This document shows, piece by piece, positions 1-64,000 of a stretch of 64,000 nucleotides of DNA. The stretch spans positions 421 through 64,420 of the forward strand of contig JANLIR010000007.1 of assembly GCA_024654025.1 (NCBI GenBank), given 5' to 3'. The notes under the pieces were generated by a model, which was given only the letters and a program-made list of their open reading frames with translations, did no database searches and was not told where the DNA came from. Every line of letters starts with the position of its first letter. Position 1 is the stretch's first letter. The position numbers were made by a program, and so were the translations under genes. This DNA is from Candidatus Wolfebacteria bacterium (lineage in GTDB: Bacteria; Patescibacteriota; Minisyncoccia; UBA6257; UBA9933).

Positions 1-39
1 CCGGAGGTTAACACTGCGAAATGTCTGGTATGTAAGGGG

Positions 40-1311
40 TTGTTTATGCCTCGGTACGATGAAGAGTACATTAAGCATCTTTTGAACAGAAACTATTTTA
101 CGCCGCGGCAGTATTTTGACGAGATTCGCTGGGGCGCCAAAAGAAAGCGGTACCCGTACGGCAGCGGTGTTTTTATGTGGTTGGACTTTATTTTACCGGA
201 TTTTCCGACTGAGTTTGTAGTATCTCTTCGGGAGGGGCAGACTGATATGTTCGAGGCTCCTGATTGGCTCAAAAAGGAAATCGGCCTTAAGAATCTTTTC
301 ATCAAGCTGGAGGGGCAAAATCCTTCCGGGAGTTTTAAAGACCGGGGAATGCCTATGGCTATTTCCTGGGCGCGGTTTCAACAAGAGGTGTTTCCCGAGC
401 TCGGCATAGTCGGAGTAGCTTGCGCTTCAACCGGAGATACTTCGGCCTCGGCTGCCCAGTACGCGAGTTATTGCCGCGACAAACTTTTGTGCGTGATTTT
501 CGTTCCGCACGGAAAGATTAGTCCGGAGCAACTCGCACAGGCCACGATGTCCGGCGCTATGGTTATAGCGGTGGACCATCCTACGAATCCGGGTTTTGAT
601 TCCTGCATGAAAATAGTGCAGGAGTTTAATGCCAGATTTCCGAAATTCGCGATGGTCAATTCGGCTAACATACTTCGGGTTGTTGGGCAACAAAGTATTG
701 CGGTTGAGATAAACCAGGATTTCGGCTGGGATTCGCCGGATTGGATCGCTATTCCCGCGGGAAATGGAGGGAATCTTACGGCGTTGATGCTTTCTCTGCT
801 ACGGCAGAAAGAGCATGGTTTGATTGATCGTGTTCCGGGTGTCATAGCCGGGCAGACAGCAAATTCGGATCCTTTGGTGCGCTGGGCAGATTCCGGATTT
901 ACGAAATATGAACCGCTTAAGAAACCGCCGATATCTATTGCTTCGGCAATGGATATCCAAGACCCCGTGTCTTTTCCAAGAATCAACCTTCTACTCAAGG
1001 ATTTTTTGAAAGAGTCTGTTTCAGGAATTCATTTTTTTAAGTCTGACAATCTGGAGATAAACCGGACTCGGGCGCGATTCAACCGAGCTGGCGCGGATGT
1101 GTGTCCGCAGGGAGCGGTAGCAATTCATGCCACGCTCCAGGCAAGAGACAAGGGGATTGTGAAAGAAAATGACCGAGTGGTTGCAATAAGCACAGCGTCT
1201 TCATTGAAGTTCACCGAGTCGGCGATGAAGTATCATATGCTTGTAAATCCGTTTCGCGTGGCAACAACTGGCACGGTGGAGGAGATTGCGAAAATCCTCA
1301 ATCTGACATAA
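40..1311 (+). CDS. thrC: threonine synthase (PLP-dependent)
   Basis: 423-aa ORF with the PLP-lysine motif 'PSGSFKDRG' typical of threonine synthase / beta-family PLP enzymes; followed by a rho-independent terminator at ~1366-1397. Confidence 0.7.
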   Translation: MFMPRYDEEYIKHLLNRNYFTPRQYFDEIRWGAKRKRYPYGSGVFMWLDFILPDFPTEFVVSLREGQTDMFEAPDWLKKEIGLKNLFIKLEGQNPSGSFKDRGMPMAISWARFQQEVFPELGIVGVACASTGDTSASAAQYASYCRDKLLCVIFVPHGKISPEQLAQATMSGAMVIAVDHPTNPGFDSCMKIVQEFNARFPKFAMVNSANILRVVGQQSIAVEINQDFGWDSPDWIAIPAGNGGNLTALMLSLLRQKEHGLIDRVPGVIAGQTANSDPLVRWADSGFTKYEPLKKPPISIASAMDIQDPVSFPRINLLLKDFLKESVSGIHFFKSDNLEINRTRARFNRAGADVCPQGAVAIHATLQARDKGIVKENDRVVAISTASSLKFTESAMKYHMLVNPFRVATTGTVEEIAKILNLT

Positions 1312-1365
1312 TTTGATTTGAACGTTCTTTATTAGTTGGGCGTTTTGCCGTTAGGCAGAAAGCCA

Positions 1366-1397
1366 TTGCCGCCTGGAGCGATTCAGGCGGCATTTTG
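1366..1397 (+). terminator. rho-independent terminator after thrC
   Basis: GCCGCCTGgagcgattCAGGCGGC hairpin followed by TTTT; a perfect TATAAT hexamer at 1399-1404 follows. Confidence 0.55.
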
Positions 1398-1550
1398 CTA
1401 TAATAGAGAGTGAGGTTGCGCATTTTTCTACCAATGAAGGTTTTAAGGCTAAAAATCAAAACAAAAACAAATTAAAAATACTTTTCGGAATTGGCGGGGA
1501 AACACAATAATTTTACAGATTCGCGTTGACCGCGATCTGCTTCTAACGGT

Positions 1551-1754
1551 ATGAATGGGCAAAAAAGGGAAGACGTAAAAATCGGTTCAAGGGTAGAGGT
1601 TGTGGCGAAGGCGGATCAAAAAACCGGAATACTCACTTACGGAATAGTGGCGGAGATTTTGACGAACTCTAATTTTCATCCGCATGGGATTAAAGTACGC
1701 TTAGAAGACGGACAAGTCGGCCGGGTGCAAAACATTATGCCGTCAAAGGGTTAA
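1551..1754 (+). CDS. YwbE-family small protein (DUF2196)
   Basis: 67 aa; 'GIVAEILTNSNFHPHGIKVRLEDGQVGRVQNI' matches the conserved YwbE core as I recall it. Confidence 0.6.
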   Translation: MNGQKREDVKIGSRVEVVAKADQKTGILTYGIVAEILTNSNFHPHGIKVRLEDGQVGRVQNIMPSKG

Positions 1755-1859
1755 CTATTTTATAGAGGAGGGGGGTTGAAAATATAAATTTATAAGCTAT
1801 AATAAGACGGTACTAATATATGGAAACAAAGTCGAGTTTCTAACTATAAAAACAATTAA

Positions 1860-2066
1860 ATGAACGGAACTATAAAAAGCCTTCCTGAAGGAAAAAGTTT
1901 TGGATTTATTTCTCGCGAAGGCGAAGAAAAAGATTTATTTTTTCATTCCTCCGAGTTGGTTGGCGTGACGTTTGAAGATTTGAAGCTTGGCGATGCCGTC
2001 ACCTTTGAAGTCGTTGATGGCGAAGGCGGAAAAGGCCCGGCCGCCACAAAAGTATCACGCGTTTAA
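1860..2066 (+). CDS. cold-shock protein (CspA family)
   Basis: 68 aa; 'GTIKSLPEGKSFGFISREG...FFHSSEL' cold-shock domain RNP motifs. Confidence 0.85.
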   Translation: MNGTIKSLPEGKSFGFISREGEEKDLFFHSSELVGVTFEDLKLGDAVTFEVVDGEGGKGPAATKVSRV

Positions 2067-2077
2067 CTAAACGCCCC

Positions 2078-2110
2078 AAAAAAACCGCCCTCCTATTGAG
2101 GGCGGTTTTT
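2078..2110 (+). terminator. rho-independent terminator after csp
   Basis: CCGCCCTCctattGAGGGCGG hairpin + TTTTT. Confidence 0.7.
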
Positions 2111-2170
2111 GTCTATAATTAGAATTAGCCGGTTGATAATCTTTCTGATAACCCCCCCGATAACTTCTCA

Positions 2171-2782
2171 ATGAAAATAAGCAAAAAAGAAATTGTAGCG
2201 GTTATTTTTCTGGCGATATTTCTCGCGCTGGCTTTTTTTACAACCAGATATTATTCCGATTTGGTCAGGGAAGCTACCGATAAAACCGGTATTTGGGGCG
2301 CGTTGCTTTATGTGGCGATAACCGTATTGGCCGTGGTGGTTGCGCCTATCAGCACTTTGCCTTTGGTGATTGTCGCGGTTTCAGCTTGGGGGCATTTTAT
2401 CGCGGCGGTTTTAAGCATTATCGCCTGGACATCAGGCGCGGTTATTGCTTTTGTTTTGGCTAGAGTTTTCGGCCGGCCGTTGGTGGCTAGATTGGTAAAT
2501 TTGGAAAGAGTCCGGGCAATTGAAAATAAAATTCCGCAGAAGAATTTTTTTTGGAGTGTCGTTTTTTTACGCATGGTTTTGCCGGTTGATATTTTGAGCT
2601 ACGGTCTCGGCCTGTTTTCAAACATGAAATTTTTGCCTTATTTCACCTCAACCATTATCGGCGTTATTCCTTTTGCCTTTATTTTTTCTTATTCGACCAA
2701 ACTACCAATTTTTTACCAAGTTTTGGTTATCGGTTTAGCGTTTGTTATTGCCGCCCTGGGTTTTGTAAAATCGCAACGTTAA
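2171..2782 (+). CDS. TVP38/TMEM64 (DedA/SNARE-associated) family membrane protein
   Basis: 203 aa polytopic membrane protein; 'VLPVDILSYGLGLF' type core typical of TVP38/DedA proteins. Confidence 0.55.
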   Translation: MKISKKEIVAVIFLAIFLALAFFTTRYYSDLVREATDKTGIWGALLYVAITVLAVVVAPISTLPLVIVAVSAWGHFIAAVLSIIAWTSGAVIAFVLARVFGRPLVARLVNLERVRAIENKIPQKNFFWSVVFLRMVLPVDILSYGLGLFSNMKFLPYFTSTIIGVIPFAFIFSYSTKLPIFYQVLVIGLAFVIAALGFVKSQR

Positions 2783-2844
2783 CTATTGGCTGGAATGGGC
2801 GGGAAAGCCGAAGTTCTACTACGGGGTGTGTTATAATACTTGGG

Positions 2845-3369
2845 ATGGAAATAAAACAGCGATTAGGCAGAAAAACTTTTTGGATTTTTGTTTTATCGAA
2901 TTCCAAAGCGGCTTTCGCTTTTCTTTTAGTCACAATAGTTTTAATTGTCAGCCGGGGGTATGTCGGAAACAACTTCACGGATATTTTGAATTACAGCATT
3001 ATTGTGGCTGGAGTTATTTTTACCAACGCTCTTTTATTGAGCATTGTTGTTTCGTGGTTGGTATATATTAACTACACGTTTTCCATAACGGAAAACGCTT
3101 TTAAAGTGAGGGAGGGGATTTTTAATAAAAAAGAAACCGCCATTCCTTACAGGCAAATACAGAGCGTTGATCTTCGCCAGGATGTTGTTGCCCAAATTAT
3201 CGGCGTAAGTAAGCTTGTGGTGCTTACGGCCGGGCACGACGATAACGATAAAACAGGCGAGGCAGAAATTGATTTTCCGGTGATAGACACGGAGTTTGCT
3301 CAAAATATACAAACAGAATTGTTAAAGCGCTCCCAAACGGAAAAAATCGTTATTCAAAAAGCAGAATGA
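2845..3369 (+). CDS. membrane protein with bacterial PH (bPH_2 / YdbS-like) domain
   Basis: two N-terminal TM helices followed by a soluble domain of YdbS/DUF304 type. Confidence 0.45.
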   Translation: MEIKQRLGRKTFWIFVLSNSKAAFAFLLVTIVLIVSRGYVGNNFTDILNYSIIVAGVIFTNALLLSIVVSWLVYINYTFSITENAFKVREGIFNKKETAIPYRQIQSVDLRQDVVAQIIGVSKLVVLTAGHDDNDKTGEAEIDFPVIDTEFAQNIQTELLKRSQTEKIVIQKAE

Positions 3370-3460
3370 AATGAAAAAACTTGTAATAATAGGGGCGATT
3401 CTAGGATCTTTAGCGGGTATTTGGATCGCGTATAAAATAGCTGAAAGGATTTAAAAATAT

Positions 3461-3724
3461 ATGAATAATCATATGAACAATCACGGTTTTGTAGGAATAA
3501 TTGTTATTGTTATTACGGTGGCGATAATCGCGCTTTTATTTGTTAAGTATGCAGGCGTTTTTGTTAATAATCCGGGAAATTCCGCCATCTCAACAGAACC
3601 TTCAGGATCTTTTTTAGCTCCGATTGATTATGCCCGGCAGGCGGCTTCTTCGGCTGATGAGTACGGCCAAAATATACAAAAAGTTTTTGACCAGGCGAAA
3701 AAAGCCGGCCAAGCGCAACAATAA
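3461..3724 (+). CDS. small membrane-anchored hypothetical protein
   Basis: 87 aa, one TM helix. Confidence 0.35.
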   Translation: MNNHMNNHGFVGIIVIVITVAIIALLFVKYAGVFVNNPGNSAISTEPSGSFLAPIDYARQAASSADEYGQNIQKVFDQAKKAGQAQQ

Positions 3725-3823
3725 TTTTAACATGATTTATTATCTCGCGAGGTTTGATTGACAAAATATTATAAAAGTGCTATTTCTAGCTTAGTATTTA
3801 TTTCAATAGAAAGGAGCAAGAAC

Positions 3824-4180
3824 GTGTCGACAAAAAATACCAGGTCGGGTGGAAAATACGGCGGTGGCCATACGACCATGATTCCTGCCGCGATTATCGT
3901 AGCCGATATTGTTGAAAGACAGCCAGAGGTTTCGCGGATTTCTCCCGGTATTTTGAAAGCCGGACTTAAGTCTGCCAACGGACAAAGGCGAGTTAAAATC
4001 TCAGATTGGGAAGGAGGAATTCTTCTTTCGGTTCGGGACAACACAACTCACCAGGAGGTAAGAGTTTACACGAGCAATTCTCACGTTACAAAGCTGGCGA
4101 TAGCCCGCGGAGCCAGAAACGCCGGCCTGCACATTTCTTTTGGGAATTTGCGGGAATTTAGTAGCAGACTGATAAAATAA
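3824..4180 (+). CDS. hypothetical protein (island ORF 1; GTG start with strong SD AAAGGAG)
   Basis: ORF in GC-richer island; AAAGGAG 7 nt upstream of GTG at 3824; no recognisable domain. Confidence 0.4.
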   Translation: MSTKNTRSGGKYGGGHTTMIPAAIIVADIVERQPEVSRISPGILKAGLKSANGQRRVKISDWEGGILLSVRDNTTHQEVRVYTSNSHVTKLAIARGARNAGLHISFGNLREFSSRLIK

Positions 4181-4218
4181 GCTAATTGGAAAAAATATTT
4201 CGGAGAAAGGGGACTGAA

Positions 4219-4896
4219 ATGAAGGCTTTTACTGTTGAGGAGGACGGGCGTTTGTGGAGGCTTTCGCGATTTGGGCTTCGAACAATGGCTGGAAACCACG
4301 TTTACGAAGGTATTGATGTGTGGAAAGAAACTGAGGATGCTGGCTATAGAAAGATAAAAGAAGTAGGTCCGTATCTTTTTCGTCTGACAGTTTGCGGCAC
4401 GCCGAAAGTTTTGCCTGTTCTTGACGAGGAGATAGTGCGAATTGTCCACGAACAGGAAATTATGTCTTCGAAGGAATCGATTGTGGAAGATATTGATTTT
4501 CAATACGATGAAAATGGTTGCGCAAAGACAATAATTGCTCCTTCTCGCTGTAGTGACGATATCGTGGTTTACTGGAGGTTGGGAAGGATATACAACAGTC
4601 TTATCGAGAGCGAAAATTCTTCCATAGCCGTCGTGTTGAATAATGTCAGAATTATAGCTTTGGGATATGATTGGGACTTCTACGGTTCGTCGACTGGATA
4701 CTATCCAAGGATTCTCGTTCAACTTGAACCCGGAGGAGAAGTTATTGTGCCAATAACGTATAGATGGAGATTCGCAACACGTTTCCATACGCGGATTTTC
4801 TATGACGCCGAGACGAAGCGAATCGTATTGGACAGCGAGAAAAGTGTTCAAAGATCGGCGTTCGCGGAAAATATAGGGAAGGTCATTTCTCTCTGA
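4219..4896 (+). CDS. hypothetical protein (island ORF 2)
   Basis: ATG at 4219 preceded by GGAGAAAGGGGA SD; the upstream in-frame ATG at 4186 lacks an SD; no recognisable domain. Confidence 0.45.
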   Translation: MKAFTVEEDGRLWRLSRFGLRTMAGNHVYEGIDVWKETEDAGYRKIKEVGPYLFRLTVCGTPKVLPVLDEEIVRIVHEQEIMSSKESIVEDIDFQYDENGCAKTIIAPSRCSDDIVVYWRLGRIYNSLIESENSSIAVVLNNVRIIALGYDWDFYGSSTGYYPRILVQLEPGGEVIVPITYRWRFATRFHTRIFYDAETKRIVLDSEKSVQRSAFAENIGKVISL

Positions 4897-5049
4897 ATAA
4901 TTCCATGTGTAATTTGTAGGGGGCAGCCATTTGGTTTGCCCCTCATTTTTTTGACAATGCATAAGAATTTTGGCAGGATAAGGGCAGTATTTCGGCTTAA
5001 TTTAATAAGGCAGAATTGATTACAAATTTAAGAATAAAAGGGGAAAGCC

Positions 5050-5286
5050 ATGCCGTGTGAAAAATGCGAGATTATTTTTCGCAGTCGTAAGTCGGCTCCG
5101 TTCATTCCTTTTAACGGCAGGAAAAGAGATGATTTGTACGAATGTATTGGCTGTAAACAAATCTGGTGGCAGTATGATTTGGTTTGGCATTGCTGGACTA
5201 CGTTGAATGCGCGGCAGGTGGAAATCACGCAGAGAAAAATTAAAGCGCAAGAAAGAAAACCCATAAATCGAGTAAGAACATATTAG
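5050..5286 (+). CDS. small Cys-rich zinc-ribbon-like protein (island ORF 3)
   Basis: CxxC...CxxC pattern (CEKCE ... CIGCK); AAAGGGGA SD. Confidence 0.4.
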   Translation: MPCEKCEIIFRSRKSAPFIPFNGRKRDDLYECIGCKQIWWQYDLVWHCWTTLNARQVEITQRKIKAQERKPINRVRTY

Positions 5287-5304
5287 GAGAGAGGGGGTGT
5301 TGAA

Positions 5305-5634
5305 ATGGGTGAGAGCAAAGACCAGTGGTTTTTAGAAACCGATGCGTTTACAAACGAATCAGTCGCTGATTTTTTAGCGAGCGAAGGAGTCGCGGCTGAA
5401 AGTACAGCTCAGTTCAAGGACAAGAAAGGAAGAATAAGACATGTCTGGAACGTGCCGTATCGGATAATTACCTTGCTCAAAAATTCGGAAAAGACGTTTC
5501 CGTTCAAGTACCGCGTTTTTGTCCGGTCCGGAGGACGCGCTATCAGGCCGTTTACGCTTCACAGAAAGAAAAAGACCTCGGTTCATTCCCGGCGGGCGCA
5601 AGAGTGGCTTCGGGAAATCGGAGCAAGGAAGTAA
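5305..5634 (+). CDS. hypothetical basic protein (island ORF 4)
   Basis: 109 aa; GAGGGGGTG SD; lysine/arginine-rich C-terminus. Confidence 0.4.
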   Translation: MGESKDQWFLETDAFTNESVADFLASEGVAAESTAQFKDKKGRIRHVWNVPYRIITLLKNSEKTFPFKYRVFVRSGGRAIRPFTLHRKKKTSVHSRRAQEWLREIGARK

Positions 5635-5646
5635 AAGGAGGACGCG

Positions 5647-5853
5647 ATGGGAAACGAGCTTAATAAACACCAGAAAGAAGCGTTGTCGGCTTTACGGGAA
5701 TTGGGAGGAACCGCAACTACGCGGCAGATTGCCGAGAAGGTAAAACGGAGCGTAAACGGAGTTTCTCAAACTCTCGGCGCGCTTTGGCTGGCTGTGAATT
5801 GTCTCGGCGGCAAAGGCGGAGAAAACAAGTGGAGATTGTGGAAAGAGATATAG
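5647..5853 (+). CDS. small winged-helix DNA-binding protein (island ORF 5)
   Basis: 68 aa; 'TTRQIAEKVKRSVNGVSQTLGAL' HTH-like; AAAGGAGG SD; strong terminator follows. Confidence 0.45.
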   Translation: MGNELNKHQKEALSALRELGGTATTRQIAEKVKRSVNGVSQTLGALWLAVNCLGGKGGENKWRLWKEI

Positions 5854-5883
5854 GAAGTAGGCGAATCTGTTTTATCGTAACTG

Positions 5884-5915
5884 CCGCATGGCGCAAACCA
5901 TGCGGCGTTTTTTTA
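5884..5915 (+). terminator. rho-independent terminator closing the island
   Basis: CCGCATGGcgcaaaCCATGCGG hairpin + TTTTTTT. Confidence 0.75.
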
Positions 5916-5931
5916 TAATAGCGCCGTTTTT

Positions 5932-6510
5932 ATGTTAAAATTAATTATGCCTAAATATTTAAAAGTTTTAATATTAATTGTTGGGGCGGCTATTGCCGGT
6001 GGCGTGTTGGTTTATTCGGTTTATTTTAATTTGCCAAGATCAGAAGCGCCTAATGGAAAAAATGACAATCCGGTTTTTTGCACAATGGAAGCGAAGTTGT
6101 GCCCTGACGGGTCTTATGTGGGAAGAACAGGGCCGAAATGTGAATTTACGCTTTGTCCGAATTTCAAGGTAAAGTCCACTTCTACTTTGGAATTGCCGGG
6201 ATTTTTAAAAGGGAACATAACTATAGGGCCGATTTGTCCGGTTGAACGAATTGATAATCCTTGCAAGCCGACTCCGGAAATGTACGCTGCCAGAAAAATT
6301 TTTGTGTATAACCAAACTAAAACTTTGCTGGTGAAAGAAATAACTCCCGGTCCGGACGGCAGTTATAAAGCTGATTTGGCGCCCGGCGTTTATATTGTTG
6401 ATGTGGCGCATTTTGGCATTGGTTTTGCGAGAGGAGCGCCGGCGCAAATAAAAATTGAATCCGGTAAAACAATTAAATTAGATATTGATATAGACACGGG
6501 TATTAGGTAA
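5932..6510 (+). CDS. membrane-anchored/secreted Cys-containing hypothetical protein
   Basis: N-terminal TM/signal segment; several Cys pairs; no known domain. Confidence 0.45.
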   Translation: MLKLIMPKYLKVLILIVGAAIAGGVLVYSVYFNLPRSEAPNGKNDNPVFCTMEAKLCPDGSYVGRTGPKCEFTLCPNFKVKSTSTLELPGFLKGNITIGPICPVERIDNPCKPTPEMYAARKIFVYNQTKTLLVKEITPGPDGSYKADLAPGVYIVDVAHFGIGFARGAPAQIKIESGKTIKLDIDIDTGIR

Positions 6511-6581
6511 AAATTGGCGCATAATGTTATCCACATTTTTGGCTTTGAACTTGATGAGAATAGACTTATAATAATAATGAA

Positions 6582-6857
6582 GTGAACAAGAAAATAATAA
6601 TAGGTATTTTGGCTGTTTTAATAGTGGCTGGCTTATTATTGGCCGGCTATTTTTATTGGAAAAAGACGGCCGGTACAAATCAAGCGACAAATCAAGCGCA
6701 GAAATCAACGTCAACTGACCCGATTAAAAACGCGGCGACTCAAGGGGTTTTGCCGTCAATAAATCCGGGCTCTAATCCTTTGGAAAAATCTCCGAATGTT
6801 AATCCTGCTGATAGCGCTAATCCGTTTAAAAACGCAAAAACAAATCCGTTTCAATAA
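6582..6857 (+). CDS. small secreted low-complexity protein
   Basis: signal/TM segment then N/Q/P/S-rich tail. Confidence 0.3.
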   Translation: MNKKIIIGILAVLIVAGLLLAGYFYWKKTAGTNQATNQAQKSTSTDPIKNAATQGVLPSINPGSNPLEKSPNVNPADSANPFKNAKTNPFQ

Positions 6858-6863
6858 TAAAAA

Positions 6864-8540
6864 ATGAAAATAAGAATTTTAAGCTTATCGGTTTTAGCTT
6901 TCGGGATTATTATTTCCGCGGGCATTATTTTGGATGCGAAAACGTTTGCGCAAGAAAATGCGGGAAATTCCAACGCAGAGGTAAATATTCAGTATCCAAT
7001 TGTGGAATTGGGTAATTGTAAAAATAAAGAGGAGTGTAAAAACTTTTGCGAGAAACCTGAGCATACAAATGCTTGTCTTGCTTTTGCCCAGACAAATAAT
7101 TTGATGAGCAAAGAAGAAATTGCGGCAGCTAAAAAAATGCTTTCAATCGGTAAAGGCCCGGGTGGTTGCACGAGTAAAGATACGTGCGAAGCGTATTGTG
7201 ATAACACTGATCATATAAATGAATGCGTGGCGTTTGCCGAAAAAACAGGGATAATACCACCAAAGGATCTTGAAGAGGCTAAAAAAATAAAAGCGGCGAT
7301 TGATAGCGGTATAAAGCCGCCTCCATGCAAGAGCAAAAAAGAATGCGACAGTTATTGCGGCAGCGGGGCGGATCAGATGGAGCAGTGTATTACATTTGCC
7401 AAGGCAGCTGGTTTTATGAAACCGGAAGAAGAAGCGGACGCGCAGAAAATGATAGCCGCGATGAAAAAAGGAGCTAAGCCGCCGGCTTGTAACGGCAAGG
7501 AAGATTGCGATCAGTATTGTTCTCAGGATACCCATTTTGAAGAGTGTATTAATTTTGCGGAAGTGGCTGGTTTTATTACTTCCGAAGAAGTACAGATGGC
7601 GAGAAAGACCGGAGGAAAAGGTCCGGGAAATTGCCGCGGCAAGGAAGAGTGTGATAGTTTTTGCCAAAAAGATGCGAATATGGAAACTTGCGCGAATTTT
7701 GCTGTTGAGCACGGAATGATGAGCCAGAAAGATCTTGAGATGTTTAAGAAAACCGGAGGCAAGGGTCCGGGCGGATGCAAGAGTAAAGATGAGTGCGACG
7801 CGTTTTGTAATAATTCCGAAAACCGGGAGGCGTGTTTTAGCTTTGGGAAAGAACACGGGCTTATTTCCGAAGAAGATCTTAAAAAAATGGAAGACGGGAA
7901 ACAGAAAATGGTGGAAGGATTTAATCAAGCTCCGCCGGAAGTTGTAAATTGTTTAAAACAAGCATTCGGCGATAATAACTTTGAAAAAATAAAAAGCGGA
8001 GGTTTTATGCCCACTCAAGAGATGGGCGAACATATGCGCGAGTGTTTTGGGAAAATGGGTCCGCCTCCCGGTGATGAAAAACCAGGCGAAGGACCAGGTG
8101 GATGGCCTGATGGAGGGCCGAATAGTTCCGGAACGCCCATGATGGGTCCGGGAAAAGACGATCAGAGCGGCGGCCCGAATATTGATTCATTGCCTTCGCA
8201 GGTTAAAGAATGCATGATTTTAAATTTCGGGGCTAATTTTGAAGAGCGTGTTAAATTAGGGGAAATAAAAGGCGAAGAATTTGGCCAGCAAGTCACAAAA
8301 TGTTTTGTGAATTTCCAGTCGCAACAAGGCGTGCCAATGCAGAATTTTACTATGCCCTCAGGAAGCCAAATGATGCCGCTTCAAATGAATCAGCCCTTGC
8401 CAATTCAACCGCAACAAACATTACCGCCTCCTCCAGCTCCTACTCAACAGCCGCTTCCTTCCGGGTTTGTTCCGGCAAAAATGCTTTTAGGGTTTTTGAT
8501 TGAGGCGTTCGATAATGTTTTTCAAAAAATAGGATTTTAA
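6864..8540 (+). CDS. secreted protein with six cysteine-rich ~50-aa tandem repeats and a Pro/Gln-rich tail
   Basis: N-terminal signal/TM; six repeats of C-x5-C-x3-C-x8-C ... F-A/G-x-x-x-G (CKNKEECKNFCEKPEHTNAC, CTSKDTCEAYCDNTDHINEC, CKSKKECDSYCGSGADQMEQC, CNGKEDCDQYCSQDTHFEEC, CRGKEECDSFCQKDANMETC, CKSKDECDAFCNNSENREAC); C-terminal G/P/Q-rich region. Confidence 0.6.
   Translation: MKIRILSLSVLAFGIIISAGIILDAKTFAQENAGNSNAEVNIQYPIVELGNCKNKEECKNFCEKPEHTNACLAFAQTNNLMSKEEIAAAKKMLSIGKGPGGCTSKDTCEAYCDNTDHINECVAFAEKTGIIPPKDLEEAKKIKAAIDSGIKPPPCKSKKECDSYCGSGADQMEQCITFAKAAGFMKPEEEADAQKMIAAMKKGAKPPACNGKEDCDQYCSQDTHFEECINFAEVAGFITSEEVQMARKTGGKGPGNCRGKEECDSFCQKDANMETCANFAVEHGMMSQKDLEMFKKTGGKGPGGCKSKDECDAFCNNSENREACFSFGKEHGLISEEDLKKMEDGKQKMVEGFNQAPPEVVNCLKQAFGDNNFEKIKSGGFMPTQEMGEHMRECFGKMGPPPGDEKPGEGPGGWPDGGPNSSGTPMMGPGKDDQSGGPNIDSLPSQVKECMILNFGANFEERVKLGEIKGEEFGQQVTKCFVNFQSQQGVPMQNFTMPSGSQMMPLQMNQPLPIQPQQTLPPPPAPTQQPLPSGFVPAKMLLGFLIEAFDNVFQKIGF
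7017..7830 (+). repeat. six in-frame tandem ~150-nt repeats encoding the Cys-rich module
   Basis: periodic CxxxxxCxxxC motif in translation; the antisense ORF 7143..7928 is a by-product of the repeat. Confidence 0.6.
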
Positions 8541-8566
8541 TAAGCCGAATAAATCTTTGATAAATT

Positions 8567-9091
8567 ATGGACGGACAGGATGGACAAAAAAAATTTTCAA
8601 CAGGAATTCAGATAGCGGCCGTTGTCGTCGTAATAATTATTTTTGGCGCGCTTTACTATTATTCCAAAAATATGAGTAGCCAGCCAACAGAGCAACCGCA
8701 AAGCGGACAACAGACAACAACTTCATCTCAGCAGGCTTCTTCGACAAATTCGACAAAAACGAAACCGGGCGCCACCACGAAAAAGTCAACCGCGCCTACG
8801 CCCGAACAGTCCGTCACTTACGATCAGGCAATTAATACTTACGGCAGCAAGAGAATTCAGTTTGACCCCAGTTGCGGCGTTATCCCTTCGTATTCTAATT
8901 ATTTAAATAACACGAAAGTCATGTTTGATAATCGGTATGAAAAAGGCAGGTGGTTTTATTTGGACGGCAAGGGGTATTATTTGGAGTCGTACGGATTTAA
9001 AATAGTTACGCTTTACAGCAAAACCTTGCCGCATACGGTAAAAATCGACTGCGGCGCAGGCAAAAACAACGGGCAGATACTTTTGCAGTAA
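8567..9091 (+). CDS. membrane-anchored hypothetical protein with S/T/Q-rich linker
   Basis: TM helix, low-complexity linker, C-terminal globular part. Confidence 0.45.
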   Translation: MDGQDGQKKFSTGIQIAAVVVVIIIFGALYYYSKNMSSQPTEQPQSGQQTTTSSQQASSTNSTKTKPGATTKKSTAPTPEQSVTYDQAINTYGSKRIQFDPSCGVIPSYSNYLNNTKVMFDNRYEKGRWFYLDGKGYYLESYGFKIVTLYSKTLPHTVKIDCGAGKNNGQILLQ

Positions 9092-9195
9092 TTTAAAGCA
9101 AGCAGACAAGTTTTTATTTGTCCCGCGCAAGCGGGATTTATTTTGTAAGAAAACGCTTCTGATTCGTCTAATATTTAGTGGCTAAAAAACCAACC

Positions 9196-9322
9196 CATTC
9201 GACTGACTCAGGTCTTCGACTCCCTCGGGACTGAGTCCTCGGGACGAACGTCCGAGACTCAGATCTTCTGATTCAGAGAATCATCAGATTCGATGAACTC
9301 GAGGAGGTTGTCCTGAGTTAAT
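9196..9322. repeat. GC-rich highly palindromic element (REP/RPE-like or structured leader) upstream of 9365 gene
   Basis: local GC spike in AT-rich DNA; nested inverted repeats e.g. CTGAGTCCTCGG...CCGAGACTCAG (12-bp stem), TCTGATTC...GAATCATCAGA, GTCCT...AGGAC; shares 'TTCGACTGA' and 'AGGAGG..GTCCTGAG' with the uvrC insert. Confidence 0.4.
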
Positions 9323-9364
9323 TGAAGGACAAAAATGGTCGTAAAATAATTAAAAAAAATAAAC

Positions 9365-10645
9365 ATGAAAAAGAAATTATTAGCATCAATACTAGCAGGG
9401 CTTACAATTCTAAGTTTGGTCGCGTTTGCGCCATTTGCTTCGGCGGATAGGGGCGGTCGGGAGGACAAGAGAGGAGGTCGGGATCGAGATGATGACAATC
9501 TTAATCTTAATCGCGGCCAGATGATTTCTTCGTTTGTCCGCGGTCTCAACAGCGGTCCGGGCAGTATCAACAGCGGCCGGGATCGGGACGACGACGACGA
9601 TGATGATGATGAGGATCTTAACGATAGAGACGAAAACAGAGGTCGAGGGAATGTCGGGGCTGGTATTAGCGATGGCAGAATCCAGGCATTAGAGAGATTA
9701 ATAGTTCTTATCCAGGAACAAATTCAGATTTTATTGGCGAGATTGAATGAGCTTAGGGGGGACGTTAATACTGTTTTGACAATTTCTTCCGTTGCGGCAA
9801 CCGAGATCAAAATAACTGAAGCAAAGGTTGTCTGGTTAACAAGCAGATCGGCAGACAGCAAAGTTTACTTTAGCACGGCTTCGCCCGTTGATCTTGCTAC
9901 CGCGCGAACAAAGTCTAAGGGAGGCCTTGAATTCAGCCACAGAGTCAGTTTGGATGGATTATCTCCAAATACCACTTATTTCTTTATTGTTGAATCAAAG
10001 GACACTTCCAACAATGTCGTTCGATCAGCGCAGTTTTCTTTCACTACCTTATCTGTCGGCGTTGATAATGCCGCTCCGATATTATCTTCTTTGATTGTAA
10101 CTAACATTGCTTCAAGCTCGGCAGAAGTTAAATGGGTTACCAACAAATCCGCCACAAGTAAGGCCTACTTTTCAACTAGCTCCCCGGTTAATTTAGGAAC
10201 AGCTTTAACTGTTGTGGACGCCAGTTTGGTGACCAGCCATTCGTTGAGGCTGACAGGACTTAGCGCCAGTACGACTTACTTCTTTGTAGTTGAGTCATTT
10301 GACGCGGCGAGTAGTGTTACAAGGTCAGCGCAGCTTTCCTTTAACACGGTATCCGCGGCCGCGCCTGTTATTTCGGTGATTTCCGTTTCGGGCTTAAGTT
10401 CGTCAACGGCTACAATTTCCTGGACAACCGATACGCTATCTACGAGCAAAGTTTACTTCTCGACCAGCACTCCGGTTAATGTTTTGAGCGCTCAGACTGC
10501 ATCAAGCAGCGCTCTTGTTACAAGCCATTTAATAGTTTTAACAGGGCTTAGCGCCAATACCAATTATTACTTTGTAATTGAGTCTGTTGACGTAATAAGC
10601 AATGTGAGCCGGTCAAGTCAGTTTTCGTTTCTGACCACGCTTTAA
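9365..10645 (+). CDS. secreted protein: signal peptide, poly-acidic region, coiled segment, three tandem FN3-like domains
   Basis: signal peptide; 'DRDDDDDDDDEDLNDRDENRG'; three ~100-aa repeats each ending 'TTYFF(I/V)VES.D...V.RS(A/S)QFSF.T'. Confidence 0.6.
   Translation: MKKKLLASILAGLTILSLVAFAPFASADRGGREDKRGGRDRDDDNLNLNRGQMISSFVRGLNSGPGSINSGRDRDDDDDDDDEDLNDRDENRGRGNVGAGISDGRIQALERLIVLIQEQIQILLARLNELRGDVNTVLTISSVAATEIKITEAKVVWLTSRSADSKVYFSTASPVDLATARTKSKGGLEFSHRVSLDGLSPNTTYFFIVESKDTSNNVVRSAQFSFTTLSVGVDNAAPILSSLIVTNIASSSAEVKWVTNKSATSKAYFSTSSPVNLGTALTVVDASLVTSHSLRLTGLSASTTYFFVVESFDAASSVTRSAQLSFNTVSAAAPVISVISVSGLSSSTATISWTTDTLSTSKVYFSTSTPVNVLSAQTASSSALVTSHLIVLTGLSANTNYYFVIESVDVISNVSRSSQFSFLTTL
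9587..9616 (+). repeat. (GAY)10 trinucleotide microsatellite in coding sequence (poly-Asp)
   Basis: gacgacgacgacgatgatgatgatgaggat. Confidence 0.8.
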
Positions 10646-10676
10646 AAGCTGTTAGAAATTAGAATTTGAACAATAA

Positions 10677-10728
10677 AACAACAAGAAAACCGCTTTAAGC
10701 GGTTTTCTTGTTGTTTCCTTTGTTTTGT
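10677..10728 (+). terminator. rho-independent terminator (long stem)
   Basis: AACAACAAGAAAACCGCtttaGCGGTTTTCTTGTTGTT + T-rich. Confidence 0.75.
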
Positions 10729-10845
10729 GGTTTTGTGAAAACTTGTTTTCTAAAACGTCTTATTTTGGTATGATTAAAGCAAGCAAGCTTTTTTGCAAAG
10801 CTGATTGTCAAAGGTCGAGCTGAAAAAAATTACACACAATTTAAA

Positions 10846-11388
10846 ATGAATAAAAAATTATTTGCAAAGATTTTAGGCGTGGCAATGATTGCGGTTTTAG
10901 CGGTTGTGGCTTTAAATGTGGCTTTTGCGGAAAATGACAATTCTTCAACGTCAGCCGTAAAATCAAAAGGCGGTACGTTGGGATGGGGTGAAATGAAGAA
11001 GCTTTCTGACTACGACAAAGAAGAAAGTAAAAGCGGCCAAGCGGTTATTATAAGAGCTAACGGCGATTTCCGAGTTAACGGCGTAACTGCCAATTCGGTG
11101 AATGCTTCTTCCAGCTTAATAAACGTTACGTTTTTTAATTTTACAAGAGACGTTAATGTTTCCGGAGCTAAAATAATGGGTGGAGGAAGGGCAATTTCTC
11201 TCTCTGATATTCAGGCTGGAGACAAGTTAAATGCCGCCGGCAATTATAACGCTTCAACTAAAGTTATAACTGTTTACGAGATACAAGACATCACTGCGCG
11301 CACGCAGAATATTTCCGAAATTCAGAAGAGAATCCAGCAATTAATGGATATGATTAATGCGCTTAAGGCTAAGTTGGGAATACAGTAA
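10846..11388 (+). CDS. secreted hypothetical protein
   Basis: signal peptide; no recognisable domain; terminator CCCCCCTCCGActtaaTTCGGAGGGGG at 11399-11436. Confidence 0.5.
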   Translation: MNKKLFAKILGVAMIAVLAVVALNVAFAENDNSSTSAVKSKGGTLGWGEMKKLSDYDKEESKSGQAVIIRANGDFRVNGVTANSVNASSSLINVTFFNFTRDVNVSGAKIMGGGRAISLSDIQAGDKLNAAGNYNASTKVITVYEIQDITARTQNISEIQKRIQQLMDMINALKAKLGIQ

Positions 11389-11684
11389 AGAAAATTTTAA
11401 CCCCCCTCCGACTTAATTCGGAGGGGGTTTTGTTTAGGTTTTTTGGGGCCGGTCGGAGCTTCGGTTTTTAATTTCGCCACAGATTTCGTCCCAATTTTGA
11501 ATTCCTTGAGGATTTTAAGGAAATAGACGAGTTTTATGCAGGGTATTGCTTTATTTTCTTTTATGTGTTAACCTTATTTCATAGGGTAAGTGTTCTCGCG
11601 AATGGTTTTAAGGCGACAATGTTTTAATCGGTCTTAATTAAAACCAGACGGGGGTTGGTCGCCTTACAATACAAAAATCAAAAA

Positions 11685-12023
11685 ATGGCTAAGAAATTAT
11701 ATGTCGGCGGGTTGCCTTATACGACCACCGATGAAGAATTAAAATCCAAATTTTCCGAATTTGGTTCAGTCTCGTCTGCCAATATCATTACTGATAAATT
11801 TACCGGCAGATCACGCGGTTTTGGCTTTGTTGAAATGGAAAACGACGAAGAGGCTCAGAGCGCGATTGAGAAATTGAATGGTTCGGATTTTGGAGGAAGA
11901 AATCTTACTGTTAATGAAGCAAAGCCGATGGGAGAAAGAGCGCCGCGAAAGAGTTTTGGCGGTGGCGGACGAGGAGGATTCGGCGGAGGCAGAGGGAGAG
12001 GAGAAGGAGGTAATTGGCAGTAA
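11685..12023 (+). CDS. RNA-binding protein (RRM domain, Gly-rich C-terminus)
   Basis: 'KLYVGGLPYTTTDEEL...RGFGFVEM' RNP2/RNP1 motifs; the ATG at 11685 is preferred over the track start 11655; terminator at 12038-12076. Confidence 0.8.
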   Translation: MAKKLYVGGLPYTTTDEELKSKFSEFGSVSSANIITDKFTGRSRGFGFVEMENDEEAQSAIEKLNGSDFGGRNLTVNEAKPMGERAPRKSFGGGGRGGFGGGRGRGEGGNWQ

Positions 12024-12127
12024 AGTAGATAAGAAAAACACCCCTCCGACTAAGGTCGGAGGGGTGTTTTGTTTTGCTTATTTTTATGATATATTTAAGA
12101 AAATAAGGTTGTTTGATTTTTTATAAA

Positions 12128-12415
12128 ATGAGAGAAACACAACCACAAGTCAGTTCGTTTGTTTGCCAGAGCTGTTCTATGCCTATGGAAAAACCGACTG
12201 ATTTTGGAACCGAGATTGACGGTTTGGCAAGTAAAGAATTTTGCGTTTTCTGTTATTCCAACGGAAGTTTTATTGAACCCGATTTAATTCTTAGCCAGAT
12301 GATAGATAAAGTTTCGCGAATGCTGGCTAAGCAGATGAATATTTCGGAGGATGAGGCGAGTTCAATAGCGCGAACTTCGGTACCGTCTTTGAAAAGGTGG
12401 CAGAAAAAAATTTAA
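12128..12415 (+). CDS. zinc-ribbon domain protein
   Basis: CQSC...CVFC four-Cys motif; start could be 12113. Confidence 0.45.
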   Translation: MRETQPQVSSFVCQSCSMPMEKPTDFGTEIDGLASKEFCVFCYSNGSFIEPDLILSQMIDKVSRMLAKQMNISEDEASSIARTSVPSLKRWQKKI

Positions 12416-12428
12416 ATTTTACCACAAT

Positions 12429-12857
12429 ATGGAAAAAGAAATTAAAAAAATTTACAGATCAATTGACGACAGAATTATTTGGGGAGTTGGCGGAGGGCTG
12501 GCTAAATATTTTGGACTTGATTCGACTTTGGTCCGTCTTATTTTGGTTGCTTTTGCGCTCATAACAGGAGGATTGGGGATTTTATTTTATTTTGCGGCGG
12601 CTCTTATTGTTCCAAATGAGCCGGGAATTTTTAAAAATTCGAGCGAAAACGTTTCTGACAATTTTAATAATTTTAACGACAAAGTCAGAGCTAGAAAAGG
12701 GGGCGGAATAATAATAGGTACGGTGCTTTTAATAATAGGCATTTTAGCGGTGCTTAAAAAGTTTTTTCCGATTGTTTGGTTTGGCTGGGGTTTAACGTGG
12801 CCGATAATAGCTATAATTTTAGGAATAGCGATTCTTATAAGAAGCGGCCGCAAGTAG
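12429..12857 (+). CDS. PspC-domain membrane protein
   Basis: 'IYRSIDDRIIWGVGGGLAKYFGLDSTLVRLILVAFAL' PspC domain. Confidence 0.7.
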   Translation: MEKEIKKIYRSIDDRIIWGVGGGLAKYFGLDSTLVRLILVAFALITGGLGILFYFAAALIVPNEPGIFKNSSENVSDNFNNFNDKVRARKGGGIIIGTVLLIIGILAVLKKFFPIVWFGWGLTWPIIAIILGIAILIRSGRK

Positions 12858-12860
12858 ACT

Positions 12861-13352
12861 ATGAGTAAAAGTGTTGTTTTGATGGTTTTGGCAATGGCCG
12901 TTGTTTTATATGGCGGCTATTATTTTTATAATCAATTTTTAAACGGCAAATCCGAGATTAAAAATTCAGACTCTCCTGCTACGCAGGATCTTGCGAAGCG
13001 AGATAATATTATGGAAAATGTGACAAAAGAAAATCTTAAAATAGAAGTTTTAAAAGAAGGGAGCGGAATTGAAGCAAAAAACGGCGATAAAGTGAGCGTT
13101 CACTATGTCGGCACCTTAACGGATGGGAAAAAATTTGATTCCAGTTTAGACCGGGGTGAGCCGTTTAGTTTTATACTGGGAGCGAGCCAGGTTATAAAAG
13201 GATGGGATCAAAGCGTTTTAGGAATGAAAGTCGGCGAAAAAAGAAAATTGACAATACCGTCTGGTTTAGCATATGGCGATAACGGCATACCCGGAGTGAT
13301 TCCGCCGAAAGCAACTTTAATATTTGAAGTAGAATTATTGAAGATAAATTAA
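12861..13352 (+). CDS. FKBP-type peptidyl-prolyl cis-trans isomerase
   Basis: '[16 protein letters not shown]...[26 protein letters not shown]' FKBP signature. Confidence 0.85.
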
Positions 13353-13810
13353 TGAAGGATCCAAAAATATTATTGGGCGCTTTAATTATAATCGCAGCCG
13401 CGATTATATTTTTATTTGTTAAAGAAAAAAATACCGGATTGCAGCCGCAAGTTTGCGTTAAAAATATCTGTTTTAACGTGGAAATCGCAAAAACCTATTT
13501 TAAAAGAGGAAAGGGATTGATGTTTAGGAAAAACTTGATTGAAAAATCCGGAATGCTTTTTGTTTTTGAGCATCCGAACCTCTATCCTTTTTGGATGAAA
13601 AATACGCTTATTTCGCTAGATATGATTTGGATAAGTGAAGATAAGAAAGTTGTTTTTATCCATAAGAATGCCCAGCCTTGCGTTTCGGGGACAATTTGCG
13701 AAAATATTAATCCGCAAGCCCCGGCCAGTTATGTTCTTGAAATAAACGCCGGCGAAGCGGACAAAGAGGAAATTTCAATAGGCGACAGCGTTAGTTTTAT
13801 AAATATTTAA
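13352..13810 (+). CDS. DUF192-domain protein
   Basis: 'KGLMFRK...MLFVF...WMKNTLISLDMIWI' DUF192 (COG1430) pattern. Confidence 0.55.
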   Translation: MKDPKILLGALIIIAAAIIFLFVKEKNTGLQPQVCVKNICFNVEIAKTYFKRGKGLMFRKNLIEKSGMLFVFEHPNLYPFWMKNTLISLDMIWISEDKKVVFIHKNAQPCVSGTICENINPQAPASYVLEINAGEADKEEISIGDSVSFINI

Positions 13811-13811
13811 C

Positions 13812-15044
13812 ATGCAATTTAGTAAAAAATATGTTTTGGCGGTCTCTGTGCCTATTTTAGTTCTGATGGGATATTGGGGGTTGGCAACTAAAAAAAACAT
13901 CACTCTTTTGTCTCTGGTGTCTTTGGAAAAAAATGAAAACGCGATAAACTCCAGCTCAACTGAAAAAAAACTAAATGAATTTGTCAGAAACCCCGTTTTT
14001 ATAAACACTCCTGATGTTGTAAAGGGGATTTATTTAACAAGTTGGTCGGGAGGAAGCAAGAAAAAAATTGATGAGGTTATTAAACTTTCAAAAACATTCG
14101 GTATAAATTCGGTAGTTATAGACATAAAAGATTTTTCCGGTTATTTGGCCTATGATACTGGTTTGGAGCAGGTTAAAAAATATAAGGCTCACGAGATAAA
14201 AATCGCTAATATAACAGATGTTATTAATAAATTGCATAGCGAGAATATTTATACCATTGCTCGAATTACGGTTTTTCAGGATCCGGTTATGGCAAAAACG
14301 CGGCCGGACTTAGCGGTTAGAAGAAAATCCACAGGCGGGATTTGGCTGGATAGAAAAGGCTTGGGTTGGATTGATCCATCAAATAAAGATTATTGGAATT
14401 ATATAGTTGACATTTCTAAAGACGCGCGCAGCCGAGGATTTGATGAATTAAATTTTGATTATATCCGGTTTCCTTCGGACGGAAATTTGGCGGATATGGA
14501 ATTTCCATCGTGGAACCGGAAAATTCCAAAACACGAAATTATCAGAGAATTTTTTAAACACTTAAGGGATAATTTGCCCGGCGTTAAAATATCCGCTGAT
14601 CTTTTCGGTTTGGCCACCATCCAAAAGGACGATTTGGGCATTGGCCAGATAATTGAAGACGCGTATGAAAATTTTGATTATGTTTCGCCTATGGTTTATC
14701 CGTCGCATTACGCAAGCGGATTTTTGGGATATAAAAGTCCCGCGAAGTATCCTTATGAAGTCATTAAATATTCGATGGACAGCGCGGTTAAAAAGTTGAG
14801 CTTGCTTGATGGAAGCGCGGGTGCCACTTCGACTGCTTCTGCCAGTTCAACAAATTTAATAGCCAGTAATAAAAAATTTGCAGAGCTTAGGCCTTGGATC
14901 CAAGATTTTGATTTAGGCGCGGATTATAACGTTCAAATGGTGAAGTTGGAAATTGACGCGATAAAAGACGCTTTGGGTAGCGGGTTTACGGGTTTTATGC
15001 TATGGTCTCCGTCTAATATATACACCGTGGAAGCCCTGCGTTAG
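13812..15044 (+). CDS. putative glycoside-hydrolase-like (TIM-barrel, COG1306-type) membrane-anchored protein
   Basis: N-terminal TM; 'GIYLTSWSGG...INSVVIDIKD...IARITVFQD' resembles putative GH-like family proteins. Confidence 0.45.
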   Translation: MQFSKKYVLAVSVPILVLMGYWGLATKKNITLLSLVSLEKNENAINSSSTEKKLNEFVRNPVFINTPDVVKGIYLTSWSGGSKKKIDEVIKLSKTFGINSVVIDIKDFSGYLAYDTGLEQVKKYKAHEIKIANITDVINKLHSENIYTIARITVFQDPVMAKTRPDLAVRRKSTGGIWLDRKGLGWIDPSNKDYWNYIVDISKDARSRGFDELNFDYIRFPSDGNLADMEFPSWNRKIPKHEIIREFFKHLRDNLPGVKISADLFGLATIQKDDLGIGQIIEDAYENFDYVSPMVYPSHYASGFLGYKSPAKYPYEVIKYSMDSAVKKLSLLDGSAGATSTASASSTNLIASNKKFAELRPWIQDFDLGADYNVQMVKLEIDAIKDALGSGFTGFMLWSPSNIYTVEALR

Positions 15045-15077
15045 ATAATAATATATGTTAAAATAAATTTAATAAAT

Positions 15078-15209
15078 CCCGCACCTTTATTAGATTTAAA
15101 TTTTTAACGAAGCCAACGACAATTTAATTAATTTTGATATTTTTATAAAATAATGATTAGTTATAAATTAACAAAATTTTATTGCTTCGCGATCTAATAA
15201 AGGTGCGGG
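15078..15209. mobile_element. MITE-like palindromic element, family 1, copy 1
   Basis: terminal inverted repeats (T)CCCGCACCTTTATTAGAT ... ATCTAATAAAGGTGCGGG(A); flanked by TAAA/TAAA 4-bp direct repeats. Confidence 0.65.
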
Positions 15210-15231
15210 ATAAAATTAATTATTAAATAGT

Positions 15232-16788
15232 ATGTCCAAAATTATAAACTTTATAAAAGCCAGGAAATTTTCGGTTGGAGGATTGCTGTTATTCGTCGTT
15301 GTGGCGAGCTATTTTTTATTTATAAGAACCAAACCAAGCGGTTTAAAATTTTTTACCGTTACAAGGGGCGAAGTTAAGTCCGAAGTAAGCGTTACGGGAA
15401 AAGTAAAGCCATCTAAAAACTTGGATTTAGCCTTTGAAAAAAGCGGCCGCATAACTAGAATTTATGTTAAGGTAGGCGACAAAGTCGGCGAAGGTCAGCA
15501 ATTAGTCAGCTTGGATAATTCCGATTTGATTGCTCAACTTGCGCAGGCCCAAGCCAATCTTAAATCGCAGGAAGTAAAATTAGAGCAACTGAAAAAAGGC
15601 ACTCGGCCGGAGCAAATAAAAATCCATCAAGCCCAATTAGATAAAGCGAAACAAGATTTGACTAATTATTATTCGGGGGCGGTGAACGTACTTACTGACT
15701 CATACACAAAATCGGATGACGCGATAAGAAAGCAAGTCGGCGGGCTGTTTACGGGATTAACCACGTCTAATCCGCAATTGATTTTTTCTTCAAGCGACTC
15801 GCAGGCGGTTATAGACGTCCAAACGAAAATGGCGCTGTCAATCGCCGCTCTTGATAGTTGGCGAAGTCAATTAAGCATTCTTAATTCTTCTGATTCGGCG
15901 GCAATAGAACAAGCCATTAATAATTCAGATAAGTATTTGAATATCGTCAAAGGCATGCTTGACCGATTGACAGATTCGTTAAATAGCTCGTTTGGGATTT
16001 CTTCCGCAACGATTGATTCATATAAACTTAACGTTAATACTGCCAGAGCCAATGTGAATACAGCGATAACCAATATTAGCAACCAATTGCAATCAATATT
16101 GTCGCAAAAAATCGTAGTCCAGACGAATCAAGATCAGCTTTCTTTGGATTTAGCCGGTTCGACTGCGGAAGATATTTCTTATCAACAAGCGCAGGTTGAT
16201 TCAGTGGCGGCCAATGTCGCTTATTATCAGTCGCAGGTTTCTAAAACTGTTTTAAGAGCGCCTTTTTCAGGTACGGTGACAAAAGTGAATTTTGACCCCG
16301 GAGACATTATCCCTGCGAATACCGCGGCTGTTTCGTTGATCGGTGTGGGGCAATACGAGATAGAGGCCAATGTTGCCGAATCGGACATTGCCGACGTGAA
16401 AATAGGAAATACGGCAAGAGTTACTTTGGACGCTTACGGTTCAGATGTGGTTTTCGGGGCAAAAGTCGTTCAAATAGATTTATCTTCAACTGTTTTAGAG
16501 GGAGTAGCGACTTATAAAACGACATTGCAGTTTTTGAATAGTGATTCAAGAATATTGGCAGGGTTCACGGCGAACGTCGATATTTTAAGCGCGCTGAAAG
16601 AAAACGTTCTTTACGTCCCGACGCGGGATATACTTACCAGAGACACTAAAAAATACGTTAAATTAGTAAAAGATGAAAAAAATGGAATTGTGGAGGAGTC
16701 GCAAATTACCATTGGGCTTCGCGGTTCTGACGGAAGAACTGAAGTTGTATCGGGCTTGAATGAAGGAGACAAAATTGTTGTTGACTAA
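15232..16788 (+). CDS. efflux transporter periplasmic adaptor subunit (HlyD/MacA family)
   Basis: N-terminal TM, long coiled-coil, beta-barrel/lipoyl-like segments typical of membrane-fusion proteins. Confidence 0.75.
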   Translation: MSKIINFIKARKFSVGGLLLFVVVASYFLFIRTKPSGLKFFTVTRGEVKSEVSVTGKVKPSKNLDLAFEKSGRITRIYVKVGDKVGEGQQLVSLDNSDLIAQLAQAQANLKSQEVKLEQLKKGTRPEQIKIHQAQLDKAKQDLTNYYSGAVNVLTDSYTKSDDAIRKQVGGLFTGLTTSNPQLIFSSSDSQAVIDVQTKMALSIAALDSWRSQLSILNSSDSAAIEQAINNSDKYLNIVKGMLDRLTDSLNSSFGISSATIDSYKLNVNTARANVNTAITNISNQLQSILSQKIVVQTNQDQLSLDLAGSTAEDISYQQAQVDSVAANVAYYQSQVSKTVLRAPFSGTVTKVNFDPGDIIPANTAAVSLIGVGQYEIEANVAESDIADVKIGNTARVTLDAYGSDVVFGAKVVQIDLSSTVLEGVATYKTTLQFLNSDSRILAGFTANVDILSALKENVLYVPTRDILTRDTKKYVKLVKDEKNGIVEESQITIGLRGSDGRTEVVSGLNEGDKIVVD

Positions 16789-16793
16789 GCGCG

Positions 16794-17507
16794 ATGTTAA
16801 TAGAGACAAAAGGGTTGAAAAAAATTTACTCGATTGACGGATCGGAAACTCCGGCCGTAAACGGAATCAACCTTGAAATAAAGGAGGGTGAATTTGTGGC
16901 GATTATAGGGCCTTCGGGGTCGGGCAAGTCAACGTTGCTTCAGATTTTGGGTTGTTTAGACCGGCCGACGGGCGGAGAATATTTTTTTGACGGGAAAGAG
17001 ATAGAAAAATATTCGGACGACGAATTAGCGCATTTGCGCAATAAAAAGTTCGGATTTGTTTTTCAGTCATTTAATCTTTTGGGGAGATTATCGGTTTTAG
17101 AAAACGTAGAATTGCCTTTAATTTACGCGGGCATTCCGGAATTAAAACGCAGAGAAATGGCCGTTAAGGTTATAGGTTCGGTAGGATTATCCGATAGGGT
17201 TGATTTTGAAACCATGCGGCTTTCAGGAGGCCAGAAGCAGAGAGTCGCTATCGCGCGAGCTTTAGTTAATGAACCGAGAATTATTTTCGCGGACGAACCG
17301 ACGGGCAATTTAGATTCAAAATCAGGAGAAATTATTTTAGAATTTTTCGAAAAACTTCATGAAGACGGGCATACAATCGTTTTGGTCACTCATGAGACAT
17401 ATTTGGCGGAATCAGCCGAAAGGATAATATATCTTAAAGACGGGTTGATTGAGAGAGAAGAAATCGTTAATCACAAGTCCTTTAGAGAAAATAAATTTTC
17501 TAAATAA
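16794..17507 (+). CDS. ABC transporter ATP-binding protein (MacB/LolD-type)
   Basis: Walker [10 protein letters not shown], signature [15 protein letters not shown], Walker [13 protein letters not shown]. Confidence 0.9.
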
Positions 17508-17516
17508 GTATTTTTT

Positions 17517-18758
17517 ATGAAATTCAGGGATAATTTAAAAATGTCTTATTCGGGATTGACAACGCACATGTCGCGTTCGGTTTTGACCATATTGGGAATT
17601 GTTATCGGCATTACCGCGATAATTATAGTTATGTCTCTTGGGCAAAGCGCGCAGAATTTGATTGTGGGGGAAATACAATCAATGGGGCCGGAAACAATCG
17701 TTGTTTTGCCGGGCAAACAGCCTAAAGGGTTAAGCGATGTCGGCGGATCAATATTTGGCGATTCATTAAAAGAGAGAGATTTTAAGGATTTAAGCAAAAA
17801 AGAAAATGTTCCCGATGCCGTCAATGTTGGTCCGGTTGTTTTCAGCCAAATCAACTCTTCTTATGGATCGGAGACTTACGACACCATGATTTTGGGGGTA
17901 TCTCCTTCGATGTTTAAAACATTTGGCCTTGAAGTAAATCCGCCCGGAACGCTTTTTGGATCCAACGACGTTAATGAAAAATCCAGCGTTGTTATTTTAG
18001 GGAATAAAGCTCAAACCGAACTTTTTGGCAACTCTGATTCAATTGGAGAAAAAATTAAAATAAAAGGGAAAAATTTCAAAGTTATAGGCGTTCTGATAAA
18101 AAAGGGGCAGTCCTCGTTTGTTAATTTTGACGACCATATAATAGCGCCCTACACGACAGTTCAGGATTTGTCGGGCTTGAAATATTTCAACAGAATAGCG
18201 GTGACGGCTAAATCCGTGGAGGCAATTCCAAGCGTCATTAAGGACATAGAGCTTGTTTTAAGGACTAACCATAAAATTGACGATCCAAAAAATGACGATT
18301 TTTATATTCAAACACAGGAAGATCTGGTTAAAAGCATCAGCAGCATAACGGATATTTTGACGATTTTTCTGGGTTCCGTGGCCGCTATATCTCTGGTAGT
18401 GGGCGGAATTGGCATTATGAATATTATGTTTGTATCGGTTACCGAACGCACTCGCGAGATTGGGTTAAGAAAGGCGCTGGGCGCTACCAATAAAAATATT
18501 TTGGTCCAGTTTTTGACCGAAGCGGTTATTTTGACCGTAACCGGCGGGGTGATAGGCATTATTTTCGGGACCGGACTAACCGCTTTGACCGTGGTTGTTT
18601 TAAACAAGTTCGCGGGCATTAATTTTTCTTTTTCTTTTCCTATAGACGGAGCGCTTTTAGGACTGTTCGTTTCCAGCGCGGTTGGTTTTATTTTCGGAAT
18701 TTTCCCGGCGCGCAAGGCTTCACTAAAGAGTCCCATTGAGGCGTTAAGATACGAATAA
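17517..18758 (+). CDS. ABC transporter permease (FtsX/MacB family)
   Basis: N-terminal TM, large periplasmic domain, C-terminal FtsX-like 3-TM bundle. Confidence 0.85.
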   Translation: MKFRDNLKMSYSGLTTHMSRSVLTILGIVIGITAIIIVMSLGQSAQNLIVGEIQSMGPETIVVLPGKQPKGLSDVGGSIFGDSLKERDFKDLSKKENVPDAVNVGPVVFSQINSSYGSETYDTMILGVSPSMFKTFGLEVNPPGTLFGSNDVNEKSSVVILGNKAQTELFGNSDSIGEKIKIKGKNFKVIGVLIKKGQSSFVNFDDHIIAPYTTVQDLSGLKYFNRIAVTAKSVEAIPSVIKDIELVLRTNHKIDDPKNDDFYIQTQEDLVKSISSITDILTIFLGSVAAISLVVGGIGIMNIMFVSVTERTREIGLRKALGATNKNILVQFLTEAVILTVTGGVIGIIFGTGLTALTVVVLNKFAGINFSFSFPIDGALLGLFVSSAVGFIFGIFPARKASLKSPIEALRYE

Positions 18759-18759
18759 A

Positions 18760-18896
18760 CCCCGCACCTTTAGAAGATATTAACGCCCCGACGCTTTTAT
18801 TTAATATCGATATTTGTTTAAAAATATAGGCTTTTTATCATTGCCGCTTTTTACTAAAGGGCGTTTTTAAAAGCGTAATCTTCTAAAGGTGCGGGG
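18760..18896. mobile_element. MITE-like palindromic element, family 1, copy 2
   Basis: CCCCGCACCTTTAGAAGAT ... ATCTTCTAAAGGTGCGGGG; flanked by TAAA/TAAA. Confidence 0.65.
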
Positions 18897-18897
18897 T

Positions 18898-18920
18898 AAA
18901 AAAAGGCCCGGTTAAGGGCC
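18898..18920 (-). terminator. rho-independent terminator for the minus-strand gene 18967-19407
   Basis: minus strand reads GGCCCttaaccGGGCC + TTTTTTT. Confidence 0.6.
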
Positions 18921-18966
18921 AACGAGCTGGTGGTGCACGGCAGGAAAGCGGGTAGGTTGTCTTAAG

Positions 18967-19407
18967 TCATCTTGGGCAAGTTTTGTTCATCATGTTCAGA
19001 TATTTTTTGGGAAAACTTTGTAAATCTATTTTTCTTGGAATATCTGTGAGTGAAGTCAAACCAAAAACGGATTTTGTCAGATGGGGCACGGAAGAATTTA
19101 AAAAATCATAGTCGTATTTCTTTATCGTTAAAAGCAGGGGATAGGCGTTTAAAATGTTGTTGTCGTCTTCTCCCGTAAAGATTCCGATCCATAAATCGTC
19201 TATGGCGACATAGGCCGCTATCGTGAAACCTACAACTTCAATTCTTAGTCCCTCCAATCTTTTTGTCAGAAATTCCGCCAATCCGCATAGTAAAGTGAAT
19301 TCCCGCGGATTTTGACAGGACGTTTGAATATCGGCGTTGTTTTTTACTTGTTTGAGTTTTTCTTGAAGCGCCGTTGTTAAATGCACAACATTCAATCTAC
19401 TTGGCAT
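18967..19407 (-). CDS. hypothetical protein
   Basis: 146 aa, no recognised motif. Confidence 0.4.
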   Translation of the reverse strand: MPSRLNVVHLTTALQEKLKQVKNNADIQTSCQNPREFTLLCGLAEFLTKRLEGLRIEVVGFTIAAYVAIDDLWIGIFTGEDDNNILNAYPLLLTIKKYDYDFLNSSVPHLTKSVFGLTSLTDIPRKIDLQSFPKKYLNMMNKTCPR

Positions 19408-19688
19408 AATCTCCCCCCTTATGTGACTGCGATTTTTTTAGAGCTTTACCATATATAATTTAAAAAAAGCTCAATGTCAATAAACAAAAAAAACAAAAAC
19501 CGCCTCCTCACAAGACGGCCTTTGCTTTTTTCTTTGGTAACACAAAGAATGCATTACCTTTTGATTGATAAGTTAATTATATATCCGCCATTAATTGCGT
19601 CAACCCCCGCATTTTTTACCGGATTGTGGATAAAAAAATTCCGATATTTGCCTTAAATATGAAGAATATTATATAGTTATGTTGATAT

Positions 19689-20783
19689 ATGGTGATAAAA
19701 TTTTTATATAAATCAGTTCTTCGGCCAATTCTTTTTTTGAATGATCCGGAATTTGTCCATGGGCGGATGATTAAATTTGGAAATTTTTTGGGTAGGTATC
19801 GGTTCGGAAAAAAAATTGTTTCGTCGCTGTTTTTTTATTCCGATAAATCTCTTGAACAAAATATTTTAGGAATCAATTTTAAAAATCCTGTTGGTTTGGC
19901 GGCCGGATTTGATAAAAATGCCGAGCTGGTTGATATTTTATCGTCAGTGGGTTTTGGATTTATGGAAGTCGGTTCTATTACCGGCGAGCCTTGCGAAGGA
20001 AATCCCAAGCCGAGATTATGGCGGCTAAAAAAATTAAAAGGCATAGTTGTTTATTACGGATTAATGAATGACGGTTGTGAAAGGATTTTTGGGCGGTTAA
20101 AAAATAAAAAATTTAATATTCTTTTAGGAACTAGCGTTGCCAAAACGAATAGCCGTGAAACCGCGGAAATTGAAGCGGGCATAAACGATTATTTTAAGGC
20201 ATATAAAACAATGAGTGAGATAGGCGATTATACGACTATAAATATTAGCTGTCCCAACGCTTTCGGAGGAGAACCGTTTACAGATCCCGTAAAATTAGAG
20301 GCTCTTTTAAAAAAAATATTTGAAATACCAAAAAAGAAACCGATTTTTTTGAAGCTTTCTCCTGATTTAAGTGAAGCCGAAACGGACGCGATTTTGGAGG
20401 TTTGTAAAAAATATCCCGTTGACGGTTTTATTTGCTCCAATTTAACTAAAAAAAGAGTAAATATTATCGATAAGGATTTGCCTGAAAAAGGGGGTGTAAG
20501 CGGCAAGCCTATGGAAGAATTATCGAATAGACAGATAAGCTATATTTACCGGAAAACAGGCAGAAAATACGTGATTATTGGCTGTGGAGGGGTTTTTAGC
20601 GCCGAGGATGCTTATAAAAAGATTAAATTAGGGGCCTCATTGGTTCAGCTTATAAGCGGTATGATTTATGAAGGCCCACAACTTATAGGAGCAATAAACA
20701 AGGGTTTGAAACGTCTGTTAGAAAAAGACGGTTTTGATAATATTTCTCAAGCGATAGGGGTGGATAACGGCGGTAGAAATTAA
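19689..20783 (+). CDS. pyrD: dihydroorotate dehydrogenase (quinone), class 2
   Basis: 'NPVGLAAGFDKN', 'GFGFMEVGSIT', 'GCGGVFSAEDAY' motifs; N-terminal membrane-association extension. Confidence 0.85.
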   Translation: MVIKFLYKSVLRPILFLNDPEFVHGRMIKFGNFLGRYRFGKKIVSSLFFYSDKSLEQNILGINFKNPVGLAAGFDKNAELVDILSSVGFGFMEVGSITGEPCEGNPKPRLWRLKKLKGIVVYYGLMNDGCERIFGRLKNKKFNILLGTSVAKTNSRETAEIEAGINDYFKAYKTMSEIGDYTTINISCPNAFGGEPFTDPVKLEALLKKIFEIPKKKPIFLKLSPDLSEAETDAILEVCKKYPVDGFICSNLTKKRVNIIDKDLPEKGGVSGKPMEELSNRQISYIYRKTGRKYVIIGCGGVFSAEDAYKKIKLGASLVQLISGMIYEGPQLIGAINKGLKRLLEKDGFDNISQAIGVDNGGRN

Positions 20784-20808
20784 AAAGCCCCACGAAGGGG
20801 CTTTTTAA
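20784..20808. terminator. bidirectional terminator between convergent pyrD and pilin gene
   Basis: AAAAAGCCCCacgaaGGGGCTTTTT. Confidence 0.7.
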
Positions 20809-20831
20809 TTTCTGAATTAGTTGTTGTTGAT

Positions 20832-21281
20832 TTATCGAGTTACTGAAATTATTGCTGTTTCTGGAGTTAATTCTGTATCTGGAGCGGCAACCGTGACTCT
20901 TCTGGTTGCTGGATCGTAAACCACGGTATATCTGGTTGATGTCGCGGTTCCGTTTGTTGGGTCAACAGGCATAGTGGAAACATAAGTAGGAACTATACAG
21001 CTTTGTATGTTATAGAAGCTGGTTCCTATTTCTGTGGTTGATGTAGGAAGTGAAGCGCCAGCAATCACGCAAGTAAAGTTGCCTTTGTTGTCAACTTGGT
21101 TTTGGCTGATTGCGTTCAAAATCGTGTTAACATTGCTCCATCTTTGGGTGTTTCTTGCCTGGGCAAACTGTCTGCCCGGGTTTAACGCGACTATAACGAC
21201 TCCGGCTAAAATCGCGATAATGCCGATAACGACCAGTAATTCGATTAATGTAAAACCTTTGCTTTTCATTTTGTGTTTCAT
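20832..21281 (-). CDS. type IV pilin (prepilin N-terminal methylation motif)
   Basis: 'KGFTLIELLVVIGIIAILAGVV' class III signal peptide; start may be the second ATG (MKSKGF). Confidence 0.75.
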   Translation of the reverse strand: MKHKMKSKGFTLIELLVVIGIIAILAGVVIVALNPGRQFAQARNTQRWSNVNTILNAISQNQVDNKGNFTCVIAGASLPTSTTEIGTSFYNIQSCIVPTYVSTMPVDPTNGTATSTRYTVVYDPATRRVTVAAPDTELTPETAIISVTR

Positions 21282-21379
21282 TTTGTGTCTTTTTCTTGAA
21301 TCTCGACCTTTTATCGATATTAATTATATTTTAGCAAAGTATAATTCATTGGGCAAAACAACTTATCCACACCCAGCTC

Positions 21380-22855
21380 TTATTTTATTTCATCCCAGGA
21401 TAATATTTGGTAGCTGTCGCTTGTAAGAGGGAAGCTTGGCGGCGGGCTGTATAAAAGATTCGTGTCGTAAATAAGATTTCTTGTTTGATAGCCGGTGCCG
21501 TCAGTGTAAGCGAATCCGTATCTTTGGTTGGACATTATCATTCCGTAAAGAGTAATAGTGTTTCTTATGTGGTAAGGAGAACAGCGATCTTGATTGCTTC
21601 CTGGCGGCCGGAAATAATACCTTCCAACCCGTCCGTTTTGAGCTATTAGAGCGGCGTCTATTGTTAGAAAGTCCGAACTTTGCAAGCCGGCGTTGATGTT
21701 GCCCTGGGCTATGAGGCCGATCGTGTCACGGCCGTCAAAATTAGTATAAAGAAGATCGTTATTTACTGTTATGGCCCGCCAGTTGGACGGAGTTTCAGGA
21801 AACTTTGCGGCGGCTACGGTTATTCTGGCGGTATTTATTTGGCCGTCTATCCAGACATTATCCTCGATAAATATTAAGCCGTTTGCCGGAAAAGGATAAT
21901 TGGCTACAAATTGTTGAGCGCTGATTGTCCAGGTTCCCCAATCCTGTTCGCCTAAAACAGATATGCAGCCCTGAGGAGGGTTAAGAACCGAGGTGACGCG
22001 GTAAAAATCAAAAGTATCATTAGTTTTTAGGACGATATGATAGCCCTGATTGCCGGAACTGGAAGCGTAAAATCCGTTAGCTTGGGAGTCGGTTTTTATT
22101 TTAGTTAAATTTGCGCTGATACCGGTAAAGTCAACCGCTGGAACTGGAAATTGCCTGCCAGCCATAAAAACATCCGATCTATTCGGCACAGGAGATGTTG
22201 GCGGAGCTTCGCTTGGCCGGAAGTTATTGTTAACTGTATTTGCAGGCGGAAGGTCTTTGTGAGTATGGACTCCAAATTCGCTGTTACCGGAATGGTCAGG
22301 ATCTTTATAGGTGCCCAAAGCGCTAGAAACGATATTATGCGCCAGTCCGTCAACTCGCACGCCGTAATTGGAAAACAGTTCTCCGAAAATTTCCGTTCCT
22401 TGGCCAAACCGTACATTTGCATTTAAAACCGCGGCGTATTTTGCGAACGAAGGAATGCCCAATTTTACCTCGACTATTTTTTCGATAGTTGGGTCAGAAA
22501 GAACTTTTCCCGTAGATTTAATTACTACAATAGTAGACCCTATAGGCGGGGGAGTTATGTCTAAAATAAATTGGCCGATTTGAACTCCATTTTTGTCGAA
22601 ATAATTATGGATGTACGGTCCAGGCTGGCCGGTGCCGTCTTGATAATCATTGGCAGCGTGCGCTAAGTGCCAGCGGTAATATTCGATTCCCGATTCCGCG
22701 ATTGAAAGCGCCGATTCTTTTTCGTTGTATCTTGTCGCGGATTTTAAAGTAGCGTCGGCCCAGATTATAAATCCCGATAGAAAAATAACGGCAACGGCGC
22801 CATATATCAATACCTGGATTGCCAACGTTCCTTTTTGATTATAATTTTTTATCAT
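21380..22855 (-). CDS. PilX-like / type IV pilus minor component with large secreted domain
   Basis: N-terminal TM with PilX_N-like segment then ~450-aa Gly/Asn-rich beta-rich domain. Confidence 0.4.
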   Translation of the reverse strand: MIKNYNQKGTLAIQVLIYGAVAVIFLSGFIIWADATLKSATRYNEKESALSIAESGIEYYRWHLAHAANDYQDGTGQPGPYIHNYFDKNGVQIGQFILDITPPPIGSTIVVIKSTGKVLSDPTIEKIVEVKLGIPSFAKYAAVLNANVRFGQGTEIFGELFSNYGVRVDGLAHNIVSSALGTYKDPDHSGNSEFGVHTHKDLPPANTVNNNFRPSEAPPTSPVPNRSDVFMAGRQFPVPAVDFTGISANLTKIKTDSQANGFYASSSGNQGYHIVLKTNDTFDFYRVTSVLNPPQGCISVLGEQDWGTWTISAQQFVANYPFPANGLIFIEDNVWIDGQINTARITVAAAKFPETPSNWRAITVNNDLLYTNFDGRDTIGLIAQGNINAGLQSSDFLTIDAALIAQNGRVGRYYFRPPGSNQDRCSPYHIRNTITLYGMIMSNQRYGFAYTDGTGYQTRNLIYDTNLLYSPPPSFPLTSDSYQILSWDEIK

Positions 22856-22856
22856 A

Positions 22857-22997
22857 CCCGGTATTACAACTTCGATTATTTTTGGGTTAATTCTCGAAAT
22901 TGAAAATTAGTTAATATTTTTTGTTTTTTACCCAATATTGTTTATTCTAAAATCCTCAAAAATTTTATAGAGAATTTGTCGAAGTTGTAATACTGGG
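22857..22997. mobile_element. MITE-like palindromic element, family 2 (single copy)
   Basis: 19-bp TIRs CCCGGTATTACAACTTCGA ... TCGAAGTTGTAATACTGGG (18/19 complementary) exactly filling the intergenic gap; flanked by TCATA/TCATA 5-bp direct repeats. Confidence 0.65.
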
Positions 22998-25262
22998 TCA
23001 TAAATTTGTTCTTAAATTTCTTGGGGATATTTTTATAGAAAATTGTTGCGATGAATCGGCGTCTGCGTCTTTGGCGGTAACTTGGATGCCGATTTCGCGG
23101 ATAAGTGAAATATCTATAGGGTAGGGCATCGCTGGTTCAGAGCCGGAATAATTGGCGTCGTAATAAGAAAATATGCTTGAAGTGCTCATATCAAGATTGT
23201 GGACCATATCCGTGATAATTTGATTCGCCGGATTGTATACGAGCGGATTGCCAACGGGTTTAGTGACGCTTTTTTCAAGAATTGTGCTGCTTGTAAAATA
23301 TCTTACTTGTTCTATAACGTTGTCTCCGTCAATGTCGCTGAAAAACGTAAAAGAACTGGTGGTTGCTTCGGCAATCGGATAACCGCCGACAGCAGATATT
23401 CTCATTGAACGAATTTCGGGAATAACCGTTTGTTGGGTTTGTAAAAGTTCTTGTTGAATTCCTATTTCTCCGGTAAAGAAAGTTTCAAAATTTATGACAT
23501 TTCTGATGAAATATCCGATAAACAGCATAATCATAATCGCTATTCCCATGGCCACAAGAATTTCTATAAGAGTAAATGCGGATTCGTTTTTGGGCAAAAC
23601 TTTTTTTGTTTTTATGAAATAAATAGTCGCCGCTGCGGCAATTAAAAGCAGTACGATGAGCGCGACGTAAAAAATGTTTTTTGAGGAAAAGGGCGAGGTT
23701 TTGGGTGAGGCTAAAAAATCAACGGGCTTAGAAATTTTTTCAAAAACCTCGTTGTTATTCGAATAAATTATTGCTTTATATTTTCCCGCAGGTAAGTCGT
23801 TTAGAGTGGCGGCGCGGTTATTTTTAGAGACAAATATTTTTTTGACGAGTTTATAATTCTCGTCGAATATATCTATTAGATATCCGTTTGAAGGTTCAGA
23901 AACTGGCGATGACCAGGTGATATTTAATGTTTGATTGCTTTGAAAAATAGACAAAGAAGAAGGGAGGTTTTGACTTTGATTTGTTGTAGTGGAGGCGTTT
24001 AATAAAGTTTGTGTTGGCGGAGTGCTTGTGGGAGAAGTTGTCGGTAATGGTTGAGGCGGTTGCGTTACAGGTGGCTGTGTTGAGGGCGGTTGTGTCGTTG
24101 ATGGTTGAGTTGTTGATGGGGGTGTTTGTAGGGTAGTGAATTCAATATATTGGTTAGAGATATTTCCAAAAAGATCAACAGACATAATTGAGGCAAAATA
24201 GTTTGTGTTCGGCTGTAAAACATTTCCGGAATTGATCGCGTGTTCAAGTTCAAAAGTGGAGTCGCCGACGCTGGTAATAATTTGATATTTTTTAACAAGG
24301 CCGATTAAGACGCTGGAATTAGCTGGCTTATCGGTTGTCCAAGCAAACAGAGCGGAGTTTTGGCTTAGGGACAAAACGCGGATGTTTGAAATTACCGGGG
24401 GTACTGTGTCTGTTGGTGTTGAAGTTGAAGCGGTATAAGCGTTAACGCCGACAGTGCCATTAATGCCGGATTCATTGCCCCACTGGTCTTTTGCCAGTAT
24501 TTGATAATTATATTGGGTGTTTGGCAGTAAAGCGGAGAATATAGATTCGCAGGTTGTTATTGCTTGATTGCAAATTTGATAACCGTTTTTAAATGGATCG
24601 GTTTGTAATTGGGTTTTATCCGACGATTCGATCGTTATTTTGAAATCAACCGGCTCATTGGCGTTAAATTTTATGGAGGTGGTGGCGGAAGAAGTTGACG
24701 AAATTATATTTGAAAGCGCCGGAGGTAATAAATCAGAATTATCATAAAGAGCGAATTTAACGGAAAAACTTTGTTCAATTCCGGAAACAATCGCAGGCAT
24801 GACTATTTTTTCCAAAGGCGAATAAACGGCGTTATGTTCAAGCGGCTGGACTCGATTGGCGTAATAAATATTTATGTCCGCTGAAGCGCTGGAGATTTTA
24901 ATTTTATATGTTTGATCTCCGGTTACCGCTATTACTTGGCTGAAAGCTACATGGAATCGTTTTCCGCCCCAAGCAGGAGAAAGTATTGGCACGGAAACCG
25001 ATTTTGAAGACAAAGTTTGATTAGCGTTGTTTAAAAGAGAGACGGATATATTGCCCGAGGCGGAATTGTCGAGCCACAAATCAAAGCCGGAAATCAAGTC
25101 ATTGGAAACGATGAATGGCTGGATTATTTCTCCGCGGCGGGAAACAGAAAAATTATTGGATTCGTCCGGAGCGAATTCGAAATACTTAATTTCAGAAGTT
25201 TGCGCTAGTACCAAAGTTGGCGCGGCGATTAAAATGAACAATATGGCGATAATATATTTCAT
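22998..25262 (-). CDS. large secreted FN3/Ig-like protein with Pro/Thr linker, followed in the same frame by a pseudopilin-like segment
   Basis: signal peptide; FN3-like 'NTNYFASIMSVDLFGN'; PT-rich linker; TM; then 'ESAFTLIEILVAMGIAIMIM' prepilin-like motif ~220 aa from the C-terminus. Confidence 0.45.
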   Translation of the reverse strand: MKYIIAILFILIAAPTLVLAQTSEIKYFEFAPDESNNFSVSRRGEIIQPFIVSNDLISGFDLWLDNSASGNISVSLLNNANQTLSSKSVSVPILSPAWGGKRFHVAFSQVIAVTGDQTYKIKISSASADINIYYANRVQPLEHNAVYSPLEKIVMPAIVSGIEQSFSVKFALYDNSDLLPPALSNIISSTSSATTSIKFNANEPVDFKITIESSDKTQLQTDPFKNGYQICNQAITTCESIFSALLPNTQYNYQILAKDQWGNESGINGTVGVNAYTASTSTPTDTVPPVISNIRVLSLSQNSALFAWTTDKPANSSVLIGLVKKYQIITSVGDSTFELEHAINSGNVLQPNTNYFASIMSVDLFGNISNQYIEFTTLQTPPSTTQPSTTQPPSTQPPVTQPPQPLPTTSPTSTPPTQTLLNASTTTNQSQNLPSSLSIFQSNQTLNITWSSPVSEPSNGYLIDIFDENYKLVKKIFVSKNNRAATLNDLPAGKYKAIIYSNNNEVFEKISKPVDFLASPKTSPFSSKNIFYVALIVLLLIAAAATIYFIKTKKVLPKNESAFTLIEILVAMGIAIMIMLFIGYFIRNVINFETFFTGEIGIQQELLQTQQTVIPEIRSMRISAVGGYPIAEATTSSFTFFSDIDGDNVIEQVRYFTSSTILEKSVTKPVGNPLVYNPANQIITDMVHNLDMSTSSIFSYYDANYSGSEPAMPYPIDISLIREIGIQVTAKDADADSSQQFSIKISPRNLRTNL

Positions 25263-25282
25263 GTTTGATAATTCTCAATAAA

Positions 25283-27079
25283 TTATAGCGGCAGTAAATT
25301 TATTACAAATTCCTGCCAGTCGTTAAAAATGGAAACCGCTGAATTGGTATAATTTTGATAACCTGTTTTTGAGGCGGTAACCGTGTAAGTTTGATTGGTT
25401 AATCCATTAAATAATGTTTGGCCTAACGGGATGCATGATGACGAAAAATAAAATTCTATTTCCTGAAGCGAGGGAGTGTAGGCTGGGTTAACGGTATTCA
25501 AAAATACTTTATAACGGAAATAACGATTGTTGTTGAGTAAAGAAGAAATTGTGCTGCTGGAAGTGTAAAAGGAATTGGAAGTTCCGTCCGGGCCAACATA
25601 ATTCCATGTTGAGTTATCGTTGTTGGCGGCAAGCTGGAATTTTAAACTGTCAATGCCGGTTTGGGACGGCTGACTCGCTGGAAGCCAATCAATTGAATAA
25701 AAAGACACATTGGAGGCCCCTAAATTAAAAGTATTAGATTCTAACCACTGGGTGCTTGTTGTGTAAGTTCCGTTGGATGACTTTAGTGTTATTGTTCCGG
25801 GGATAGCTTCGGTTTCAATATCTCCGCTTTGGGAAAAATAATTTGATCCTGACCAATCGGTTTGTATAAACGATCTTTGTCCGGTAATTTGAGTTTTGTC
25901 GATCAAATTTCCGGTAATTTTTACAGAAACATCGTCTATTGGCTGGTTGTTTTGATCTTTAACGGTTGCAAGGAGAGCCAGGGGTAATTTCGGTTCCATT
26001 AGCCATTTGAGATTAGTAGTGGTGCTGGGATTTAAAGTAAGAGGCAGAAGAGGCAAGTTGCCGCTTAAATCATAAGAAGTGTTAGAGTTTGTGAATCCGT
26101 AAGTATCCCATTCCAGATTGTTTAATATTTTATTTCCGCTCGCGTCGGTTTGTGAATTAGCCGAATATTTTAAAATATCTGGATTTGTTCCAATTAGTTT
26201 TCCTCCCTGGATCGAAAAAGCGCTGTTAGGAACAGGGGAGCAGAATTTGTCTTGGGTTGATAGATTAATAACGCTTAGTCTGTCGATAGTGAAACTTATT
26301 GAAGTTACTTGTTGAGAGGCAACCGTGGCGTCGGGTTTGGTTGGGTTGGGGTTTGATGGAGCGCCGGCGGGGTATGTTCTTTCGGAAGAATAACCGGATT
26401 TGCTGACGGGAATTCTGTACGACGCGGTGCTGGTTGGGATGTCTACAAGTTGGAGCACTCCATTTAGGTTTGTGGTGTCGGTTATGTTAATTGGCGGCGT
26501 AGTGCTTGAATTTGTTACGTTTACGTTGGCGCCGCTTATTGGCTGGCCGTAAGCGTCTAAGACATTTATGAAAAGCGAGCCGTTGTTGGTTGTGGTTTCA
26601 AGGCCTTTTGCCGGAGCAACGGTTGTGGTCATAGTAATAGAAGCAACGCCGCCAAAACCAGCGCACGAAATACAATTCGCTTCGACTTCAATAATTTTAT
26701 AATCAGCCGGAGAAGTGTCGTTGGGAGTTCCGCCCAAAGTGCCGTCAAACGGGTCGTCAACATTTCTAACGGTTGTTGTTAATAAAAAACTGCCGCCGCC
26801 GGATTGTACCGTTGTGGTTGCCAAAAGTTTTCCAACAGGATAACCGCCTAAAATGCCGATGTCGGAGTAATTCATTTTTCTGGCGGTTTCGAACTCAGTT
26901 TCTATGGCCGCAACTGCTTCGGCGCGCCATTGGTTTTTTAAAATTATTTCCAAAATATTGGCGTAAGTCAGATATATTGAAGAGGAGATTATTAAAAGCA
27001 ATGTGGAAGCCACTAGAGCTTCTATCAAAGTGAACCCAGTATTACAACCGCGGTTTTTAAAATTAGAGAAAGATTTCAT
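25283..27079 (-). CDS. large pilin-like protein (prepilin-type N-terminus + ~560-aa carbohydrate-binding/Ig-like region)
   Basis: 'NRGCNTGFTLIEALVASTLLLI' G-FTLIE motif; the start may be 27100 as in the track. Confidence 0.5.
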   Translation of the reverse strand: MKSFSNFKNRGCNTGFTLIEALVASTLLLIISSSIYLTYANILEIILKNQWRAEAVAAIETEFETARKMNYSDIGILGGYPVGKLLATTTVQSGGGSFLLTTTVRNVDDPFDGTLGGTPNDTSPADYKIIEVEANCISCAGFGGVASITMTTTVAPAKGLETTTNNGSLFINVLDAYGQPISGANVNVTNSSTTPPINITDTTNLNGVLQLVDIPTSTASYRIPVSKSGYSSERTYPAGAPSNPNPTKPDATVASQQVTSISFTIDRLSVINLSTQDKFCSPVPNSAFSIQGGKLIGTNPDILKYSANSQTDASGNKILNNLEWDTYGFTNSNTSYDLSGNLPLLPLTLNPSTTTNLKWLMEPKLPLALLATVKDQNNQPIDDVSVKITGNLIDKTQITGQRSFIQTDWSGSNYFSQSGDIETEAIPGTITLKSSNGTYTTSTQWLESNTFNLGASNVSFYSIDWLPASQPSQTGIDSLKFQLAANNDNSTWNYVGPDGTSNSFYTSSSTISSLLNNNRYFRYKVFLNTVNPAYTPSLQEIEFYFSSSCIPLGQTLFNGLTNQTYTVTASKTGYQNYTNSAVSIFNDWQEFVINLLPL

Positions 27080-27119
27080 TGTCAGAAAATTAACGTACAA
27101 AAATCCAAAAACTTAAAAA

Positions 27120-28181
27120 TTATTTTATTTTCAATCCTTGCGTTACCGAATATATCGGGGTGATTATCGAAAGCGCCACAAAGCCGATAAGCACGCCCAT
27201 GACAATTATAAGAAGCGGTTCTAAAACGCTAGACAGATTTTTAGTAACATCGTCCACGTCATTTTCGTAAAATTCGGAAAGATAAAGCAAGGTTTCGCTT
27301 AAGTTTCCGGTTTTTTCGCCGATTGAAATCATTTCTCCGACCATCGGAGGGAAAAGATCCGGCCGGCCGATTAAGAATCGAGAAATTTCTTCGCCGCGGG
27401 AAACTCCGGTTGCTATTTTGCCGATTTGCTCTTTGTAAATAAGATTAGCGGTGGTTGTCGACGTGATGGTTATGGCTTCAATCACTTTTATGTCGCTTCG
27501 AAGAAGAAGGCCTAATGTCCGGCAGAAGTTTGCTATGTTGTAGTGTTTTGATAATCGTCCAGCCAAAGGCAAAATCAGCAAAAAACGGGTGGCGGCATAT
27601 TTAACTATTCTTATTTTTAAAATCAGCCAAACGAAAATTATAAAAATTATGATTCCGATAATAACGTAAAATCCGTAAGCGACTAAAAAATTGCTGACCG
27701 CGATTAAGATTCGCGTTGTAATCGGAAGCGTCATTTTCAAGCTTTTGAAAACCGGAAGAATTTTAGGAAAAATATAAACAGTCAAAAATCCAACGATGCC
27801 CAAAGTAGAAATGCCGATTATTACCGGATAAATAAGGGCGCCCTTTATTTTTTTATTCAAGTTTTGGTTTTTTTGGAGTTCTTCGGCCAAGTAATTGAGG
27901 TTTTCGTAAAGTATTCCACTGGCCTCGCCGACTCTGATGACGTTTATAAATAATTCGCCGAAAACGTTTTTGAATTTTTCAAGCCCGGTTGATAAAAATT
28001 GGCCATTGGAAACATCGTCAACCAGTTCGGTAAGAATTTTTTTCATTGTTTTGGAAGTGGCCTGTTTTTTTAACAGTTGCAAGCTGTCGACAATGGGCAT
28101 TCCGGTTTTCACCATTATGGAAAGGTGCTTGGCAAAAATTATTTTTTCCTGATTGGAAACTCTAAAAAATATATTATTCAT
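27120..28181 (-). CDS. pilC: type IV pilus assembly platform protein PilC (T2SS F domain)
   Basis: two T2SSF repeats, 3 TM; 'ISIGEKTGNLSETL'. Confidence 0.85.
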   Translation of the reverse strand: MNNIFFRVSNQEKIIFAKHLSIMVKTGMPIVDSLQLLKKQATSKTMKKILTELVDDVSNGQFLSTGLEKFKNVFGELFINVIRVGEASGILYENLNYLAEELQKNQNLNKKIKGALIYPVIIGISTLGIVGFLTVYIFPKILPVFKSLKMTLPITTRILIAVSNFLVAYGFYVIIGIIIFIIFVWLILKIRIVKYAATRFLLILPLAGRLSKHYNIANFCRTLGLLLRSDIKVIEAITITSTTTANLIYKEQIGKIATGVSRGEEISRFLIGRPDLFPPMVGEMISIGEKTGNLSETLLYLSEFYENDVDDVTKNLSSVLEPLLIIVMGVLIGFVALSIITPIYSVTQGLKIK

Positions 28182-28184
28182 ATG

Positions 28185-29402
28185 TTATTCATGGATAACT
28201 CTTAGCACTTCTTCTATTGTGGTTATGCCTTCGATGGCTTTTTTAAATCCGTCTTCGATCATTGAAGTCATGCCGTTTTTTTCAGCTAAATGTTTGATTT
28301 CAGTGGCATCGGCTTTTCTAACGATAGCCGCCCTCATTTCGTCGTCTATTTCCATAACTTCGTGTATTCCGACGCGGCCTCTATAGCCAGAGCCGCTGCA
28401 ATTTTCACATCCTTTGCCCTGATAAAATTTTTTAGATTTGTAAAGAGTTTCAACCGGAAATGTTCCCATTAGCCCTTCCAGATCGTTTATTGTTACTTTT
28501 TTTTCAAATTTGCATTCGACACAAATTCGTCTGACCAGTCTTTGACCGATGGCGACGTTCACCGTGGAGGCGATTAAAAATGGTTCGACTTTCATATCGA
28601 TAAGCCGCGGTAATGTTGTCGGCGCGTCGTTGGTGTGGATGGTAGATAAAAGCAAATGGCCGGTTAAAGCGGCGTTAACCGCAATAGCAGCGGTTTCTTC
28701 GTCTCTGATTTCGCCGACCATAACGATATTCGGATCTTGCCTTAAAATAGAACGAAGTCCGTTGGCAAAAGTTAAGCCGGTTCTCGCGTTGACTTGGATT
28801 TGTTCGAGACCTTCAATCGCGTATTCTATCGGGTCTTCGATGGTGATAATGGAAACGTCTTTAGTGTTGAGAGTTTTTAAAATCGTGTAAAGAGTCGTTG
28901 TTTTGCCGGAGCCGGTGGGGCCGGTTGCTAAAATCATTCCGTACGGTTTTTTCATATTCCGTTCTATTTTTTCAATATCTTTGGGCGCGAATCCTAAACT
29001 GTCCAGAGTGAATTTTTCGGCTTTTTCCGAAAGAAGGCGCATAACGCAATCCTCGCCGTAAAAAGTCGGCGCTAAGGAAACGCGGATGTCCACGAAGCCG
29101 CCGTTTTTAAATTTCAAACGGAAACGGCCGTCTTGCGCCGCCTGGTGTTCGTCGGTCCGAAGCCCTGAGAGGACTTTGACGCGGGTGATGACTTCGGATT
29201 GGATTTCTTTAGGTAAAATAAACGAGTCGTTTAAAATGCCGTCAATTCTAAGCCGCACTCTGACTCTTTTTTCTTCAGGATCAACGTGAATATCGGAAGC
29301 GCCGGCTTTGTACGCGTATTCAATAAGAGAATCAACCAAGCTGATAATTGAAATCCCGGCGCCGCGTTGTAATTCTTCTTCAACTTTTGAAAAGGGAGCC
29401 AT
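28185..29402 (-). CDS. pilB: type IV pilus assembly ATPase PilB/GspE (short form)
   Basis: Walker A GPTGSGKTTT, Asp box, His box 'TGHLLLSTIHTNDA', tetra-Cys motif CVEC...CENC. Confidence 0.85.
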   Translation of the reverse strand: MAPFSKVEEELQRGAGISIISLVDSLIEYAYKAGASDIHVDPEEKRVRVRLRIDGILNDSFILPKEIQSEVITRVKVLSGLRTDEHQAAQDGRFRLKFKNGGFVDIRVSLAPTFYGEDCVMRLLSEKAEKFTLDSLGFAPKDIEKIERNMKKPYGMILATGPTGSGKTTTLYTILKTLNTKDVSIITIEDPIEYAIEGLEQIQVNARTGLTFANGLRSILRQDPNIVMVGEIRDEETAAIAVNAALTGHLLLSTIHTNDAPTTLPRLIDMKVEPFLIASTVNVAIGQRLVRRICVECKFEKKVTINDLEGLMGTFPVETLYKSKKFYQGKGCENCSGSGYRGRVGIHEVMEIDDEMRAAIVRKADATEIKHLAEKNGMTSMIEDGFKKAIEGITTIEEVLRVIHE

Positions 29403-29503
29403 TATTTATTATTTTATCAATATAAAAAACAAAAGACAATGGAACAAAGTTTAAGAAACGTTACGTTAAGTGGCGTTTCGTAATCCTGAGTTTATCGAAG
29501 GAT

Positions 29504-29532
29504 AAAAAAACGCCGCGTTTTTAAGGCGCGGC
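29504..29532 (-). terminator. rho-independent terminator (minus strand) after gene 29557-29988
   Basis: minus strand reads GCCGCGccttaaaaaCGCGGCG + TTTTTTT. Confidence 0.6.
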
Positions 29533-29556
29533 TAGTTGAGGCAGAACAGCGCGAAG

Positions 29557-29988
29557 TTATAAGAATGCTTGAATTTTCTGTTTGGACACTCCCATTTTTA
29601 GAAGTTCTTTTTTGGTATCGCAATACTGTTTTTCGATAAATTGTGAGCGGTTCATGCCCGAAGGAGGGCTTTCGAAATATTCCACCGCATTTTTAGAACT
29701 CAAACGCGGTGAAATTTTTTCTAAAATATACTCTCTTATTTCCGCTACTGTGGAGTATTGTCTGCTAATAGCTAGCAGTTCCTGGAGTTTTTCAACTTCT
29801 TCTTTTTTCCCGAATCGTTTAATCCATAAGCGCCGAGGAATGCGGTAAAAACGAAGGCCAACAAACAAAAGCAGTAAAGTTGGAAGGACTATAAATATTA
29901 ACAACGCTTTGGGAAGTTCGATAATAGTTGGGACGACGAGTTGATAAAAGAAATCGGAAAATGTTTCCGTCCAAGGCGTAGATGTCAT
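29557..29988 (-). CDS. hypothetical membrane protein
   Basis: one or two TM segments, no known domain. Confidence 0.4.
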   Translation of the reverse strand: MTSTPWTETFSDFFYQLVVPTIIELPKALLIFIVLPTLLLLFVGLRFYRIPRRLWIKRFGKKEEVEKLQELLAISRQYSTVAEIREYILEKISPRLSSKNAVEYFESPPSGMNRSQFIEKQYCDTKKELLKMGVSKQKIQAFL

Positions 29989-30102
29989 TTTATCCTCCGG
30001 AGAATGGGGTTATTTGGCTATTGTTCGACTTGTAAATATCTGATTACAAAATAACTTTTTATTTTGACAAAGTCAATTTTTTGCGTAGTAATATAAGTAA
30101 TT

Positions 30103-31947
30103 ATGCCGCTATTCAAACTGCATTCTAAATTCAAGCCGTCCGGCGATCAACCTGAGGCTATCAAAAAACTTATTGAAGGAATTAATAAGGGATTTAATAA
30201 ACAGACGCTTTTGGGAGTAACCGGATCAGGGAAAACTTTCACGATGGCGAATGTTATCGCTAATTTTGATATGCCAACATTAGTTATCGCGCCAAACAAA
30301 ACTTTAGCTGCCCAGCTCTACCGCGAGTACAAAAATTTTTTTCCTAAAAATTCGGTAAATTATTTTGTTTCTTATTACGATTATTATCAGCCTGAAGCGT
30401 ATATGCCTATAACCGATACTTATATAGGAAAGGAGGCAATGATAAACGAGGAAATTGACAAACTTCGGCATCAAGCAACCAGCGCTCTTTTAACAAGAAA
30501 CGACGTTATAGTTGTAGCGTCGGTTTCGTGTATTTATAATTTAGGAGTGCCGGTGAATTATTTTAAAAACGCGCTTCATTTGGAAATCGGAAAATTAATC
30601 ACGCGAGGAGATTTAATACGCCAGCTTGTGAAAATTCAATTTAAAAGAACACCCGGTTCTCTAAAAAGAGGCTATTTTCGCGCCAGAGGAGACGCTTTTG
30701 AAATTATGCCGGCAAGCGGAAACGCGCTTTATTTTGTCGAGATCGAAAACCAAAAAATAAAATCACTCGCGCTTTTGGACCCTCTTACCCGAAAAATAAC
30801 AGAAAGTTTGAATGAAACAGTTATATTTCCGCCAAAGCATTTTATTTCAGAGGAGCCGCAGATAAAAAAAGCGGTTGAGGAAATTAAAAATGAATTAAAA
30901 GAGCGGTTGGAATATTTTAATAAGAATAATTTATATCTTGAAGCTCAGCGGCTGGAGAGAAGGACCAGGTATGACATGGAAATGCTTAAAACTCTGGGGT
31001 TTTGTCCGGGAATTGAAAATTATTCAAGGCATTTAACGGGTAAATTAGCGGGTGAGCCGCCGGATTCTTTGTTGGCGTATTTTCCTGTTGATGAAAAAGG
31101 AAGGCCTCGATTTTTAACCATTATAGACGAGTCGCATATCGCAGTACCGCAAATTAGGGGGATGTACGAAGGCGACAAAAGCAGAAAAGGAATATTGGCG
31201 CAGTATGGCTGGAGACTGCCTTCGGCTTTGGATAACCGGCCGCTTAAGTTTTCTGAATTTGAAAAAAGAGTTGGTCAAGTTGTTTTTACTTCCGCCACTC
31301 CAAGCAATTTTGAGTTGGAAAATTCAAAGCAAGTCGTTGAGCAGATTATTCGGCCAACGGGCTTGATTGATCCTCCAATTGAAGTGCGTCCGGTTTTTGA
31401 TAAAGAAAAAAAATTTAGCCAGATAGACGATATTATGGCGGAGTCGGAAAAAATTGTAAAAAATAACGAACGAGTGATTATAAATACTTTGACCAAAAAA
31501 ATGGCCGAGGATTTGCAGGAGTTTTTGGTTAAAAGGAAATTTAAGGCGAAATATCTTCATTCGGATGTAAAAACTTTGGAAAGAGCGGAGATTTTAACCC
31601 AATTTCGAAAAGGAGATTTTGATATTTTGGTCGGGGTTAATTTGCTTCGTGAGGGGTTGGATTTGCCGGAAGTAGCGCTGGTGGCGATTTTGGATGCGGA
31701 CAGAGAAGGTTTTTTAAGAAGCGAGACGTCGTTAGTTCAAACAATGGGCCGCGCCGCTCGAAATATTAACGGCCGAGTTATTATGTACGCGGATAAATTA
31801 ACCGGATCGCTAAAGCGGGCAATTAAAGAAGTTGAACGCCGCCGGAAAATCCAGACCGAATACAACAAGAAAAATAAAATTACTCCACAATCGATTGTCA
31901 AAAAAGTGGAAGATTTGATTCAGTTTGATTCTGATTTTGGGGTATAA
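30103..31947 (+). CDS. uvrB: excinuclease ABC subunit B
   Basis: helicase motifs GVTGSGKT, DESH, beta-hairpin region; 614 aa. Confidence 0.95.
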   Translation: MPLFKLHSKFKPSGDQPEAIKKLIEGINKGFNKQTLLGVTGSGKTFTMANVIANFDMPTLVIAPNKTLAAQLYREYKNFFPKNSVNYFVSYYDYYQPEAYMPITDTYIGKEAMINEEIDKLRHQATSALLTRNDVIVVASVSCIYNLGVPVNYFKNALHLEIGKLITRGDLIRQLVKIQFKRTPGSLKRGYFRARGDAFEIMPASGNALYFVEIENQKIKSLALLDPLTRKITESLNETVIFPPKHFISEEPQIKKAVEEIKNELKERLEYFNKNNLYLEAQRLERRTRYDMEMLKTLGFCPGIENYSRHLTGKLAGEPPDSLLAYFPVDEKGRPRFLTIIDESHIAVPQIRGMYEGDKSRKGILAQYGWRLPSALDNRPLKFSEFEKRVGQVVFTSATPSNFELENSKQVVEQIIRPTGLIDPPIEVRPVFDKEKKFSQIDDIMAESEKIVKNNERVIINTLTKKMAEDLQEFLVKRKFKAKYLHSDVKTLERAEILTQFRKGDFDILVGVNLLREGLDLPEVALVAILDADREGFLRSETSLVQTMGRAARNINGRVIMYADKLTGSLKRAIKEVERRRKIQTEYNKKNKITPQSIVKKVEDLIQFDSDFGV

Positions 31948-32098
31948 ATTTGACACCGATTATTTGCGGGTTTAATCTATTATCAACAGAATAAAAATTT
32001 ACTTGCCCCCTATAAGCCAAAAGGAGGGCGCTTTGAGTTATGGAAGACCCGGATAGTAGTCCGCCGTAGGCGGGCACTACCGGGCAGGTAAAATAATT

Positions 32099-34648
32099 AT
32101 GGAAGAGAAGATTATTATCAAGGGGGCGCGGGTGCATAATCTTAAAAACATCAGCGCCGAGATCCCAAAAAATAAATTGATTGCTTTTACCGGAGTTTCG
32201 GGAAGCGGCAAATCGTCGCTTGCTTTTGATACGATTTTTGCCGAAGGACAGCGTAGATATATTGAATCGCTTTCGCCGTACGCGAGGCAATTTTTGGGGC
32301 AGATGGACAGGCCGGACGTTGACGAAATTGTGGGGTTATCGCCGGCAATTGCCATTGATCAAAGAGCGCTTTCGCACAACCCGCGTTCTATCGTAGGAAC
32401 GCTTACGGAAATTTATGATTATCTTCGTGTTTTATACGCCCGTTTGGGAGAAGTTTATTGTCCCAATGACGGAACAAAAATTAAAAAATTATCATTGGAA
32501 GAAATCGTGGATATTATTGAAGACAACGCGAAAGAACTGAAAGAAGAAACGGTTACAATTTTATCTCCGGTCGTCCGTGGCAGAAAAGGAGAGTATTACC
32601 AGCTCCTTTATGATTTTCTTTCACAGGGTTTTAGCGAGGCGAGAATTGACGGGAAATTTTATAGTTTGCATGAACGCGTGGAGCTTTCTCGTTATAAAGA
32701 GCACGAGATAGAAATAGTAATGGATAAGGTGATGATTAATGATGAAGGCCGGTTGTTTGAGGCGGTTGAAAATTCTTTAAATTACAGCAAAGGTTTGGTT
32801 ATCGCGAAATTTTCCGAAAAAGAAATATTGCTTTCTTCAAATTGGACTTGCCCGGTTGATAATTTTTCTTTTCCGGAAGTCGAGCCAAGGCTTTTTTCTT
32901 TTAACAGCCCGCACGGCGCGTGCCCGACTTGTTTCGGACTCGGAAAGACCGATTTGTTTTTGAAAACGATTTGTCCCGATTGTAACGGAAAAAGATTGAA
33001 GCCGGAGTCGCTTTCGGTAAAAATCGGCGGCACTTCGACAGGCTCAGTACAAGGCAAAAGTATTTATGAAGTTTGCAATTTATCGCTCAGCCAAGCTCGC
33101 GATTTTTTTGCAAGTTATAAAAAGAAAATGTCTTTACGGGAAAAGAAAATTGCTCTTAATGTTGTTGAGGAAATAGAAAACCGGCTGCAATTTTTACTGG
33201 AAGTCGGCCTTGATTACTTAACTTTAAACCGGGAAGCGGAAACGCTTTCAGGCGGCGAAGCGCAGAGAATTAGATTGGCTTCCCAGATTGGCTCAAAACT
33301 TTCAGGCACTCTTTACGTTTTGGATGAACCGACCATTGGGCTTCATGAAAGAGACACGGAAAAATTAATAGGCACTTTGAAATCATTAAGAGACCAAAAT
33401 AATACCGTTATTGTGGTAGAACACGACGAGAAAACAATCCATAGTTCTGATTATTTGCTTGATTTGGGGCCAGGCGCTGGAGTGCACGGCGGAGAAGTAA
33501 CCGCGATTGGAGAGACAAAAAAACTTTTACGTAATACCAATCCGCGAACGCATACGAACACCACGAACAAAGAATTCGAAAATTCGCTAACTTTAAAGTA
33601 TTTGCGAGGCACTAAGGAAATCGCTGTTCCAGAAATAAGAAGGCACAAAACAGCCGAATCAATAAAAATAATAGGCGCGAGGGCGAATAATTTAAAAAAT
33701 ATCGACGTCGAGTTTCCTTTGAGGCGTTTGGTGTGTATGACCGGCGTTTCCGGAAGCGGTAAATCGTCTTTGCTTTACGATGTTTTATACACAAATCTTT
33801 CAAAAATAAAAGCGCGTTTTAACGAGCCGTTGGAAAACGCCGCGAAAATTTTGGGAAGCGAGTTTATCGATAAAATTGTAATGGTTGATCAGTCGCCGAT
33901 AGGCCGGACTCCGCGTTCCAATCCCGCAACTTATACTGGCATATTTACTCCAATAAGAGATTTTTTTGCCGAACTTTCCCAGTCGAGGGAAAAAGGTTAT
34001 ACCGCCTCAAGGTTTTCTTTTAATGTCCAAGGGGGCAGGTGCGAAGCTTGTCAAGGTGCCGGGTCTAATTTGATAGAAATGCATTTTTTGCCGCCGGTTT
34101 TGGTGGAATGCGAAGTTTGCCACGGGAAACGCTTTAACCGGGAAACTTTGCAGATTAAACACAAGGCTAAAAACATTTTTGAAATTTTGGAAATGAGCGT
34201 TGACAAGGCGCTGGAATTTTTTGACGGAATATATTTGATAACCGATAAATTGAAAGTGCTTCAAGAAGTCGGGCTTGGATATATAAAACTCGGCCAGAGC
34301 GCCACGACTTTGTCGGGCGGAGAAGCGCAGAGAATAAAACTTTCTAAAGAGCTTATCCATCCTTTGGGAAAGAGGGGATTGTTTTTACTGGACGAGCCGA
34401 CGGTCGGGCTTCATTATCATGATATTGAAATGCTTTTGAAGGTTTTAAACAAGCTTATTGAAAAGGGAAATTCGATATTTATTATAGAGCATAATATGCA
34501 TGTGATAAAATCAGCGGATTACGTGATTGATTTGGGTCCTGAAGGCGGAGAAAAAGGCGGAAAACTTATTGCTAAAGGCACTCCGGAGGAAATTGTGAAA
34601 AACGCGCACAGCATCACAGGGAAATATTTGAAAGAATATTTGAGGTAG
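32099..34648 (+). CDS. uvrA: excinuclease ABC subunit A
   Basis: two ABC ATPase modules ([10 protein letters not shown] twice), zinc-finger Cys clusters, LSGGE signatures. Confidence 0.95.
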
Positions 34649-34689
34649 GGTATGGGGTATAGCCACTAGGGCTTAGTGAGTAAAAAAGT

Positions 34690-34720
34690 AAGGACCTTTT
34701 TAGGGGTCCTTTGGCGGAGG
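34690..34720. terminator. hairpin terminator shared by convergent uvrA and the 34700-35098 gene
   Basis: AAGGACCtttttaGGGGTCCTT with T-run on the minus side. Confidence 0.45.
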
Positions 34721-35098
34721 AAAGGCTGACAGAAATTCCTCTGCAGTTTTGATGATGTAGTTTACTTCGGGAAACATTAAGCTGTGAGAAAAAGGCATTT
34801 TCGGGTTTGCGCGATATGGATTTACAGCTTCAAGCAGAGGCATTTCGGTTTGCTGTATAATTTTTCTTATCACGGTCTCGGAAATAGGAGTTATTGGGCA
34901 AAAAGCGTGTCTGTTTATATTCTGCAGTTCCTTTTTTGTATATCTTCCTTCGTCCAATCTTTTGGCGTTCTTTTTACCACCAATAAAGATTTTGTCTTCT
35001 TTCGCCAGCTCCTTTAATTTCTCGATAAGGTAAAAGGTGTATGCCCACGAAAAGCCGGTTATGACCGAAGGAATCGGGTATTTCGCTACGTTCTTCAT
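34700..35098 (-). CDS. hypothetical protein
   Basis: 132 aa; no confident family assignment. Confidence 0.4.
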   Translation of the reverse strand: MKNVAKYPIPSVITGFSWAYTFYLIEKLKELAKEDKIFIGGKKNAKRLDEGRYTKKELQNINRHAFCPITPISETVIRKIIQQTEMPLLEAVNPYRANPKMPFSHSLMFPEVNYIIKTAEEFLSAFPPPKDP

Positions 35099-35163
35099 TT
35101 TATGACTCCTCTCAATATGGATTTGTTCGTGTTCTGATATAATGAAATCATCGTCTATAATTT

Positions 35164-36498
35164 ATGTCAAATTTGTTATTAAAAGCAAAAAAATTTCCGC
35201 TAACACCGGGAATTTATATGTTTTTAGACGCTAAAAAGAAGGTGCTTTATGTTGGCCGGGCGGTTTCTTTGAGAAAGCGTATTTTGAATTATTTCCAGAA
35301 AAATTTGTTGGACCAGAGGATAAAAGAAATGGTTTTTTTGGCGCGCGACATTAAATATAAAAAAAGCGAAAATCTTTTAGACGCAATTGTTTTGGAGGCG
35401 AATCTTATAAAGAAATATTGGCCGAAATACAATATAAAAGATAAGGACGACAGGTCATTTGTTTATGTCGCGATTTCAAAAAAAGATGATTTTCCGAAAC
35501 CGATTATTGTACGGGGCAGGGAAGTGGGGAAAATTTTGTCTGAACCGGTTAATTCTCAAATTCTCAAGAACATTGGAATAAACAAAATTAGCGTAAGGAA
35601 ACAGATGCAAATATTTGGACCATATCAGTCATTGCATTTAATAAAAAACGCATTAAAAATTATTAGAAAGATTTTTCCATATAGCACTTGCAAAATTGGT
35701 TCGGGAAAGCCGTGTTTTGATTATCAGATTGGACTGTGCCCGGGCGCGTGCGTCGGAGCTATTTCAAAAAAAGACTACAAAAAAAATATTGAAAACATAG
35801 CGCAATTGCTTAAAGGAAATAAAAAAAGATTGCTGAAAAAACTAAAAAAAGAAAATCCTAATCAGGCGATGGCTTTGGAGCACATTCAAGACGTTGCTTT
35901 GTTAAGCGGATCGGAGTTTGAAAATTTTAAATTGAAAATTGAAAATTCCGCGAAGCGGATAGAAGGATATGACGTTTCTCACCTAGCCGGAAAAGAAACT
36001 TACGGATCAATGGTTGTTTTTGCAAACGGCGAAGCGGATAAAAGCCAATACCGGTTGTTTAAAATTAAAAGCGCGCCGGCAAACGACGACTTGCGGGCTT
36101 TGGAAGAAATTATTTTAAGGAGATTTAAACACGACGAATGGCAAAGGCCAAACTTAATTTTAATAGACGGCGGCCGGCCGCAAATAAGTTTTGTCTCAAA
36201 AGCGCTAAGAAATAAAAATATAAATATTCCTTTGGTCGGCATTTCTAAATACAGGAGGACTCGTCCTGAGGGCGTTCGACTGAGCCCTTCGGCGGTGAGC
36301 CGTTCAGGACGGTCGAACCGCTCAGCCGAAGTCCGTGTCGAAGGAGATGAATTAGTTTTCCCGCTAGGCATGAAAAAACCAACAAGAGAATTGATTGAAA
36401 ATATCAAAAGTATTTTGTTAAAAGTTCGCGAGGAGGCGCATCGATTTGCGTTAAAATCCAGCAGGCGCAAAAGAGGGATGTTGATAAGTAATTTCTAA
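35164..36498 (+). CDS. uvrC: excinuclease ABC subunit C (short; no C-terminal HhH module) carrying a ~30-aa in-frame insert
   Basis: GIY-YIG N-terminus 'PGIYMFLDAKKKVLYVGRAVSLRKRI', UvrBC-interaction and RNase-H-like endonuclease regions; insert 'YRRTRPEGVRLSPSAVSRSGRSNRSAEVRVEG' between conserved 'LVGISK' and 'DELVFPLG'. Confidence 0.85.
   Translation: MSNLLLKAKKFPLTPGIYMFLDAKKKVLYVGRAVSLRKRILNYFQKNLLDQRIKEMVFLARDIKYKKSENLLDAIVLEANLIKKYWPKYNIKDKDDRSFVYVAISKKDDFPKPIIVRGREVGKILSEPVNSQILKNIGINKISVRKQMQIFGPYQSLHLIKNALKIIRKIFPYSTCKIGSGKPCFDYQIGLCPGACVGAISKKDYKKNIENIAQLLKGNKKRLLKKLKKENPNQAMALEHIQDVALLSGSEFENFKLKIENSAKRIEGYDVSHLAGKETYGSMVVFANGEADKSQYRLFKIKSAPANDDLRALEEIILRRFKHDEWQRPNLILIDGGRPQISFVSKALRNKNINIPLVGISKYRRTRPEGVRLSPSAVSRSGRSNRSAEVRVEGDELVFPLGMKKPTRELIENIKSILLKVREEAHRFALKSSRRKRGMLISNF
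36250..36345 (+). repeat. GC-rich palindromic in-frame insertion inside uvrC (RPE-like)
   Basis: local GC ~65% within AT-rich gene; inverted repeats GTTCGAC...GTCGAAC, GGAC..GTCC, CTTCGGC..GCTCAGCCGAAG. Confidence 0.55.
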
Positions 36499-36552
36499 TT
36501 TTTGAGGAATTTAGATATAATCAATAAACGGTCGATAAAGATGAAATAATAT

Positions 36553-36792
36553 ATGACAAAAAATCTTAGCACAATCGATAGGATAATCAGATTAATAATT
36601 GCCCTAGGATTATTATATGTAGCGTTTGCTTATTACCAAACTAATTTTGTTTTAGCTATAATAGCTTTTGTTTTAGCACTCGGAACCGCGATCACCGTAA
36701 TTACCGGGTTTTGTATTGTTTATAAACTTTTTGGAATAAGCACAAGAAAAGATCAAGGTGGTTCATCGTTTCCGTCGCAACCTATGCAGTGA
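36553..36792 (+). CDS. DUF2892 (YgaP-like) small membrane protein
   Basis: 'IDRIIRLIIALGLLY' + second TM with 'GFCIVYKLFGIST'. Confidence 0.5.
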   Translation: MTKNLSTIDRIIRLIIALGLLYVAFAYYQTNFVLAIIAFVLALGTAITVITGFCIVYKLFGISTRKDQGGSSFPSQPMQ

Positions 36793-36818
36793 ATAGGGTT
36801 TAGCCACTAGCCACTAGT

Positions 36819-36858
36819 AAATGCCTGCTATGCGTATGAGTAGCAGGCATTTTTTTAG
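36819..36858 (+). terminator. rho-independent terminator
   Basis: AATGCCTGCTAtgcgtatgagTAGCAGGCATT + TTTTTTT. Confidence 0.8.
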
Positions 36859-36872
36859 AAATAAATAAATAA

Positions 36873-36900
36873 TTGAATTTTATTGACTTTTTGCTAAGAT
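36873..36900 (+). promoter_or_regulatory. putative sigma70-type promoter for the tRNA-Ala/tRNA-Ser pair
   Basis: TTGAAT -16 nt- TAAGAT, 12 nt upstream of tRNA-Ala. Confidence 0.4.
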
Positions 36901-36912
36901 GGTTTTGTTGAG

Positions 36913-36983
36913 GGGCCTATAGTTCAGTGGCAAAACACCTCATTTGCAATGAGGAGCCGCGAGTTCGATTCTCGCTAGGTCCA
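36913..36983 (+). tRNA. tRNA-Ala (anticodon UGC)
   Basis: acceptor GGGCCTA/TAGGTCC with G3·U70 Ala identity pair, anticodon loop cTTGCAa, T-loop GTTCGATTC; CCA not encoded. Confidence 0.8.
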
Positions 36984-36987
36984 CAAG

Positions 36988-37077
36988 GGAGGCGTGCGCG
37001 AGTGGTTGAAACGGATGGTCTTGAAAACCATTATGCCGGAAACGGCATCGAAGGTTCGAATCCTTCCGCCTCCGCCA
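36988..37077 (+). tRNA. tRNA-Ser (anticodon UGA)
   Basis: acceptor GGAGGCG/CGCCTCC, anticodon loop cTTGAaa, long variable arm ATGCCGGAAACGGCATC, T-loop GGTTCGAATCC, CCA encoded. Confidence 0.8.
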
Positions 37078-37112
37078 GTTAGAAAATGACTGAATATTAA
37101 AAGATCCGAACT

Positions 37113-37631
37113 ATGGAAAAATTTGAACCAAATATAGAAAATAAAGAAAAATTGAGAGACGCCACTCTTGTTTTTTTAATAAAAAAAGAGCACGAAAAAA
37201 TATTAGAAATTTGCTTAGCGATGAAAAAACGAGGGTTTGGTAAGAATAGGTGGAATGGCGTGGGTGGCAAGGTAGAGAAAGATGAAGAAATAGATAATGC
37301 TGCCGAGAGAGAAACTAAAGAAGAAATTGGCGTTGAGATCAGGCAAACAAATAAGGTGGCAGAACTATCATTTTTCTTTCCGCATAATCCAGCGTGGAAT
37401 CAAAAAGTCCATGTTTATTTTTCTGAAATTTGGGGCGGAGAACTAAGTGAAAGCGAAGAAATGAAACCGCAATGGTTTCCAACGCAAGAAATACCGTTTG
37501 ATCATATGTGGCCGGACGATGAATTTTGGGTTCCGGAAGTTTTGTCCGGGAAGTTAGTAAAAGCCACCTTTGTTTTTGGCGAAGGTGATATTATTCAAAG
37601 CAAGAATGTTCAAATCGTTGAGAGCCTATAA
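37113..37631 (+). CDS. NUDIX hydrolase (MutT-like)
   Basis: Nudix box 'GGKVEKDEEIDNAAERETKEEIGV'. Confidence 0.8.
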   Translation: MEKFEPNIENKEKLRDATLVFLIKKEHEKILEICLAMKKRGFGKNRWNGVGGKVEKDEEIDNAAERETKEEIGVEIRQTNKVAELSFFFPHNPAWNQKVHVYFSEIWGGELSESEEMKPQWFPTQEIPFDHMWPDDEFWVPEVLSGKLVKATFVFGEGDIIQSKNVQIVESL

Positions 37632-37697
37632 TTATTTATATTTTTTAAAAAAGCGGTATCTTTTGGAAAATTAAAATTTTGAATACAAAAATAATCC

Positions 37698-38453
37698 ATG
37701 AGAAAAGAACGGGAGAAAATTTATATATACGGAAAACACGCGCTGGAAGAGGCGCTTATTAATACGCCGTGGGCGGTGAAAAAAGTTTTTCTTTCTTTTG
37801 ATATAAATGATTCGAAACTGCGCGAACTTTTAAAGAAGCACAATGTGCCGGCTACGGTGATGAAAGGCAAGGAAGCTGACAGAATGGTCGGACAGGAAAC
37901 AGTGCACCAGGGCGTTATTGCCATATTGGATCCAGCCTTGCTTTTGGTAAATTTTGATGATTTTACAGCTAAACTTAAACCAACGGCAGATACGATACTT
38001 GTTCTTTTAGATGAGCTGACCGATCCGCACAATGTCGGCGCTATTATTCGCAGCGCGGCGGCGTTTGGAGCCTCGGGTATTTTAATGCCTTTTCATAATC
38101 AAGCGCCTATTACCGGCGCGGTGGTAAAAACTTCGGCTGGTATGGTTTTTCGCGTGCCGATAATTTCTATTGGAAATGTGAATTTTACCGTTGATAGGTT
38201 GAAAGATATGGGTTTTAAAACTTACGCGTTAACGATGCAGGGAGCAAAAGATGTTTCTACGGAAACTTTTGACGAGCCGGCATTGTTTATAGTTGGTAAT
38301 GAAGGCAAAGGCATACGGCAGAAAACAATGGAACGTTGTGATGTGTCGCTTCGCGTACCAATGAATCCGCGGTGCGAATCTTTAAACGCTTCGGTTTCGG
38401 CGGCGGTAGTGCTTTATCAGTGGAGCACAAAGCACGCGAAAACGCTAAAATAA
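37698..38453 (+). CDS. TrmH/SpoU-family RNA 2'-O-methyltransferase (RlmB-like)
   Basis: SpoU motifs 'LDELTDPHNVGAIIRSAAAFG', 'LFIVGNEGKGI', 'ESLNASVSAAVVLY'; N-terminal substrate-binding domain. Confidence 0.8.
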   Translation: MRKEREKIYIYGKHALEEALINTPWAVKKVFLSFDINDSKLRELLKKHNVPATVMKGKEADRMVGQETVHQGVIAILDPALLLVNFDDFTAKLKPTADTILVLLDELTDPHNVGAIIRSAAAFGASGILMPFHNQAPITGAVVKTSAGMVFRVPIISIGNVNFTVDRLKDMGFKTYALTMQGAKDVSTETFDEPALFIVGNEGKGIRQKTMERCDVSLRVPMNPRCESLNASVSAAVVLYQWSTKHAKTLK

Positions 38454-38465
38454 AAAAAGAAGAAC

Positions 38466-39353
38466 ATGAATAATATCAATTTGACTAGCCAGCCATGGCG
38501 AGACTACGAGCTGATTGATTCCGGAGACAATCGCAAATTAGAACGGTACGGATCTTATATTGTTATTCGTCCGGAAACGCAGGCTATTTGGAAACCGGCG
38601 CGGCCCAAAGATTGGAAGAGGGCGAACGCTGAATTTAGTTGGATCGAGGGCAAGGGCGTGTGGCAGAAAAAAAATATTCCCCAGTCGTGGGAACTTTCCT
38701 GGAAAGACATTCGTTTTATTGCGCGGTTAACGTCTTTTAAGCATACCGGAGTTTTTCCGGAGCAGGCTGTAAATTGGCAGTGGCTAAGCGAGCGTGTGGA
38801 CGCTCTTAAACAGCCGAAAGTACTAAACCTTTTCGGCTATACCGGCATTGCCAGTATAGCGGCGGCAAAAGGCAAAGCGCAGGTAACACATGTGGATGCT
38901 TCAAAACAAAGCAACGCGTGGGCAAAGGAAAATGCCCGACTTTCAGGAATTTCAGCAGGAATTTCAGAAGGAAGCATCAGATATATATTGGAAGACGTTT
39001 TGAAATTCAGCGAAAGAGAAGCGCGCCGGGGAGCCATTTATGACGGAATAATTTTAGATCCGCCGGCGTTTGGTCGCGGGCCAAAGGGCGAGGTGTGGAA
39101 AATAGAAGAATCGATTCCGCGTCTTTTAACCGCGATAAAAAGCATTTTATCTTCAAAGCCCGGTTCTTTCTTTTTGTTAAACGGTTACGCAGCCGGCTAT
39201 TCGCCGCAATCGTTTTTGCAGGCAGTGGAAAGTTTCTTTAGTGAGAAAAAAGGCGATAAAAAAGGCGAGTATGGGGAATTACGTATTCAAGAGGCTGGTT
39301 CAGAACGGTGCGTTCCAGCGGGTATTTATGTTCGTTTTACACGGACAACTTAG
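38466..39353 (+). CDS. class I SAM-dependent (rRNA) methyltransferase, RlmI/COG1092-like
   Basis: 'VLNLFGYTGIASIAAA' SAM-binding motif I, 'ILDPPAFGRG' motif IV. Confidence 0.55.
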   Translation: MNNINLTSQPWRDYELIDSGDNRKLERYGSYIVIRPETQAIWKPARPKDWKRANAEFSWIEGKGVWQKKNIPQSWELSWKDIRFIARLTSFKHTGVFPEQAVNWQWLSERVDALKQPKVLNLFGYTGIASIAAAKGKAQVTHVDASKQSNAWAKENARLSGISAGISEGSIRYILEDVLKFSEREARRGAIYDGIILDPPAFGRGPKGEVWKIEESIPRLLTAIKSILSSKPGSFFLLNGYAAGYSPQSFLQAVESFFSEKKGDKKGEYGELRIQEAGSERCVPAGIYVRFTRTT

Positions 39354-39363
39354 AATATCTTAG

Positions 39364-40104
39364 ATGCATAGCTTAACGCTAAAAAACCTTAAAACCGAGT
39401 TAAAGAAATTTGCCAGTCCCCAAAAAGCCGAAATTTTGGCTCGTTTTTTTAAAATCGGAAAAGGCGAATACGGAGAAGGGGATATTTTTATTGGGGTGGT
39501 TGTCCCGGATATCAGGAAAACCGCAAAAAAATATAACGCCATTGGTTTGCGCGAAACAGAAAAATTGCTTCATTCTAAAATCCACGAGGAACGGCTGTGC
39601 GCGCTTTTAATTCTGGTTGAAAAGTTTAGAAACGGCGGTGAAAAAACCAAAGAGCAAATTTATAAATTATATTTAAAAAACACAAAATATATTAATAATT
39701 GGGACTTGGTTGATTTGTCATCCCACCACATTGTCGGAGAATTTTCGTCTGACAAACCGACCGACAAACTGATTAAAAAGCCAAAAAGCGTTTTATATAA
39801 ACTTGCGAAGTCAAAAAATTTATGGGAAAGGCGAATCGCCACTCTAGCCACTTTTAATTTTATAAATAAGGGCCAGCACAAAGAAACTTTAAAAATCGCT
39901 GAAATATTATTAAAAGATAAGCATGATTTGATACACAAGGCGGTTGGATGGATGTTAAGGGAAACAGGTAAGCGCTGTTCGCGAGAGATTTTGGAAGATT
40001 TTTTAAAAAAACATTACAAGCAAATGCCGCGGACAATATTAAGGTACGCGATAGAAAAGTTTCCTGAAAAAAAGCGAAAATCGTATTTAGGTGGTAAAAT
40101 ATAA
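39364..40104 (+). CDS. DNA alkylation repair protein (AlkD/HEAT-like repeat family)
   Basis: 'WDLVDLSSHHIVG', 'WERRIATLATF', 'HKAVGWMLRE' match the DNA_alkylation family as I recall it. Confidence 0.6.
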   Translation: MHSLTLKNLKTELKKFASPQKAEILARFFKIGKGEYGEGDIFIGVVVPDIRKTAKKYNAIGLRETEKLLHSKIHEERLCALLILVEKFRNGGEKTKEQIYKLYLKNTKYINNWDLVDLSSHHIVGEFSSDKPTDKLIKKPKSVLYKLAKSKNLWERRIATLATFNFINKGQHKETLKIAEILLKDKHDLIHKAVGWMLRETGKRCSREILEDFLKKHYKQMPRTILRYAIEKFPEKKRKSYLGGKI

Positions 40105-40170
40105 TAAGTTTCTGTGGAATTTGATACGCGTTTTAAATAATGATAAATTTATAAGATATACTACAAAAAA

Positions 40171-41196
40171 ATGGAATTCGATTTAAACAAAATAAAAAAA
40201 TCCGCTCAGGAGGCCATAGAAGAACTTGCCAGTCCGGAAAAACTAGAGGAAATAAAAATTAAATTTTTGGGCAGAAAAAGCGAACTCACCGAACTTTTGC
40301 GTTCTTTAAAGGATTTGTCGATTGAAGAAAGGCGTAAATTAGGTCCGAAGCTTCAAGAGTTAAAAAAAGAATTAGAAAGGTCTTTTGACAAAAGACTCAA
40401 AGATCTTCGTATTTCACATTCTACGCTTCGCGAACGCATTGACGTTACCAAGCCGGGGCATAAAATTACTTCCGGTCATATCCATCCCTTGTCAAAAATC
40501 GAAGAAGAAATCGAGCAGATTTTTTTATCAATGAATTTTTCCGTGGTTGAGGGTCCGGAAGTTGAAGATGAATACCACAATTTTGACGCCTTAAACATCC
40601 CCAAAGACCATCCGGCAAGGGAGATGTGGGACACATTTTGGCTTCGCCAAAATGAAATCAAAAATCAAAAATCAAAAATCAAAAATCCTGAAAAACTATT
40701 ACTAAGAACTCATACGAGTCCGATGCAGATACGCTATATGGAGAAAAATAATCCGCCTTTTCAAATTATTGTGCCAGGCAGGGTTTTTCGCTACGAGGCC
40801 ACTGACGCGTCGCATGAAATAAATTTTTATCAAGTAGAAGGGCTTATGGTTGGCAAAGATATGAGTTTGGCGAATTTTAAATTTGTCGTTGAGGAATTTT
40901 TTAAAAAGTTTTTCGGCAGCCAAAAAATAGAGTTTCGGTTCAGGCCGAGCTATTTTCCGTTTGTTGAGCCCGGGGTTGAAGTAGATATCAAATTAGGCAA
41001 AAGCGGCAAGTGGCTGGAAGTAATGGGCGCGGGCATGGTGCACAGAAAAGTTTTTGACGCTGTCGGCTATAACCCTAATGACGTAACGGGTTTTGCTTTT
41101 GGTCTTGGTTTAGAGCGCTTGGCGATGATTAAATACAAGATTCCGGACATCAGATTATTTTATTCGGGAGATTTGAGATTTATTAAGCAATTTTAA
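40171..41196 (+). CDS. pheS: phenylalanine--tRNA ligase alpha subunit
   Basis: class II aaRS motifs 'HPAREMWDTFW', 'LLRTHTSPMQIRYM', 'FRPSYFPFVEPG', 'GAGMVHRKV', 'GFAFGLGLERLAMI'. Confidence 0.95.
   Translation: MEFDLNKIKKSAQEAIEELASPEKLEEIKIKFLGRKSELTELLRSLKDLSIEERRKLGPKLQELKKELERSFDKRLKDLRISHSTLRERIDVTKPGHKITSGHIHPLSKIEEEIEQIFLSMNFSVVEGPEVEDEYHNFDALNIPKDHPAREMWDTFWLRQNEIKNQKSKIKNPEKLLLRTHTSPMQIRYMEKNNPPFQIIVPGRVFRYEATDASHEINFYQVEGLMVGKDMSLANFKFVVEEFFKKFFGSQKIEFRFRPSYFPFVEPGVEVDIKLGKSGKWLEVMGAGMVHRKVFDAVGYNPNDVTGFAFGLGLERLAMIKYKIPDIRLFYSGDLRFIKQF
40654..40688 (+). repeat. (AAAATCA)~5 heptanucleotide tandem repeat inside pheS
   Basis: gaaatcaaaaatcaaaaatcaaaaatcaaaaatcc encoding NEIKNQKSKIKNP in a variable surface loop. 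Confidence 0.8.
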
Positions 41197-41255
41197 AGGG
41201 CTTTGTCTAAATTTTGAAGCCGTCAGGCGAACAAAATTTAGATGCAAAACCTTTA

Positions 41256-41539
41256 CCCAGCACCTTTTTATGCATTATGTTTATATAATTCAAAGCAATA
41301 AAACGGGTGCTCTGTATTTTGGAAGAACCAATAATCTTGTTCAAAGATTAAAAGATCACAATAATGGAAGTAACTTTTCAACAAAAGAACAGAAACCGTG
41401 GCATTATGTTTATACCGAAGGCTATTTATCAGAAAAAGACGCAATACAACGAGAGTTAAAGTTGAAAAATTACGGCAACGCTAGAACATATGTCAGAAAA
41501 CGAATTCAAAACAGTTTAAAATAATAAAAAGGTGCTGGG
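41256..41539 (+). mobile_element. GIY-YIG gene cassette bounded by 17-bp perfect inverted repeats
   Basis: ACCCAGCACCTTTTTAT (41255-41271) and ATAAAAAGGTGCTGGGT (41524-41540) abut the start and stop codons of the GIY-YIG ORF; the IR core CCC(A/G)GCACCTTT resembles the family-1 MITE TIR. Confidence 0.5.
41270..41524 (+). CDS. GIY-YIG nuclease superfamily small protein (UPF0213/YhbQ-like)
   Basis: 'YVYIIQSNKTGALYFGRTNNLVQRLKDHN' GIY-(x10)-YIG with conserved R and E/N. Confidence 0.75.
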   Translation: MHYVYIIQSNKTGALYFGRTNNLVQRLKDHNNGSNFSTKEQKPWHYVYTEGYLSEKDAIQRELKLKNYGNARTYVRKRIQNSLK

Positions 41540-41599
41540 TGCTCAATTTTATAGTAAAATTGACTGCGCCTACGGCTTGTAAATTTTAATAAAATTGGC

Positions 41600-43675
41600 A
41601 TGAAATTCTCGTATAAATTATTAAAACAATTAGTTCCGCAGATAAAAAACCAAAACGAGTTGGTTGATAAATTGACAATGCACGCGTTTGAAATTGACAG
41701 CGTGAAAGGGGATACGATTGACATAAAACTTCCGCCAAACAGATATTCAGACGCTGGATCGCATATTGGAATAGCGCGTGAAATTGCGGCAATTTCAAAC
41801 TACAAACTTAAAACTAAAAACTACGGACAAAAAGAAAAAAATAAAAAGAAATCGTATTTTAACGTAAAAATCCAGGATAAAAATTTATGTCCGCGTTACA
41901 CTGCTCAATACTTTGAAAATATTAAAATAAGCGCGTCTCCGAAATGGATACAGGATGTTTTAAAAACCTGCGGATTAAGGCCGATAAATAATGTCGTGGA
42001 CATAATGAATTACGTAATGCTTGAAACCGGCCAGCCTTTGCACGCGTTTGATTACGACAAACTTTACGCTAAAGGCGGAAAACAACCAACGATAATTATA
42101 AGAAAAGCGAATAAAGGAGAAAAAATAATCTCGCTTGACGGCGAAAAGTACAATTTAGACCCGGATGTTTTAGTTATTTCCGACGAAAAAGAAGTGTTGG
42201 CAATTGCCGGCATAAAAGGCGGCAAGATTGCGGAAGTGGACAAAAATACAAAAAGAATTATTGTTGAATCCGCAAATTTTGATCCCGTTAACATATATAA
42301 AACTTCAAAAAAACTTTTGCTTTCAACAGACGCTTCTTTAAGATTTTCGCGGAATTTAAGCCCTGAACTGGCGATTTTAGGCTTAAATAGAGCGGGGCAG
42401 TTGCTTATAGAGATCGCCAAAGCGTCTTCTGGCGCAGTTATCGATGTTTATCCAAAAAAGCAGTCTAAAAAAATAGTAAAATTCGACACAGAAAGATTTA
42501 GAAAATTTATCGGATTAGGTTTGGATTTTAAAACCTTCAAAAATTATTTTGAAAGTTTAGGGTTTATCGTTAAAGTTCCGGCTGACCAATTAACTAATTC
42601 GCCAATTAACCAGTTCTTTGTGGAGGTTTCACTGTTTCGCGTTGATATTGAAACATTTGAGGATTTAGCGGAAGAGATAGTCAGACTATACGGTTATGGT
42701 AAATTAAAATCAGTTCCGCCGTACGCGTTTTTAAAACCTTCCGGATTCGAGGATCAAATAGTTTTAAAAAATAAAATCAGAAAAATTTTAACCGGAATCG
42801 GATTAAGCGAAATTTATAACTATTCTTTTATTTCCGATAAGGAAGGCGAGTTAGATTTCGGGTTTGCTAAAAATAAATTAATCGAACTCGAAAATCCCAT
42901 TAGCAGTCAGTTCAAATATTTAAGGCCTAATTTAGAAATCGGTCTTGTTAAAAACATAAGCGATAACAGCCGGTTTTTTAACGAAGTTCATATTTTTGAG
43001 ATTGGTAAGATTTTTTCCGCCGGAGGCGGACCCGCTGATGGCGGGGAAATCGGTAAAGTTTTTTCCGCCAAAGGCGGATCCGCCTATGGAGGGCAGGCCG
43101 GTAAAGAAACATTGGCGTTAGGGATGATTTTATCCGACAAAAATCAGGAGACGTTTTTTAAATTAAAAGGGATTATTTCCGCGCTATTTAAGAAAATCGG
43201 CCTGGTGAACTATTCTTTTACCGAATCCGAAGCAAATGTTTTGCTTATAAAATCAGGAAATAAGTTTTTGGGCAGTATTAGAAAAAAATATGACTCGCCT
43301 AAAAAACAAATTTCTTCAGCGGAAATAAATTTGGACGAACTTCTGGTTTTAATCGAGGGAGAACACGAATTCCGGCCGCTTCCGAAATTTCCCTCTGTTA
43401 TGCGGGACATTTCTATTGCCGTTTTAGAGTCCGCAAAAGTTGGAAATATTATTGAGGAGATCCAGGAGGCAAACATGAAATACATCGAAGACGTTGATTT
43501 AATAGATGAATACGATTTAACAAAATCAAATTCTTCCGCCGATAAAGGCGTAAGCTATACTTTTCGAATTATTTTCCAAGCCCCTGACCGGACCTTAACC
43601 GACCAAGAAGTTGACAAGGAGATGGAGAAAATTATTTCAATTTTAAAAAATAAGTTTCGCGCTTCTTTGAGATAA
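41600..43675 (+). CDS. pheT: phenylalanine--tRNA ligase beta subunit
   Basis: N-terminal tRNA-binding/B3-4 and B5 domains, C-terminal FDX-ACB; contains an in-frame 48-nt tandem duplication. Confidence 0.9.
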   Translation: MKFSYKLLKQLVPQIKNQNELVDKLTMHAFEIDSVKGDTIDIKLPPNRYSDAGSHIGIAREIAAISNYKLKTKNYGQKEKNKKKSYFNVKIQDKNLCPRYTAQYFENIKISASPKWIQDVLKTCGLRPINNVVDIMNYVMLETGQPLHAFDYDKLYAKGGKQPTIIIRKANKGEKIISLDGEKYNLDPDVLVISDEKEVLAIAGIKGGKIAEVDKNTKRIIVESANFDPVNIYKTSKKLLLSTDASLRFSRNLSPELAILGLNRAGQLLIEIAKASSGAVIDVYPKKQSKKIVKFDTERFRKFIGLGLDFKTFKNYFESLGFIVKVPADQLTNSPINQFFVEVSLFRVDIETFEDLAEEIVRLYGYGKLKSVPPYAFLKPSGFEDQIVLKNKIRKILTGIGLSEIYNYSFISDKEGELDFGFAKNKLIELENPISSQFKYLRPNLEIGLVKNISDNSRFFNEVHIFEIGKIFSAGGGPADGGEIGKVFSAKGGSAYGGQAGKETLALGMILSDKNQETFFKLKGIISALFKKIGLVNYSFTESEANVLLIKSGNKFLGSIRKKYDSPKKQISSAEINLDELLVLIEGEHEFRPLPKFPSVMRDISIAVLESAKVGNIIEEIQEANMKYIEDVDLIDEYDLTKSNSSADKGVSYTFRIIFQAPDRTLTDQEVDKEMEKIISILKNKFRASLR
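43001..43096 (+). repeat. 2 x 48-nt in-frame tandem duplication within pheT (IGKIFSAGGGPADGGE / IGKVFSAKGGSAYGGQ)
   Basis: ~75% identical adjacent 48-mers. Confidence 0.75.
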
Positions 43676-43731
43676 TTTATGTTATTATTTATCGCGCTAG
43701 TTTGGTAAAATAATATAAGCGCTAAAAGGAA

Positions 43732-45234
43732 ATGGAAAAAATTAAAAAGATATTAAAATTTTTAAATCCTCAGCCCGCGATTGGCGGATTGGAAATAAGC
43801 GATTCCTATTTGCGTTTTGTTTTAATCAAGGAAAAAAAGGTTGATTTTTTTTCATTAAAACTTCCGCCCTCCATCGTGGAAAACGGCAAGGTTAAAAATC
43901 GCGACGCTTTGCGTCTGATGCTTTTGAATCTCCACGCTAAAATAACACCCAAAAAAAAGAAAAAAATATATGCGGTTGTAAGTGTTTCAGACGGCAATAT
44001 TTATTCCTCGCTTTTAAGTCTTCCGGCAATAGCCTCAAGCGGAATGGACGAAGCCGCCAAATTAAATTTGCAAATGGCTTCGCCTGTTGATTTTGAAAGC
44101 GTTTACAGCGATTGGCAATTAATAGGGGAAAAAGAATTAAGCGGCGGAAACCAGCTGGAAATTTTCGGAGCTTTTATTTCAAAGACTACCGTTAATGAAT
44201 TTGAGTCGGTAATCGAAGAAGCTGGTTTTGTAACTGCCGCTGTTGAGTTTCCGGCGCTTTCGCTTTCAAGAGTCATAGTTAAATTAGGTGAAAAAATTGC
44301 TAAAGAAAAAACCTATCTTTTTTTAAGGGTTAGCGGAGACGGATTGACATACGGAATTGTTAAAAACGGCAATCTATATTTTGCGCATTTTGTGGCATGG
44401 CTCTCGGCTTATGGAACAGAAAAAAAGATTAGTTCGGACTCCTTTAAAAAATTAATTATTTCCGAGACTAGAAAAGTTTTGAATTTTCATGAAAATCACA
44501 TTGGCGGGCAGATCGAAAAGATTTTAGTTATTACTCCCAGTATGATTGATGATATTTTAAGCGCGCTTGCCGAAGGAGCGCCAAATATAAAATCCGAAAC
44601 TCTCTCTCTTGAGCAATTTAAAGAATTAGCGATTAGCTGGTACAGCGTGCTGGGAGTAGCGCTTCGCGGATTAGTGCCTCGTCCCCAAGATAATATTGTT
44701 TCTTTGTCGAGTGACGATACCGATGTTAAGTTTGGAAATTATCAAACTATCGGTTTTATAAGAATTTGGAGAAATATTTCATTCGCGATTCTTGCTTTTG
44801 TTTTACTGGTTTTTATCAGTTTAGATGTTTTTTTAAGTTCTAATTCTAATAATTTGCAAAAACAGCTGGGCGCGTTGAGTTTAAATCCTAATAGCCAAAA
44901 AATATCCGAATTGACCCAGCAAGCCGCAGCATTCAATGAAAAAGTTGAATTAATAAGTAGCGCGTATTCTAATAAATCTTATTGGTCACCGGTTTTCGAC
45001 GCGCTTATTGAAAAGCTCGGGAGCGACATTACAATAAAAAGATTTTATCTTTCTTCTGCTGGTTCCCCGATTGTTATAACGGGCGAAGCGCCAAGCGAGG
45101 AAAGAGTGTCGGCTTTTGGAGAGGATCTTAAAAAAGACTCAAGATTTTCCGATGTTCAGATTCCTCTGTCGTCAATTAAAGAGATTTCCAAAAACGCCTT
45201 TATTTTTAACTTAATTTTTAAGGCTAATTTTTAA
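43732..45234 (+). CDS. pilM: type IV pilus assembly protein PilM fused to PilN-like C-terminal domain
   Basis: actin-like ATPase fold N-terminus (PilM/FtsA-like), internal TM helix then PilN-like periplasmic region. Confidence 0.6.
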   Translation: MEKIKKILKFLNPQPAIGGLEISDSYLRFVLIKEKKVDFFSLKLPPSIVENGKVKNRDALRLMLLNLHAKITPKKKKKIYAVVSVSDGNIYSSLLSLPAIASSGMDEAAKLNLQMASPVDFESVYSDWQLIGEKELSGGNQLEIFGAFISKTTVNEFESVIEEAGFVTAAVEFPALSLSRVIVKLGEKIAKEKTYLFLRVSGDGLTYGIVKNGNLYFAHFVAWLSAYGTEKKISSDSFKKLIISETRKVLNFHENHIGGQIEKILVITPSMIDDILSALAEGAPNIKSETLSLEQFKELAISWYSVLGVALRGLVPRPQDNIVSLSSDDTDVKFGNYQTIGFIRIWRNISFAILAFVLLVFISLDVFLSSNSNNLQKQLGALSLNPNSQKISELTQQAAAFNEKVELISSAYSNKSYWSPVFDALIEKLGSDITIKRFYLSSAGSPIVITGEAPSEERVSAFGEDLKKDSRFSDVQIPLSSIKEISKNAFIFNLIFKANF

Positions 45235-45240
45235 AATATC

Positions 45241-46545
45241 CTAACTCTCAAGGCTGACTTTTTGGAATTGTCCTTGACGAAGTATGTAGATAAAATTATT
45301 TTCTCCGTCATAAAACAAATTGTCGAAACCGTTTTCGATGTTGTAAAGGTTTAAAGGCGGTCGGTCATCAATTTCCGTTAAACTGACTTCGTTGGATTTT
45401 CCCGCCAGCAGCCTGAGAGAGTCTTTGTACCAGAAAATTTTTTCCAACTCTTGTTTTTTGGCCAGTTCAAATCTGGACACATCGCCAATTTTTTTCCTAA
45501 ATATTTCGTCCCACTCGTCGATAAAGCGGACATTTATAGTGCCGTTTGTGTCCAAAAAAGCAATTGCCCGGTTGTTTGGGGAAAACTCAAAAAATTTGAC
45601 GGAGTGAGCGATTTTTTCCGGCAAAGGATTTTTTTCCGTAAATAAATATAATCCTCCGCCCGAATCCAAAAACGCGATCCGATTTCCTGACCTAGAAGCT
45701 TCCACGCTTTTTACGGGGAATTTAGCGGTAGAAGAAGTTATTTCAAAGAGAGTGTTTTGAGTTTTAAAAACAAGGTTATAAGAAAGAAACGAAACAATAT
45801 TTTTGTCTCCTTTTTTTGTTTTTACGAAATATACAGTTGAACCCCTAATATTCCATGATAATATTTTTTCTTCTATCAGGCTTTCTTTTTGCCGTCGCTC
45901 GGTGTCTAAAATTATCAGACCATTTTTTGTTTCAATGATAATTCTATTGGAATCAAAGGGGAGAAACCCGACTTTTTTTATTTCTAAGGCGGTCGTATTT
46001 TCCGATAATATATTTGCAGCCAAAACCCCGAGATTTAAAGCGGTTTTTGGATTCTTTAAATCATAAAGGTAAAAATTGCCGCTTAAGCTGTTTAGGGAGA
46101 TGATTTTATTGGAATCCGTTGATACGTCGATTATGACGTTTCCTTTTATTGACTTTGCCAGAGTTTCCGATTTAAATTTGTTCGGCGGCAAAAACGCGTT
46201 TATCGTTTCCACCAAAGACGGCTTGAGTTTTAGTATTTTGCGATATTTTTGAAAGCCTTCTTTTTCTATTGTGACGGTATAGGTTTTGGGCAAAAGATTA
46301 GGGATAAGAGTATGGTTTTGAATTATATTCGAATCGTCCGAGAATTCTTTGTTGTCTAATTTTATAACAACTCCGCGGGGCGTTGTTTGAATTGCGATCG
46401 CGCCGGTTTTTTGTATTTGAAAATTTTCCAGATTCAGCCGCCAGCCAAGCCCGTATAAAACAATAATTGAACCGCCGATTATAAAAACCAGAGTAAAAAG
46501 GACGAGCAGCAGCCGTCTTGATAATAGTGACATATTCAACTGCAA
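45241..46545 (-). CDS. membrane-anchored hypothetical protein (PEGA-like + beta-rich domain)
   Basis: N-terminal TM; 'YTVTIEKEGFQKYRKILKLKPS' PEGA-like. Confidence 0.4.
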   Translation of the reverse strand: MQLNMSLLSRRLLLVLFTLVFIIGGSIIVLYGLGWRLNLENFQIQKTGAIAIQTTPRGVVIKLDNKEFSDDSNIIQNHTLIPNLLPKTYTVTIEKEGFQKYRKILKLKPSLVETINAFLPPNKFKSETLAKSIKGNVIIDVSTDSNKIISLNSLSGNFYLYDLKNPKTALNLGVLAANILSENTTALEIKKVGFLPFDSNRIIIETKNGLIILDTERRQKESLIEEKILSWNIRGSTVYFVKTKKGDKNIVSFLSYNLVFKTQNTLFEITSSTAKFPVKSVEASRSGNRIAFLDSGGGLYLFTEKNPLPEKIAHSVKFFEFSPNNRAIAFLDTNGTINVRFIDEWDEIFRKKIGDVSRFELAKKQELEKIFWYKDSLRLLAGKSNEVSLTEIDDRPPLNLYNIENGFDNLFYDGENNFIYILRQGQFQKVSLES

Positions 46546-46595
46546 TTATATCGCGTCGTTTGAATTTTTCAACAAAATCACGTATATTTCAAAAT

Positions 46596-47603
46596 ATGTT
46601 TACTAGAAAAATTGGAATTGATTTAGGCACGGCTAACACAATCGTTTTTGTTCCTAAAAAGGGTTTTATTATCAACGAACCGACAATTGTTGCTTTGAGT
46701 TCCACCGACAACACTGTTCTTGCGGTTGGCAGAGAAGCCAAGGAAATGATCGGCAGAACCCCGGCCGACATAAGGGCGTACAGACCGTTAAAAGACGGAG
46801 TTATCGCCGACTATTATATTACTAAGGCGATGCTTAAATATTTTATCGCTAAAGCAATCGGCCCTTTTAATTTTTTTAAACCCGATGTTGTTATTTCCGT
46901 TCCGGCCGGCATTACTCAGACAGAGCGCCGGGCTGTCATAAATTCCGCTAAGGAGGCGGGCGCAAAAGAAGCCCACGTGGTTAGAGAACCGATTTTAGCT
47001 GCTTTGGGCGCGGGGATTCCAATTAATTCCCACTCAGGCAATATGATTGTTAATATGGGAGGCGGCACGTCGGAAACGGCGGTCATATCGCTTGGCGGCA
47101 TTGTTTCTTGGGCGTCGCTAAGAGTGGCCGGCAATAAATTTGATTCTGCTATCAGTGATTATATAAAAAAGAAGTATTCTCTTTTTATAGGAGAGCAGAT
47201 GGCGGAAACCGTCAAAATCGAAGTTGGTTCCGCTCTTCAAACAAAAGACAAAAGGACCTTTAGGGTAAGAGGCCGGGATATGATTTCGGGTTTGCCCAAA
47301 GACGTCATTGTCAGTTCAAATGAGATTGCCGAGGCTTTGCACGGCCATCTTTTGGACATCGTAGCTTCTGTACAAAATGTGTTTAACGAAACTCCGCCGG
47401 AGCTCGTCGCTGATATTATGGAAAAGGGAATAATTCTTTCCGGCGGCACGGCTCAGATACCCCTGCTTGGAGAGTTTTTCAAAAGAGCTTTGGGCGTTAA
47501 TGCATACGTTGCCGAAAATCCTCTTTTTTGTGTTGCTAAAGGCGCCGGATTAATTTTGAATCACCTGGATGTTTATAAGAGAACATTATTGAATAAAAAG
47601 TAA
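46596..47603 (+). CDS. mreB: rod shape-determining protein MreB
   Basis: 'IGIDLGTANT', 'VISVPAGITQTERRAV', 'NMGGGTSE', 'ILSGGTAQIPLL'; start moved to 46596 to avoid overlap with the convergent gene. Confidence 0.9.
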   Translation: MFTRKIGIDLGTANTIVFVPKKGFIINEPTIVALSSTDNTVLAVGREAKEMIGRTPADIRAYRPLKDGVIADYYITKAMLKYFIAKAIGPFNFFKPDVVISVPAGITQTERRAVINSAKEAGAKEAHVVREPILAALGAGIPINSHSGNMIVNMGGGTSETAVISLGGIVSWASLRVAGNKFDSAISDYIKKKYSLFIGEQMAETVKIEVGSALQTKDKRTFRVRGRDMISGLPKDVIVSSNEIAEALHGHLLDIVASVQNVFNETPPELVADIMEKGIILSGGTAQIPLLGEFFKRALGVNAYVAENPLFCVAKGAGLILNHLDVYKRTLLNKK

Positions 47604-47608
47604 ACGGG

Positions 47609-48526
47609 ATGAATAAATATCAAAACGCATACATAATTTTTTTATCAAAATTTATCAAGCCCCGGCGCCGGTTAAAAGTTATTGTCGATTGCTCTAACGG
47701 CGCGGCTGGATCGATTGTTTATAAAATATTTAAAAACAGCAAGATTTTAAATTTTAAAATTATCAATTCCGTAGCGGATGGAAATTTTCCCGCTCACGGA
47801 CCAGACCCTTTAAGAGGAAATGCTTTTAAAAAAGCTTCTTCTTTCGTGTTAGAACAAAAGGCCGATGTTGGCATTGTTTTTGACGCTGACGGCGACAGGG
47901 CTTTTTTTATTGATAATCGTGGAAGAAAAATAAATCCAGATGTTATAGCTAAGCTTTTCGTTTGGCATTTAAAACCGAAAAAAATTGTTGTAGACGCCAG
48001 AACCGGATGGCTTGTTACTAAGTCACAAGCCACAAGTTACAAACCACAAGTTATTAATTCAAAAGTCGGCAGATATTTCGTTGAGCAGCTGATGAAAAAA
48101 AATAAGGCTGACTTTGGGGCTGAACACTCCGGACATTATTATTTCAAGACATTCTATTATTTTGATTCTGGAATTTTTTCAGCGATTCAAGCTATTAATG
48201 CTGTTTCGAAATTGCCCTATTCGCTCGCTGATTTTGCCGATTTATTGCCTCAGTATTATTCAAAGGATGTTAATTTTAGGTTAAATTCTAAGCGTGACTA
48301 CTCCGCGACCATAGGAAAAATAGAAAATAGATACAAGAAATTCGCCGTAAAAACTTCTCGGCTTGATGGGCTGAAAATGGAAATAAAAAAGCCTTCCGGC
48401 AGGTTTTGGTTCAATATTCATTTTTCCAATACCGAGCCGGTGATAAGGTTGACAATCGAGGCCCAATCGTCGAAGATACTGGCGGTAGAGGCTAGAAATT
48501 TAGCTGATTTACTAACGAAAGCATGA
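47609..48526 (+). CDS. phosphohexomutase (PGM/PMM) fragment lacking N-terminal catalytic domain I
   Basis: domain II 'GIVFDADGDR', domain III 'GAEHSGHYYF', domain IV present; no 'TASHNP' phosphoserine loop; ORF begins 6 nt after mreB. Confidence 0.5.
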   Translation: MNKYQNAYIIFLSKFIKPRRRLKVIVDCSNGAAGSIVYKIFKNSKILNFKIINSVADGNFPAHGPDPLRGNAFKKASSFVLEQKADVGIVFDADGDRAFFIDNRGRKINPDVIAKLFVWHLKPKKIVVDARTGWLVTKSQATSYKPQVINSKVGRYFVEQLMKKNKADFGAEHSGHYYFKTFYYFDSGIFSAIQAINAVSKLPYSLADFADLLPQYYSKDVNFRLNSKRDYSATIGKIENRYKKFAVKTSRLDGLKMEIKKPSGRFWFNIHFSNTEPVIRLTIEAQSSKILAVEARNLADLLTKA

Positions 48527-49005
48527 AAAACGACGACCTTTTTAATGATTCAAATGGGAAAAAGATAAGTTCTCGCGAAGTAGTTGAAGAAGTGATTAGT
48601 TTTATGAAGGAAGATCAGAAGCGCCACTACAAGGTGATGATCGGAACGGATTCTCAGCAAACCAGCAACGACAGCGATTTTGTGACCGCGATTGTGGTTC
48701 ATAGAGTAGGCAACGGAGGAAGGTACTTTTGGAGACGGTCCGAGAACGGTAAATTTTACACTTTAAGGGATAGAATTATTACCGAAGTTCTTTTGTCTAT
48801 TGAAGTAGCAAAAGAAGTTTTAATGTTTTTGAAATCAGCTACAACTCTTCCGTTTAATTTTGAAATCCACGCCGACGTCGGCAATAACGGCAAGACCAAA
48901 ACAATGATTTCCGAAGTGGTCGGCATGATAAAAGCAAATGATTTTGAAGCAAAAACAAAACCCGAAAGCTACGCCGCCAGCAAAGTGGCCGACAGACACA
49001 CGTAA
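48523..49005 (+). CDS. YkuK/DUF458-like RNase-H-fold protein
   Basis: 'MIGTDSQQ...DFVTAIVVHRVGNGG...FEIHADVGNNGKT' pattern. Confidence 0.4.
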   Translation: MKNDDLFNDSNGKKISSREVVEEVISFMKEDQKRHYKVMIGTDSQQTSNDSDFVTAIVVHRVGNGGRYFWRRSENGKFYTLRDRIITEVLLSIEVAKEVLMFLKSATTLPFNFEIHADVGNNGKTKTMISEVVGMIKANDFEAKTKPESYAASKVADRHT

Positions 49006-49025
49006 ATTATTTAATTAGTTACGCA

Positions 49026-49577
49026 ATGACCAATTCCATTGTTCTCGATATAGAGACAAAAAATACTTTTTTCGACGTTGGAAGAGATAATTTTGACGCT
49101 CTAGACGTTTCCTTAATCGGCGTTTATTCATACAACAAGAATGAATTTATCGCTTACGAAGAACATCAAATAGAGGATTTTATCGATTCCCTAAAAGGCG
49201 TTGGCTTAATAATCGGGTTTAGCATAAATCGGTTTGATATCCCTGTGTTGAAAAAACATTCCAAAGAAATGAATTTATTTTCAATTCCGAGGCTGGACCT
49301 GCTTGACGAAATAGAATTTAAAACCGGCAAACGCGTTAGTTTGAATAATCTTTCAAAAACAAATTTAGGCCTTGAGAAAACTCATCACGGCCTGGAAGCG
49401 CCCAATCTTTACCGGGACGGCAATATTGAAGAATTAAAAAATTATTGCTTGAATGACGTAAAAATAACAAAAGAACTTTACGAGCTCGCAAAGCGTCAGG
49501 GGTATCTTCTGGTGCCGAAAAAGGGGAGCGATGAATTAGAAAAAGTAGAACTTTTATTAAATAGATTACCGATTTAA
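49026..49577 (+). CDS. putative DEDD-type 3'-5' exonuclease (RNase H-like fold)
   Basis: 'VLDIETKNTFFDVG' Exo I-like motif, 'YCLNDVKITKELYE' Exo III-like YxxxD. Confidence 0.45.
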   Translation: MTNSIVLDIETKNTFFDVGRDNFDALDVSLIGVYSYNKNEFIAYEEHQIEDFIDSLKGVGLIIGFSINRFDIPVLKKHSKEMNLFSIPRLDLLDEIEFKTGKRVSLNNLSKTNLGLEKTHHGLEAPNLYRDGNIEELKNYCLNDVKITKELYELAKRQGYLLVPKKGSDELEKVELLLNRLPI

Positions 49578-49621
49578 TTTTATAATTTGCGGAAGCGGGA
49601 GGCCACAGCATCATAACAAGT

Positions 49622-49637
49622 AATGGTGCTGGGTAAA
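49622..49637 (-). repeat. solo copy of the GIY-YIG cassette terminal repeat next to tRNA-Ser
   Basis: minus strand reads ATTTTACCCAGCACCATT; 13/13 match to TTTACCCAGCACC at 41250-41262. Confidence 0.35.
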
Positions 49638-49653
49638 ATTCTCACTATTTTTG

Positions 49654-49742
49654 CGGTGGGGGTGAGATTTGAACTCACGATGCCCTTGCGAGCATACCAC
49701 ATTTCGAGTGTGGCGCCTTAAACCGGACTCAGCCACCCCACC
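49654..49742 (-). tRNA. tRNA-Ser (anticodon CGA)
   Basis: revcomp: GGTGGGGTGGCTGAGTCCGG...CCACACTCGAAATGTGG (anticodon CGA) long variable arm, T-loop GAGTTCAAATCTCAC, acceptor CCCCACC. Confidence 0.75.
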
Positions 49743-49756
49743 ACTATCTTTGTATG

Positions 49757-49828
49757 TGCCCTCGCGAGGAATCGGACCTCGATCCGCACGTTAGGAGTGT
49801 GCTATTCTATCCGTTGAACTACGAGGGC
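49757..49828 (-). tRNA. tRNA-Arg (anticodon CCU)
   Basis: revcomp: GCCCTCGTAGTTCAACGGATAGAA...CACACTCCTAACGTG (anticodon CCT), T-arm CGAGGTCCGATTCCTCG, acceptor CGAGGGC-A. Confidence 0.65.
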
Positions 49829-49839
49829 AATGAAAATAG

Positions 49840-49889
49840 ATTATATTTTTTATCAAAAACTTGCAAGGCATTAAAAGTTTCGTTATTAT
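49840..49889. promoter_or_regulatory. back-to-back divergent tRNA promoters sharing a palindromic -35 (CTTGCAAG)
   Basis: plus: TTGCAA-17-TATTAT toward tRNA-Ala(GGC); minus: TTGCAA-15-TATAAT toward tRNA-Arg/tRNA-Ser. Confidence 0.5.
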
Positions 49890-49944
49890 AAAATCGCTCC
49901 AGCGTTAATAGTCACAAGTTAAAAGTTATTAGTTATTTAATAAT

Positions 49945-50018
49945 GGGCCGTTAGCTCATTTGGCTAGAGCGCTACTATGGCATAGTAGAGGCGACCGGTT
50001 CGAATCCGGTACGGTCCA
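49945..50018 (+). tRNA. tRNA-Ala (anticodon GGC)
   Basis: acceptor GGGCCGT/ACGGTCC with G3·U70, anticodon stem CTACT/AGTAG loop aTGGCat, T-loop GGTTCGAATCC. Confidence 0.75.
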
Positions 50019-50033
50019 CGAGTAAAGCTTAAT

Positions 50034-50065
50034 AAAATCTCCCGATACCGGGAGATTTTATTTTA
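50034..50065. terminator. bidirectional terminator (tRNA-Ala + / response regulator -)
   Basis: TCTCCCGataCCGGGAGA with T-runs on both strands. Confidence 0.65.
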
Positions 50066-50444
50066 CAAACGTTTTGACTTTTGATACGAGATCATCGATT
50101 GAGGTTTTTGCCTTCACGAAATATTCTATTGCTCCAAGTTGTTTGCTTTTTTGAATATCCTCGGGCTGGCTTAAGTTGGAAATAATAATAACCGGAATGT
50201 CTATTTTATCGCTTAATTCCGGATCGGATTTTATGTCTTCCATAATTTCAAATCCGGACTTTTTAGGCAGAATAATATCCAAAAGGATAAGATTCGGCGT
50301 TGAAGATTTTAAAAATTTAATCGCTTCTTCGCCGTCTTTTGCCACCAGCACTTCAAAATTCTCCTTTTGGAGACGATTTTTTAAAAGCGAAGATAAAAAC
50401 GGTTCGTCTTCAATGAGTAATATTTTTTTCGGTTTTCCTGCCAT
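50058..50444 (-). CDS. single-domain response regulator (CheY-like receiver)
   Basis: 'ILLIEDEPF', 'ILLDIILPKKSG', 'PVIIISN', conserved K in 'YFVKA'. Confidence 0.85.
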   Translation of the reverse strand: MAGKPKKILLIEDEPFLSSLLKNRLQKENFEVLVAKDGEEAIKFLKSSTPNLILLDIILPKKSGFEIMEDIKSDPELSDKIDIPVIIISNLSQPEDIQKSKQLGAIEYFVKAKTSIDDLVSKVKTFVK

Positions 50445-50461
50445 ATGTTAATTAATTTATC

Positions 50462-50502
50462 AGATAAATCAAAATCCCGCCAGTCCAGAGACTGGCGGGA
50501 TT
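50462..50502 (-). terminator. strong hairpin terminator immediately downstream of the 16S rRNA gene
   Basis: 13-bp stem AATCCCGCCAGTC/GACTGGCGGGATT followed (minus strand) by TTTTGATTTAT. Confidence 0.6.
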
Positions 50503-50619
50503 GTTGGAAATTTTTTGGTTGCCCCAATACTCTCGCTTTAGGCGAGAGAGTCGAGACATAAGGCTCCTCGACTAACACCTGTGTCCGCAAAGCGGACATC
50601 GATCAATTTTCGAATTTAA

Positions 50620-52150
<1,531 letters not shown>

Positions 52151-52382
52151 ATGCTAAAGCTCAAGCTTATATAGCGAAGAAAATCTAACAACCAGTACTG
52201 ATTATTAGAAATCCTTCGCCAGCTTGAAGTTCAGCATTTTTGTCCTTCGACAAACTCAGGACAATCCTGAGTAGCATCGAAGGATTGGGACAACCAAAAA
52301 AGTTCCAACTTTTTTTGGTTTTAATAAGCATCGATTGTTAAAGTCCTTTCCATGTTCAGCTCATTTTTTTCAGAGCCTACTT

Positions 52383-52409
52383 ATTTTACTTGACGGAAAG
52401 GGATTGTCA
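52383..52409 (-). promoter_or_regulatory. putative rRNA promoter
   Basis: minus strand GTTGACA-16-TAAAAT ~225 nt upstream of the 16S 5' end; the -35 is contiguous with the MITE copy 3 terminus. Confidence 0.45.
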
Positions 52410-52546
52410 ACCCCGCACCTTTAAAAGATATTAACGCCTCGCCGCTTTATTTAGTATCGATATTTATTTAAAATATGGGTTTTTACTAATGCCGATTTTT
52501 ACTAAAAGGCGTTTTTTAAAAAGCGCAATCTTTTAAAGGTGCGGGG
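52410..52546. mobile_element. MITE-like palindromic element, family 1, copy 3
   Basis: CCCCGCACCTTTAAAAGAT ... ATCTTTTAAAGGTGCGGGG, flanked by TCAA/TCAA; interior ~85% identical to copy 2. Confidence 0.65.
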
Positions 52547-52726
52547 TCAACCCTTTTCGATTAAATGTGGATAAGTCTATTTGAGTTCTTGCGGCCTATG
52601 CTATAATAAAAACAATATCGAAACCGCAGTATTTTGTTTCGATTTTAAATAATTTGAAAAGGTCGAGATGAAAATCTACAAGTCGATTAATTTTTTACAG
52701 AAATAAAAAAGGAATAAAAATAATTC

Positions 52727-53302
52727 ATGAAAAAAGGATTTACATTGCTTGAGCTTTTAATTGTTATTGGTATTATCGCTATTTTAGCGTCAGTTGTCGC
52801 TTTGGTGTTAAACCCGGCTGAACTTTTGAGGCAAGCCAGAGACGGCCAGAGAATTTCCGATTTCGATACATTAAGGACCGCGATTAATTATCACTTGTCA
52901 ACCGGAACCAGTCCCGACACCAATCTTGGAGGCACTGGCTTGGCATACAGAAGAAGTCTTGCTGCCGCGAATTGTCCTTTTGCTTCTTCTTCCGCGTGTA
53001 CGGCAATTACAACCACTGCGTCAACTACCATTGATGGAACTGGGTGGGTTAACGTGAACTTTAATGATGTTGGAGGCGGCACGTCTCCTTTGACAATTCT
53101 TCCAATAGACCCGACTAACACTTTAACCTATTACTATACTTACGCTGGGGACGATTCACCTAACCTGTTTGAGCTTAATAGCAGATTGGAAAGCACCAAA
53201 TACAGGATTAAAATGACGCAAGACGGAGGAAATCAAAATGGCTGTTCTACTTATACCGAACCCACCTGTTACTACGAAGTCGGTACTTCAGTGACTCTCT
53301 AA
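52727..53302 (+). CDS. type IV pilin
   Basis: 'KKGFTLLELLIVIGIIAILASVV' class III signal peptide, 191 aa. Confidence 0.8.
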   Translation: MKKGFTLLELLIVIGIIAILASVVALVLNPAELLRQARDGQRISDFDTLRTAINYHLSTGTSPDTNLGGTGLAYRRSLAAANCPFASSSACTAITTTASTTIDGTGWVNVNFNDVGGGTSPLTILPIDPTNTLTYYYTYAGDDSPNLFELNSRLESTKYRIKMTQDGGNQNGCSTYTEPTCYYEVGTSVTL

Positions 53303-53320
53303 TCGGAAGGATATTTAGTA

Positions 53321-53929
53321 ATGGTTTTTTATCTTTCGCTTACAATTTTGATTTTAGCTTTAGGAGCGCAGCTAACCCTGCGCTCCTTTGGTAATAGATC
53401 AACAAACAACAAATCTGTACGAATATACGAATGGATTTTCTATGGCGCAATCATTTTAATTTTCGCTAATTCTTTTTATTTGTCATATTCGCAGTATAAG
53501 ATTTGGAAATACGGACCTCTTTCGGAATTTACAAAATTTTTTCTGCCACCGCATCAAAGTATAAATTATTTTATTGGTTATTCTCTATTTAATTTTTTTG
53601 CAACCTATCTGGTCTCATTAGTATTTGCATTTCTTTTTTTAAAAGCCGTTAAATATTACAATAAGAAATTTGAAGAAAAGTTTTTTTATCCTGAGGAGTA
53701 TTATTTAGGCGCGCTGGCGATTTTTTTATCAGGCTTTCCGGGGATTTTTATTTATATTATTTTTCTTTTCCTCGCCTCTGCTCTCGGCTCGCTAATATTG
53801 AATAAATTTTCCACTCTAAAAGGCGAGCGAGTATCATTTTATTATTTGTGGATACCAGTTGCGATTTTTGTTATAATAATAAGTAGGTATCTCCAGCAAT
53901 TGCCAATATGGCAATTGCTCAAACTCTAA
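53321..53929 (+). CDS. polytopic membrane protein of unknown function (not an A24 prepilin peptidase by motif)
   Basis: 6-7 TM helices; the A24 motifs (catalytic Asp pair, GxGDxK) are absent. Confidence 0.4.
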   Translation: MVFYLSLTILILALGAQLTLRSFGNRSTNNKSVRIYEWIFYGAIILIFANSFYLSYSQYKIWKYGPLSEFTKFFLPPHQSINYFIGYSLFNFFATYLVSLVFAFLFLKAVKYYNKKFEEKFFYPEEYYLGALAIFLSGFPGIFIYIIFLFLASALGSLILNKFSTLKGERVSFYYLWIPVAIFVIIISRYLQQLPIWQLLKL

Positions 53930-53987
53930 TTTATAAACAATAAATATCTATAAATATCGCGAAGCAAGTATCAATGAATATATTTTA

Positions 53988-55700
53988 ATGTTAACAATTC
54001 CTTCTCAAAAACTGAAAGATTTTTTGGTAAAAGACGGTTTAATAACCTCGGATAATTTTGATGTAATAGAAAAAGAAGCCAGCCGGCTTAATCAAAACTT
54101 GTCCGAAGTTCTTGTTTCTAGAGGCGTTCTTACAACAGAATATCTTTATTCGCTCCTTAGCAATTATTTGGGCGTTGAACCGGTTAATTTAAGCGCTAAT
54201 CCTATAGACGAAAATGTTTTAATGAAAATTAGCGAAAAGCTCGCTCGTCAAAAAAAAGTCGTGCTTTTTAAAGAAGAGGCCGGGGGCGTTTATGACGCCG
54301 CTATGGAAGATCCTAGTGATTTGAAAACCATAGATTTTTTAGAAAATTCTTTAAACGTAAAAATAAAACCCTTTTTGGCAAGGCCGGCGGATCTGGAAAG
54401 GGGATTTGCCATTTATAACCGCCAGTCATCCGCGGACTTTCAAAAAATAATCGAGGAAAATATCAAAACCTCGCTTTCTATCAAAGAGGACAAAATTGAA
54501 AAGATTGCCCGGGAAATGCCCATTGTGGCGATTGTTGAAAATTTTATTGCTTACGCGTCCGCGACTCGAGCTTCGGATATTCACATTGAAGCGCTGGAGG
54601 ATATGGTTTTGGTTAGATTTCGGATAGACGGCGTTCTTCATGAAATCGCTAAAATTCCCAAAGATGTCCACCCGGCGATTTTGGCGAGAGTTAAACTTTT
54701 GGCGGCGCTTAAACTTGACGAACATTATAAACCGCAAGACGGCAGATTTCGTTATCAGTTATCGGAAGCGGTTTTAGATATGCGCGTTTCGATTATCCCG
54801 ACTTTCTACGGCGAAAAAATTGTTTTGCGTTTACTTCCGGCCGCGCAGAAACCGCTTGCTTTGGAAGAAGTTGGCATGCTTGAAGATACCGTAAAAGTTG
54901 TTAAAGAAAATATTGTTAAAACTTACGGAATGATTTTGGTTTGCGGTCCTACCGGTTCAGGGAAAACGACAACCATTTATTCGATTTTAAATATGCTAAA
55001 TAAGCCCGAAGTCAACATTGTTACAATTGAAGACCCGATAGAATACTCGGTTAAATATATTAACCAAACACAAGTAAATGTTTTAGCCGGAGTGACATTT
55101 GCCAATGGGTTAAGATCGATATTAAGACAGGATCCTAATATTATCGGTGTAGGCGAAATCCGCGATGAAGAAACAGCTGAAATCGCGGTTCACGCCGCTT
55201 TGACCGGACATTTAGTGCTTTCAAGTCTGCATACTAACGACGCGCCAACGACAATTCCGCGTTTAATTGATATGAAGATCCCGCCGTTTTTGGTCGCGGC
55301 GGTTTTAAATTTAATAATCGCCCAAAGATTGGTTCGGAAAATTTGCTCAAACTGTATGGAATCTTATTCTACCCCGCCCGATCTTTTAAAAAATCTTGAA
55401 AAATTAAAATCCGAATCCAATTTATCAGCCGAATATCAAATACCTAAAACGTTATTTAAGGGAAAGGGTTGTAATGTTTGCGCCAATACCGGCTATCGGG
55501 GAAGAATGGGTATTTATGAAGTTATGCAAATAGACAACGAAGTCAGGGCGGAGATGGCAAAAACCGATTTTTCTTTGACGAATTTAACTAATCTAGTTCG
55601 TAAAAAAGGTATGATAACAATGTTTGAGGACGGTTTGCGTAAAGCCGCGCTGGGATTGACTTCGGTCGAGGAGGTAATGAGGGTTATAAGAGAGGAATAA
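53988..55700 (+). CDS. pilB: type IV pilus assembly ATPase PilB/GspE (full length with N-terminal domain)
   Basis: Walker A GPTGSGKTTT, 'TGHLVLSSLHTNDA', tetra-Cys CSNC...CNVC; paralog of 28185-29402. Confidence 0.9.
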   Translation: MLTIPSQKLKDFLVKDGLITSDNFDVIEKEASRLNQNLSEVLVSRGVLTTEYLYSLLSNYLGVEPVNLSANPIDENVLMKISEKLARQKKVVLFKEEAGGVYDAAMEDPSDLKTIDFLENSLNVKIKPFLARPADLERGFAIYNRQSSADFQKIIEENIKTSLSIKEDKIEKIAREMPIVAIVENFIAYASATRASDIHIEALEDMVLVRFRIDGVLHEIAKIPKDVHPAILARVKLLAALKLDEHYKPQDGRFRYQLSEAVLDMRVSIIPTFYGEKIVLRLLPAAQKPLALEEVGMLEDTVKVVKENIVKTYGMILVCGPTGSGKTTTIYSILNMLNKPEVNIVTIEDPIEYSVKYINQTQVNVLAGVTFANGLRSILRQDPNIIGVGEIRDEETAEIAVHAALTGHLVLSSLHTNDAPTTIPRLIDMKIPPFLVAAVLNLIIAQRLVRKICSNCMESYSTPPDLLKNLEKLKSESNLSAEYQIPKTLFKGKGCNVCANTGYRGRMGIYEVMQIDNEVRAEMAKTDFSLTNLTNLVRKKGMITMFEDGLRKAALGLTSVEEVMRVIREE

Positions 55701-55704
55701 ATAT

Positions 55705-56913
55705 ATGAAATTTTCTTATATAGCCGCGCAACAAAACGGAAAAGTTATTGAGGGAGAAATTGAAGCTGTTTCAACCGCCGAAGTTTTAGCGTCTTTGGCA
55801 GCCCAGGGCTTAAAGCCAATTTCGCTTAAGAAACAAAGCATCGCCACCGCCTCAAAAAAACGTTTATTCGGAGGTTCTATAAATGTCGCCGATAAAATAT
55901 TTATTACAAAATATTTATCGTTGATGTTGAAAATCGGAACCGATCTTTTTAAGGCTATTGATATTTTAATCAATGATTTTGACAAGCCAGCGGTTCGCGA
56001 CCTACTTTTTGAAATAAAAAGCAATCTTGAAAAAGGCCAGCCTTTTTATCTTGCTTTTGCCAAATATCCAAAACAATTTTCACAAGTTTTTATTAACTTG
56101 ATAAGAGCCGGGGAGATTTCGGGAAATTTAGATAAATCGCTTGAAGGATTAAGCGATAATCTTCAGCGTGAACAGGAACTGCGCTCTCAAATTCAGGCGG
56201 CTGTAATTTACCCGATAATACTTATAATCGTTGCCACGCTGGTTATTTTCTTTTTGGTTGGATTCGCGCTGCCGAGAATAGGAAAAATTTTTACCTCCGG
56301 CGATATTGATCCGCCTCTTTTTTCAAAAATTGTTTTTGCCGTTTCCGCTTTTGTTAATCAATATTTTGTTTTTTTCTTGGTATTTATTGTCGGCTCAATT
56401 GTGACGTTCTGGGTGCTTTTTAAGAAAAACCTATTTTTCAGAAGACTTATATACCGAGCTGGCAAAAGACTTCCTCTTATAGGAAAAGTTTTAAAAATCT
56501 TGGCGGTTCAGCGTTTTTGCGCTGTTTTCTCTTCCCTCCTCACGTCAGGGCTTCCTATTATAGAGGCCTTGGAAACCACGGCTAATGCAGTGGGCGATGA
56601 AGAAATGAAAGAAAGTATTTTAAGAGTTGCCAATGAGGGAATTGCCAAAGGCCTGACCGTGGGAGAAGCGTTTAGAAAAGAAGTTATATTCCCAAAAACC
56701 GTGGTAAATCTTATTGCCATATCGGAAAAAAGCGGCCACATTGAAAGTATTTTGCTTACTTTAGCTACTTTCTACGAATCAGAAGTAAAAACTTCGATAA
56801 AAACACTCGTGTCGTTTCTTGAACCCATTCTTTTGTTAGGCATCGGATTAATCGTCGGCGTTATCGCTTTATCGGTAATGGTGCCGGTGTATCAATTGGT
56901 GGGGAAGATATAA
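55705..56913 (+). CDS. pilC: type IV pilus platform protein PilC (T2SS F)
   Basis: two T2SSF repeats; paralog of 27120-28181. Confidence 0.85.
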   Translation: MKFSYIAAQQNGKVIEGEIEAVSTAEVLASLAAQGLKPISLKKQSIATASKKRLFGGSINVADKIFITKYLSLMLKIGTDLFKAIDILINDFDKPAVRDLLFEIKSNLEKGQPFYLAFAKYPKQFSQVFINLIRAGEISGNLDKSLEGLSDNLQREQELRSQIQAAVIYPIILIIVATLVIFFLVGFALPRIGKIFTSGDIDPPLFSKIVFAVSAFVNQYFVFFLVFIVGSIVTFWVLFKKNLFFRRLIYRAGKRLPLIGKVLKILAVQRFCAVFSSLLTSGLPIIEALETTANAVGDEEMKESILRVANEGIAKGLTVGEAFRKEVIFPKTVVNLIAISEKSGHIESILLTLATFYESEVKTSIKTLVSFLEPILLLGIGLIVGVIALSVMVPVYQLVGKI

Positions 56914-57098
56914 TTATGCTAAGAAAAATATCGGAGGATCGACGCGCCCTTTTGGAGCTTCTTATATGGAACAAGAAATTTTAAAAGATTGGCAGAAAAA
57001 GGCCATAGAATTTATAGCTTCGGCCAAAGAAGTTGAATAATTTTTTGTAAATTTAAACCCGCTAAACTCGCCAACGCGCCAAATAAATAATAAATTTA

Positions 57099-58691
57099 AT
57101 GCCGCAAATTTATAAAAAATTAAAAGGATTCACTTTGGTTGAAATAATTATCGCTGTTTTTATACTGGCTTTTTTGACGATTCTTGTTGTGGTTCTTTTG
57201 GATCCAGCGGATTTTTTCCCGGGCGCAAGAGACACGCGTAGGATTTCAGATTTGCAGGCGATTGATTCGGCTTTAAGTATATATAAAACAGAGGTAGGCG
57301 CGTTTTTTAAATCGTCTTCTGTTGCGACTGATCCGTCAAACGCCGTTATTGGTTTAGTGCGTCAGGACTGTACGGGCTATTCAAATTGTTTTACTTCTTT
57401 ATTTGCTTGGCAGGCGGCGTTTGGCGGGATAAATTTTGGCGCTTGCGCTCAAGGCGATTTAGTTTGCGCTAATAAATCTGCGGTGGCGAAAATTGACGGA
57501 ACTTGGACAAATCCAGATACAAGCCGTTTAAATATTGACGGATGGACAACGAGTCCTTCTAACTATATAAGAATTTATACTGCGCAAGCGGCGCGGCATA
57601 ATGGAAAGTGGAACACTAATAAATACCGACTTGAGGTCAGCGGGCAAAATCCAATCGGAATTAACGAAGATTATGTGCGTATTGAAGGATTACAAATAAG
57701 AATGCCCTCTCCAGATTATCAAGCAATTACAAACGGGTATAGCGGCGCGGATATTAGAATAAATAATAATATAATTCGCGGCGCGGGCGGTGTTTCTAAT
57801 TCAACCTTCGGGCTTTATCTTGATGGCAATATTAATACCGAAATAAAAATATGGAATAACATAATTTATGATTTGGGCAGCGGTACTTCTCTGTGCGTTT
57901 TTTCCTTTGCTAACCAAACCACCTACGCGTATAATAATACTTGTGTTGGAGCCGGGTTTGGTTTTTACCGAAATACGACTGGTTCCGGTAAGATGTCCGC
58001 TATAAATAATATTGCCCAAAACACAACCGACGGATTTAACGGAGTTGATTCTTCTTCTGATTATAATATTTCCGATCTTTCAAATGATGCTCAGGGGACA
58101 CATTCCAAGAATTCCACCACGGTGTTGTTTGTTTCTACTTCAACCCCCGATTATCACTTGTCTTTAAATGACTTAAACGCTAAGGGAGCCGGGATGAAAG
58201 GATGTTCTTCCTCGTCAATTATGACCTTTCAAGACGATATTGATGGGCAACCAAGAGGCGGCAGCTGGGACATTGGGGCTGACCAAGCTGTCCCTGATTA
58301 CAAAACGGTTTTTACCTCTCTTCCTGATAATAATTCTGCTTGTTGCGCCAGCTATTCTTTGCCTTCTCTTCCTTCGGATTGGACGTACGGCTGCGTTGTT
58401 TCTACGGGTCTTCAACAGGTAAATAGCGGAGGATGGATCCCCTTGGATTTTACTAACATTGCGGCAAACGCCATGTCTTTTCTGTCTATTGACCCGGGTA
58501 ATTCTACTTCAAGCGGGCAATATTACACTTTTGTTTCTGACGGAAAAAAATGGGAATTAACTTCCATATTAGAATCCGATAAAAATAAGGGCGTGGATAA
58601 GATAGGCGGTAAAGACGGCGGACAGTATGCTAATATATTAGAAATAGGGTCTAATTTAACCTTAACGCCCTCAAATGTTAAAAATAGATAA
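57099..58691 (+). CDS. large pilin-like protein with parallel beta-helix repeats
   Basis: 'KGFTLVEIIIAVFILAFL' prepilin motif; repeated N-x-I-x-G/N beta-helix rungs. Confidence 0.55.
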   Translation: MPQIYKKLKGFTLVEIIIAVFILAFLTILVVVLLDPADFFPGARDTRRISDLQAIDSALSIYKTEVGAFFKSSSVATDPSNAVIGLVRQDCTGYSNCFTSLFAWQAAFGGINFGACAQGDLVCANKSAVAKIDGTWTNPDTSRLNIDGWTTSPSNYIRIYTAQAARHNGKWNTNKYRLEVSGQNPIGINEDYVRIEGLQIRMPSPDYQAITNGYSGADIRINNNIIRGAGGVSNSTFGLYLDGNINTEIKIWNNIIYDLGSGTSLCVFSFANQTTYAYNNTCVGAGFGFYRNTTGSGKMSAINNIAQNTTDGFNGVDSSSDYNISDLSNDAQGTHSKNSTTVLFVSTSTPDYHLSLNDLNAKGAGMKGCSSSSIMTFQDDIDGQPRGGSWDIGADQAVPDYKTVFTSLPDNNSACCASYSLPSLPSDWTYGCVVSTGLQQVNSGGWIPLDFTNIAANAMSFLSIDPGNSTSSGQYYTFVSDGKKWELTSILESDKNKGVDKIGGKDGGQYANILEIGSNLTLTPSNVKNR

Positions 58692-60351
58692 TATAAATAA
58701 TATTGGGAAAAGAGAGATAAAAGTATTTTTTTCGTTTTTATTAACTATATTTTTTGGCTTTGGTTTGTTTTTTTTCTCTCGCGCAGACGCGGCTTACGCG
58801 CCACCCGCAGGAATACCTGCCCCGATTTTTGGAATTAACGAAGTAGCGCCAAGCACAGCCATAAAATGTTCTAGTTGGCCATCTGCTTTTTCTCCAGAGT
58901 GTTATTACATTGATAATACAAGTCCGGCCGCAACAGATATTGGGAATACGAATGGATATCCGAATAGGCCTAGGGCGACGATACCGACGACCTATGCCGC
59001 CGGTTCTTACGCAGAGGTTCGCGGAGGACCGTACAATAGTATTACGATTACATTCAACGGCACGTCGGCTAATCCGATATTTTTCCGCGGTCCTTCCGCG
59101 TTGGATCGGACGACAATTCATGGGGTTGGGCTTACGGGAAGTTATGCAATCGTGGAGTATATTAATTCCGATTTGAATGGCGGCAATGTAGGGTTTTTAT
59201 ATCCGGCGTCCTATATTTCTTTCCGAAATAATACCGTACAGGGAACAGGAGTTCTACTTACTGGAAATCAATCCGCCTTATCGTTAAGCGGCGGCACGGC
59301 CGGACACAATAATAATTTAGTAGTCTACAACAACACCATATGGAATCATGGCCAATGGAATTATAACACCACCGCCGATGTTCACGGGATAAAACCTCGG
59401 AACGATGTCGATGAGGCGTGGATTTTAGAAAATACAATTTACCATGTGCAGGGCGATTCGATTCAGACGGGCGAGGCGACTCTCGTCGGACAAAGTTACC
59501 CGACTAAGATATACATCGGAAAGAATATTATGTATGAGAATAAGGAAAATTGTATTGATATAAAAGGCGGAACGGACATTATCGTATCGGAAAATATCTG
59601 CCACGATATGTTAAACGCTTATGGGGACGACCAGATGGAAGGAATTGTTACTCATAATAGCGCGAACTGGACATGGTATATCAATAATACAATATGGAAC
59701 TCCGGGTTTGGAATTTATACCTCTGGTAGTGCAAATCAGTACGCGGTTGGAAACGTAATTTACAGCATCCAGGGGAGTTCCAATCCGTCTTCGTTCTATG
59801 ACTACGGTACGGGAATTATTTTTATCGGCGCCAACCCCGGGGCAATCGTCAATAATACGATAGACAACACTCAACATGGATATTCCGAGGCAGGAGGCGG
59901 CGTGGTGAATATGGCAAACAACATCATTTCAAATCGCAGCCTCGCGGCGGGCTACGACCAGATGATAGAGAACACGACCGGCAACACTTTAGACTACACG
60001 CTGACTAGCGGCAACACCAAGACTCGCTGGGGCGGGGGAACTTATGCCACGGCGGCGGCCTTTAATTCCGCTACCGGGCAGGGCGCGCATCATTGGGAGA
60101 CTAATCCGCTATTTATGAATACCGCAGGCAACGACTACCGGCTGACAGCGTCTTCTCCGGCAATAAACAACGGAGTTCTCGCGCAAGTATACGCTACGTT
60201 TCAGAACCGTTATGGTATTTCAATCGCGAGAGATATTAACGGAAATATTCGCCCGTCGGGAACAGCTTGGGACATCGGCGCGTATGAATATGTTTCAGGC
60301 GCTCCCGACACCACTCCTCCCGCCGCGCCAACAGGACTGTCAGTAAATTAA
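58675..60351 (+). CDS. secreted right-handed parallel beta-helix repeat protein
   Basis: signal/TM N-terminus; beta-helix rungs; C-terminus 'WDIGAYEYVSGAPDTTPPAAPTGLSVN'. Confidence 0.55.
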   Translation: MLKIDNINNIGKREIKVFFSFLLTIFFGFGLFFFSRADAAYAPPAGIPAPIFGINEVAPSTAIKCSSWPSAFSPECYYIDNTSPAATDIGNTNGYPNRPRATIPTTYAAGSYAEVRGGPYNSITITFNGTSANPIFFRGPSALDRTTIHGVGLTGSYAIVEYINSDLNGGNVGFLYPASYISFRNNTVQGTGVLLTGNQSALSLSGGTAGHNNNLVVYNNTIWNHGQWNYNTTADVHGIKPRNDVDEAWILENTIYHVQGDSIQTGEATLVGQSYPTKIYIGKNIMYENKENCIDIKGGTDIIVSENICHDMLNAYGDDQMEGIVTHNSANWTWYINNTIWNSGFGIYTSGSANQYAVGNVIYSIQGSSNPSSFYDYGTGIIFIGANPGAIVNNTIDNTQHGYSEAGGGVVNMANNIISNRSLAAGYDQMIENTTGNTLDYTLTSGNTKTRWGGGTYATAAAFNSATGQGAHHWETNPLFMNTAGNDYRLTASSPAINNGVLAQVYATFQNRYGISIARDINGNIRPSGTAWDIGAYEYVSGAPDTTPPAAPTGLSVN

Positions 60352-60367
60352 AAATGTAAAAATCAAA

Positions 60368-62008
60368 ATGAAAAACTATAATATAAAATCAAAAATTATT
60401 TTTCTCGCGATATTGTTTTTCGGAATTTTTGGTTTGGTGGAAATTTCCAGAGCCGCTTGGACTCCGCCGATAGGCATTCCTGTGCCGCCGTTTCCTTCAG
60501 ATTTAGATGTGGTGCGCCCCGCGCCTCCAATTCCCTGGACTTCGGAAGTGGCGGGAAATTATTACATTCAGCGCGACCAGGCGGGATGTTCCGATTCTCG
60601 CGCCTACGGGGCCCCCTCTGCGGCTAGGTGTTCTCTTCCGTCTTCTCCGCCTGCAGGATCTAAAGTATTTTTACACGGGGTATATTCAACATATCCAACT
60701 ATTTCGTGGACGGGAACGGCCAATAGTCCAATTTGGTTAATAGCGTATGATAATTCGAATAAACCAAATATGTCTAATGGCTACGCTGTAAATAGTATCT
60801 ATACTATTTTAGACGGGATTTCTTCTTCGATGACCGTTTCTGGCGGCATAGGCGTGGCTGGACGCTACACAATGTTGCGTAATTTTACGTTTACAAACTC
60901 CGCTGACGGATCGAACTATTCAGGCGTTGCAGTAGGCGGCGGTGGAAATAATATTGTGATATACAAAGCAACAGTTGGTCCTTTGGGGAATTGGCAATAT
61001 GCGGGCGCTGGCGATATCGATACTCATGGCGGAAACGTAAGCGGGAATGCTAATTATATTTGGTTTCTTGATTCTACTTGGTTTCACGCTCATGGCGATG
61101 GAATACAGATAGAAAATGGTTCTGGAAACGCTGCTGGAGCGCATCATATTTATATCGGCAGGAATCTTGCTTACGAAAACTATCAGTCAGGGTTTTGGAC
61201 TAAAAACGCCACTGACGTAATTATGTCTCAGAACGAAGTGTGGGGCATGCATGTAATCCCAACTAATGCTAGCGTTGGAGAAGCGATGGGGGGTCAATAC
61301 GACCCTAAGTACGTTTGGTTTATTGCTAACAAACTTCATGATTCGTCAATTGGTCTAAAAATGTCTGGCGGAAACAATGGTGGCGGTGGTCCGTGGTATG
61401 CCATTGGAAACGTGATTTATAATATTTATCACAGCACTGCTGCGTGTAATCCATGGGGAATGGGCGCGTTGTCTTATAGAAATGAAGGCGGGCTATATGC
61501 TTATTTCAATACAATAGATAACGTAGATTCTTTTATATCTGTGATTCCTGCCAATTCAGGCGAGTTTCGTGATAATATTTTTACAAACCAGTATACTCCT
61601 GCTGGATGTCCAGCGCTGAATGATGACGGGTACGGTACTTATACTATCGACTATAATCTTTGGGATAACGATAATATTATTACAAAATATAATGGGACAA
61701 TTCGTACAACGTTATCTTCATTTGCCTCCGCGACGGGGCAGGAGACGCATCGGGTAGTTGGGAGCCCGCTGCTAAACGTCGACCGCTCGATATCAAGCAA
61801 CTCTCCCGCGATTGACACTGCAAATCCTACGGAGGAAGCGGTATTTGCTACATTTCAGTCTCGGTACGGAGTTGATATTCGAAAAGATTTCGCAGGGTCA
61901 ACTCGTCCCAGCGGCGCGCGGTGGGACATTGGCGCGTATGAATACGTTTCCGGAGCTCCGGTTGATACTACTCCTCCCGCCGCGCCAAGCGGACTAGTGG
62001 TTAATTAA
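60368..62008 (+). CDS. secreted parallel beta-helix repeat protein (paralog of 58675-60351)
   Basis: same architecture; C-terminus 'WDIGAYEYVSGAPVDTTPPAAPSGLVVN'. Confidence 0.55.
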   Translation: MKNYNIKSKIIFLAILFFGIFGLVEISRAAWTPPIGIPVPPFPSDLDVVRPAPPIPWTSEVAGNYYIQRDQAGCSDSRAYGAPSAARCSLPSSPPAGSKVFLHGVYSTYPTISWTGTANSPIWLIAYDNSNKPNMSNGYAVNSIYTILDGISSSMTVSGGIGVAGRYTMLRNFTFTNSADGSNYSGVAVGGGGNNIVIYKATVGPLGNWQYAGAGDIDTHGGNVSGNANYIWFLDSTWFHAHGDGIQIENGSGNAAGAHHIYIGRNLAYENYQSGFWTKNATDVIMSQNEVWGMHVIPTNASVGEAMGGQYDPKYVWFIANKLHDSSIGLKMSGGNNGGGGPWYAIGNVIYNIYHSTAACNPWGMGALSYRNEGGLYAYFNTIDNVDSFISVIPANSGEFRDNIFTNQYTPAGCPALNDDGYGTYTIDYNLWDNDNIITKYNGTIRTTLSSFASATGQETHRVVGSPLLNVDRSISSNSPAIDTANPTEEAVFATFQSRYGVDIRKDFAGSTRPSGARWDIGAYEYVSGAPVDTTPPAAPSGLVVN

Positions 62009-62038
62009 ATTTATTAATATCCGTGTTATAATTTATTT

Positions 62039-63727
62039 ATGCGTAGAATTTTAACAATATTATTTATTTTGGGACTGGCTTTAATTATTTTCCCATTAAA
62101 TAAAACTAATGCGGCGCGTATTTGGTCGTCTGGGCTTGAATTGGCAAGTAGCACAGCCGAAGGGCTTGCTAATTCAGGGACAGGGCCTTCTATGGTTTTG
62201 GCAACTTCTACCGTAAGGAGCGGCTCTTATTCTTTGAAGACTCCGTCTTTAATTTCGGGTTCGTCTACGATTTCGCGTTATGCATTTGCAGCAAGTAATT
62301 CTACTGGCCCGTTTTATTTTAGATTCAATTTTTATATTTCTAATTTGCCGTCGGCCACAACAACTATTTGGGCTGCCGAATCCGGGTCTCCTTATTATAA
62401 ACGAGCCAGTATCGAAATTAATAACAGCGGCATCCTGGCTTTAGTATCACAGGAAGCGACAAGGATTGGTTATAGCGCCGTCCTCGCGACAAGCACCTGG
62501 TACAGAATAGAAGTTTTGTTTGACATAAGCGGAGCCGCGGGGAGTCATATAACAAGATCTAGATTAAACGGAGTTGAGTTTGCTTCATCAACTACTTTAA
62601 CTATTGCTGCGGGCGTCCAAAATTATTCTGTGGGCGGAAATATTTTAAGTGAAAGCCAGTCAGGCGGGCTGTGGTATTTCGATGATTTGGCGTTTAACGA
62701 TAATACGGGTTCATACCAAACAAGTTATCCTGGCGAAGGAAAGATTGTACATTTAAAACCGAACGCCGCTGGGGATAATGCTATGGGCACTTCCACTCCC
62801 TCGGGCCAATCCGCGTTTTCTGTTGTAAATGAATTACCGCCTAATAATGACACTAATTATTGGGCGTTAACAACCGATAACGATATTCTTGACGTGAATT
62901 TAGATTCTTTTGCTTCAACGAGCATAAAATCAATTGACACCATAAACCTAGTTAATGTCGGAATTATTACAAGAAATTCCGCCGCGGGAACTTCGCAATT
63001 TATTTTAAGAGTTAAATCGCAATCTAGCGGAACAGTAGCCACAGGGACAACGATGGATTGGAGTTTGTCTTCTTCTTGGTACCCGATAACTCTGCTGTCT
63101 TCTTATGTAAATCCTCAGGCAGGAGGGAGTTGGACGCCCGCGTTACTTGAAAACGCCCAAGCGGGTATAATAGCAACTATTGCGACCCCGAATGTTTTTG
63201 TAACTTCTATGTGGGCCTTAGTTGAATATATTTCCGTTCCTTTTGCTCCGTCTTCATTAGGGCCGTCAAACAAAGTAGACGGCTCCTGGTCTACTTCTAC
63301 CCAGCCAACATTGTCTTTCACTCAATCAGACTCTGATGCTTCTAGCACCATTAAATATACCATTCAAATCTCCACATCTTCTTCTTTTGCTTCCCAAGCT
63401 GTTGATTATGAATCAGCTCTCTTGGCTCAAGGTTCAACTTCATTTACCGTTGGCCAGGCTGCTGGAGGAGGAGCATACACAGTAGGTACGTCATCACAAA
63501 CATTACCTGATGGACAATACTACTGGAGAGTGATGTCAACTAATAATAATAATGTGACTTCATCATACACAACCGCCAATAGCGGAGCAGTTGCTTTTGG
63601 AATAGATACAACCGCTCCCACAGGAACAATAGCTTCATCAACATATGGAACCATCACCAGTTCATCAATAATCATCAACAGGCCTTCTACTTCAACGATC
63701 ATAGAAAGTGGTTCAGGACTTTATTAA
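62039..63727 (+). pseudogene. secreted S/T-rich lectin/FN3-like protein interrupted by an in-frame TAA; the reading frame continues open to the window end
   Basis: after the TAA at 63725-63727 the same frame stays open and encodes an FN3-like segment (…NTQYTYDVRFIDLMGNISSYGATSSKYTLTP…). Confidence 0.4.
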
Positions 63728-64000
63728 TGGCAAGTACGAAGAAACTCCACCACTACCTTATCAGCTGTTTCCACCTCCACTGCCACTACCTCTGACTCAT
63801 CTCTAACTTCCAACACCCAATACACCTATGATGTCAGATTCATAGATTTAATGGGAAACATCTCTTCCTATGGAGCTACATCTTCCAAATACACTCTTAC
63901 TCCTGATCCCACTAACTTCTCCGCCACCCCAAGCCAAACCTCCCAAACTTCAATTGCTTTATCAGTAGATTCTTTCAATAATGCGTCTTCCTCCTCATCG

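Follow-up and report, generated by a model that had tools for sequence, protein, structure and literature searches.

Gene content and transcription units

The block at positions 3758 to 5930 of the window (the whole 64,000-nucleotide stretch of Candidatus Wolfebacteria DNA analyzed here) holds five co-directional open reading frames, O1 to O5, and all five confirm the gene calls of the initial annotation of this DNA. A second terminator (4920-4942 followed by T7) and a second TTGACA promoter lie inside the block, which is thus made up of two transcription units. Unit 1 runs from a promoter through O1 (DUF2103) and O2 (a near-ORFan) to the internal terminator. Unit 2 opens with its promoter and a conserved leader, continues with the zinc-ribbon gene O3, the gene for the ferredoxin-like, basic-tailed O4 and the winged-helix gene O5, and closes with its own terminator. 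The features are listed below; the Shine-Dalgarno (SD) motifs of the five genes are predicted to pair with a canonical CACCUCCUUA tail at -7.8 to -14.9 kcal/mol, and individual values are given as dG.

3758..3763, + strand: TTGACA -35-like box of unit 1, from direct reading of the sequence
3810..3816, + strand: SD of O1, AAAGGAG, 7 nt before the GTG start, dG -7.9
3824..4180, + strand: O1, DUF2103 protein (Pfam PF09876), 118 aa, GTG start
4206..4213, + strand: SD of O2, AAAGGGGA, 5 nt before the ATG, dG -7.8
4219..4896, + strand: O2, near-ORFan with one distant relative, 225 aa
4920..4952, + strand: intrinsic terminator of unit 1, GGGGCAGCC...GCCCC hairpin and T7, -16.2 kcal/mol
4951..5049, + strand: TTGACA box (4951-4956) and conserved leader of about 95 nt, unit 2; TTGAC(A/T) motif repeats
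5040..5044, + strand: SD of O3, GGGGA within AAAAGGGGAAAG, 5 nt before the ATG
5050..5286, + strand: O3, zinc ribbon (C3, C6, C32, C35), 78 aa, basic C terminus
5291..5299, + strand: SD of O4, GAGGGGGTG, 5 nt before the ATG, dG -14.9
5305..5634, + strand: O4, 109 aa, basic C-terminal helix (AF2 model)
5634..5641, + strand: SD of O5, AAAGGAGG, overlapping the O4 stop codon, 5 nt before the ATG, dG -11.6
5647..5853, + strand: O5, putative winged-helix DNA-binding protein (sub-threshold HTH matches), 68 aa
5882..5914, + strand: intrinsic terminator of unit 2, -18.5 kcal/mol
50613..52150, - strand: host 16S rRNA gene, outside the island (Rfam SSU_rRNA_bacteria, 1432 bits)

The strong terminator reported at the end of the block was recovered as a hairpin at 5882-5907 followed by a T run, and a counterpart of it and of the downstream junction is present in the relative L007. 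The unit 1 terminator was missed by a consensus scan, apparently because its loop is long. The TTGACA box of unit 1 was not listed as a full promoter by consensus scanning. The promoter and leader of unit 1 (3758-3823, 66 nt) show a single difference from those of a second relative, L001, despite a dS of 0.75 for O1. The unit 2 leader (aligned over 4940-5055) has a mean column identity of 85% among the window, L001 and L007, at gene dS values of 0.6 to 1.2. No convincing covarying RNA structure was detected in this leader, and no Rfam family was matched in the island.

The base composition of the block is modestly raised, although the initial annotation overstated the size of the difference (45-54% versus 33-40% GC). 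The GC content of the region is 0.447, compared with 0.407 for the window, which places it at the 92nd percentile among equal-sized windows. Individual island genes have a GC content of 0.41 to 0.50 (0.398 +/- 0.036 in the other genes of the window) and a GC3 of 0.44 to 0.54 (0.385 +/- 0.048 in the other genes). The GC3 of O4 and O5 is 0.536, above the host maximum of 0.486, and the same offset is seen in the orthologues of relatives.

When all five proteins were searched against Pfam, NCBIfam, PHROGs and PADLOC, DUF2103 was returned for O1 and sub-threshold helix-turn-helix (HTH) families for O5. Of the gene content first proposed, the zinc ribbon stands, backed by a conserved CxxC...CxxC in O3; the winged helix is retained for O5 on sub-threshold matches, and the supposedly unknown first ORF proved to be a member of PF09876 ("predicted metal-binding protein"), exceeding the Pfam gathering threshold (40.5 bits, cut-off 22.4, E 2.7e-10, profile positions 4-86 of 98). 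O1 has 77 homologue clusters, homologues are annotated as DUF2103 through a precomputed PF09876 assignment, and the family was found in 52 Patescibacteria species genomes. Parcubacterial DUF2103 proteins are single-domain proteins of about 110 aa. O1 contains no cysteine; its invariant residues are G9, H16, T18, D28, G47, G53, K58 and R71, and the only conserved candidate metal ligands in the Parcubacterial proteins are His16 and Asp28. The AF2 model of O1 (pLDDT 87) had no significant fold match in the PDB.

O2 is specific to this strain, being absent from L001, L007 and a third relative, L010. A search of 5.8 billion proteins recovered only O2 itself, and a full HMMER run against 1.84 billion representatives added a single distant relative, P0083 (36% identity, E 1.4e-13), a solitary SD-led gene on L013. 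Pfam, PHROGs, PADLOC, NCBIfam and PDB gave no match to O2. The 700 bp that occupy its place in L001 are not a decayed O2. An antisense ORF at 4081-4962(-), longer than O2, was not accepted as a gene, since Pfam gave no match to it, P0083 shares the MKAFT N terminus of the plus-strand O2, and the GC skew at O2 fits plus-strand coding.

The proteins of unit 2 are small and, for the most part, without assigned families. O3 has no Pfam match, and its cysteine pairs are invariant in three orthologues. O4 belongs to a family of four homologue clusters, with no member in 185,579 GTDB species genomes or in IMG/VR. Its predicted fold is beta-alpha-beta-beta-alpha-beta-beta (AF2 pLDDT 76), for which fold searches returned weak PII-like or RRM-like similarity (E >= 0.024, TM <= 0.43) and no significant match in BFVD. 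The matches of O5 to HTH_24 (E 0.0098, 15.9 bits, cut-off 21.9) and HVO_A0114 (E 0.0071, 16.6 bits, cut-off 27.6) both fall below threshold. In L007, O5 is fused to a C-terminal PHFGT..LPDDDW tail, and in L001 and L012 the same tail is encoded by a gene of its own (56 aa). Sequence searches of the PDB with O2, O4 and O5 gave nothing meaningful.

Shine-Dalgarno motifs and the 3' end of the 16S rRNA

Pairing between the SD and the anti-SD of 16S rRNA is the textbook mechanism of start-site selection in bacteria. It is ignored by some lineages, such as the Bacteroidota, and the anti-SD has been lost in some Parcubacteria and some endosymbionts. The strong SD attributed to each of the five ORFs was confirmed: every gene has a canonical GGAGG-type motif within 4 to 10 nt upstream of its start, in each case ending 5 to 7 nt before it. 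The scarcity of SDs elsewhere in the window was also upheld. At a threshold of dG <= -7.5, SDs precede 5/5 island genes and 5/52 other genes (Fisher p = 6e-5), compared with 4.5% of random ATGs in the window. Three of the five other genes have convincing SDs, namely the hypothetical ORFs 18967-19407(-), 29557-29988(-) and 34700-35098(-). Among the genes that lack an SD, 45 are assigned to 52 Pfam families, PheS/T, UvrA/B/C, DHO_dh, T2SSE/F and ABC transporters among them.

The motifs are conserved. In the relatives, every orthologous O gene is SD-led and the flanking genes are not, and the SD core is kept between orthologues while the bases around it change. The SD of O1 is conserved in L001 and L010, and that of O3 reads AAAGGAGGG in L001 and AAAGGGAGG in L007. 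Alignment of the O4 leader from four genomes shows a G-rich SD core with variable flanking bases, and the junction AAAGGAGGRCGYGATG is common to L001, L007 and L010, where it precedes either O5 or the 56-aa gene. This persistence among orthologues at dS 0.6 to 1.2 implies selection. A neutral 5-nt core would be expected to survive in about 1 to 7% of cases per gene, a figure that was calculated from dS and assumes the synonymous rate; as intergenic sites possibly evolve more slowly than synonymous sites, the decay argument is weaker to that extent. SDs also distinguish the DUF2103 family more widely, preceding 30 of the DUF2103 genes in 52 species (58%) and 50 of 662 neighboring genes (7.6%; p = 6e-18), with the starts of the neighbors set by a first-ATG heuristic. 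SD-led genes were not significantly clustered beside DUF2103 in these other species (12.3% within 1.5 kb downstream versus 6.9% further away, p = 0.07).

The initial annotation described the translation signals of the block as foreign to the host, and the host 16S rRNA bears this out more strongly than was claimed. The 16S gene in the window matches positions 1 to 1533 of the Rfam model, and its 3' end, read directly, is GGAAUAAUUAAAUU (the gene ends ...GUGCGUGGAAUAAUUAAAUU). The CCUCC that canonical SD initiation requires is absent from this copy, its place being taken by AAUUAAA, and neither a GGATCACCTCCTT-like sequence nor a CCUCC tail was found near the 16S gene within the 64-kb window. 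The gene is not linked to any 23S gene. One internal CCUCC occurs at position 1044 of the 16S rRNA, inside the rRNA body.

The same type of tail recurs in related sequences. Of 120 metagenomic 16S genes whose helix 45 is identical to that of the window, an AWTTAMA tail was found in 87 and CCTCC in only 5, the latter ending in ATCACCTCCTTT. The nearest 16S sequences, L119 (94% identity) and L153 (89%), also lack CCUCC; their metagenomes are those that yielded the cassette-bearing contigs L002 and L008, and the tie to these contigs is by shared sample and similarity rather than by assembly. As the replacement tail is conserved across a broad clade, the loss of the anti-SD looks old. An AT-rich SD matching the new tail was considered and discarded, since complementary 5-mers occur at 1.12 per gene and at 0.90 +/- 0.15 in shuffled sequences, which is not a significant difference.

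Loss of the anti-SD motif has been reported for about 52% of Parcubacteria in the sections drawn on here of Tsurumaki et al. (2022, RNA 28:1041; PMC9297842). The host 16S rRNA in the window likewise lacks CCUCC, and most genes in the window lack an SD. Those sections report the missing motif but are silent on a conserved subset of genes with canonical SDs, and they contain no description of a conserved replacement tail of the AUCAAUUAAACU type, which was found here in 87 of the 120 related 16S genes.

Synteny and the search for mobile elements

The block was originally proposed to be a horizontally acquired cassette. This proposal did not hold, because orthologous synteny, which the initial annotation had itself named as evidence to the contrary, was found in L007, L001 and L010. 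In L007, genes for a bPH protein, a small transmembrane (TM) protein and a VTT protein are followed by O3-O4-O5 and then by the 91-aa, 558-aa and 174-aa neighbors present in the window. The order in L001 is VTT, small TM protein, O1, 700 bp, O3, a 71-aa ORF, O4, a 56-aa ORF and O5, and that in L010 is bPH, small TM protein, O1, O4 and a 56-aa ORF. Between the window and L007, dS is 1.16 for O3, 0.59 for O4 and 1.21 for O5, and it ranges from 0.60 to 1.23 for five flanking genes. Synteny of O3-O4-O5 together with dS values comparable to those of the flanks indicates that these genes are not a recent import. A recent island would be absent or displaced in relatives, and only O2 is strain-specific. 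O1 and O3 to O5 are under purifying selection, with dN/dS values between 0.10 and 0.47 (O1, 0.10 to 0.13; O3, 0.16 to 0.47; O4, 0.13 to 0.28); O2 has no orthologue.

Some horizontal or recombinational input is nevertheless shown by the modest excess in GC and GC3, the ORFan O2 and the L001 allele of O4, which is incongruent with its surroundings (47% identity where the flanks have 93%). The part of the horizontal proposal that stands is local flux: the locus shows gain and loss of genes, such as the strain-specific O2 and small ORFs that come and go, and replacement of alleles, as with O4 in L001.

Searches for a phage or plasmid source gave no support to the suggestion of a phage or plasmid remnant. 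In PHROGs, none of the five proteins had a match at E <= 1e-4, the best being a family of unknown function for O5 (8.7e-4). IMG/VR scans were negative for O1, O3, O4 and O5, and the island DNA had no blastn match among GenBank phages or PLSDB plasmids. The block contains neither an integrase nor a transposase ORF and is not flanked by a tRNA, the nearest tRNA being at 36.9 kb, and direct or inverted repeats around it were short and at chance level. The block resembles genomic islands, prophage remnants and moron-like cassettes in its compact, small, co-directional ORFs, each with its own ribosome binding site, its slightly raised GC content, its strain-variable gene content and its shared junctions. 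It differs from them in lacking an integrase, a boundary formed by a tRNA or repeats, and homologues in phages or plasmids, as well as in its constant chromosomal position and its co-divergence with the flanks in relatives.

Role of the Shine-Dalgarno motifs

On balance, the block is probably a vertically inherited accessory locus of two units whose SDs are selected translation-control elements. The motifs are taken as such because they have survived at near-saturated synonymous divergence and because they are a trait of the DUF2103 family. The locus would be a conserved possession of one Candidatus Wolfebacteria clade, with O1 as a small DUF2103 protein conserved across Parcubacteria and O2 as a strain-specific near-ORFan. 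O3 to O5 resemble small proteins that bind nucleic acids or act in regulation, and O5 may well be a DNA-binding regulator of its own operon. Gene content would turn over through insertion, deletion and allele replacement at conserved SD/start junctions, and the SDs would distinguish this small group of genes from the mostly SD-less remainder of the genome. Judged from their conservation, the SDs appear to be functional in the host. Their reader is something other than the 16S 3' tail encoded in the window.

The Bacteroidota offer a partial parallel. SD-poor members reportedly retain a few SD-led genes, such as rpsU. As in the present case, their genomes are largely SD-independent and have A/U-rich leaders, and strong SDs are confined to a small, specific set of genes, which points to a role in regulation rather than a general one. 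In Bacteroidota, however, the anti-SD is present but occluded, and SD-led genes are still able to pair with it. Here the sequence is gone from the 16S rRNA, not merely sequestered, so the Bacteroidota mechanism cannot apply as it stands. A tentative extension, which we consider doubtful, is that anti-SD-less Parcubacteria retain GGAGG-dependent initiation or control without the 16S tail, through a protein or another RNA that would serve a small conserved group of genes, among them DUF2103 and, in the present Wolfebacteria clade, O3-O4-O5. That one of the small nucleic-acid-binding proteins of the locus could form part of such a GGAGG reader is pure speculation.

Alternatively, the genes could have been acquired from organisms or elements that use SDs (other CPR bacteria, phages or plasmids), with the GGAGG motifs persisting as undecayed, nonfunctional leftovers. 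Such an origin would agree with the modest rise in GC and GC3, the near-ORFan O2, the small ORFs inserted or deleted between genomes and the incongruent L001 allele of O4. It would also be in line with the observation that the window's convincing SD-led genes are without exception hypothetical accessory ORFs, and that some SD-led neighbors in other Parcubacteria resemble mobile-element genes, as read from their N-terminal sequences only (in L030, for example, a 1031-aa ORF resembling a restriction-modification enzyme and an HTH gene). However, the block is found in synteny in relatives, its divergence matches that of the flanking genes, every orthologue retains its SD core at dS 0.6 to 1.2 where adjacent bases have changed, and the SDs of DUF2103 genes far exceed the rate among their neighbors in the 52 species. 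Given in addition that the anti-SD loss looks old and that phage or plasmid relatives, mobility genes and flanking repeats were not found, we regard leftover signals as unlikely.

A further alternative is a minority population of specialized ribosomes, in which a CCUCC-bearing 16S copy encoded outside the window translates or regulates the SD-led mRNAs. The canonical SD sequence and its spacing of 5 to 7 nt are the geometry expected of pairing with a real anti-SD, the five metagenomic 16S genes ending in CCTCC share the same helix 45, and the 16S gene of the window is unlinked from a 23S gene. On the other hand, no CCUCC-tailed 16S was found in the 64-kb window, the five canonical tails may belong to other organisms, and CPR genomes generally have a single rRNA operon. 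This explanation therefore seems improbable.

The initial annotation had also proposed a toxin-antitoxin pair or a small defense module. A DUF2103-like domain reportedly serves as the C-terminal effector of Menshen NsnC, and a connection between DUF2103 and type III CRISPR loci has also been published (PMC12065111); these links concern distant or fused versions of the domain, unlike the single-domain Parcubacterial proteins. A toxin-antitoxin, toxin-immunity or anti-phage module (for example, a DUF2103 effector with O2 as its immunity protein, or O3-O5 as a defense operon) would accommodate these published links, the variable O2 directly downstream of O1 and the small HTH protein, but it is highly improbable, as PADLOC matched none of the five proteins at E <= 1, none of them belongs to a toxin or antitoxin Pfam family, CRISPR-cas genes are absent near the loci whose gene tables were read (a set distinct from the 52 species loci), O1 is slow-evolving and widespread, unlike typical toxins, and no partner of O1 is conserved across the window, L010, L001, L003 and L006 (downstream of it lie O2 in the window, O4 in L010 and 700 bp of unrelated DNA in L001, and in L003 and L006 it stands alone with convergent neighbors).

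Canonical, well-spaced SDs thus persist under apparent selection on a subset of genes in an organism whose sequenced 16S rRNA is unable to pair with them, which raises the choice between another means of reading GGAGG, a hidden subpopulation of ribosomes and an unexpectedly slow decay of dead signals. For genome annotation, SD-rich and slightly GC-richer blocks in CPR bacteria are not in themselves evidence of recent horizontal transfer. DUF2103 gains a distinguishing property, the SDs that precede it across Parcubacteria, and this could help direct functional studies of the family.

Transcription units and Shine-Dalgarno motifs

The contig derives from a Candidatus Wolfebacteria MAG (CPR/Parcubacteria). 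The five ORFs of the island (O1 to O5), all co-directional within positions 3758-5930, form two transcription units, not one.

3758, TTGACA box upstream of unit 1
3824-4180, +, O1, GTG start
4219-4896, +, O2
4920-4952, hairpin and T7 ending unit 1 (-16.2 kcal/mol)
4951, second TTGACA, with a ~95-nt leader, upstream of unit 2
5050-5286, +, O3
5305-5634, +, O4
5647-5853, +, O5
5882-5907, terminator ending unit 2

An ORF antisense to O2 (4081-4962, -; 293 aa), longer than O2 and without a Pfam match, was judged spurious.

The strong Shine-Dalgarno (SD) motifs that the initial annotation placed ahead of each ORF were confirmed: all five are GGAGG-type, end 5-7 nt before the start and have a predicted pairing with a canonical anti-SD tail of -7.8 to -14.9 kcal/mol. 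When genes were called SD-led at dG <= -7.5, a threshold passed by 4.5% of random ATGs in the window, 5/5 island genes and 5/52 other window genes qualified (Fisher p = 6e-5), in agreement with the claimed rarity of SDs elsewhere. The only convincing cases outside the island were three isolated hypothetical ORFs without Pfam matches:

18967-19407, -, opposite to its neighbours
29557-29988, -
34700-35098, -, opposite to its neighbours

Within the window, the SD-led genes of this genome are all uncharacterised accessory genes. Among the genes lacking an SD, 45 had Pfam matches, to 52 families in all, such as PheS/T, UvrA/B/C, DHO_dh, T2SSE/F and ABC transporters. On L031, from one Parcubacterial genome, a gene resembling ribosomal protein bL28, judged on its N-terminal sequence only (7506-7778, -), is preceded by an SD (caggagg), so hypothetical genes are not the only SD-led ones in these genomes. 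The GC content of the region was raised as claimed (0.447 vs 0.407 for the window), to a degree that had been overstated: it reaches the 92nd percentile among equal-sized windows, with gene GC of 0.41-0.50 in the island vs 0.398 +/- 0.036.

Identity of the promoter and leader of unit 2 between the window (4951-5049) and the related contigs L001 (5662-5756) and L007 (7650-7744) is 85%, a conservation far above that of synonymous sites. TTGAC(A/T) motifs recur in this stretch and could be operator sites. Searches of the leader for RNA families and covarying structure were negative. The same region has a TGGCAGGATAAGGGCA stretch whose GG/GC spacing resembles, by eye only, a sigma-54 -24/-12 promoter.

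The 16S rRNA tail of the host

The 16S rRNA gene of the window (50613-52150, -; Rfam 1432 bits) is full length, and its tail after helix 45 (3' end at about 50613-50626) reads GGAAUAAUUAAAUU in place of GGAUCACCUCCUUA. No CCUCC tail was found near the gene, and the description of the island's translation signals as foreign to the host was correct. Of 120 16S genes from metagenomes that match the window's gene exactly over the 32-nt helix 45, 87 had an AWTTAMA-type tail (commonest form ATCAATTAAACT, also given as AUCAAUUAAACU), directly after which the sequences diverge, and only five had CCTCC. The anti-SD has therefore been swapped for another conserved sequence across a broad clade, and the conservation of the replacement itself suggests some function. 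There was no sign of its use as an alternative anti-SD, as complementary 5-mers were not enriched upstream of window genes. Tsurumaki et al. 2022 (PMC9297842) describe loss of the anti-SD motif in about half of Parcubacteria, and the SD passages of that paper make no mention of SDs maintained in a lineage lacking it; few papers on the topic were found.

Downstream of the 16S gene (49600-50612, -) lie two to three hairpins, a response-regulator gene (50058-50444, -) and then tRNA genes. With no 23S gene following, the rRNA genes here are unlinked. A 19-nt dispersed repeat, TCCTTCGAYAAACTCAGGA, has three copies in the window (0 expected):

9311-9329, -
29484-29502, -
52243-52261, +, ~90 nt from the 5' end of the 16S gene

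Further copies occur on L001 (5191-5207), inside the segment standing in for O2, and on L099 (1225-1241). In the copy at 52243, and in less perfect form in that at 9311, the repeat makes up the 5' half of a nested hairpin (CCTTCGA-CAAA-CTCAGGA-CAA-TCCTGAG-N5-TCGAAGG).

Inheritance of the locus and persistence of its SDs

In related Wolfebacteria, O3-O4-O5 are found at the same position on the chromosome:

L007: bPH, small TM protein, VTT, O3-O4-O5, then the window's 91-aa, 558-aa and 174-aa genes
L001: VTT, small TM protein, O1, 700 bp of unrelated DNA, O3, 71-aa ORF, O4, 56-aa ORF, O5
L010: bPH, small TM protein, O1, O4, 56-aa ORF

Between the window and L007, dS was 1.16 for O3, 0.59 for O4 and 1.21 for O5, similar to the five flanking genes (0.60-1.23). 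The dN/dS of O1 and O3-O5 (0.10-0.47) indicates real genes under purifying selection. The initial annotation had proposed a horizontally acquired cassette and named orthologous synteny as evidence against it; such synteny was found in L007 for O3-O4-O5 and their flanks. Recent acquisition is not supported by the synteny, by dS or by searches for phage and plasmid sequences: PHROGs gave nothing at E <= 1e-4 for the island proteins, IMG/VR no matches for O1, O3, O4 or O5, and GenBank phages and PLSDB no matches to the island. Around the block there was no integrase, no tRNA close by and no convincing repeat at its flanks. The best reading is probably an accessory locus made up of two units and inherited vertically.

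Despite this synteny, the locus is fluid. Small ORFs are inserted at a common AAAGGAGGRCGYGATG junction, and O4 (5305-5634) shares 47% identity with its L001 counterpart (6260-6586) vs 93% for the flanking genes, indicating allele replacement by recombination within an otherwise syntenic locus. Against L007, O4 identity was 76% and that of the flanks 85%.

The O genes are SD-led in every relative and their flanking genes are not, and leader alignments keep the G-rich core while adjacent bases vary. The rival explanations are less likely, each having specific evidence against it. If the SDs were relics, a neutral 5-nt core would be expected to survive in ~1-7% per gene at dS 0.6-1.2 by our own calculation, although intergenic sites may evolve slower than synonymous ones. 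A hidden 16S copy with an anti-SD would also account for the motifs; CCTCC does occur in those few metagenomic genes, which may be from other organisms, and no CCUCC-tailed 16S was seen in the window. The nearest 16S sequences, L119 (94% identity) and L153 (89%), which share source metagenomes with the cassette-bearing contigs L002 and L008, both lack CCUCC. A toxin-antitoxin pair or defence module, as initially suggested, is not supported, as PADLOC returned nothing at E <= 1 and O1 lacks a conserved partner. It thus appears that this lineage maintains canonical, correctly spaced SDs with which its sequenced 16S cannot pair; any reader they have would have to be distinct from the 16S tail encoded in the window.

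The island proteins

O1 belongs to Pfam DUF2103 (77 homologue clusters), present in 52 Patescibacteria species representatives with labels including Wolfe-, Kaiser-, Ryan-, Zambryski-, Moran-, Magasanik-, Staskawicz- and Buchananbacteria. The DUF2103 gene is SD-led in 30/52 species vs 50/662 neighbouring genes (7.6%; p = 6e-18); the SD ahead of O1 is a family trait and no mark of recent import. The O1 model is a confident alpha/beta fold (pLDDT 87) with no significant PDB match. DUF2103-like domains have been linked with Menshen NsnC effectors, and DUF2103 with type III CRISPR loci (PMC12065111). In contrast, O1 evolves slowly, stands alone in other genomes and has no conserved partner.

O2 had no domain or family matches of any kind and a single distant relative among 1.84 billion representatives. 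O3 is a zinc-ribbon protein (CxxC...CxxC) that also has a basic tail. The O4 model (pLDDT 76) combines a beta-alpha-beta-beta-alpha-beta-beta arrangement and a basic helix, and resembles PII-like or RRM-like folds only weakly; the winged-helix matches of O5 were sub-threshold. The small proteins of the island probably bind nucleic acids. A 56-aa acidic protein ending PHFGTGxLPDDDW, absent from the window, is encoded by a separate gene by O4 and O5 in some genomes (L001 6599-6769; L012 571-738). In L007 (8353-8616) the O5 winged-helix protein carries it as a C-terminal fusion, which provides a Rosetta-stone link between the two.

Follow-up and report, generated by a model that had tools for sequence, protein, structure and literature searches.

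What kind of protein is encoded between positions 6864 and 8540 of this stretch of DNA, and what could it do in the cell that makes it? The Patescibacteria, also called CPR bacteria, account for a large share of bacterial diversity, and their envelope and the way in which they attach to hosts are poorly understood. To our knowledge, most protein families specific to these bacteria have no assigned function. The gene considered here (6864..8540, 558 amino acids plus stop in the list of open reading frames) lies in a 64-kb stretch from a Candidatus Wolfebacteria bacterium, referred to below as the window. Like all features described here except one antisense open reading frame, it is on the forward strand. 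Its product is 100% identical to a database entry, P0001, 'hypothetical protein NUV83_02740 [Candidatus Wolfebacteria bacterium]'. A preliminary description had presented it as a novel secreted protein built from six repeats of about 50 aa, each carrying the cysteine spacing C-x5-C-x3-C-x8-C.

The six repeats were recovered in two ways. A regular expression run on the translation found units whose motifs start at aa 52, 102, 155, 209, 257, and 305, and a profile of the six units picked up all six (E between 1e-23 and 1e-26), with no further match anywhere in the 64-kb window. The units are 48–54 aa long, and in each the cysteine motif is followed by F-A or F-G, a glycine, and a helix rich in Lys and Glu. 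Unit 1 (7008..7157, aa 49-98, C52/C58/C62/C71), which has three helices in the AF2 model, is followed by unit 2 (7158..7316, aa 99-151, C102/C108/C112/C121) and unit 3 (7317..7478, aa 152-205, C155/C161/C165/C175). The latter departs from the common spacing by an x9 loop and is the counterpart of units 3/4 in the majority arrangement found among homologues. Unit 4 (7479..7622, aa 206-253, C209/C215/C219/C228) is closest to unit 5 of that arrangement, unit 5 (7623..7766, aa 254-301, C257/C263/C267/C276) repeats the 48-aa unit type that has a KTGGKGPGG linker, and unit 6 (7767..7931, aa 302-356, C305/C311/C315/C324) closes the array. The protein holds 28 cysteines rather than the 24 first counted, the four additional ones (aa 363/394 and 450/480) lying outside the units in two 2-Cys helical hairpins. 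These hairpins, the C-terminal helix, and a partner gene at 6582..6857 had been missed in the preliminary description. Hairpin A (7932..8063, aa 357-400), with C363 invariant and C394 at least 90% conserved, and hairpin B (8184..8324, aa 441-487, C450 and C480) are homologous to each other (33% identity, E 3e-6), and at the position of hairpin B most homologues have a C-x5-C-x3-C-x6-C unit instead.

The region behind the array, initially taken as a Pro/Gln/Gly-rich tail, does contain segments of this composition, namely a Gly/Pro-rich linker (8064..8183, aa 401-440) and a Pro/Gln-rich low-complexity spacer (8325..8474, aa 488-537), both predicted to be disordered. It is nevertheless composite, with hairpins A and B and a C-terminal amphipathic helix (8475..8537, aa 538-558, AKMLLGFLIEAFDNVFQKIGF; hydrophobic moment 0.36, mean hydrophobicity 0.40). 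The C-termini of homologues follow the pattern P-x-S-x-LG, then a short hydrophobic stretch, with K or R usually as the last residue. The N-terminus carries a putative Sec-type signal peptide (6864..6950, aa 1-29, predicted cleavage TFA↓QE), recognized by inspection of the sequence and composed of an n-region with K/R (MKIR in this protein), a hydrophobic core of ~19 aa, and a small-residue site TFA↓Q. A cleavage-like site [VTAIL]-x-[AS]↓Q is conserved among the N-termini of homologues, and a twin-arginine motif is absent from the N-terminus of the protein. These features support export through a putative Sec-type signal, whether as a cleaved peptide or as a signal-anchor, in line with the secretion first proposed. 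The predicted mature N-terminus (6951..7007) bears a conserved cap, IQYP-x-x-ELGN, in which I42, Y44, P45, E48, L49, and G50 are each conserved at 90% or more.

The full AF2 model is all-helical, with three helices per unit. It is confident over the array and hairpin A (pLDDT mostly >90 for aa 41-400), falls below a pLDDT of 50 for aa 1-38 and aa 409-436, and includes a helix at aa 538-555. A model of units 2 and 3 alone reached a pLDDT of 91 and a pTM of 0.73, and neither model contains strands. In each modelled unit, C1 is placed just ahead of helix 1, which itself carries C2 and C3 at a distance of one turn, and helix 2 carries C4. Searches with Foldseek against the PDB and BFVD found no structural analogue: in the PDB the full model reached an E-value of 0.26 at best and the two-unit model one of 2.5, at TM values of no more than 0.35, and the top non-significant matches of the full array were designer PPR, TPR, and annexin. 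The Cys-repeat protein has no match in Pfam, NCBIfam, PHROG, or PADLOC, only sub-threshold hits driven by Cys composition or by the TM segment, and the same holds for 66 family members. Sequence searches of the PDB with the protein, the unit profile, and the family profile returned low-complexity polyQ/polyP matches only. The spacing therefore stays as unrecognized as it was at first sight, now with a fold model to go with it. In the literature, no described Cys-rich repeat protein of CPR bacteria was found; the 'cysteine-rich' wording of the Meheust preprint concerns CAP domains, and a 2026 preprint on CPR pili deals with unrelated pilins.

A number of known Cys-rich or helical-repeat families were considered and set aside. 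Membership of the ferredoxin or SPASM type, suggested by the shared Cx5Cx3C sub-pattern, is contradicted by the complete spacing, C-x5-C-x3-C-x8-C in place of CxxCxxCxxxC or the seven-Cys SPASM motif, by the all-helical model, and by the Sec-type signal without RR. Whereas SPASM domains are cytoplasmic radical-SAM accessory domains with seven cysteines and beta elements, the protein studied here is all-helical and predicted to be Sec-exported. An Fe-S identity on the SPASM model was thus rejected on export route, fold, and the absence of HMM matches, since Fer4, SPASM, and zinc-finger HMMs gave none even at E up to 1. Beta-rich Cys domains (EGF, TNFR, defensin-like, ADAM Cys-rich, Kazal) were rejected because their HMMs stayed below threshold for the protein and the 66 members and because the models have no strands; the AtDEF-like hit had 10.9 bits where 25 are required, and ADAM10_Cys-rich turned up, also sub-threshold, in 3 of the 66. 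Short partial Kazal matches near the cut-off in two long superfamily members (P0184 and P0238) are read as an effect of Cys composition. Finally, the Sel1/TPR two-helix repeat of 34–40 aa differs from the three-helix units of 48–54 aa seen here, no superposable structure was found, and Sel1/TPR HMMs gave no match, either to the protein (E up to 1) or to any of the 66 homologues (E up to 0.01).

The protein belongs to a large family. A homologue search, suggested at the outset for CPR metagenomes, identified 2245 homologues, forming 1721 clusters at 50% identity and coming from at least 397 species genomes; almost all sources are MAGs labelled as Patescibacteria or CPR candidate phyla. None of the homologues has a functional name and their entries read 'hypothetical protein'. 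The family is uncharacterized rather than unseen, and it is in this sense that the word 'novel' holds. All four cysteines are kept in 1969 of the 1998 unit instances from 268 homologues, so the unit motif is not a product of chance. The protein of the window can be aligned over its full length with homologues (40–78% identity) and displays the complete set of family features: the IQYP-ELGNC cap, the six-unit array, a 2-Cys hairpin, a Pro-rich tail, and an upstream gene encoding an NPF tail. In a set of 62 homologues from sources labelled with roughly ten different candidate phyla, the mean pairwise identity is 0.66 in the array, compared with 0.28–0.38 in the signal, Pro/Gln tail, and C-terminal helix. 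Such figures indicate strong constraint on the array, at a level that we would expect of housekeeping proteins, and charged positions exposed on the surface are also conserved, unit by unit.

Variation of the repeat number between strains, raised as a possibility in the preliminary description, is not the rule in the orthologous group: six units in an unbroken row are found in 113 of 120 orthologues, despite the existence of two unit arrangements, A and B, the protein of the window having arrangement B. In the wider superfamily the number of units varies from 2 to 11. Members of this superfamily have signal peptides, and some end with a C-terminal Laminin_G_3 (ConA-like lectin) domain, which together place the 4-Cys domain in an extracellular context.

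The second element of the locus is a small gene (6582..6857), separated by 6 nt from the Cys-repeat gene downstream, which encodes a 91-aa bitopic membrane protein. A consensus scan located a promoter-like site, TTGAAC-16-TATAAT (10/12), at 6545..6572, 10 nt ahead of the GTG start of the small gene, which may be the promoter of an operon. The partner protein consists of MNKK, a TM helix, GYFYW, a variable linker, and a conserved tail with NP motifs. The transmembrane or signal-anchor helix (6594..6659, aa 5-26, IIIGILAVLIVAGLLLAGYFYW) was read from the sequence, and G22, F24, and W26 are invariant in the alignment. On the basis of the short MNKK n-region, the topology is probably N-in/C-out; Lys residues flank the TM helix on both sides, which counts against a firm assignment. 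The putatively extracytoplasmic tail (6744..6854, aa 55-91) reads GVLPSI..NPLE..NPAD..ANPFK..KTNPF-end, with four NP motifs, the last one at the C-terminus, and its columns are 70–99% conserved over 82 sequences. The partner protein has no match above threshold in Pfam, NCBIfam, PHROGs, or PADLOC.

In 81 of 84 loci, the gene directly upstream, in the same orientation, encodes a homologue of the partner. In one of the remaining three (L037) the partner is a 4xTNPF variant and the other two end at a contig edge upstream, so that the pairing extends to all loci with enough upstream sequence. The partner is also found upstream of distant superfamily members (P0139, P0144, and P0252; 316–1555 aa, 5–11 units). 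No further neighbour is conserved, the next commonest neighbour family being present in 6 of the 84 loci. With its tail encoded next door, the partner is an obvious candidate ligand of the array. Proteins with more units do not have partners with more NP motifs (r = 0.02), an independence that was counted against tail binding. A link between the array arrangement (A or B) and the length of the LPSI-NPxE spacer of the partner (Fisher p about 0.005) is suggestive, but it is confounded by phylogeny, leaves 20 of 81 tails unparsed, and is not relied on here.

Several known systems resemble parts of this locus. The HcpA, HcpB, and HcpC proteins of Helicobacter are secreted solenoids made of tandem alpha-helical Sel1-like repeats (SLR), each with an intra-repeat disulfide. 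The likeness lies in secreted bacterial proteins with tandem helical repeats and cysteines. However, SLR units have ~36 aa, two helices, and one disulfide, compared with 48–54 aa, three helices, and four cysteines here; the SLR family is not known to have an obligatory small partner gene, unlike the Cys-repeat family, and Hcp structures were not among the Foldseek matches in the PDB. TPR and PPR alpha-solenoids offer a plausible analogy for the binding of an extended C-terminal tail in a groove, but they are cytoplasmic, Cys-less, made of two-helix units, and unrelated in sequence to the Cys-repeat protein. The twin Cx3C/Cx9C (CHCH) proteins of the mitochondrial intermembrane space are small helical modules with two disulfides, oxidized by a dedicated oxidoreductase after import in an unfolded state. 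They differ in being eukaryotic single modules with paired Cx3C/Cx9C motifs instead of C-x5-C-x3-C-x8-C arrays, and neither the PDB sequence search nor Foldseek gave a match of CHCH type. The EH domain of eukaryotic endocytosis is a helical module that reads tandem Asn-Pro-Phe motifs on a disordered tail. The resemblance, which is an analogy, is that the partner studied here ends in repeated NP[F/L] motifs; EH domains are not known to have a Cys framework, and the Cys-repeat protein has no EF-hand/EH HMM match.

Together, these data lead us to a reading that we hold tentatively, at slightly under an even chance: the two genes (6582..8540) would form an operon found across Patescibacteria, encoding a Sec-exported, disulfide-locked helical-repeat scaffold and its NPF-tail partner in the cell envelope. 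After export, oxidation of the MdbA/VKOR type would introduce two disulfides in each unit and one in each hairpin, and the units locked in this way would make up a helical rod that is rigid and resists proteases. The amphipathic C-terminal helix may, with the proline-rich spacer, keep this rod on the outer face of the membrane or above it; this attachment is a guess, because a TM anchor would have to be longer and less polar than this helix. The 4-Cys units are the sole element common to all partner-linked superfamily members, and the proposal is that, by analogy with helical-repeat and EH-type modules, they bind the partner through its extended NP[F/L] tail. The role of such a complex would be housekeeping, in the structure or scaffolding of the envelope, rather than catalysis.

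A bolder version is rather unlikely. It takes the three-helix 4-Cys unit for a domain of a new kind, specific to bacteria, which recognizes peptides with NP[F/L] motifs, and holds that, with its membrane-anchored partner, the protein makes a fixed-length (six-unit) envelope complex present throughout Patescibacteria. If true, this complex could serve as a spacer or scaffold between the membrane and the wall or surface layer, and could be needed for envelope architecture or episymbiotic attachment. It would then rank as a defining structural component of CPR cells, and as the first described case of NPF-motif recognition in organisms other than eukaryotes. The Cys-repeat module matters in any case as a widespread, conserved, and confidently modelled one without a Pfam, NCBIfam, or PDB relative. 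Its study would define a new protein domain, and tail binding, if confirmed, would in addition reveal a new system of short-linear-motif recognition in bacteria.

The explanation that competes best with this scaffold is an adhesin on the cell surface, or an attachment fibre, that serves episymbiosis: a rigid Cys-locked rod, turned outward on a Pro-rich stalk, would bind surface molecules of the host cell, with the small protein as no more than an export or anchoring helper. Host-specific adhesins usually diverge fast, which is difficult to reconcile with an array that is 66% identical on average across ~ten candidate phyla, keeps its unit number at six, and retains its exposed charges unit by unit. 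An endogenous conserved partner fits this conservation and this fixed unit number better than diverse hosts would. We thus consider an adhesin unlikely, even though the protein is predicted to be exported and combines a rod-like repeat array with a Pro-rich spacer, the superfamily spans 2–11 units with a ConA-like lectin domain at the C-terminus of some members, and CPR-enriched families have been tied to cell-cell interaction (PMC6744442).

The state of the cysteines bears on another alternative. Either 12 disulfides or a metal-binding array had been put forward in the preliminary description; disulfides are the favoured choice, but their predicted number in the protein of the window is about 14. 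The Cys count is even in 258 of 265 homologues, an evenness that also holds outside the 4-Cys units, and C-x4-C loops occur in the Pro-rich tails of 44 homologues. CPR bacteria are moreover enriched in an MdbA-like oxidoreductase and VKOR (PMC6744442), and it is on the even counts and this enrichment that the preference for disulfides is based. Inspection of the CxxC open reading frames gave no obvious candidate for an MdbA/VKOR-type gene within the 64-kb window. Since the four cysteines are essentially invariant, their pairing is not readable from correlated loss.

An extracytoplasmic array in which each unit holds a tetrathiolate Zn, Fe, or Cu site or a cluster, for storing, buffering, or scavenging metal in the envelope, would equally make use of four strictly invariant cysteines per unit. 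In the AF2 models C2 and C3 share a helix face and C1 and C4 are on adjacent elements, so that the four could converge, and Cx5Cx3C belongs to the SPASM Fe-S motif described in the literature. Against this, a Sec-type signal without twin arginines leads one to expect no export of a folded cofactor protein, the unit motif has no conserved His, and the iron-sulfur and zinc-finger HMMs remained silent. The 2-Cys hairpins, the C-x4-C loops, and the even Cys numbers outside the units carry the signature of an oxidizing folding environment, and CPR bacteria encode MdbA and VKOR. A metal array is therefore improbable. Still less can be said for a thiol-disulfide relay or reservoir, in which the 28 cysteines would cycle to buffer or pass oxidizing equivalents in the envelope: its sole attraction is the very high and invariant Cys content, there is neither a CxxC redox motif nor a thioredoxin-fold match in the protein, and cysteines placed inside compact helical units are consistent with structural cross-links, so that we judge it very improbable.

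That the repeat is an assembly artefact, or that the true gene is on the opposite strand, is scarcely credible, as its sole point of support, an antisense open reading frame of 261 aa, is accounted for by codon usage and broken up in other loci, whereas the same architecture is carried by hundreds of independent assemblies. TRF found no DNA tandem repeat within the gene (6864..8540), where the longest DNA repeats are at most 56 nt and copies are 60–84% identical; this divergence and the deposition of an identical protein argue against an artefact. The antisense frame (7143..7928, reverse strand) is not a gene. It is codon-aligned with the sense frame, covers sense codons 94-355, and is bounded by TCA at codon 94 and TTA at codon 364. 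Between aa 94 and aa 364 the sense strand uses none of the codons TTA, CTA, and TCA, which are stops on the opposite strand, and the frame is thus a by-product of sense codon usage, much as first supposed. In 81 loci, antisense open reading frames are fragmented differently, into 212 pieces.

The ORF at 6864..8540 (+ strand) encodes a protein of 558 aa that carries six four-cysteine units, starting at aa 52, 102, 155, 209, 257, and 305 (regular expression on the translation). The spacing within each unit is C-x5-C-x3-C-x8-C, with x9 as the last interval in unit 3, and after each cysteine motif come F-A (F-G in unit 6), then a Gly 4–5 residues further on, and a Lys/Glu-rich segment. The units share 28–38% pairwise identity, and a profile of the six matched every one of them (E 1e-23 to 1e-26), with no further match elsewhere in the 64-kb window. 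The six-repeat ORF of the preliminary description is thus confirmed, and its count of 24 cysteines is correct for the six units but not for the whole protein, which contains 28. The additional residues, C363/C394 and C450/C480, lie in two mutually homologous modules (33% identity, E 3e-6), hairpin A (aa 357–400) after unit 6 and hairpin B (aa 441–487) after a Gly/Pro linker. A Pro/Gln-rich spacer then leads to the last element of the protein, a C-terminal helix (aa 538–555) predicted to be amphipathic and not membrane-spanning (hydrophobic moment 0.36). Across the family, the C-terminus reads PPPPSS..P-x-S-x-LG, followed by 6–10 hydrophobic residues and usually a final K or R. On inspection, the N-terminus consists of MKIR, a hydrophobic core of 19 residues, and TFA↓QE, with no twin arginine, and a [VTAIL]-x-[AS]↓Q site is common to the N-termini of homologues. 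These are the features of a Sec signal, which is probably cleaved.

An assembly artefact as the origin of the repeat is rejected, since Tandem Repeats Finder detected no DNA array within the gene, the direct DNA repeats are short (longest ≤56 nt) and diverged (60–84% identity), and the databases contain an entry, 'hypothetical protein NUV83_02740 [Candidatus Wolfebacteria bacterium]', with 100% identity to the protein. The antisense ORF of 261 aa (7143..7928, − strand), located in the codon-aligned antisense frame opposite sense codons 94–355, had been regarded as a by-product, and two observations bear this out. Stops in that frame come only from sense TTA, CTA, or TCA codons, and no such codon lies between the nearest two, TCA at codon 94 and TTA at codon 364; elsewhere the frame is fragmented differently (212 ORF pieces in 81 loci).

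The AlphaFold2 model of the protein, built from an alignment of 66 sequences, has a mean pLDDT of 78, with values mostly above 90 for aa 41–400, and shows an all-helical array. Confidence is low only in the signal (aa 1–38), the Gly/Pro linker (aa 409–436), and the Pro/Gln-rich segment (aa 487–537). In the model, each unit forms three helices. Helix 1 is short and bears C2 and C3 one turn apart, with C1 three residues ahead of it; helix 2 bears C4, and helix 3 corresponds to the K/E-rich segment. Units 2–3 modelled separately kept the same secondary structure (pLDDT 91, pTM 0.73).

The domain had not been recognised by eye, and it matches no curated model or PDB sequence. The best Pfam match, AtDEF-like, scored 10.9 bits where the cut-off is 25. 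The protein had no match in NCBIfam, PHROGs, or PADLOC, and the same absence of curated-model matches was observed for 66 family members. Searches of PDB sequences with the protein, with the unit profile, and with the family profile were all negative, and the literature searched contained no description of the family. We take the closest known kind to be the disulfide-pinned helical repeats of the Helicobacter Hcp/Sel1-like proteins, although membership in that group fails on HMM, unit length, helix number, and fold match. The Fe-S motifs described for SPASM domains include Cx5Cx3C, a sub-pattern also found in the four-cysteine unit, but a relationship is opposed by the export route, the fold, and the lack of HMM matches. 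The domain family is new, and its general kind, that of disulfide-stabilised extracellular helical repeats, is known.

A word-index search with the protein retrieved 2245 proteins at E≤1e-3, the best 120 all at E<1e-140, and an exhaustive HMMER run of the profile of the six units over 1.84 billion cluster representatives retrieved 1721 proteins at E≤1e-3, of which 917 reached E≤1e-30. Where the sources of the word-index matches give a name, it is 'hypothetical protein' or, once, 'proline-rich domain-containing protein'. These matches come from Wolfe-, Pace-, Azam-, Kaiser-, Lipton-, Giovannoni-, Portnoy-, and Magasanikbacteria and similar lineages, and among GTDB genomes scanned at one per species, at least 397 carry the family. 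Nearly all of the best 80 loci of that scan are labelled Patescibacteria (CPR), Parcubacteria, or a named CPR lineage. Three of them (L009, L012, and L075) and one protein from the word-index search (P0061) bear the labels Gammaproteobacteria, Methylomirabilis, Aenigmatarchaeota, and Omnitrophica; these are likely mis-binned or mislabelled CPR contigs, given that all three loci carry the partner gene described below and that L012 has a GC content of 43%. The preliminary finding stands. It is strengthened by the family-wide conservation and the partner gene, and weakened a little by the fact that the family is already deposited, unnamed, in thousands of copies.

The full cysteine set is present in 1969 of the 1998 unit instances from 268 homologues, the rest being truncated alignments. 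Among 62 diverse orthologues, mean pairwise identity is 66% over the array (aa 41–356), compared with 34% for the signal, 38% for the Pro/Gln tail, and 28% for the C-terminal helix. Purifying selection on the array is strong, and the number of units is maintained: variation in that number, proposed earlier as a check, is scarce among orthologues (exactly six contiguous units in 113/120). Arrays of 2–11 units occur in the wider superfamily. Most orthologues have start-to-start spacings of 51-53-53-53-48, whereas the window protein and about 18 others show 50-53-53/54-48-48. Comparison of units 3–5 of the latter arrangement (7317..7766) with the homologues P0005, P0024, and P0117 indicates that one of units 3/4 of the common type is absent and that the 48-aa unit 5 is in two copies. 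The two arrangements are built from different sets of six, so that units have turned over at constant number. Some long superfamily members end in a Laminin_G_3 (ConA-like lectin) domain. Three such proteins, P0139, P0219, and P0237 (923–1062 aa), have 9–10 four-cysteine units, an extra N-terminal region, and this C-terminal domain.

The partner gene (6582..6857, + strand) encodes 91 aa and stops 6 nt ahead of the Cys-repeat gene. Its product starts with MNKK and a single hydrophobic helix that ends in GYFYW; a variable linker then leads to a tail with four Asn-Pro (NP) motifs, GVLPSI..NPLE..(K)PD(I/V)NPAD.ANPFK.IKTNPF, the protein ending 0–2 residues past the last NPF. Per-column conservation of the tail is 70–99% (82 sequences). 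No curated family matched above threshold, and a word-index search retrieved only 67 homologues, all unnamed. In 81 of the 84 loci gathered through the large protein, the gene directly upstream of it on the same strand encodes a partner homologue; two of the others are cut at a contig end, and in the third, L037, the partner is a variant carrying four TNPF motifs. Beyond the pair, the neighbourhood is not conserved among these loci, the next commonest flanking family occurring in 6/84. Partner-type genes also lie just upstream of three distant, differently built superfamily members: P0139 (1062 aa, ten units plus the LamG domain; NPF-tail gene at 3699–3974 of locus L085), P0144 (1555 aa), and P0252 (316 aa), with tails ETNPFQGDVNPFGADTNPASSVNPFTNPYKNPFE, TNPFESTPVNPLEGAGYANPLKDVKLNPFK, and TNPLEKMPETNPFDKAINPFKTLYKNPFK. 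Mainly because the four-cysteine unit is the sole element common to these partner-linked proteins, we think that the unit and the NP-motif tail may work together. Against this, the count of NP motifs does not rise with the count of units.

The Cys-repeat protein combines features of an exported protein, a predicted all-helical six-unit array with invariant cysteines, a proline-rich disordered spacer, and an amphipathic C-terminal helix, and its gene is paired, in all loci with sufficient upstream sequence, with that of a putative membrane protein that has one transmembrane pass and an NP[F/L]-motif tail. Tentatively, we picture an exported scaffold that works with its NPF-tail partner at the envelope. 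Oxidative folding would yield a rigid rod, tethered near the outer face of the membrane, whose units may bind the extended tail of the partner; EH-domain/NPF and TPR/C-terminal-peptide systems offer analogies for how such a pair might work. The partner's topology and the part played by the C-terminal helix are conjectural. The function would be structural or scaffolding, rather than catalysis or host-specific adhesion, and a primarily host-adhesive role strikes us as unlikely.

Of 265 full-length homologues, 258 have an even number of cysteines, and the cysteines outside the units are likewise nearly always even in number. C-x4-C loops (CEGENC, PCEGENC), absent from the window protein, occur in the Pro-rich tails of 44 homologues (e.g. 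P0007, P0012, and P0047). Disulfides are the only sensible reading of such loops and of the two-cysteine hairpins. Meheust et al. 2019 (PMC6744442) report enrichment of an MdbA-like thiol-disulfide oxidoreductase, VKOR, and sortase among CPR genomes, and disulfide machinery is therefore expected in these organisms; the CxxC ORFs of the window include no obvious candidate. A pre-assembled cofactor would hardly be exported by way of a Sec signal that lacks a twin arginine. Taken together, these points speak for probably 14 disulfides in total, two in each unit and one in each hairpin. Helix geometry alone makes a C2-C3 bond (i, i+4 on one helix) improbable, which would leave C1-C3/C2-C4 or C1-C2/C3-C4. 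A tetrathiolate metal site is possible, and a metal-binding array is a distinctly doubtful account of the protein; a redox relay is highly improbable.

A sigma-70-like site, TTGAAC-16-TATAAT, a consensus match only, precedes the GTG start of the partner gene (6545..6582); transcription from it would give an operon mRNA with almost no leader, the −10 box ending only 10 nt before the GTG. The pair is the middle of five consecutive genes on the + strand (5932..10645; 192, 91, 558, 174, and 426 aa), all apparently encoding exported or membrane-anchored proteins, and only this pair is kept as neighbours elsewhere. The 192-aa protein (5932..6510, + strand) has an N-terminal TM helix, a four-cysteine segment CTMEAKLCPDGSYVGRTGPKCEFTLCP, and a weak, below-threshold match to a CarboxypepD_reg-like beta-sandwich (E 0.044), with homologues in only 2/84 related loci. 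The 426-aa protein (9365..10645, + strand) apparently begins with a signal; it also has a low-complexity stretch extremely rich in Asp and Arg, RDRDDDDDDDDEDLNDRDENRGRG, and three beta-sandwich domains of the fn3 / purple-acid-phosphatase-N-like type (Pfam E 3e-25).

Follow-up and report, generated by a model that had tools for sequence, protein, structure and literature searches.

A start-codon-anchored leader motif of pilin and other genes in Parcubacteria without an anti-Shine-Dalgarno sequence is complementary to the apical loop of 16S rRNA helix 26

A stretch of 64,000 nucleotides of a Candidatus Wolfebacteria contig, referred to below as the window, carries two genes for type IV pilins (PF07963), here termed pilin B and pilin C, and one for secreted protein A, which has a signal peptide and falls in no Pfam family. 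By the homologs of its pilins the window belongs to the Patescibacteria/Parcubacteria, close to Candidatus Wolfebacteria; the carriers of the motif treated here are tiny bacteria of groundwater. A short motif lies 5' of each of these genes (Table 1). A first-pass annotation of the window had described it as one 11-mer present in three places, each just upstream of a pilin or secreted-protein gene. The places and the character of the genes are as described, and all three copies are intergenic and in the sense orientation; the count has to be amended, since the exact 11-mer AAAAGGTCGAG occurs twice, before pilins B and C, and the third site (10809-10819, +) reads CAAAGGTCGAG, the sequence common to all three being the 10-mer AAAGGTCGAG. 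The 9-mer AAGGTCGAG occurs three times in the window against 0.36 expected, three or more being reached in none of 100 shuffles, and the intergenic share of the window amounts to just 6.6 kb. By itself, a 9-mer that occurs three times within a single window is evidence of modest weight; it is the comparative evidence that is decisive.

Related sequences stand before further genes of the window. The weaker relative that had been noticed before the gene at 9365 is GGTCGT, kept in orthologs at the same place; GGTCGC precedes the gene for an RRM_1 RNA-binding protein, an additional copy precedes the gene for a YgaP-like membrane protein, and a degenerate second copy follows the first in the pilin B leader. 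As to the neighbourhood of these sites, the gene preceding secreted protein A has its terminator at 10676-10716, and pilin C has another in-frame ATG at 21269.

Table 1. Motif copies, predicted promoter elements and 16S rRNA features of the window. Distances to ATG are counted from the motif; GG denotes the first two bases of the motif core.
Feature	Position	Strand	Remarks
Motif variant GGTCGT (AAAAATGGTCGTAAAAT)	9337..9342	+	22 nt to ATG of the fn3 / purple-acid-phosphatase-N protein gene, 9365-10645
Putative -10 box of gene A, TATGAT after TGG (TGgTATGAT)	10769..10774	+	38 nt 5' of GG
Motif copy A, AAAGGTCGAG	10810..10819	+	Core GGTCGA 10813-10818; 27 nt to ATG of the secreted protein A gene, 10846-11388 (+)
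Motif variant GGTCGC	11657..11662	+	22 nt to ATG 11685 of the RRM_1 RNA-binding protein gene, 11685-12023
Motif copy C, AAAAGGTCGAG	21302..21312	-	Core 21308-21303; 21 nt to ATG 21281 of the pilin C gene, 20832-21281 (-)
Putative -10 box of pilin C, TATAAT	21323..21328	-	14 nt 5' of GG
Extra motif copy, AACGGTCGAT	36527..36536	+	17 nt to ATG of the YgaP-like membrane protein gene, 36553-36792
16S 3' trailer element, UUGAUCGAUG	50597..50606	-	UCGA begins 22 nt past helix 45
16S rRNA gene	50613..52150	-	3' tail GGAAUAAUUAAAUU instead of GGAUCACCUCCUUU; gene ends ...GUGCGUGGAAUAAUUAAAUU
16S helix 26 hairpin	51276..51305	-	Apical loop UAUCGACC 51294-51287; from Rfam SSU alignment, model hairpin 819-848
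Putative -10 box of pilin B, TATAAT	52602..52607	+	A 36-nt hairpin insert lies between box and motif
Motif copy B, AAAAGGTCGAG	52657..52667	+	Core 52661-52666; 60 nt to ATG of the pilin B gene, 52727-53302 (+)
Degenerate second copy, AAGTCGAT, pilin B leader	52680..52687	+	40 nt to ATG; AAGTCG kept in L062-L064

The motif is widely conserved in relatives. For pilin C, represented by 53 genome loci from Wolfe-, Jorgensen-, Yanofsky-, Harrison- and Azambacteria and others, GGTCGA is present in 41 of 50 distinct upstream regions of 150 nt, where shuffles give a mean of 1.15; for pilin B, represented by 79 metagenome loci, it is present in 35 of 61 such regions (shuffle mean 0.64). The reverse complement, TCGACC, appears in one of the 50 and in none of the 61. 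In the close relatives of the window's pilin B (L062-L064) GGTCGA is invariant, and the degenerate second copy differs in L064, in which AAGTCGT replaces AAGTCGA; tandem copies are frequent in this family, at 9 of 87 leaders. Among five orthologous leaders of secreted protein A, AAAGGTCGA is the sole invariant block from the -10 box to the ATG, and every ortholog fetched has the motif core. The aligned leaders yield a sharply bounded consensus, (A/C)AAGGTCGA followed by any base except C, with GGTCG as its invariant core; for 60 nt in either direction there is no other conserved block. The observation is thus real and, the 11-mer count excepted, far stronger than the window alone could show.

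Carriers of the motif on the sense strand belong to at least seven unrelated gene families. Exported or membrane proteins predominate: the two pilin families, secreted protein A, the fn3 protein (variant GGTCGTAAAAT in orthologs L054, L056, L059 and L061), a cupredoxin-like membrane protein and the YgaP-like membrane protein. The proposal that the motif is a leader element of a pilus or secretome regulon therefore stands as regards conservation and concentration on pilin and exported-protein genes, but not as regards restriction to them: a cytoplasmic RRM protein carries it, as GGTCGC 22-23 nt from the ATG in eight orthologous leaders, as do a small HNH-like protein, at 23 nt, and a cold-shock protein, whose near-match with one G fewer, AAAGTCGAG, lies about 24 nt from the start. 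Some 2% of non-pilin genes have the motif, so it is not the general initiation signal of these organisms and most genes must initiate otherwise.

The position of the motif is set by the start codon. Measured from the last base of the hexamer, the distance to the ATG of pilin genes peaks at 21-23 nt (four, seven and five leaders at 21, 22 and 23 nt respectively), and the same peak emerges independently from non-pilin genes (nine at 22 nt and four at 23 nt, over a background of 0-3 per position); the antisense control has no comparable peak, with four at 22 nt and 0-8 elsewhere. Spacers shorter than 17 nt are almost absent. Long ones are found in many leaders (median 42 nt, up to 169), among them the two of the window's pilin B; with hairpins removed, spacers have a median of 25 nt and shuffled controls one of 21, which does not amount to a difference.

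Upstream there is a strong -10 box (TATAAT or TATACT) at a median distance of 14 nt from the motif (IQR 10-21), which places the motif within the transcript, near its predicted 5' end. The distance to the box ranges from 0 to 53 nt, with values of 33-53 nt for the gene A family and for the clade of the window's pilin B, and hairpin or MITE-like inserts are tolerated between the two (L001, L116, L118 and L124); the 36-nt hairpin of the window's pilin B leader is missing from L062. In the presumptive gene A promoter, TGgTATGAT reads as an extended -10 box, and orthologs keep the -10 region, as TATGAT or TATAAT, the TG being variable. Scanning for promoters by consensus yielded little, because these promoters lack a good -35.

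Proximity to the -10 box might point to an element acting in DNA just past the transcription start, either a repressor operator or a promoter-proximal element for RNA polymerase or a NusG/RfaH-like factor: most copies follow a strong -10 box at a distance of 4-24 nt, inside the polymerase footprint, and a TGTGGATAA/TTATCCACA box frequently accompanies them 5' of the -10. We nevertheless consider such an element very improbable. The motif is strictly in sense orientation in unrelated gene families, it is kept when the -10 box is 33-53 nt away and after MITE insertions, and it has neither dyad nor second half-site within 60 nt on either side; that is, we found none of the fixed position relative to -10 or -35, the dyad or repeat, and the strand independence that mark operators and promoter elements. 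Moreover, it is present where there is no promoter. At one locus (L145/L146) a copy internal to an operon lies 22 nt before the second pilin gene, in an intergenic gap of 31 nt, and in L125, where the pilin ATG likewise follows at 22 nt, it lies within the last codons of the preceding response-regulator gene. These arrangements leave no room for a promoter, and the motif is therefore independent of promoters; its anchor is the start codon and not the -10 box. Orientation, start-codon anchoring and promoter independence together argue for a function in mRNA linked to translation initiation, and count against a DNA operator. That the motif is an mRNA element tied to initiation we regard as probable. 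Two further DNA-level candidates were discarded, a sigma-28, ECF or sigma-H-like promoter hexamer because no fixed-distance partner exists within 60 nt on either side, and a DNA uptake sequence because the motif is far too rare and too position-specific.

Translation could be involved in another way. The first-pass annotation had pointed to short frames behind the motif (CTG...TGA, ATT...TGA and a 12-codon ATG ORF), two of them ending in a TGA that overlaps the main ATG, and these frames are indeed present as sequence. The motif might accordingly be taken for a Shine-Dalgarno-like site coupled to an upstream ORF start, translation being passed on to the main gene by termination at the ATGA overlap; all three frames of the window, and an ATG after the motif, shared by the four closest pilin B leaders, would suit this. 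Across lineages, however, the triplet after the motif is mostly TTT, TAA or TAG, and even among L062-L064 and the window 1-nt indels shift the frame and its stop, so that the frames lose the significance suggested for them: neither a start codon nor a reading frame after the motif is conserved, as would be expected of an upstream ORF or leader peptide. The TGA overlap follows from the common ATG-AAA/AAT start being read in another frame. Nor does the organism have an anti-Shine-Dalgarno sequence with which to read AAAGG, and we give this reading next to no credence.

This last point derives from the 16S rRNA gene of the window, whose 3' tail, GGAAUAAUUAAAUU, replaces GGAUCACCUCCUUU; the organism thus lacks the anti-Shine-Dalgarno sequence. 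CCUCC is missing from the 16S 3' end of the window and from all 22 distinct 3' ends recovered, and GGAG or GAGG lies upstream of only 5 of 50 window genes, 2.3 ± 1.3 being expected. Classical or stabilising Shine-Dalgarno pairing of the motif with the 16S 3' tail was rejected accordingly, for there is no CCUCC, no complementarity and the wrong spacing. Loss of the anti-Shine-Dalgarno sequence in a subgroup of Parcubacteria has been published already, together with the observation that helix 26, which contacts the Shine-Dalgarno helix, is unusually conserved in that subgroup, in a role not known (PMC9297842). How start codons are chosen without the anti-Shine-Dalgarno sequence, and why helix 26 is conserved in Parcubacteria, were stated there as open questions (PMC9297842).

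It is in the apical loop of helix 26 that a partner for the motif is found. The hexamer UCGACC, rRNA positions 859-864 (51292-51287, -), is the sole Watson-Crick complement of GGUCGA in the 16S rRNA of the window. In ten aligned helix 26 sequences the 11 pairs of the stem are 100% paired, with compensatory changes in 8 of the 11, a level of covariation reached in 0 of 500 shuffles; UCGACC is invariant in these ten and in the further helix 26 sequences recovered. The full loop is the complement of GGUCGAUA, a form that the motif takes in many lineages and at 36530-36537 of the window, where GGTCGATA, in the extra copy, provides the full 8-nt complement. Calculated duplex energies are -8.4 kcal/mol for GGUCGA with UCGACC and -10.5 for GGUCGAUA with the loop, set against -7.0 for GGAGG with CCUCC; the energies of the motif duplexes are within the Shine-Dalgarno range.

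Several results bear on how far this complementarity may be pressed. The bases flanking the core bring no clear extension of the pairing, position +6 being U in 41% and G in 35%, and the conserved upstream AAA cannot pair. The best duplex of the motif with 16S rRNA plus trailer, at -13.2, is no better than those of shuffles (-10.4 ± 1.8). No compensatory change links motif and loop, because the loop hexamer is invariant in every 16S sequence recovered. Some 6-mer complement is to be expected in a 1.5-kb 16S rRNA with a chance of about 0.3, and the match was discovered post hoc; the argument for helix 26 therefore rests on the location of the match, the invariance of the loop and the independent evidence of spacing. 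Motif accessibility, as unpaired probability, did not differ from that of shuffled-flank controls (p = 0.18), no conserved RNA structure accompanying the motif was found, and Rfam 15 at gathering score gave only rRNA and tRNA matches in the window and 21 loci, with no family at the motif. A likeness to AGGUCG at the tRNA variable-loop/T-stem junction, some of the locus matches being tRNA genes, was set aside as coincidence.

Pairing in trans at the helix 26 loop has precedents: helix 26 of 18S rRNA, at the mRNA exit, pairs with the IIId loop of the HCV IRES and with the Gtx element (PMC6316650), and in Lactococcus lactis 100S ribosomes the tips of helix 26 pair with each other (PMC5620043). 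The palindromic UCGA of the loop could instead be kept for such dimerisation of ribosomes through helix 26. We suggest that AAGGUCGA may be a specialised translation-initiation element that works by pairing of GGUCGA with the helix 26 loop, a proposal to which we would give just under an even chance.

The 16S transcript holds a second sequence of interest. In the 3' trailer, the position occupied by UUGAUCGAUG in the window reads (G)GUCGA(U/C) in other lineages, and of 22 distinct trailers 13 have TCGA or TCGG beginning 21-25 nt past helix 45; one clade has the element as AAAGGUCGAU, behind an inserted hairpin that displaces it to 46-63 nt. The block after the 16S gene was also considered as the start of 23S rRNA and rejected, there being no LSU match and a protein gene beginning within 165-260 nt. 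The trailer element could reflect cis pairing of the precursor tail with helix 26, a relocated anti-Shine-Dalgarno sequence, or a site shared with a protein or RNase.

A relocated anti-Shine-Dalgarno is conceivable because the palindromic UCGA, helped by G-U wobbles, would permit pairing with the mRNA motif. The partner would then be UCGA(U/C)(C/U) in an extended 16S tail, whose greater length would match the longer spacer (22 nt as against about 7), and several of the trailers, reading UCGAUC, UCGACC or UCGACU, are able to pair with all six bases of GGUCGA. The trailer of the window, UCGAUG, yields only five pairs, however, and the positions facing the invariant GG vary (UG, CA, UA and CG in the window, L064, L076 and L141 respectively), whereas the helix 26 loop offers an invariant CC; the displacement in one clade also speaks against this arrangement, and the element may be lost when the 16S 3' end is processed. 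We judge it distinctly unlikely.

The presence of the same sequence in 16S trailers, where processing must occur, and in mRNAs, near the predicted 5' end of most transcripts, would also be accounted for by a ribonuclease recognition or cleavage site, or a 5'-proximal stabiliser, common to pre-16S RNA and mRNA and defining a processed, stable 5' end. Such a site does not predict the sharp distance of 21-23 nt to the AUG, nor operon-internal copies exactly 22 nt before the next start codon, and we know of no nuclease with a specificity of the GGUCGA type; it too appears quite improbable.

Of a different kind is the possibility that the motif is bound in trans by an RNA-binding protein, such as the conserved RRM_1 protein of 11685-12023, which would control the translation or stability of pilin and envelope mRNAs and regulate its own synthesis through GGUCGC. 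The motif has much that such a site would have, being short, of single-stranded type, sense-only and often duplicated in tandem, with 13-56 nt between the two copies; GGTCGC is kept at its place before the RRM gene in eight orthologs, this gene adjoins two motif-bearing genes in conserved synteny, and the 16S trailer, having the motif as well, could be another target. That the RRM gene is itself preceded by the motif is as compatible with an autoregulating RNA-binding protein as with the initiation element proposed here, and high expression of the RRM gene would also account for the motif there. Binding by a protein would, on the other hand, make coincidences of both the sharp preference for 21-23 nt before the AUG and the exact complementarity to an invariant rRNA loop, unless the protein mimics or blocks that very contact. 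We regard it as unlikely.

Comparison with known systems helps to place the helix 26 proposal. Like the Shine-Dalgarno sequence, the motif is a short sense element of the leader, with a preferred distance from the start codon that holds inside operons as well, complementary to a conserved single-stranded part of 16S rRNA near the mRNA exit and with similar duplex energy (-8.4 here versus -7.0). It differs in its proposed partner, which is the apical loop of helix 26 and not a CCUCC-bearing 3' tail, in its spacer, with a mode of 21-23 nt and not 5-10, in its sequence, GGUCGA and not GGAGG, and in being present on only a few per cent of genes.

Elements complementary to internal 16S sequences have been proposed before as enhancers of highly expressed bacterial genes, namely epsilon of phage T7 gene 10, the cspA upstream box and the downstream box, the last of which was later disproved. 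To our knowledge, none of these proposals involved phylogenetically conserved, position-locked motifs across a phylum; the present case differs from them in strong conservation and spacing and in the absence of the canonical Shine-Dalgarno system. CsrA/RsmA sites (GGA, often two per leader) resemble the motif as short, conserved and often duplicated leader elements of mRNAs for surface structures, but here the core is GGUCGA and not a hairpin-loop GGA, hairpins do not consistently present it, and the element, instead of overlapping the ribosome-binding site, is locked 22 nt before the AUG and hardly ever comes closer than 17 nt. The closest parallel in mechanism is with HCV domain IIId, whose GGG contacts CCC of helix 26, and with the 9-nt Gtx element, where mRNA-helix 26 pairing at the exit site recruits the small subunit by a non-canonical route (PMC6316650); as in those cases, the motif is complementary to the apical loop of helix 26. 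Those systems are eukaryotic or viral, and the IIId contact consists of 3 bp made by a structured IRES loop, whereas here a linear element of 6-8 nt in the leader would pair with a bacterial helix 26 loop. A literature search on the motif sequence and on CPR promoter and RBS motifs found no earlier description.

In the mechanism that we favour, AAGGUCGA would act in mRNA and not in DNA, from within the 5' leader, where 21-23 nt is the preferred distance to the AUG. Its users would be a small set of genes, probably highly expressed ones: major pilins, the RRM protein and several envelope proteins. Most likely, GGUCGA would base-pair with the invariant UCGACC of the helix 26 apical loop and so dock the 30S subunit 5' of the start codon, standing in for Shine-Dalgarno/anti-Shine-Dalgarno pairing; some 22 nt of spacer, compared with about 7, is what a docking point further out than the Shine-Dalgarno cleft might be expected to need. 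The conservation, strand specificity and start-codon anchoring of the motif, the lack of CCUCC and of Shine-Dalgarno usage, and the exact complementarity to a loop that stays invariant on top of a covarying stem are shown by the data; that this pairing forms on the ribosome and stimulates initiation we infer. More broadly, and as a tentative proposal that falls somewhat further short of an even chance, the Parcubacteria subgroup without anti-Shine-Dalgarno may have evolved a second system of mRNA-rRNA recognition, in which GGUCGA(UA) of the leader, about 22 nt from the AUG, and the invariant helix 26 loop UAUCGACC would load ribosomes on the most highly expressed mRNAs, and in which the trailer of the 16S precursor, having the same sequence, may fill the site in cis before it is processed.

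The motif is thus a concrete candidate, an mRNA element of 6-8 nt with a defined rRNA partner and a defined spacing. If the proposal holds, ribosome docking in bacteria would have a second natural solution, and helix 26 docking of the HCV IRES type its first bacterial counterpart; the pairing would account for the unusual conservation of helix 26 in Parcubacteria that lack the anti-Shine-Dalgarno, would bear on gene calling and the prediction of expression in the very large uncultured CPR group, and would offer a design principle for orthogonal translation. Even should the helix 26 idea fail, the element is a marker of the major pilin and of a small set of co-regulated genes in many candidate phyla, and so offers a way into the regulation of organisms not yet open to cultivation.

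The 3' tail of the 16S rRNA lacks the anti-Shine-Dalgarno sequence CCUCC, both in the window and in 22 of 22 distinct 16S 3' ends recovered (loci L033, L064, L067, L069, L076, L080, L101, L126, L130, L140, L141 and L143 among them), and no Shine-Dalgarno enrichment was found among window genes; loss of the anti-Shine-Dalgarno in a subgroup of Parcubacteria has been published already (PMC9297842). A conserved (G)GUCGA(U/C) begins in the 16S 3' trailer 21-25 nt past helix 45, or at 46-63 nt instead in loci of the L080 type. Its sense matches that of the GGUCGA motif in the mRNA leaders, and it is complementary to the apical loop of 16S helix 26 (h26); next comes a conserved block that consists of AAGGUGUU and a hairpin whose loop is GAGCCU. 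The h26 loop also contains a self-complementary UCGA, and an alternative explanation for conservation of the loop, distinct from its complementarity to GGUCGA, would be kissing between the h26 loops of two ribosomes through this UCGA, as has been modelled for the 100S particles of L. lactis (PMC5620043).

The 16S gene stands in a conserved order, 16S rRNA, receiver-only response regulator, B-type pilin, pilB/pilC (loci L074, L080, L097, L141, L143 and others), in which no 23S gene follows 16S; the 16S-regulator segment lies in inverted orientation with respect to the pilin in the window's lineage.

Leaders with GGTCGA are often accompanied by a perfect DnaA-box 9-mer, TGTGGATAA (reverse complement of TTATCCACA), all four window copies of which are intergenic. 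It occurs in 15/50 upstream regions of the pilin C family and 14/61 of the pilin B family, vs 0.09 and 0.05 in shuffles, and in related loci it precedes the pilin promoter's -10 box by ~18-31 nt, in either orientation. It looks like a transcription-factor site, for DnaA or another factor.

Two small intergenic repeats appear to be MITE-like insertions, which are seen in pilin leaders of other lineages too. One is a hairpin, TTGTCCTGAGTT..GAAGGACAAAAATG, present twice and in one case inserted in the leader of the fn3 gene at 9365; the other, AAAGGTGC(G/T)GGG, is present five times. In one group of related loci (L015, L016, L027, L030, L034, L037, L039, L040, L043 and L044, two of them named Yanofskybacteria) a conserved hairpin comes after GGTCGATAG; its stem sequences covary and its palindromic loop is CCAUGCAUGG. 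There is no Rfam match, and this may be a lineage-specific structured leader. The palindrome GAAAACTTGTTTTC stands just ahead of the -10 region in gene A, which encodes a secreted protein, and is largely kept in gene A orthologs; the neighbouring fn3 gene is preceded by a related TTTTGTAAGAAAAC..CGTCTAATATT architecture; together these look like a shared operator.

Coordinates of the features, in the window unless stated
Feature	Position	Strand	Remark
16S 3' tail without CCUCC	50613-50640	-	16S 3' end sequence
Trailer (G)GUCGA(U/C)	50597-50606	-	also L033, L067, L069, L076, L091, L122, L141, L143
h26 loop	51287-51294	-	contains self-complementary UCGA
Synteny members	50058-50444; 50613-52150; 52727-53302	-; -; +	
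DnaA-box 9-mer	52566-52574	+	perfect, intergenic
DnaA-box 9-mer	21371-21363	-	perfect, intergenic
DnaA-box 9-mer	19625-19633	+	perfect, intergenic
DnaA-box 9-mer	6535-6527	-	perfect, intergenic
DnaA-box variant TGTTGATAA	about 36479-36487		
TTGTCCTGAGTT..GAAGGACAAAAATG	about 9300-9336	+	intergenic repeat
TTGTCCTGAGTT..GAAGGACAAAAATG	about 52230-52270	-	intergenic repeat
AAAGGTGC(G/T)GGG	about 52425; 52530; 15190; 41560; 41260	-; +; +; +; -	intergenic repeat
GGTCGATAG and CCAUGCAUGG-loop hairpin	about 4900-4990 of the loci		pilin leaders
Palindrome GAAAACTTGTTTTC	10738-10751	+	
Pilin C tandem duplication	21292-21269	-	
GGTCGA inside pilB	55664-55669	+	also L026, about 1238

A 12-nt sequence, ACACAAAATGAA, is duplicated in tandem where pilin C starts, which gives in-frame ATGs at both 21281 and 21269; the motif is 21 nt from the first of these, and in relatives it is 23 nt from a single ATG. 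A further GGTCGA falls within the final codons of pilB, which encode ..SVEEV.., 35 nt before the pilC start in the window and 20 nt before it in L026. It could be a coding coincidence, or could serve a dual use as an internal initiation signal.
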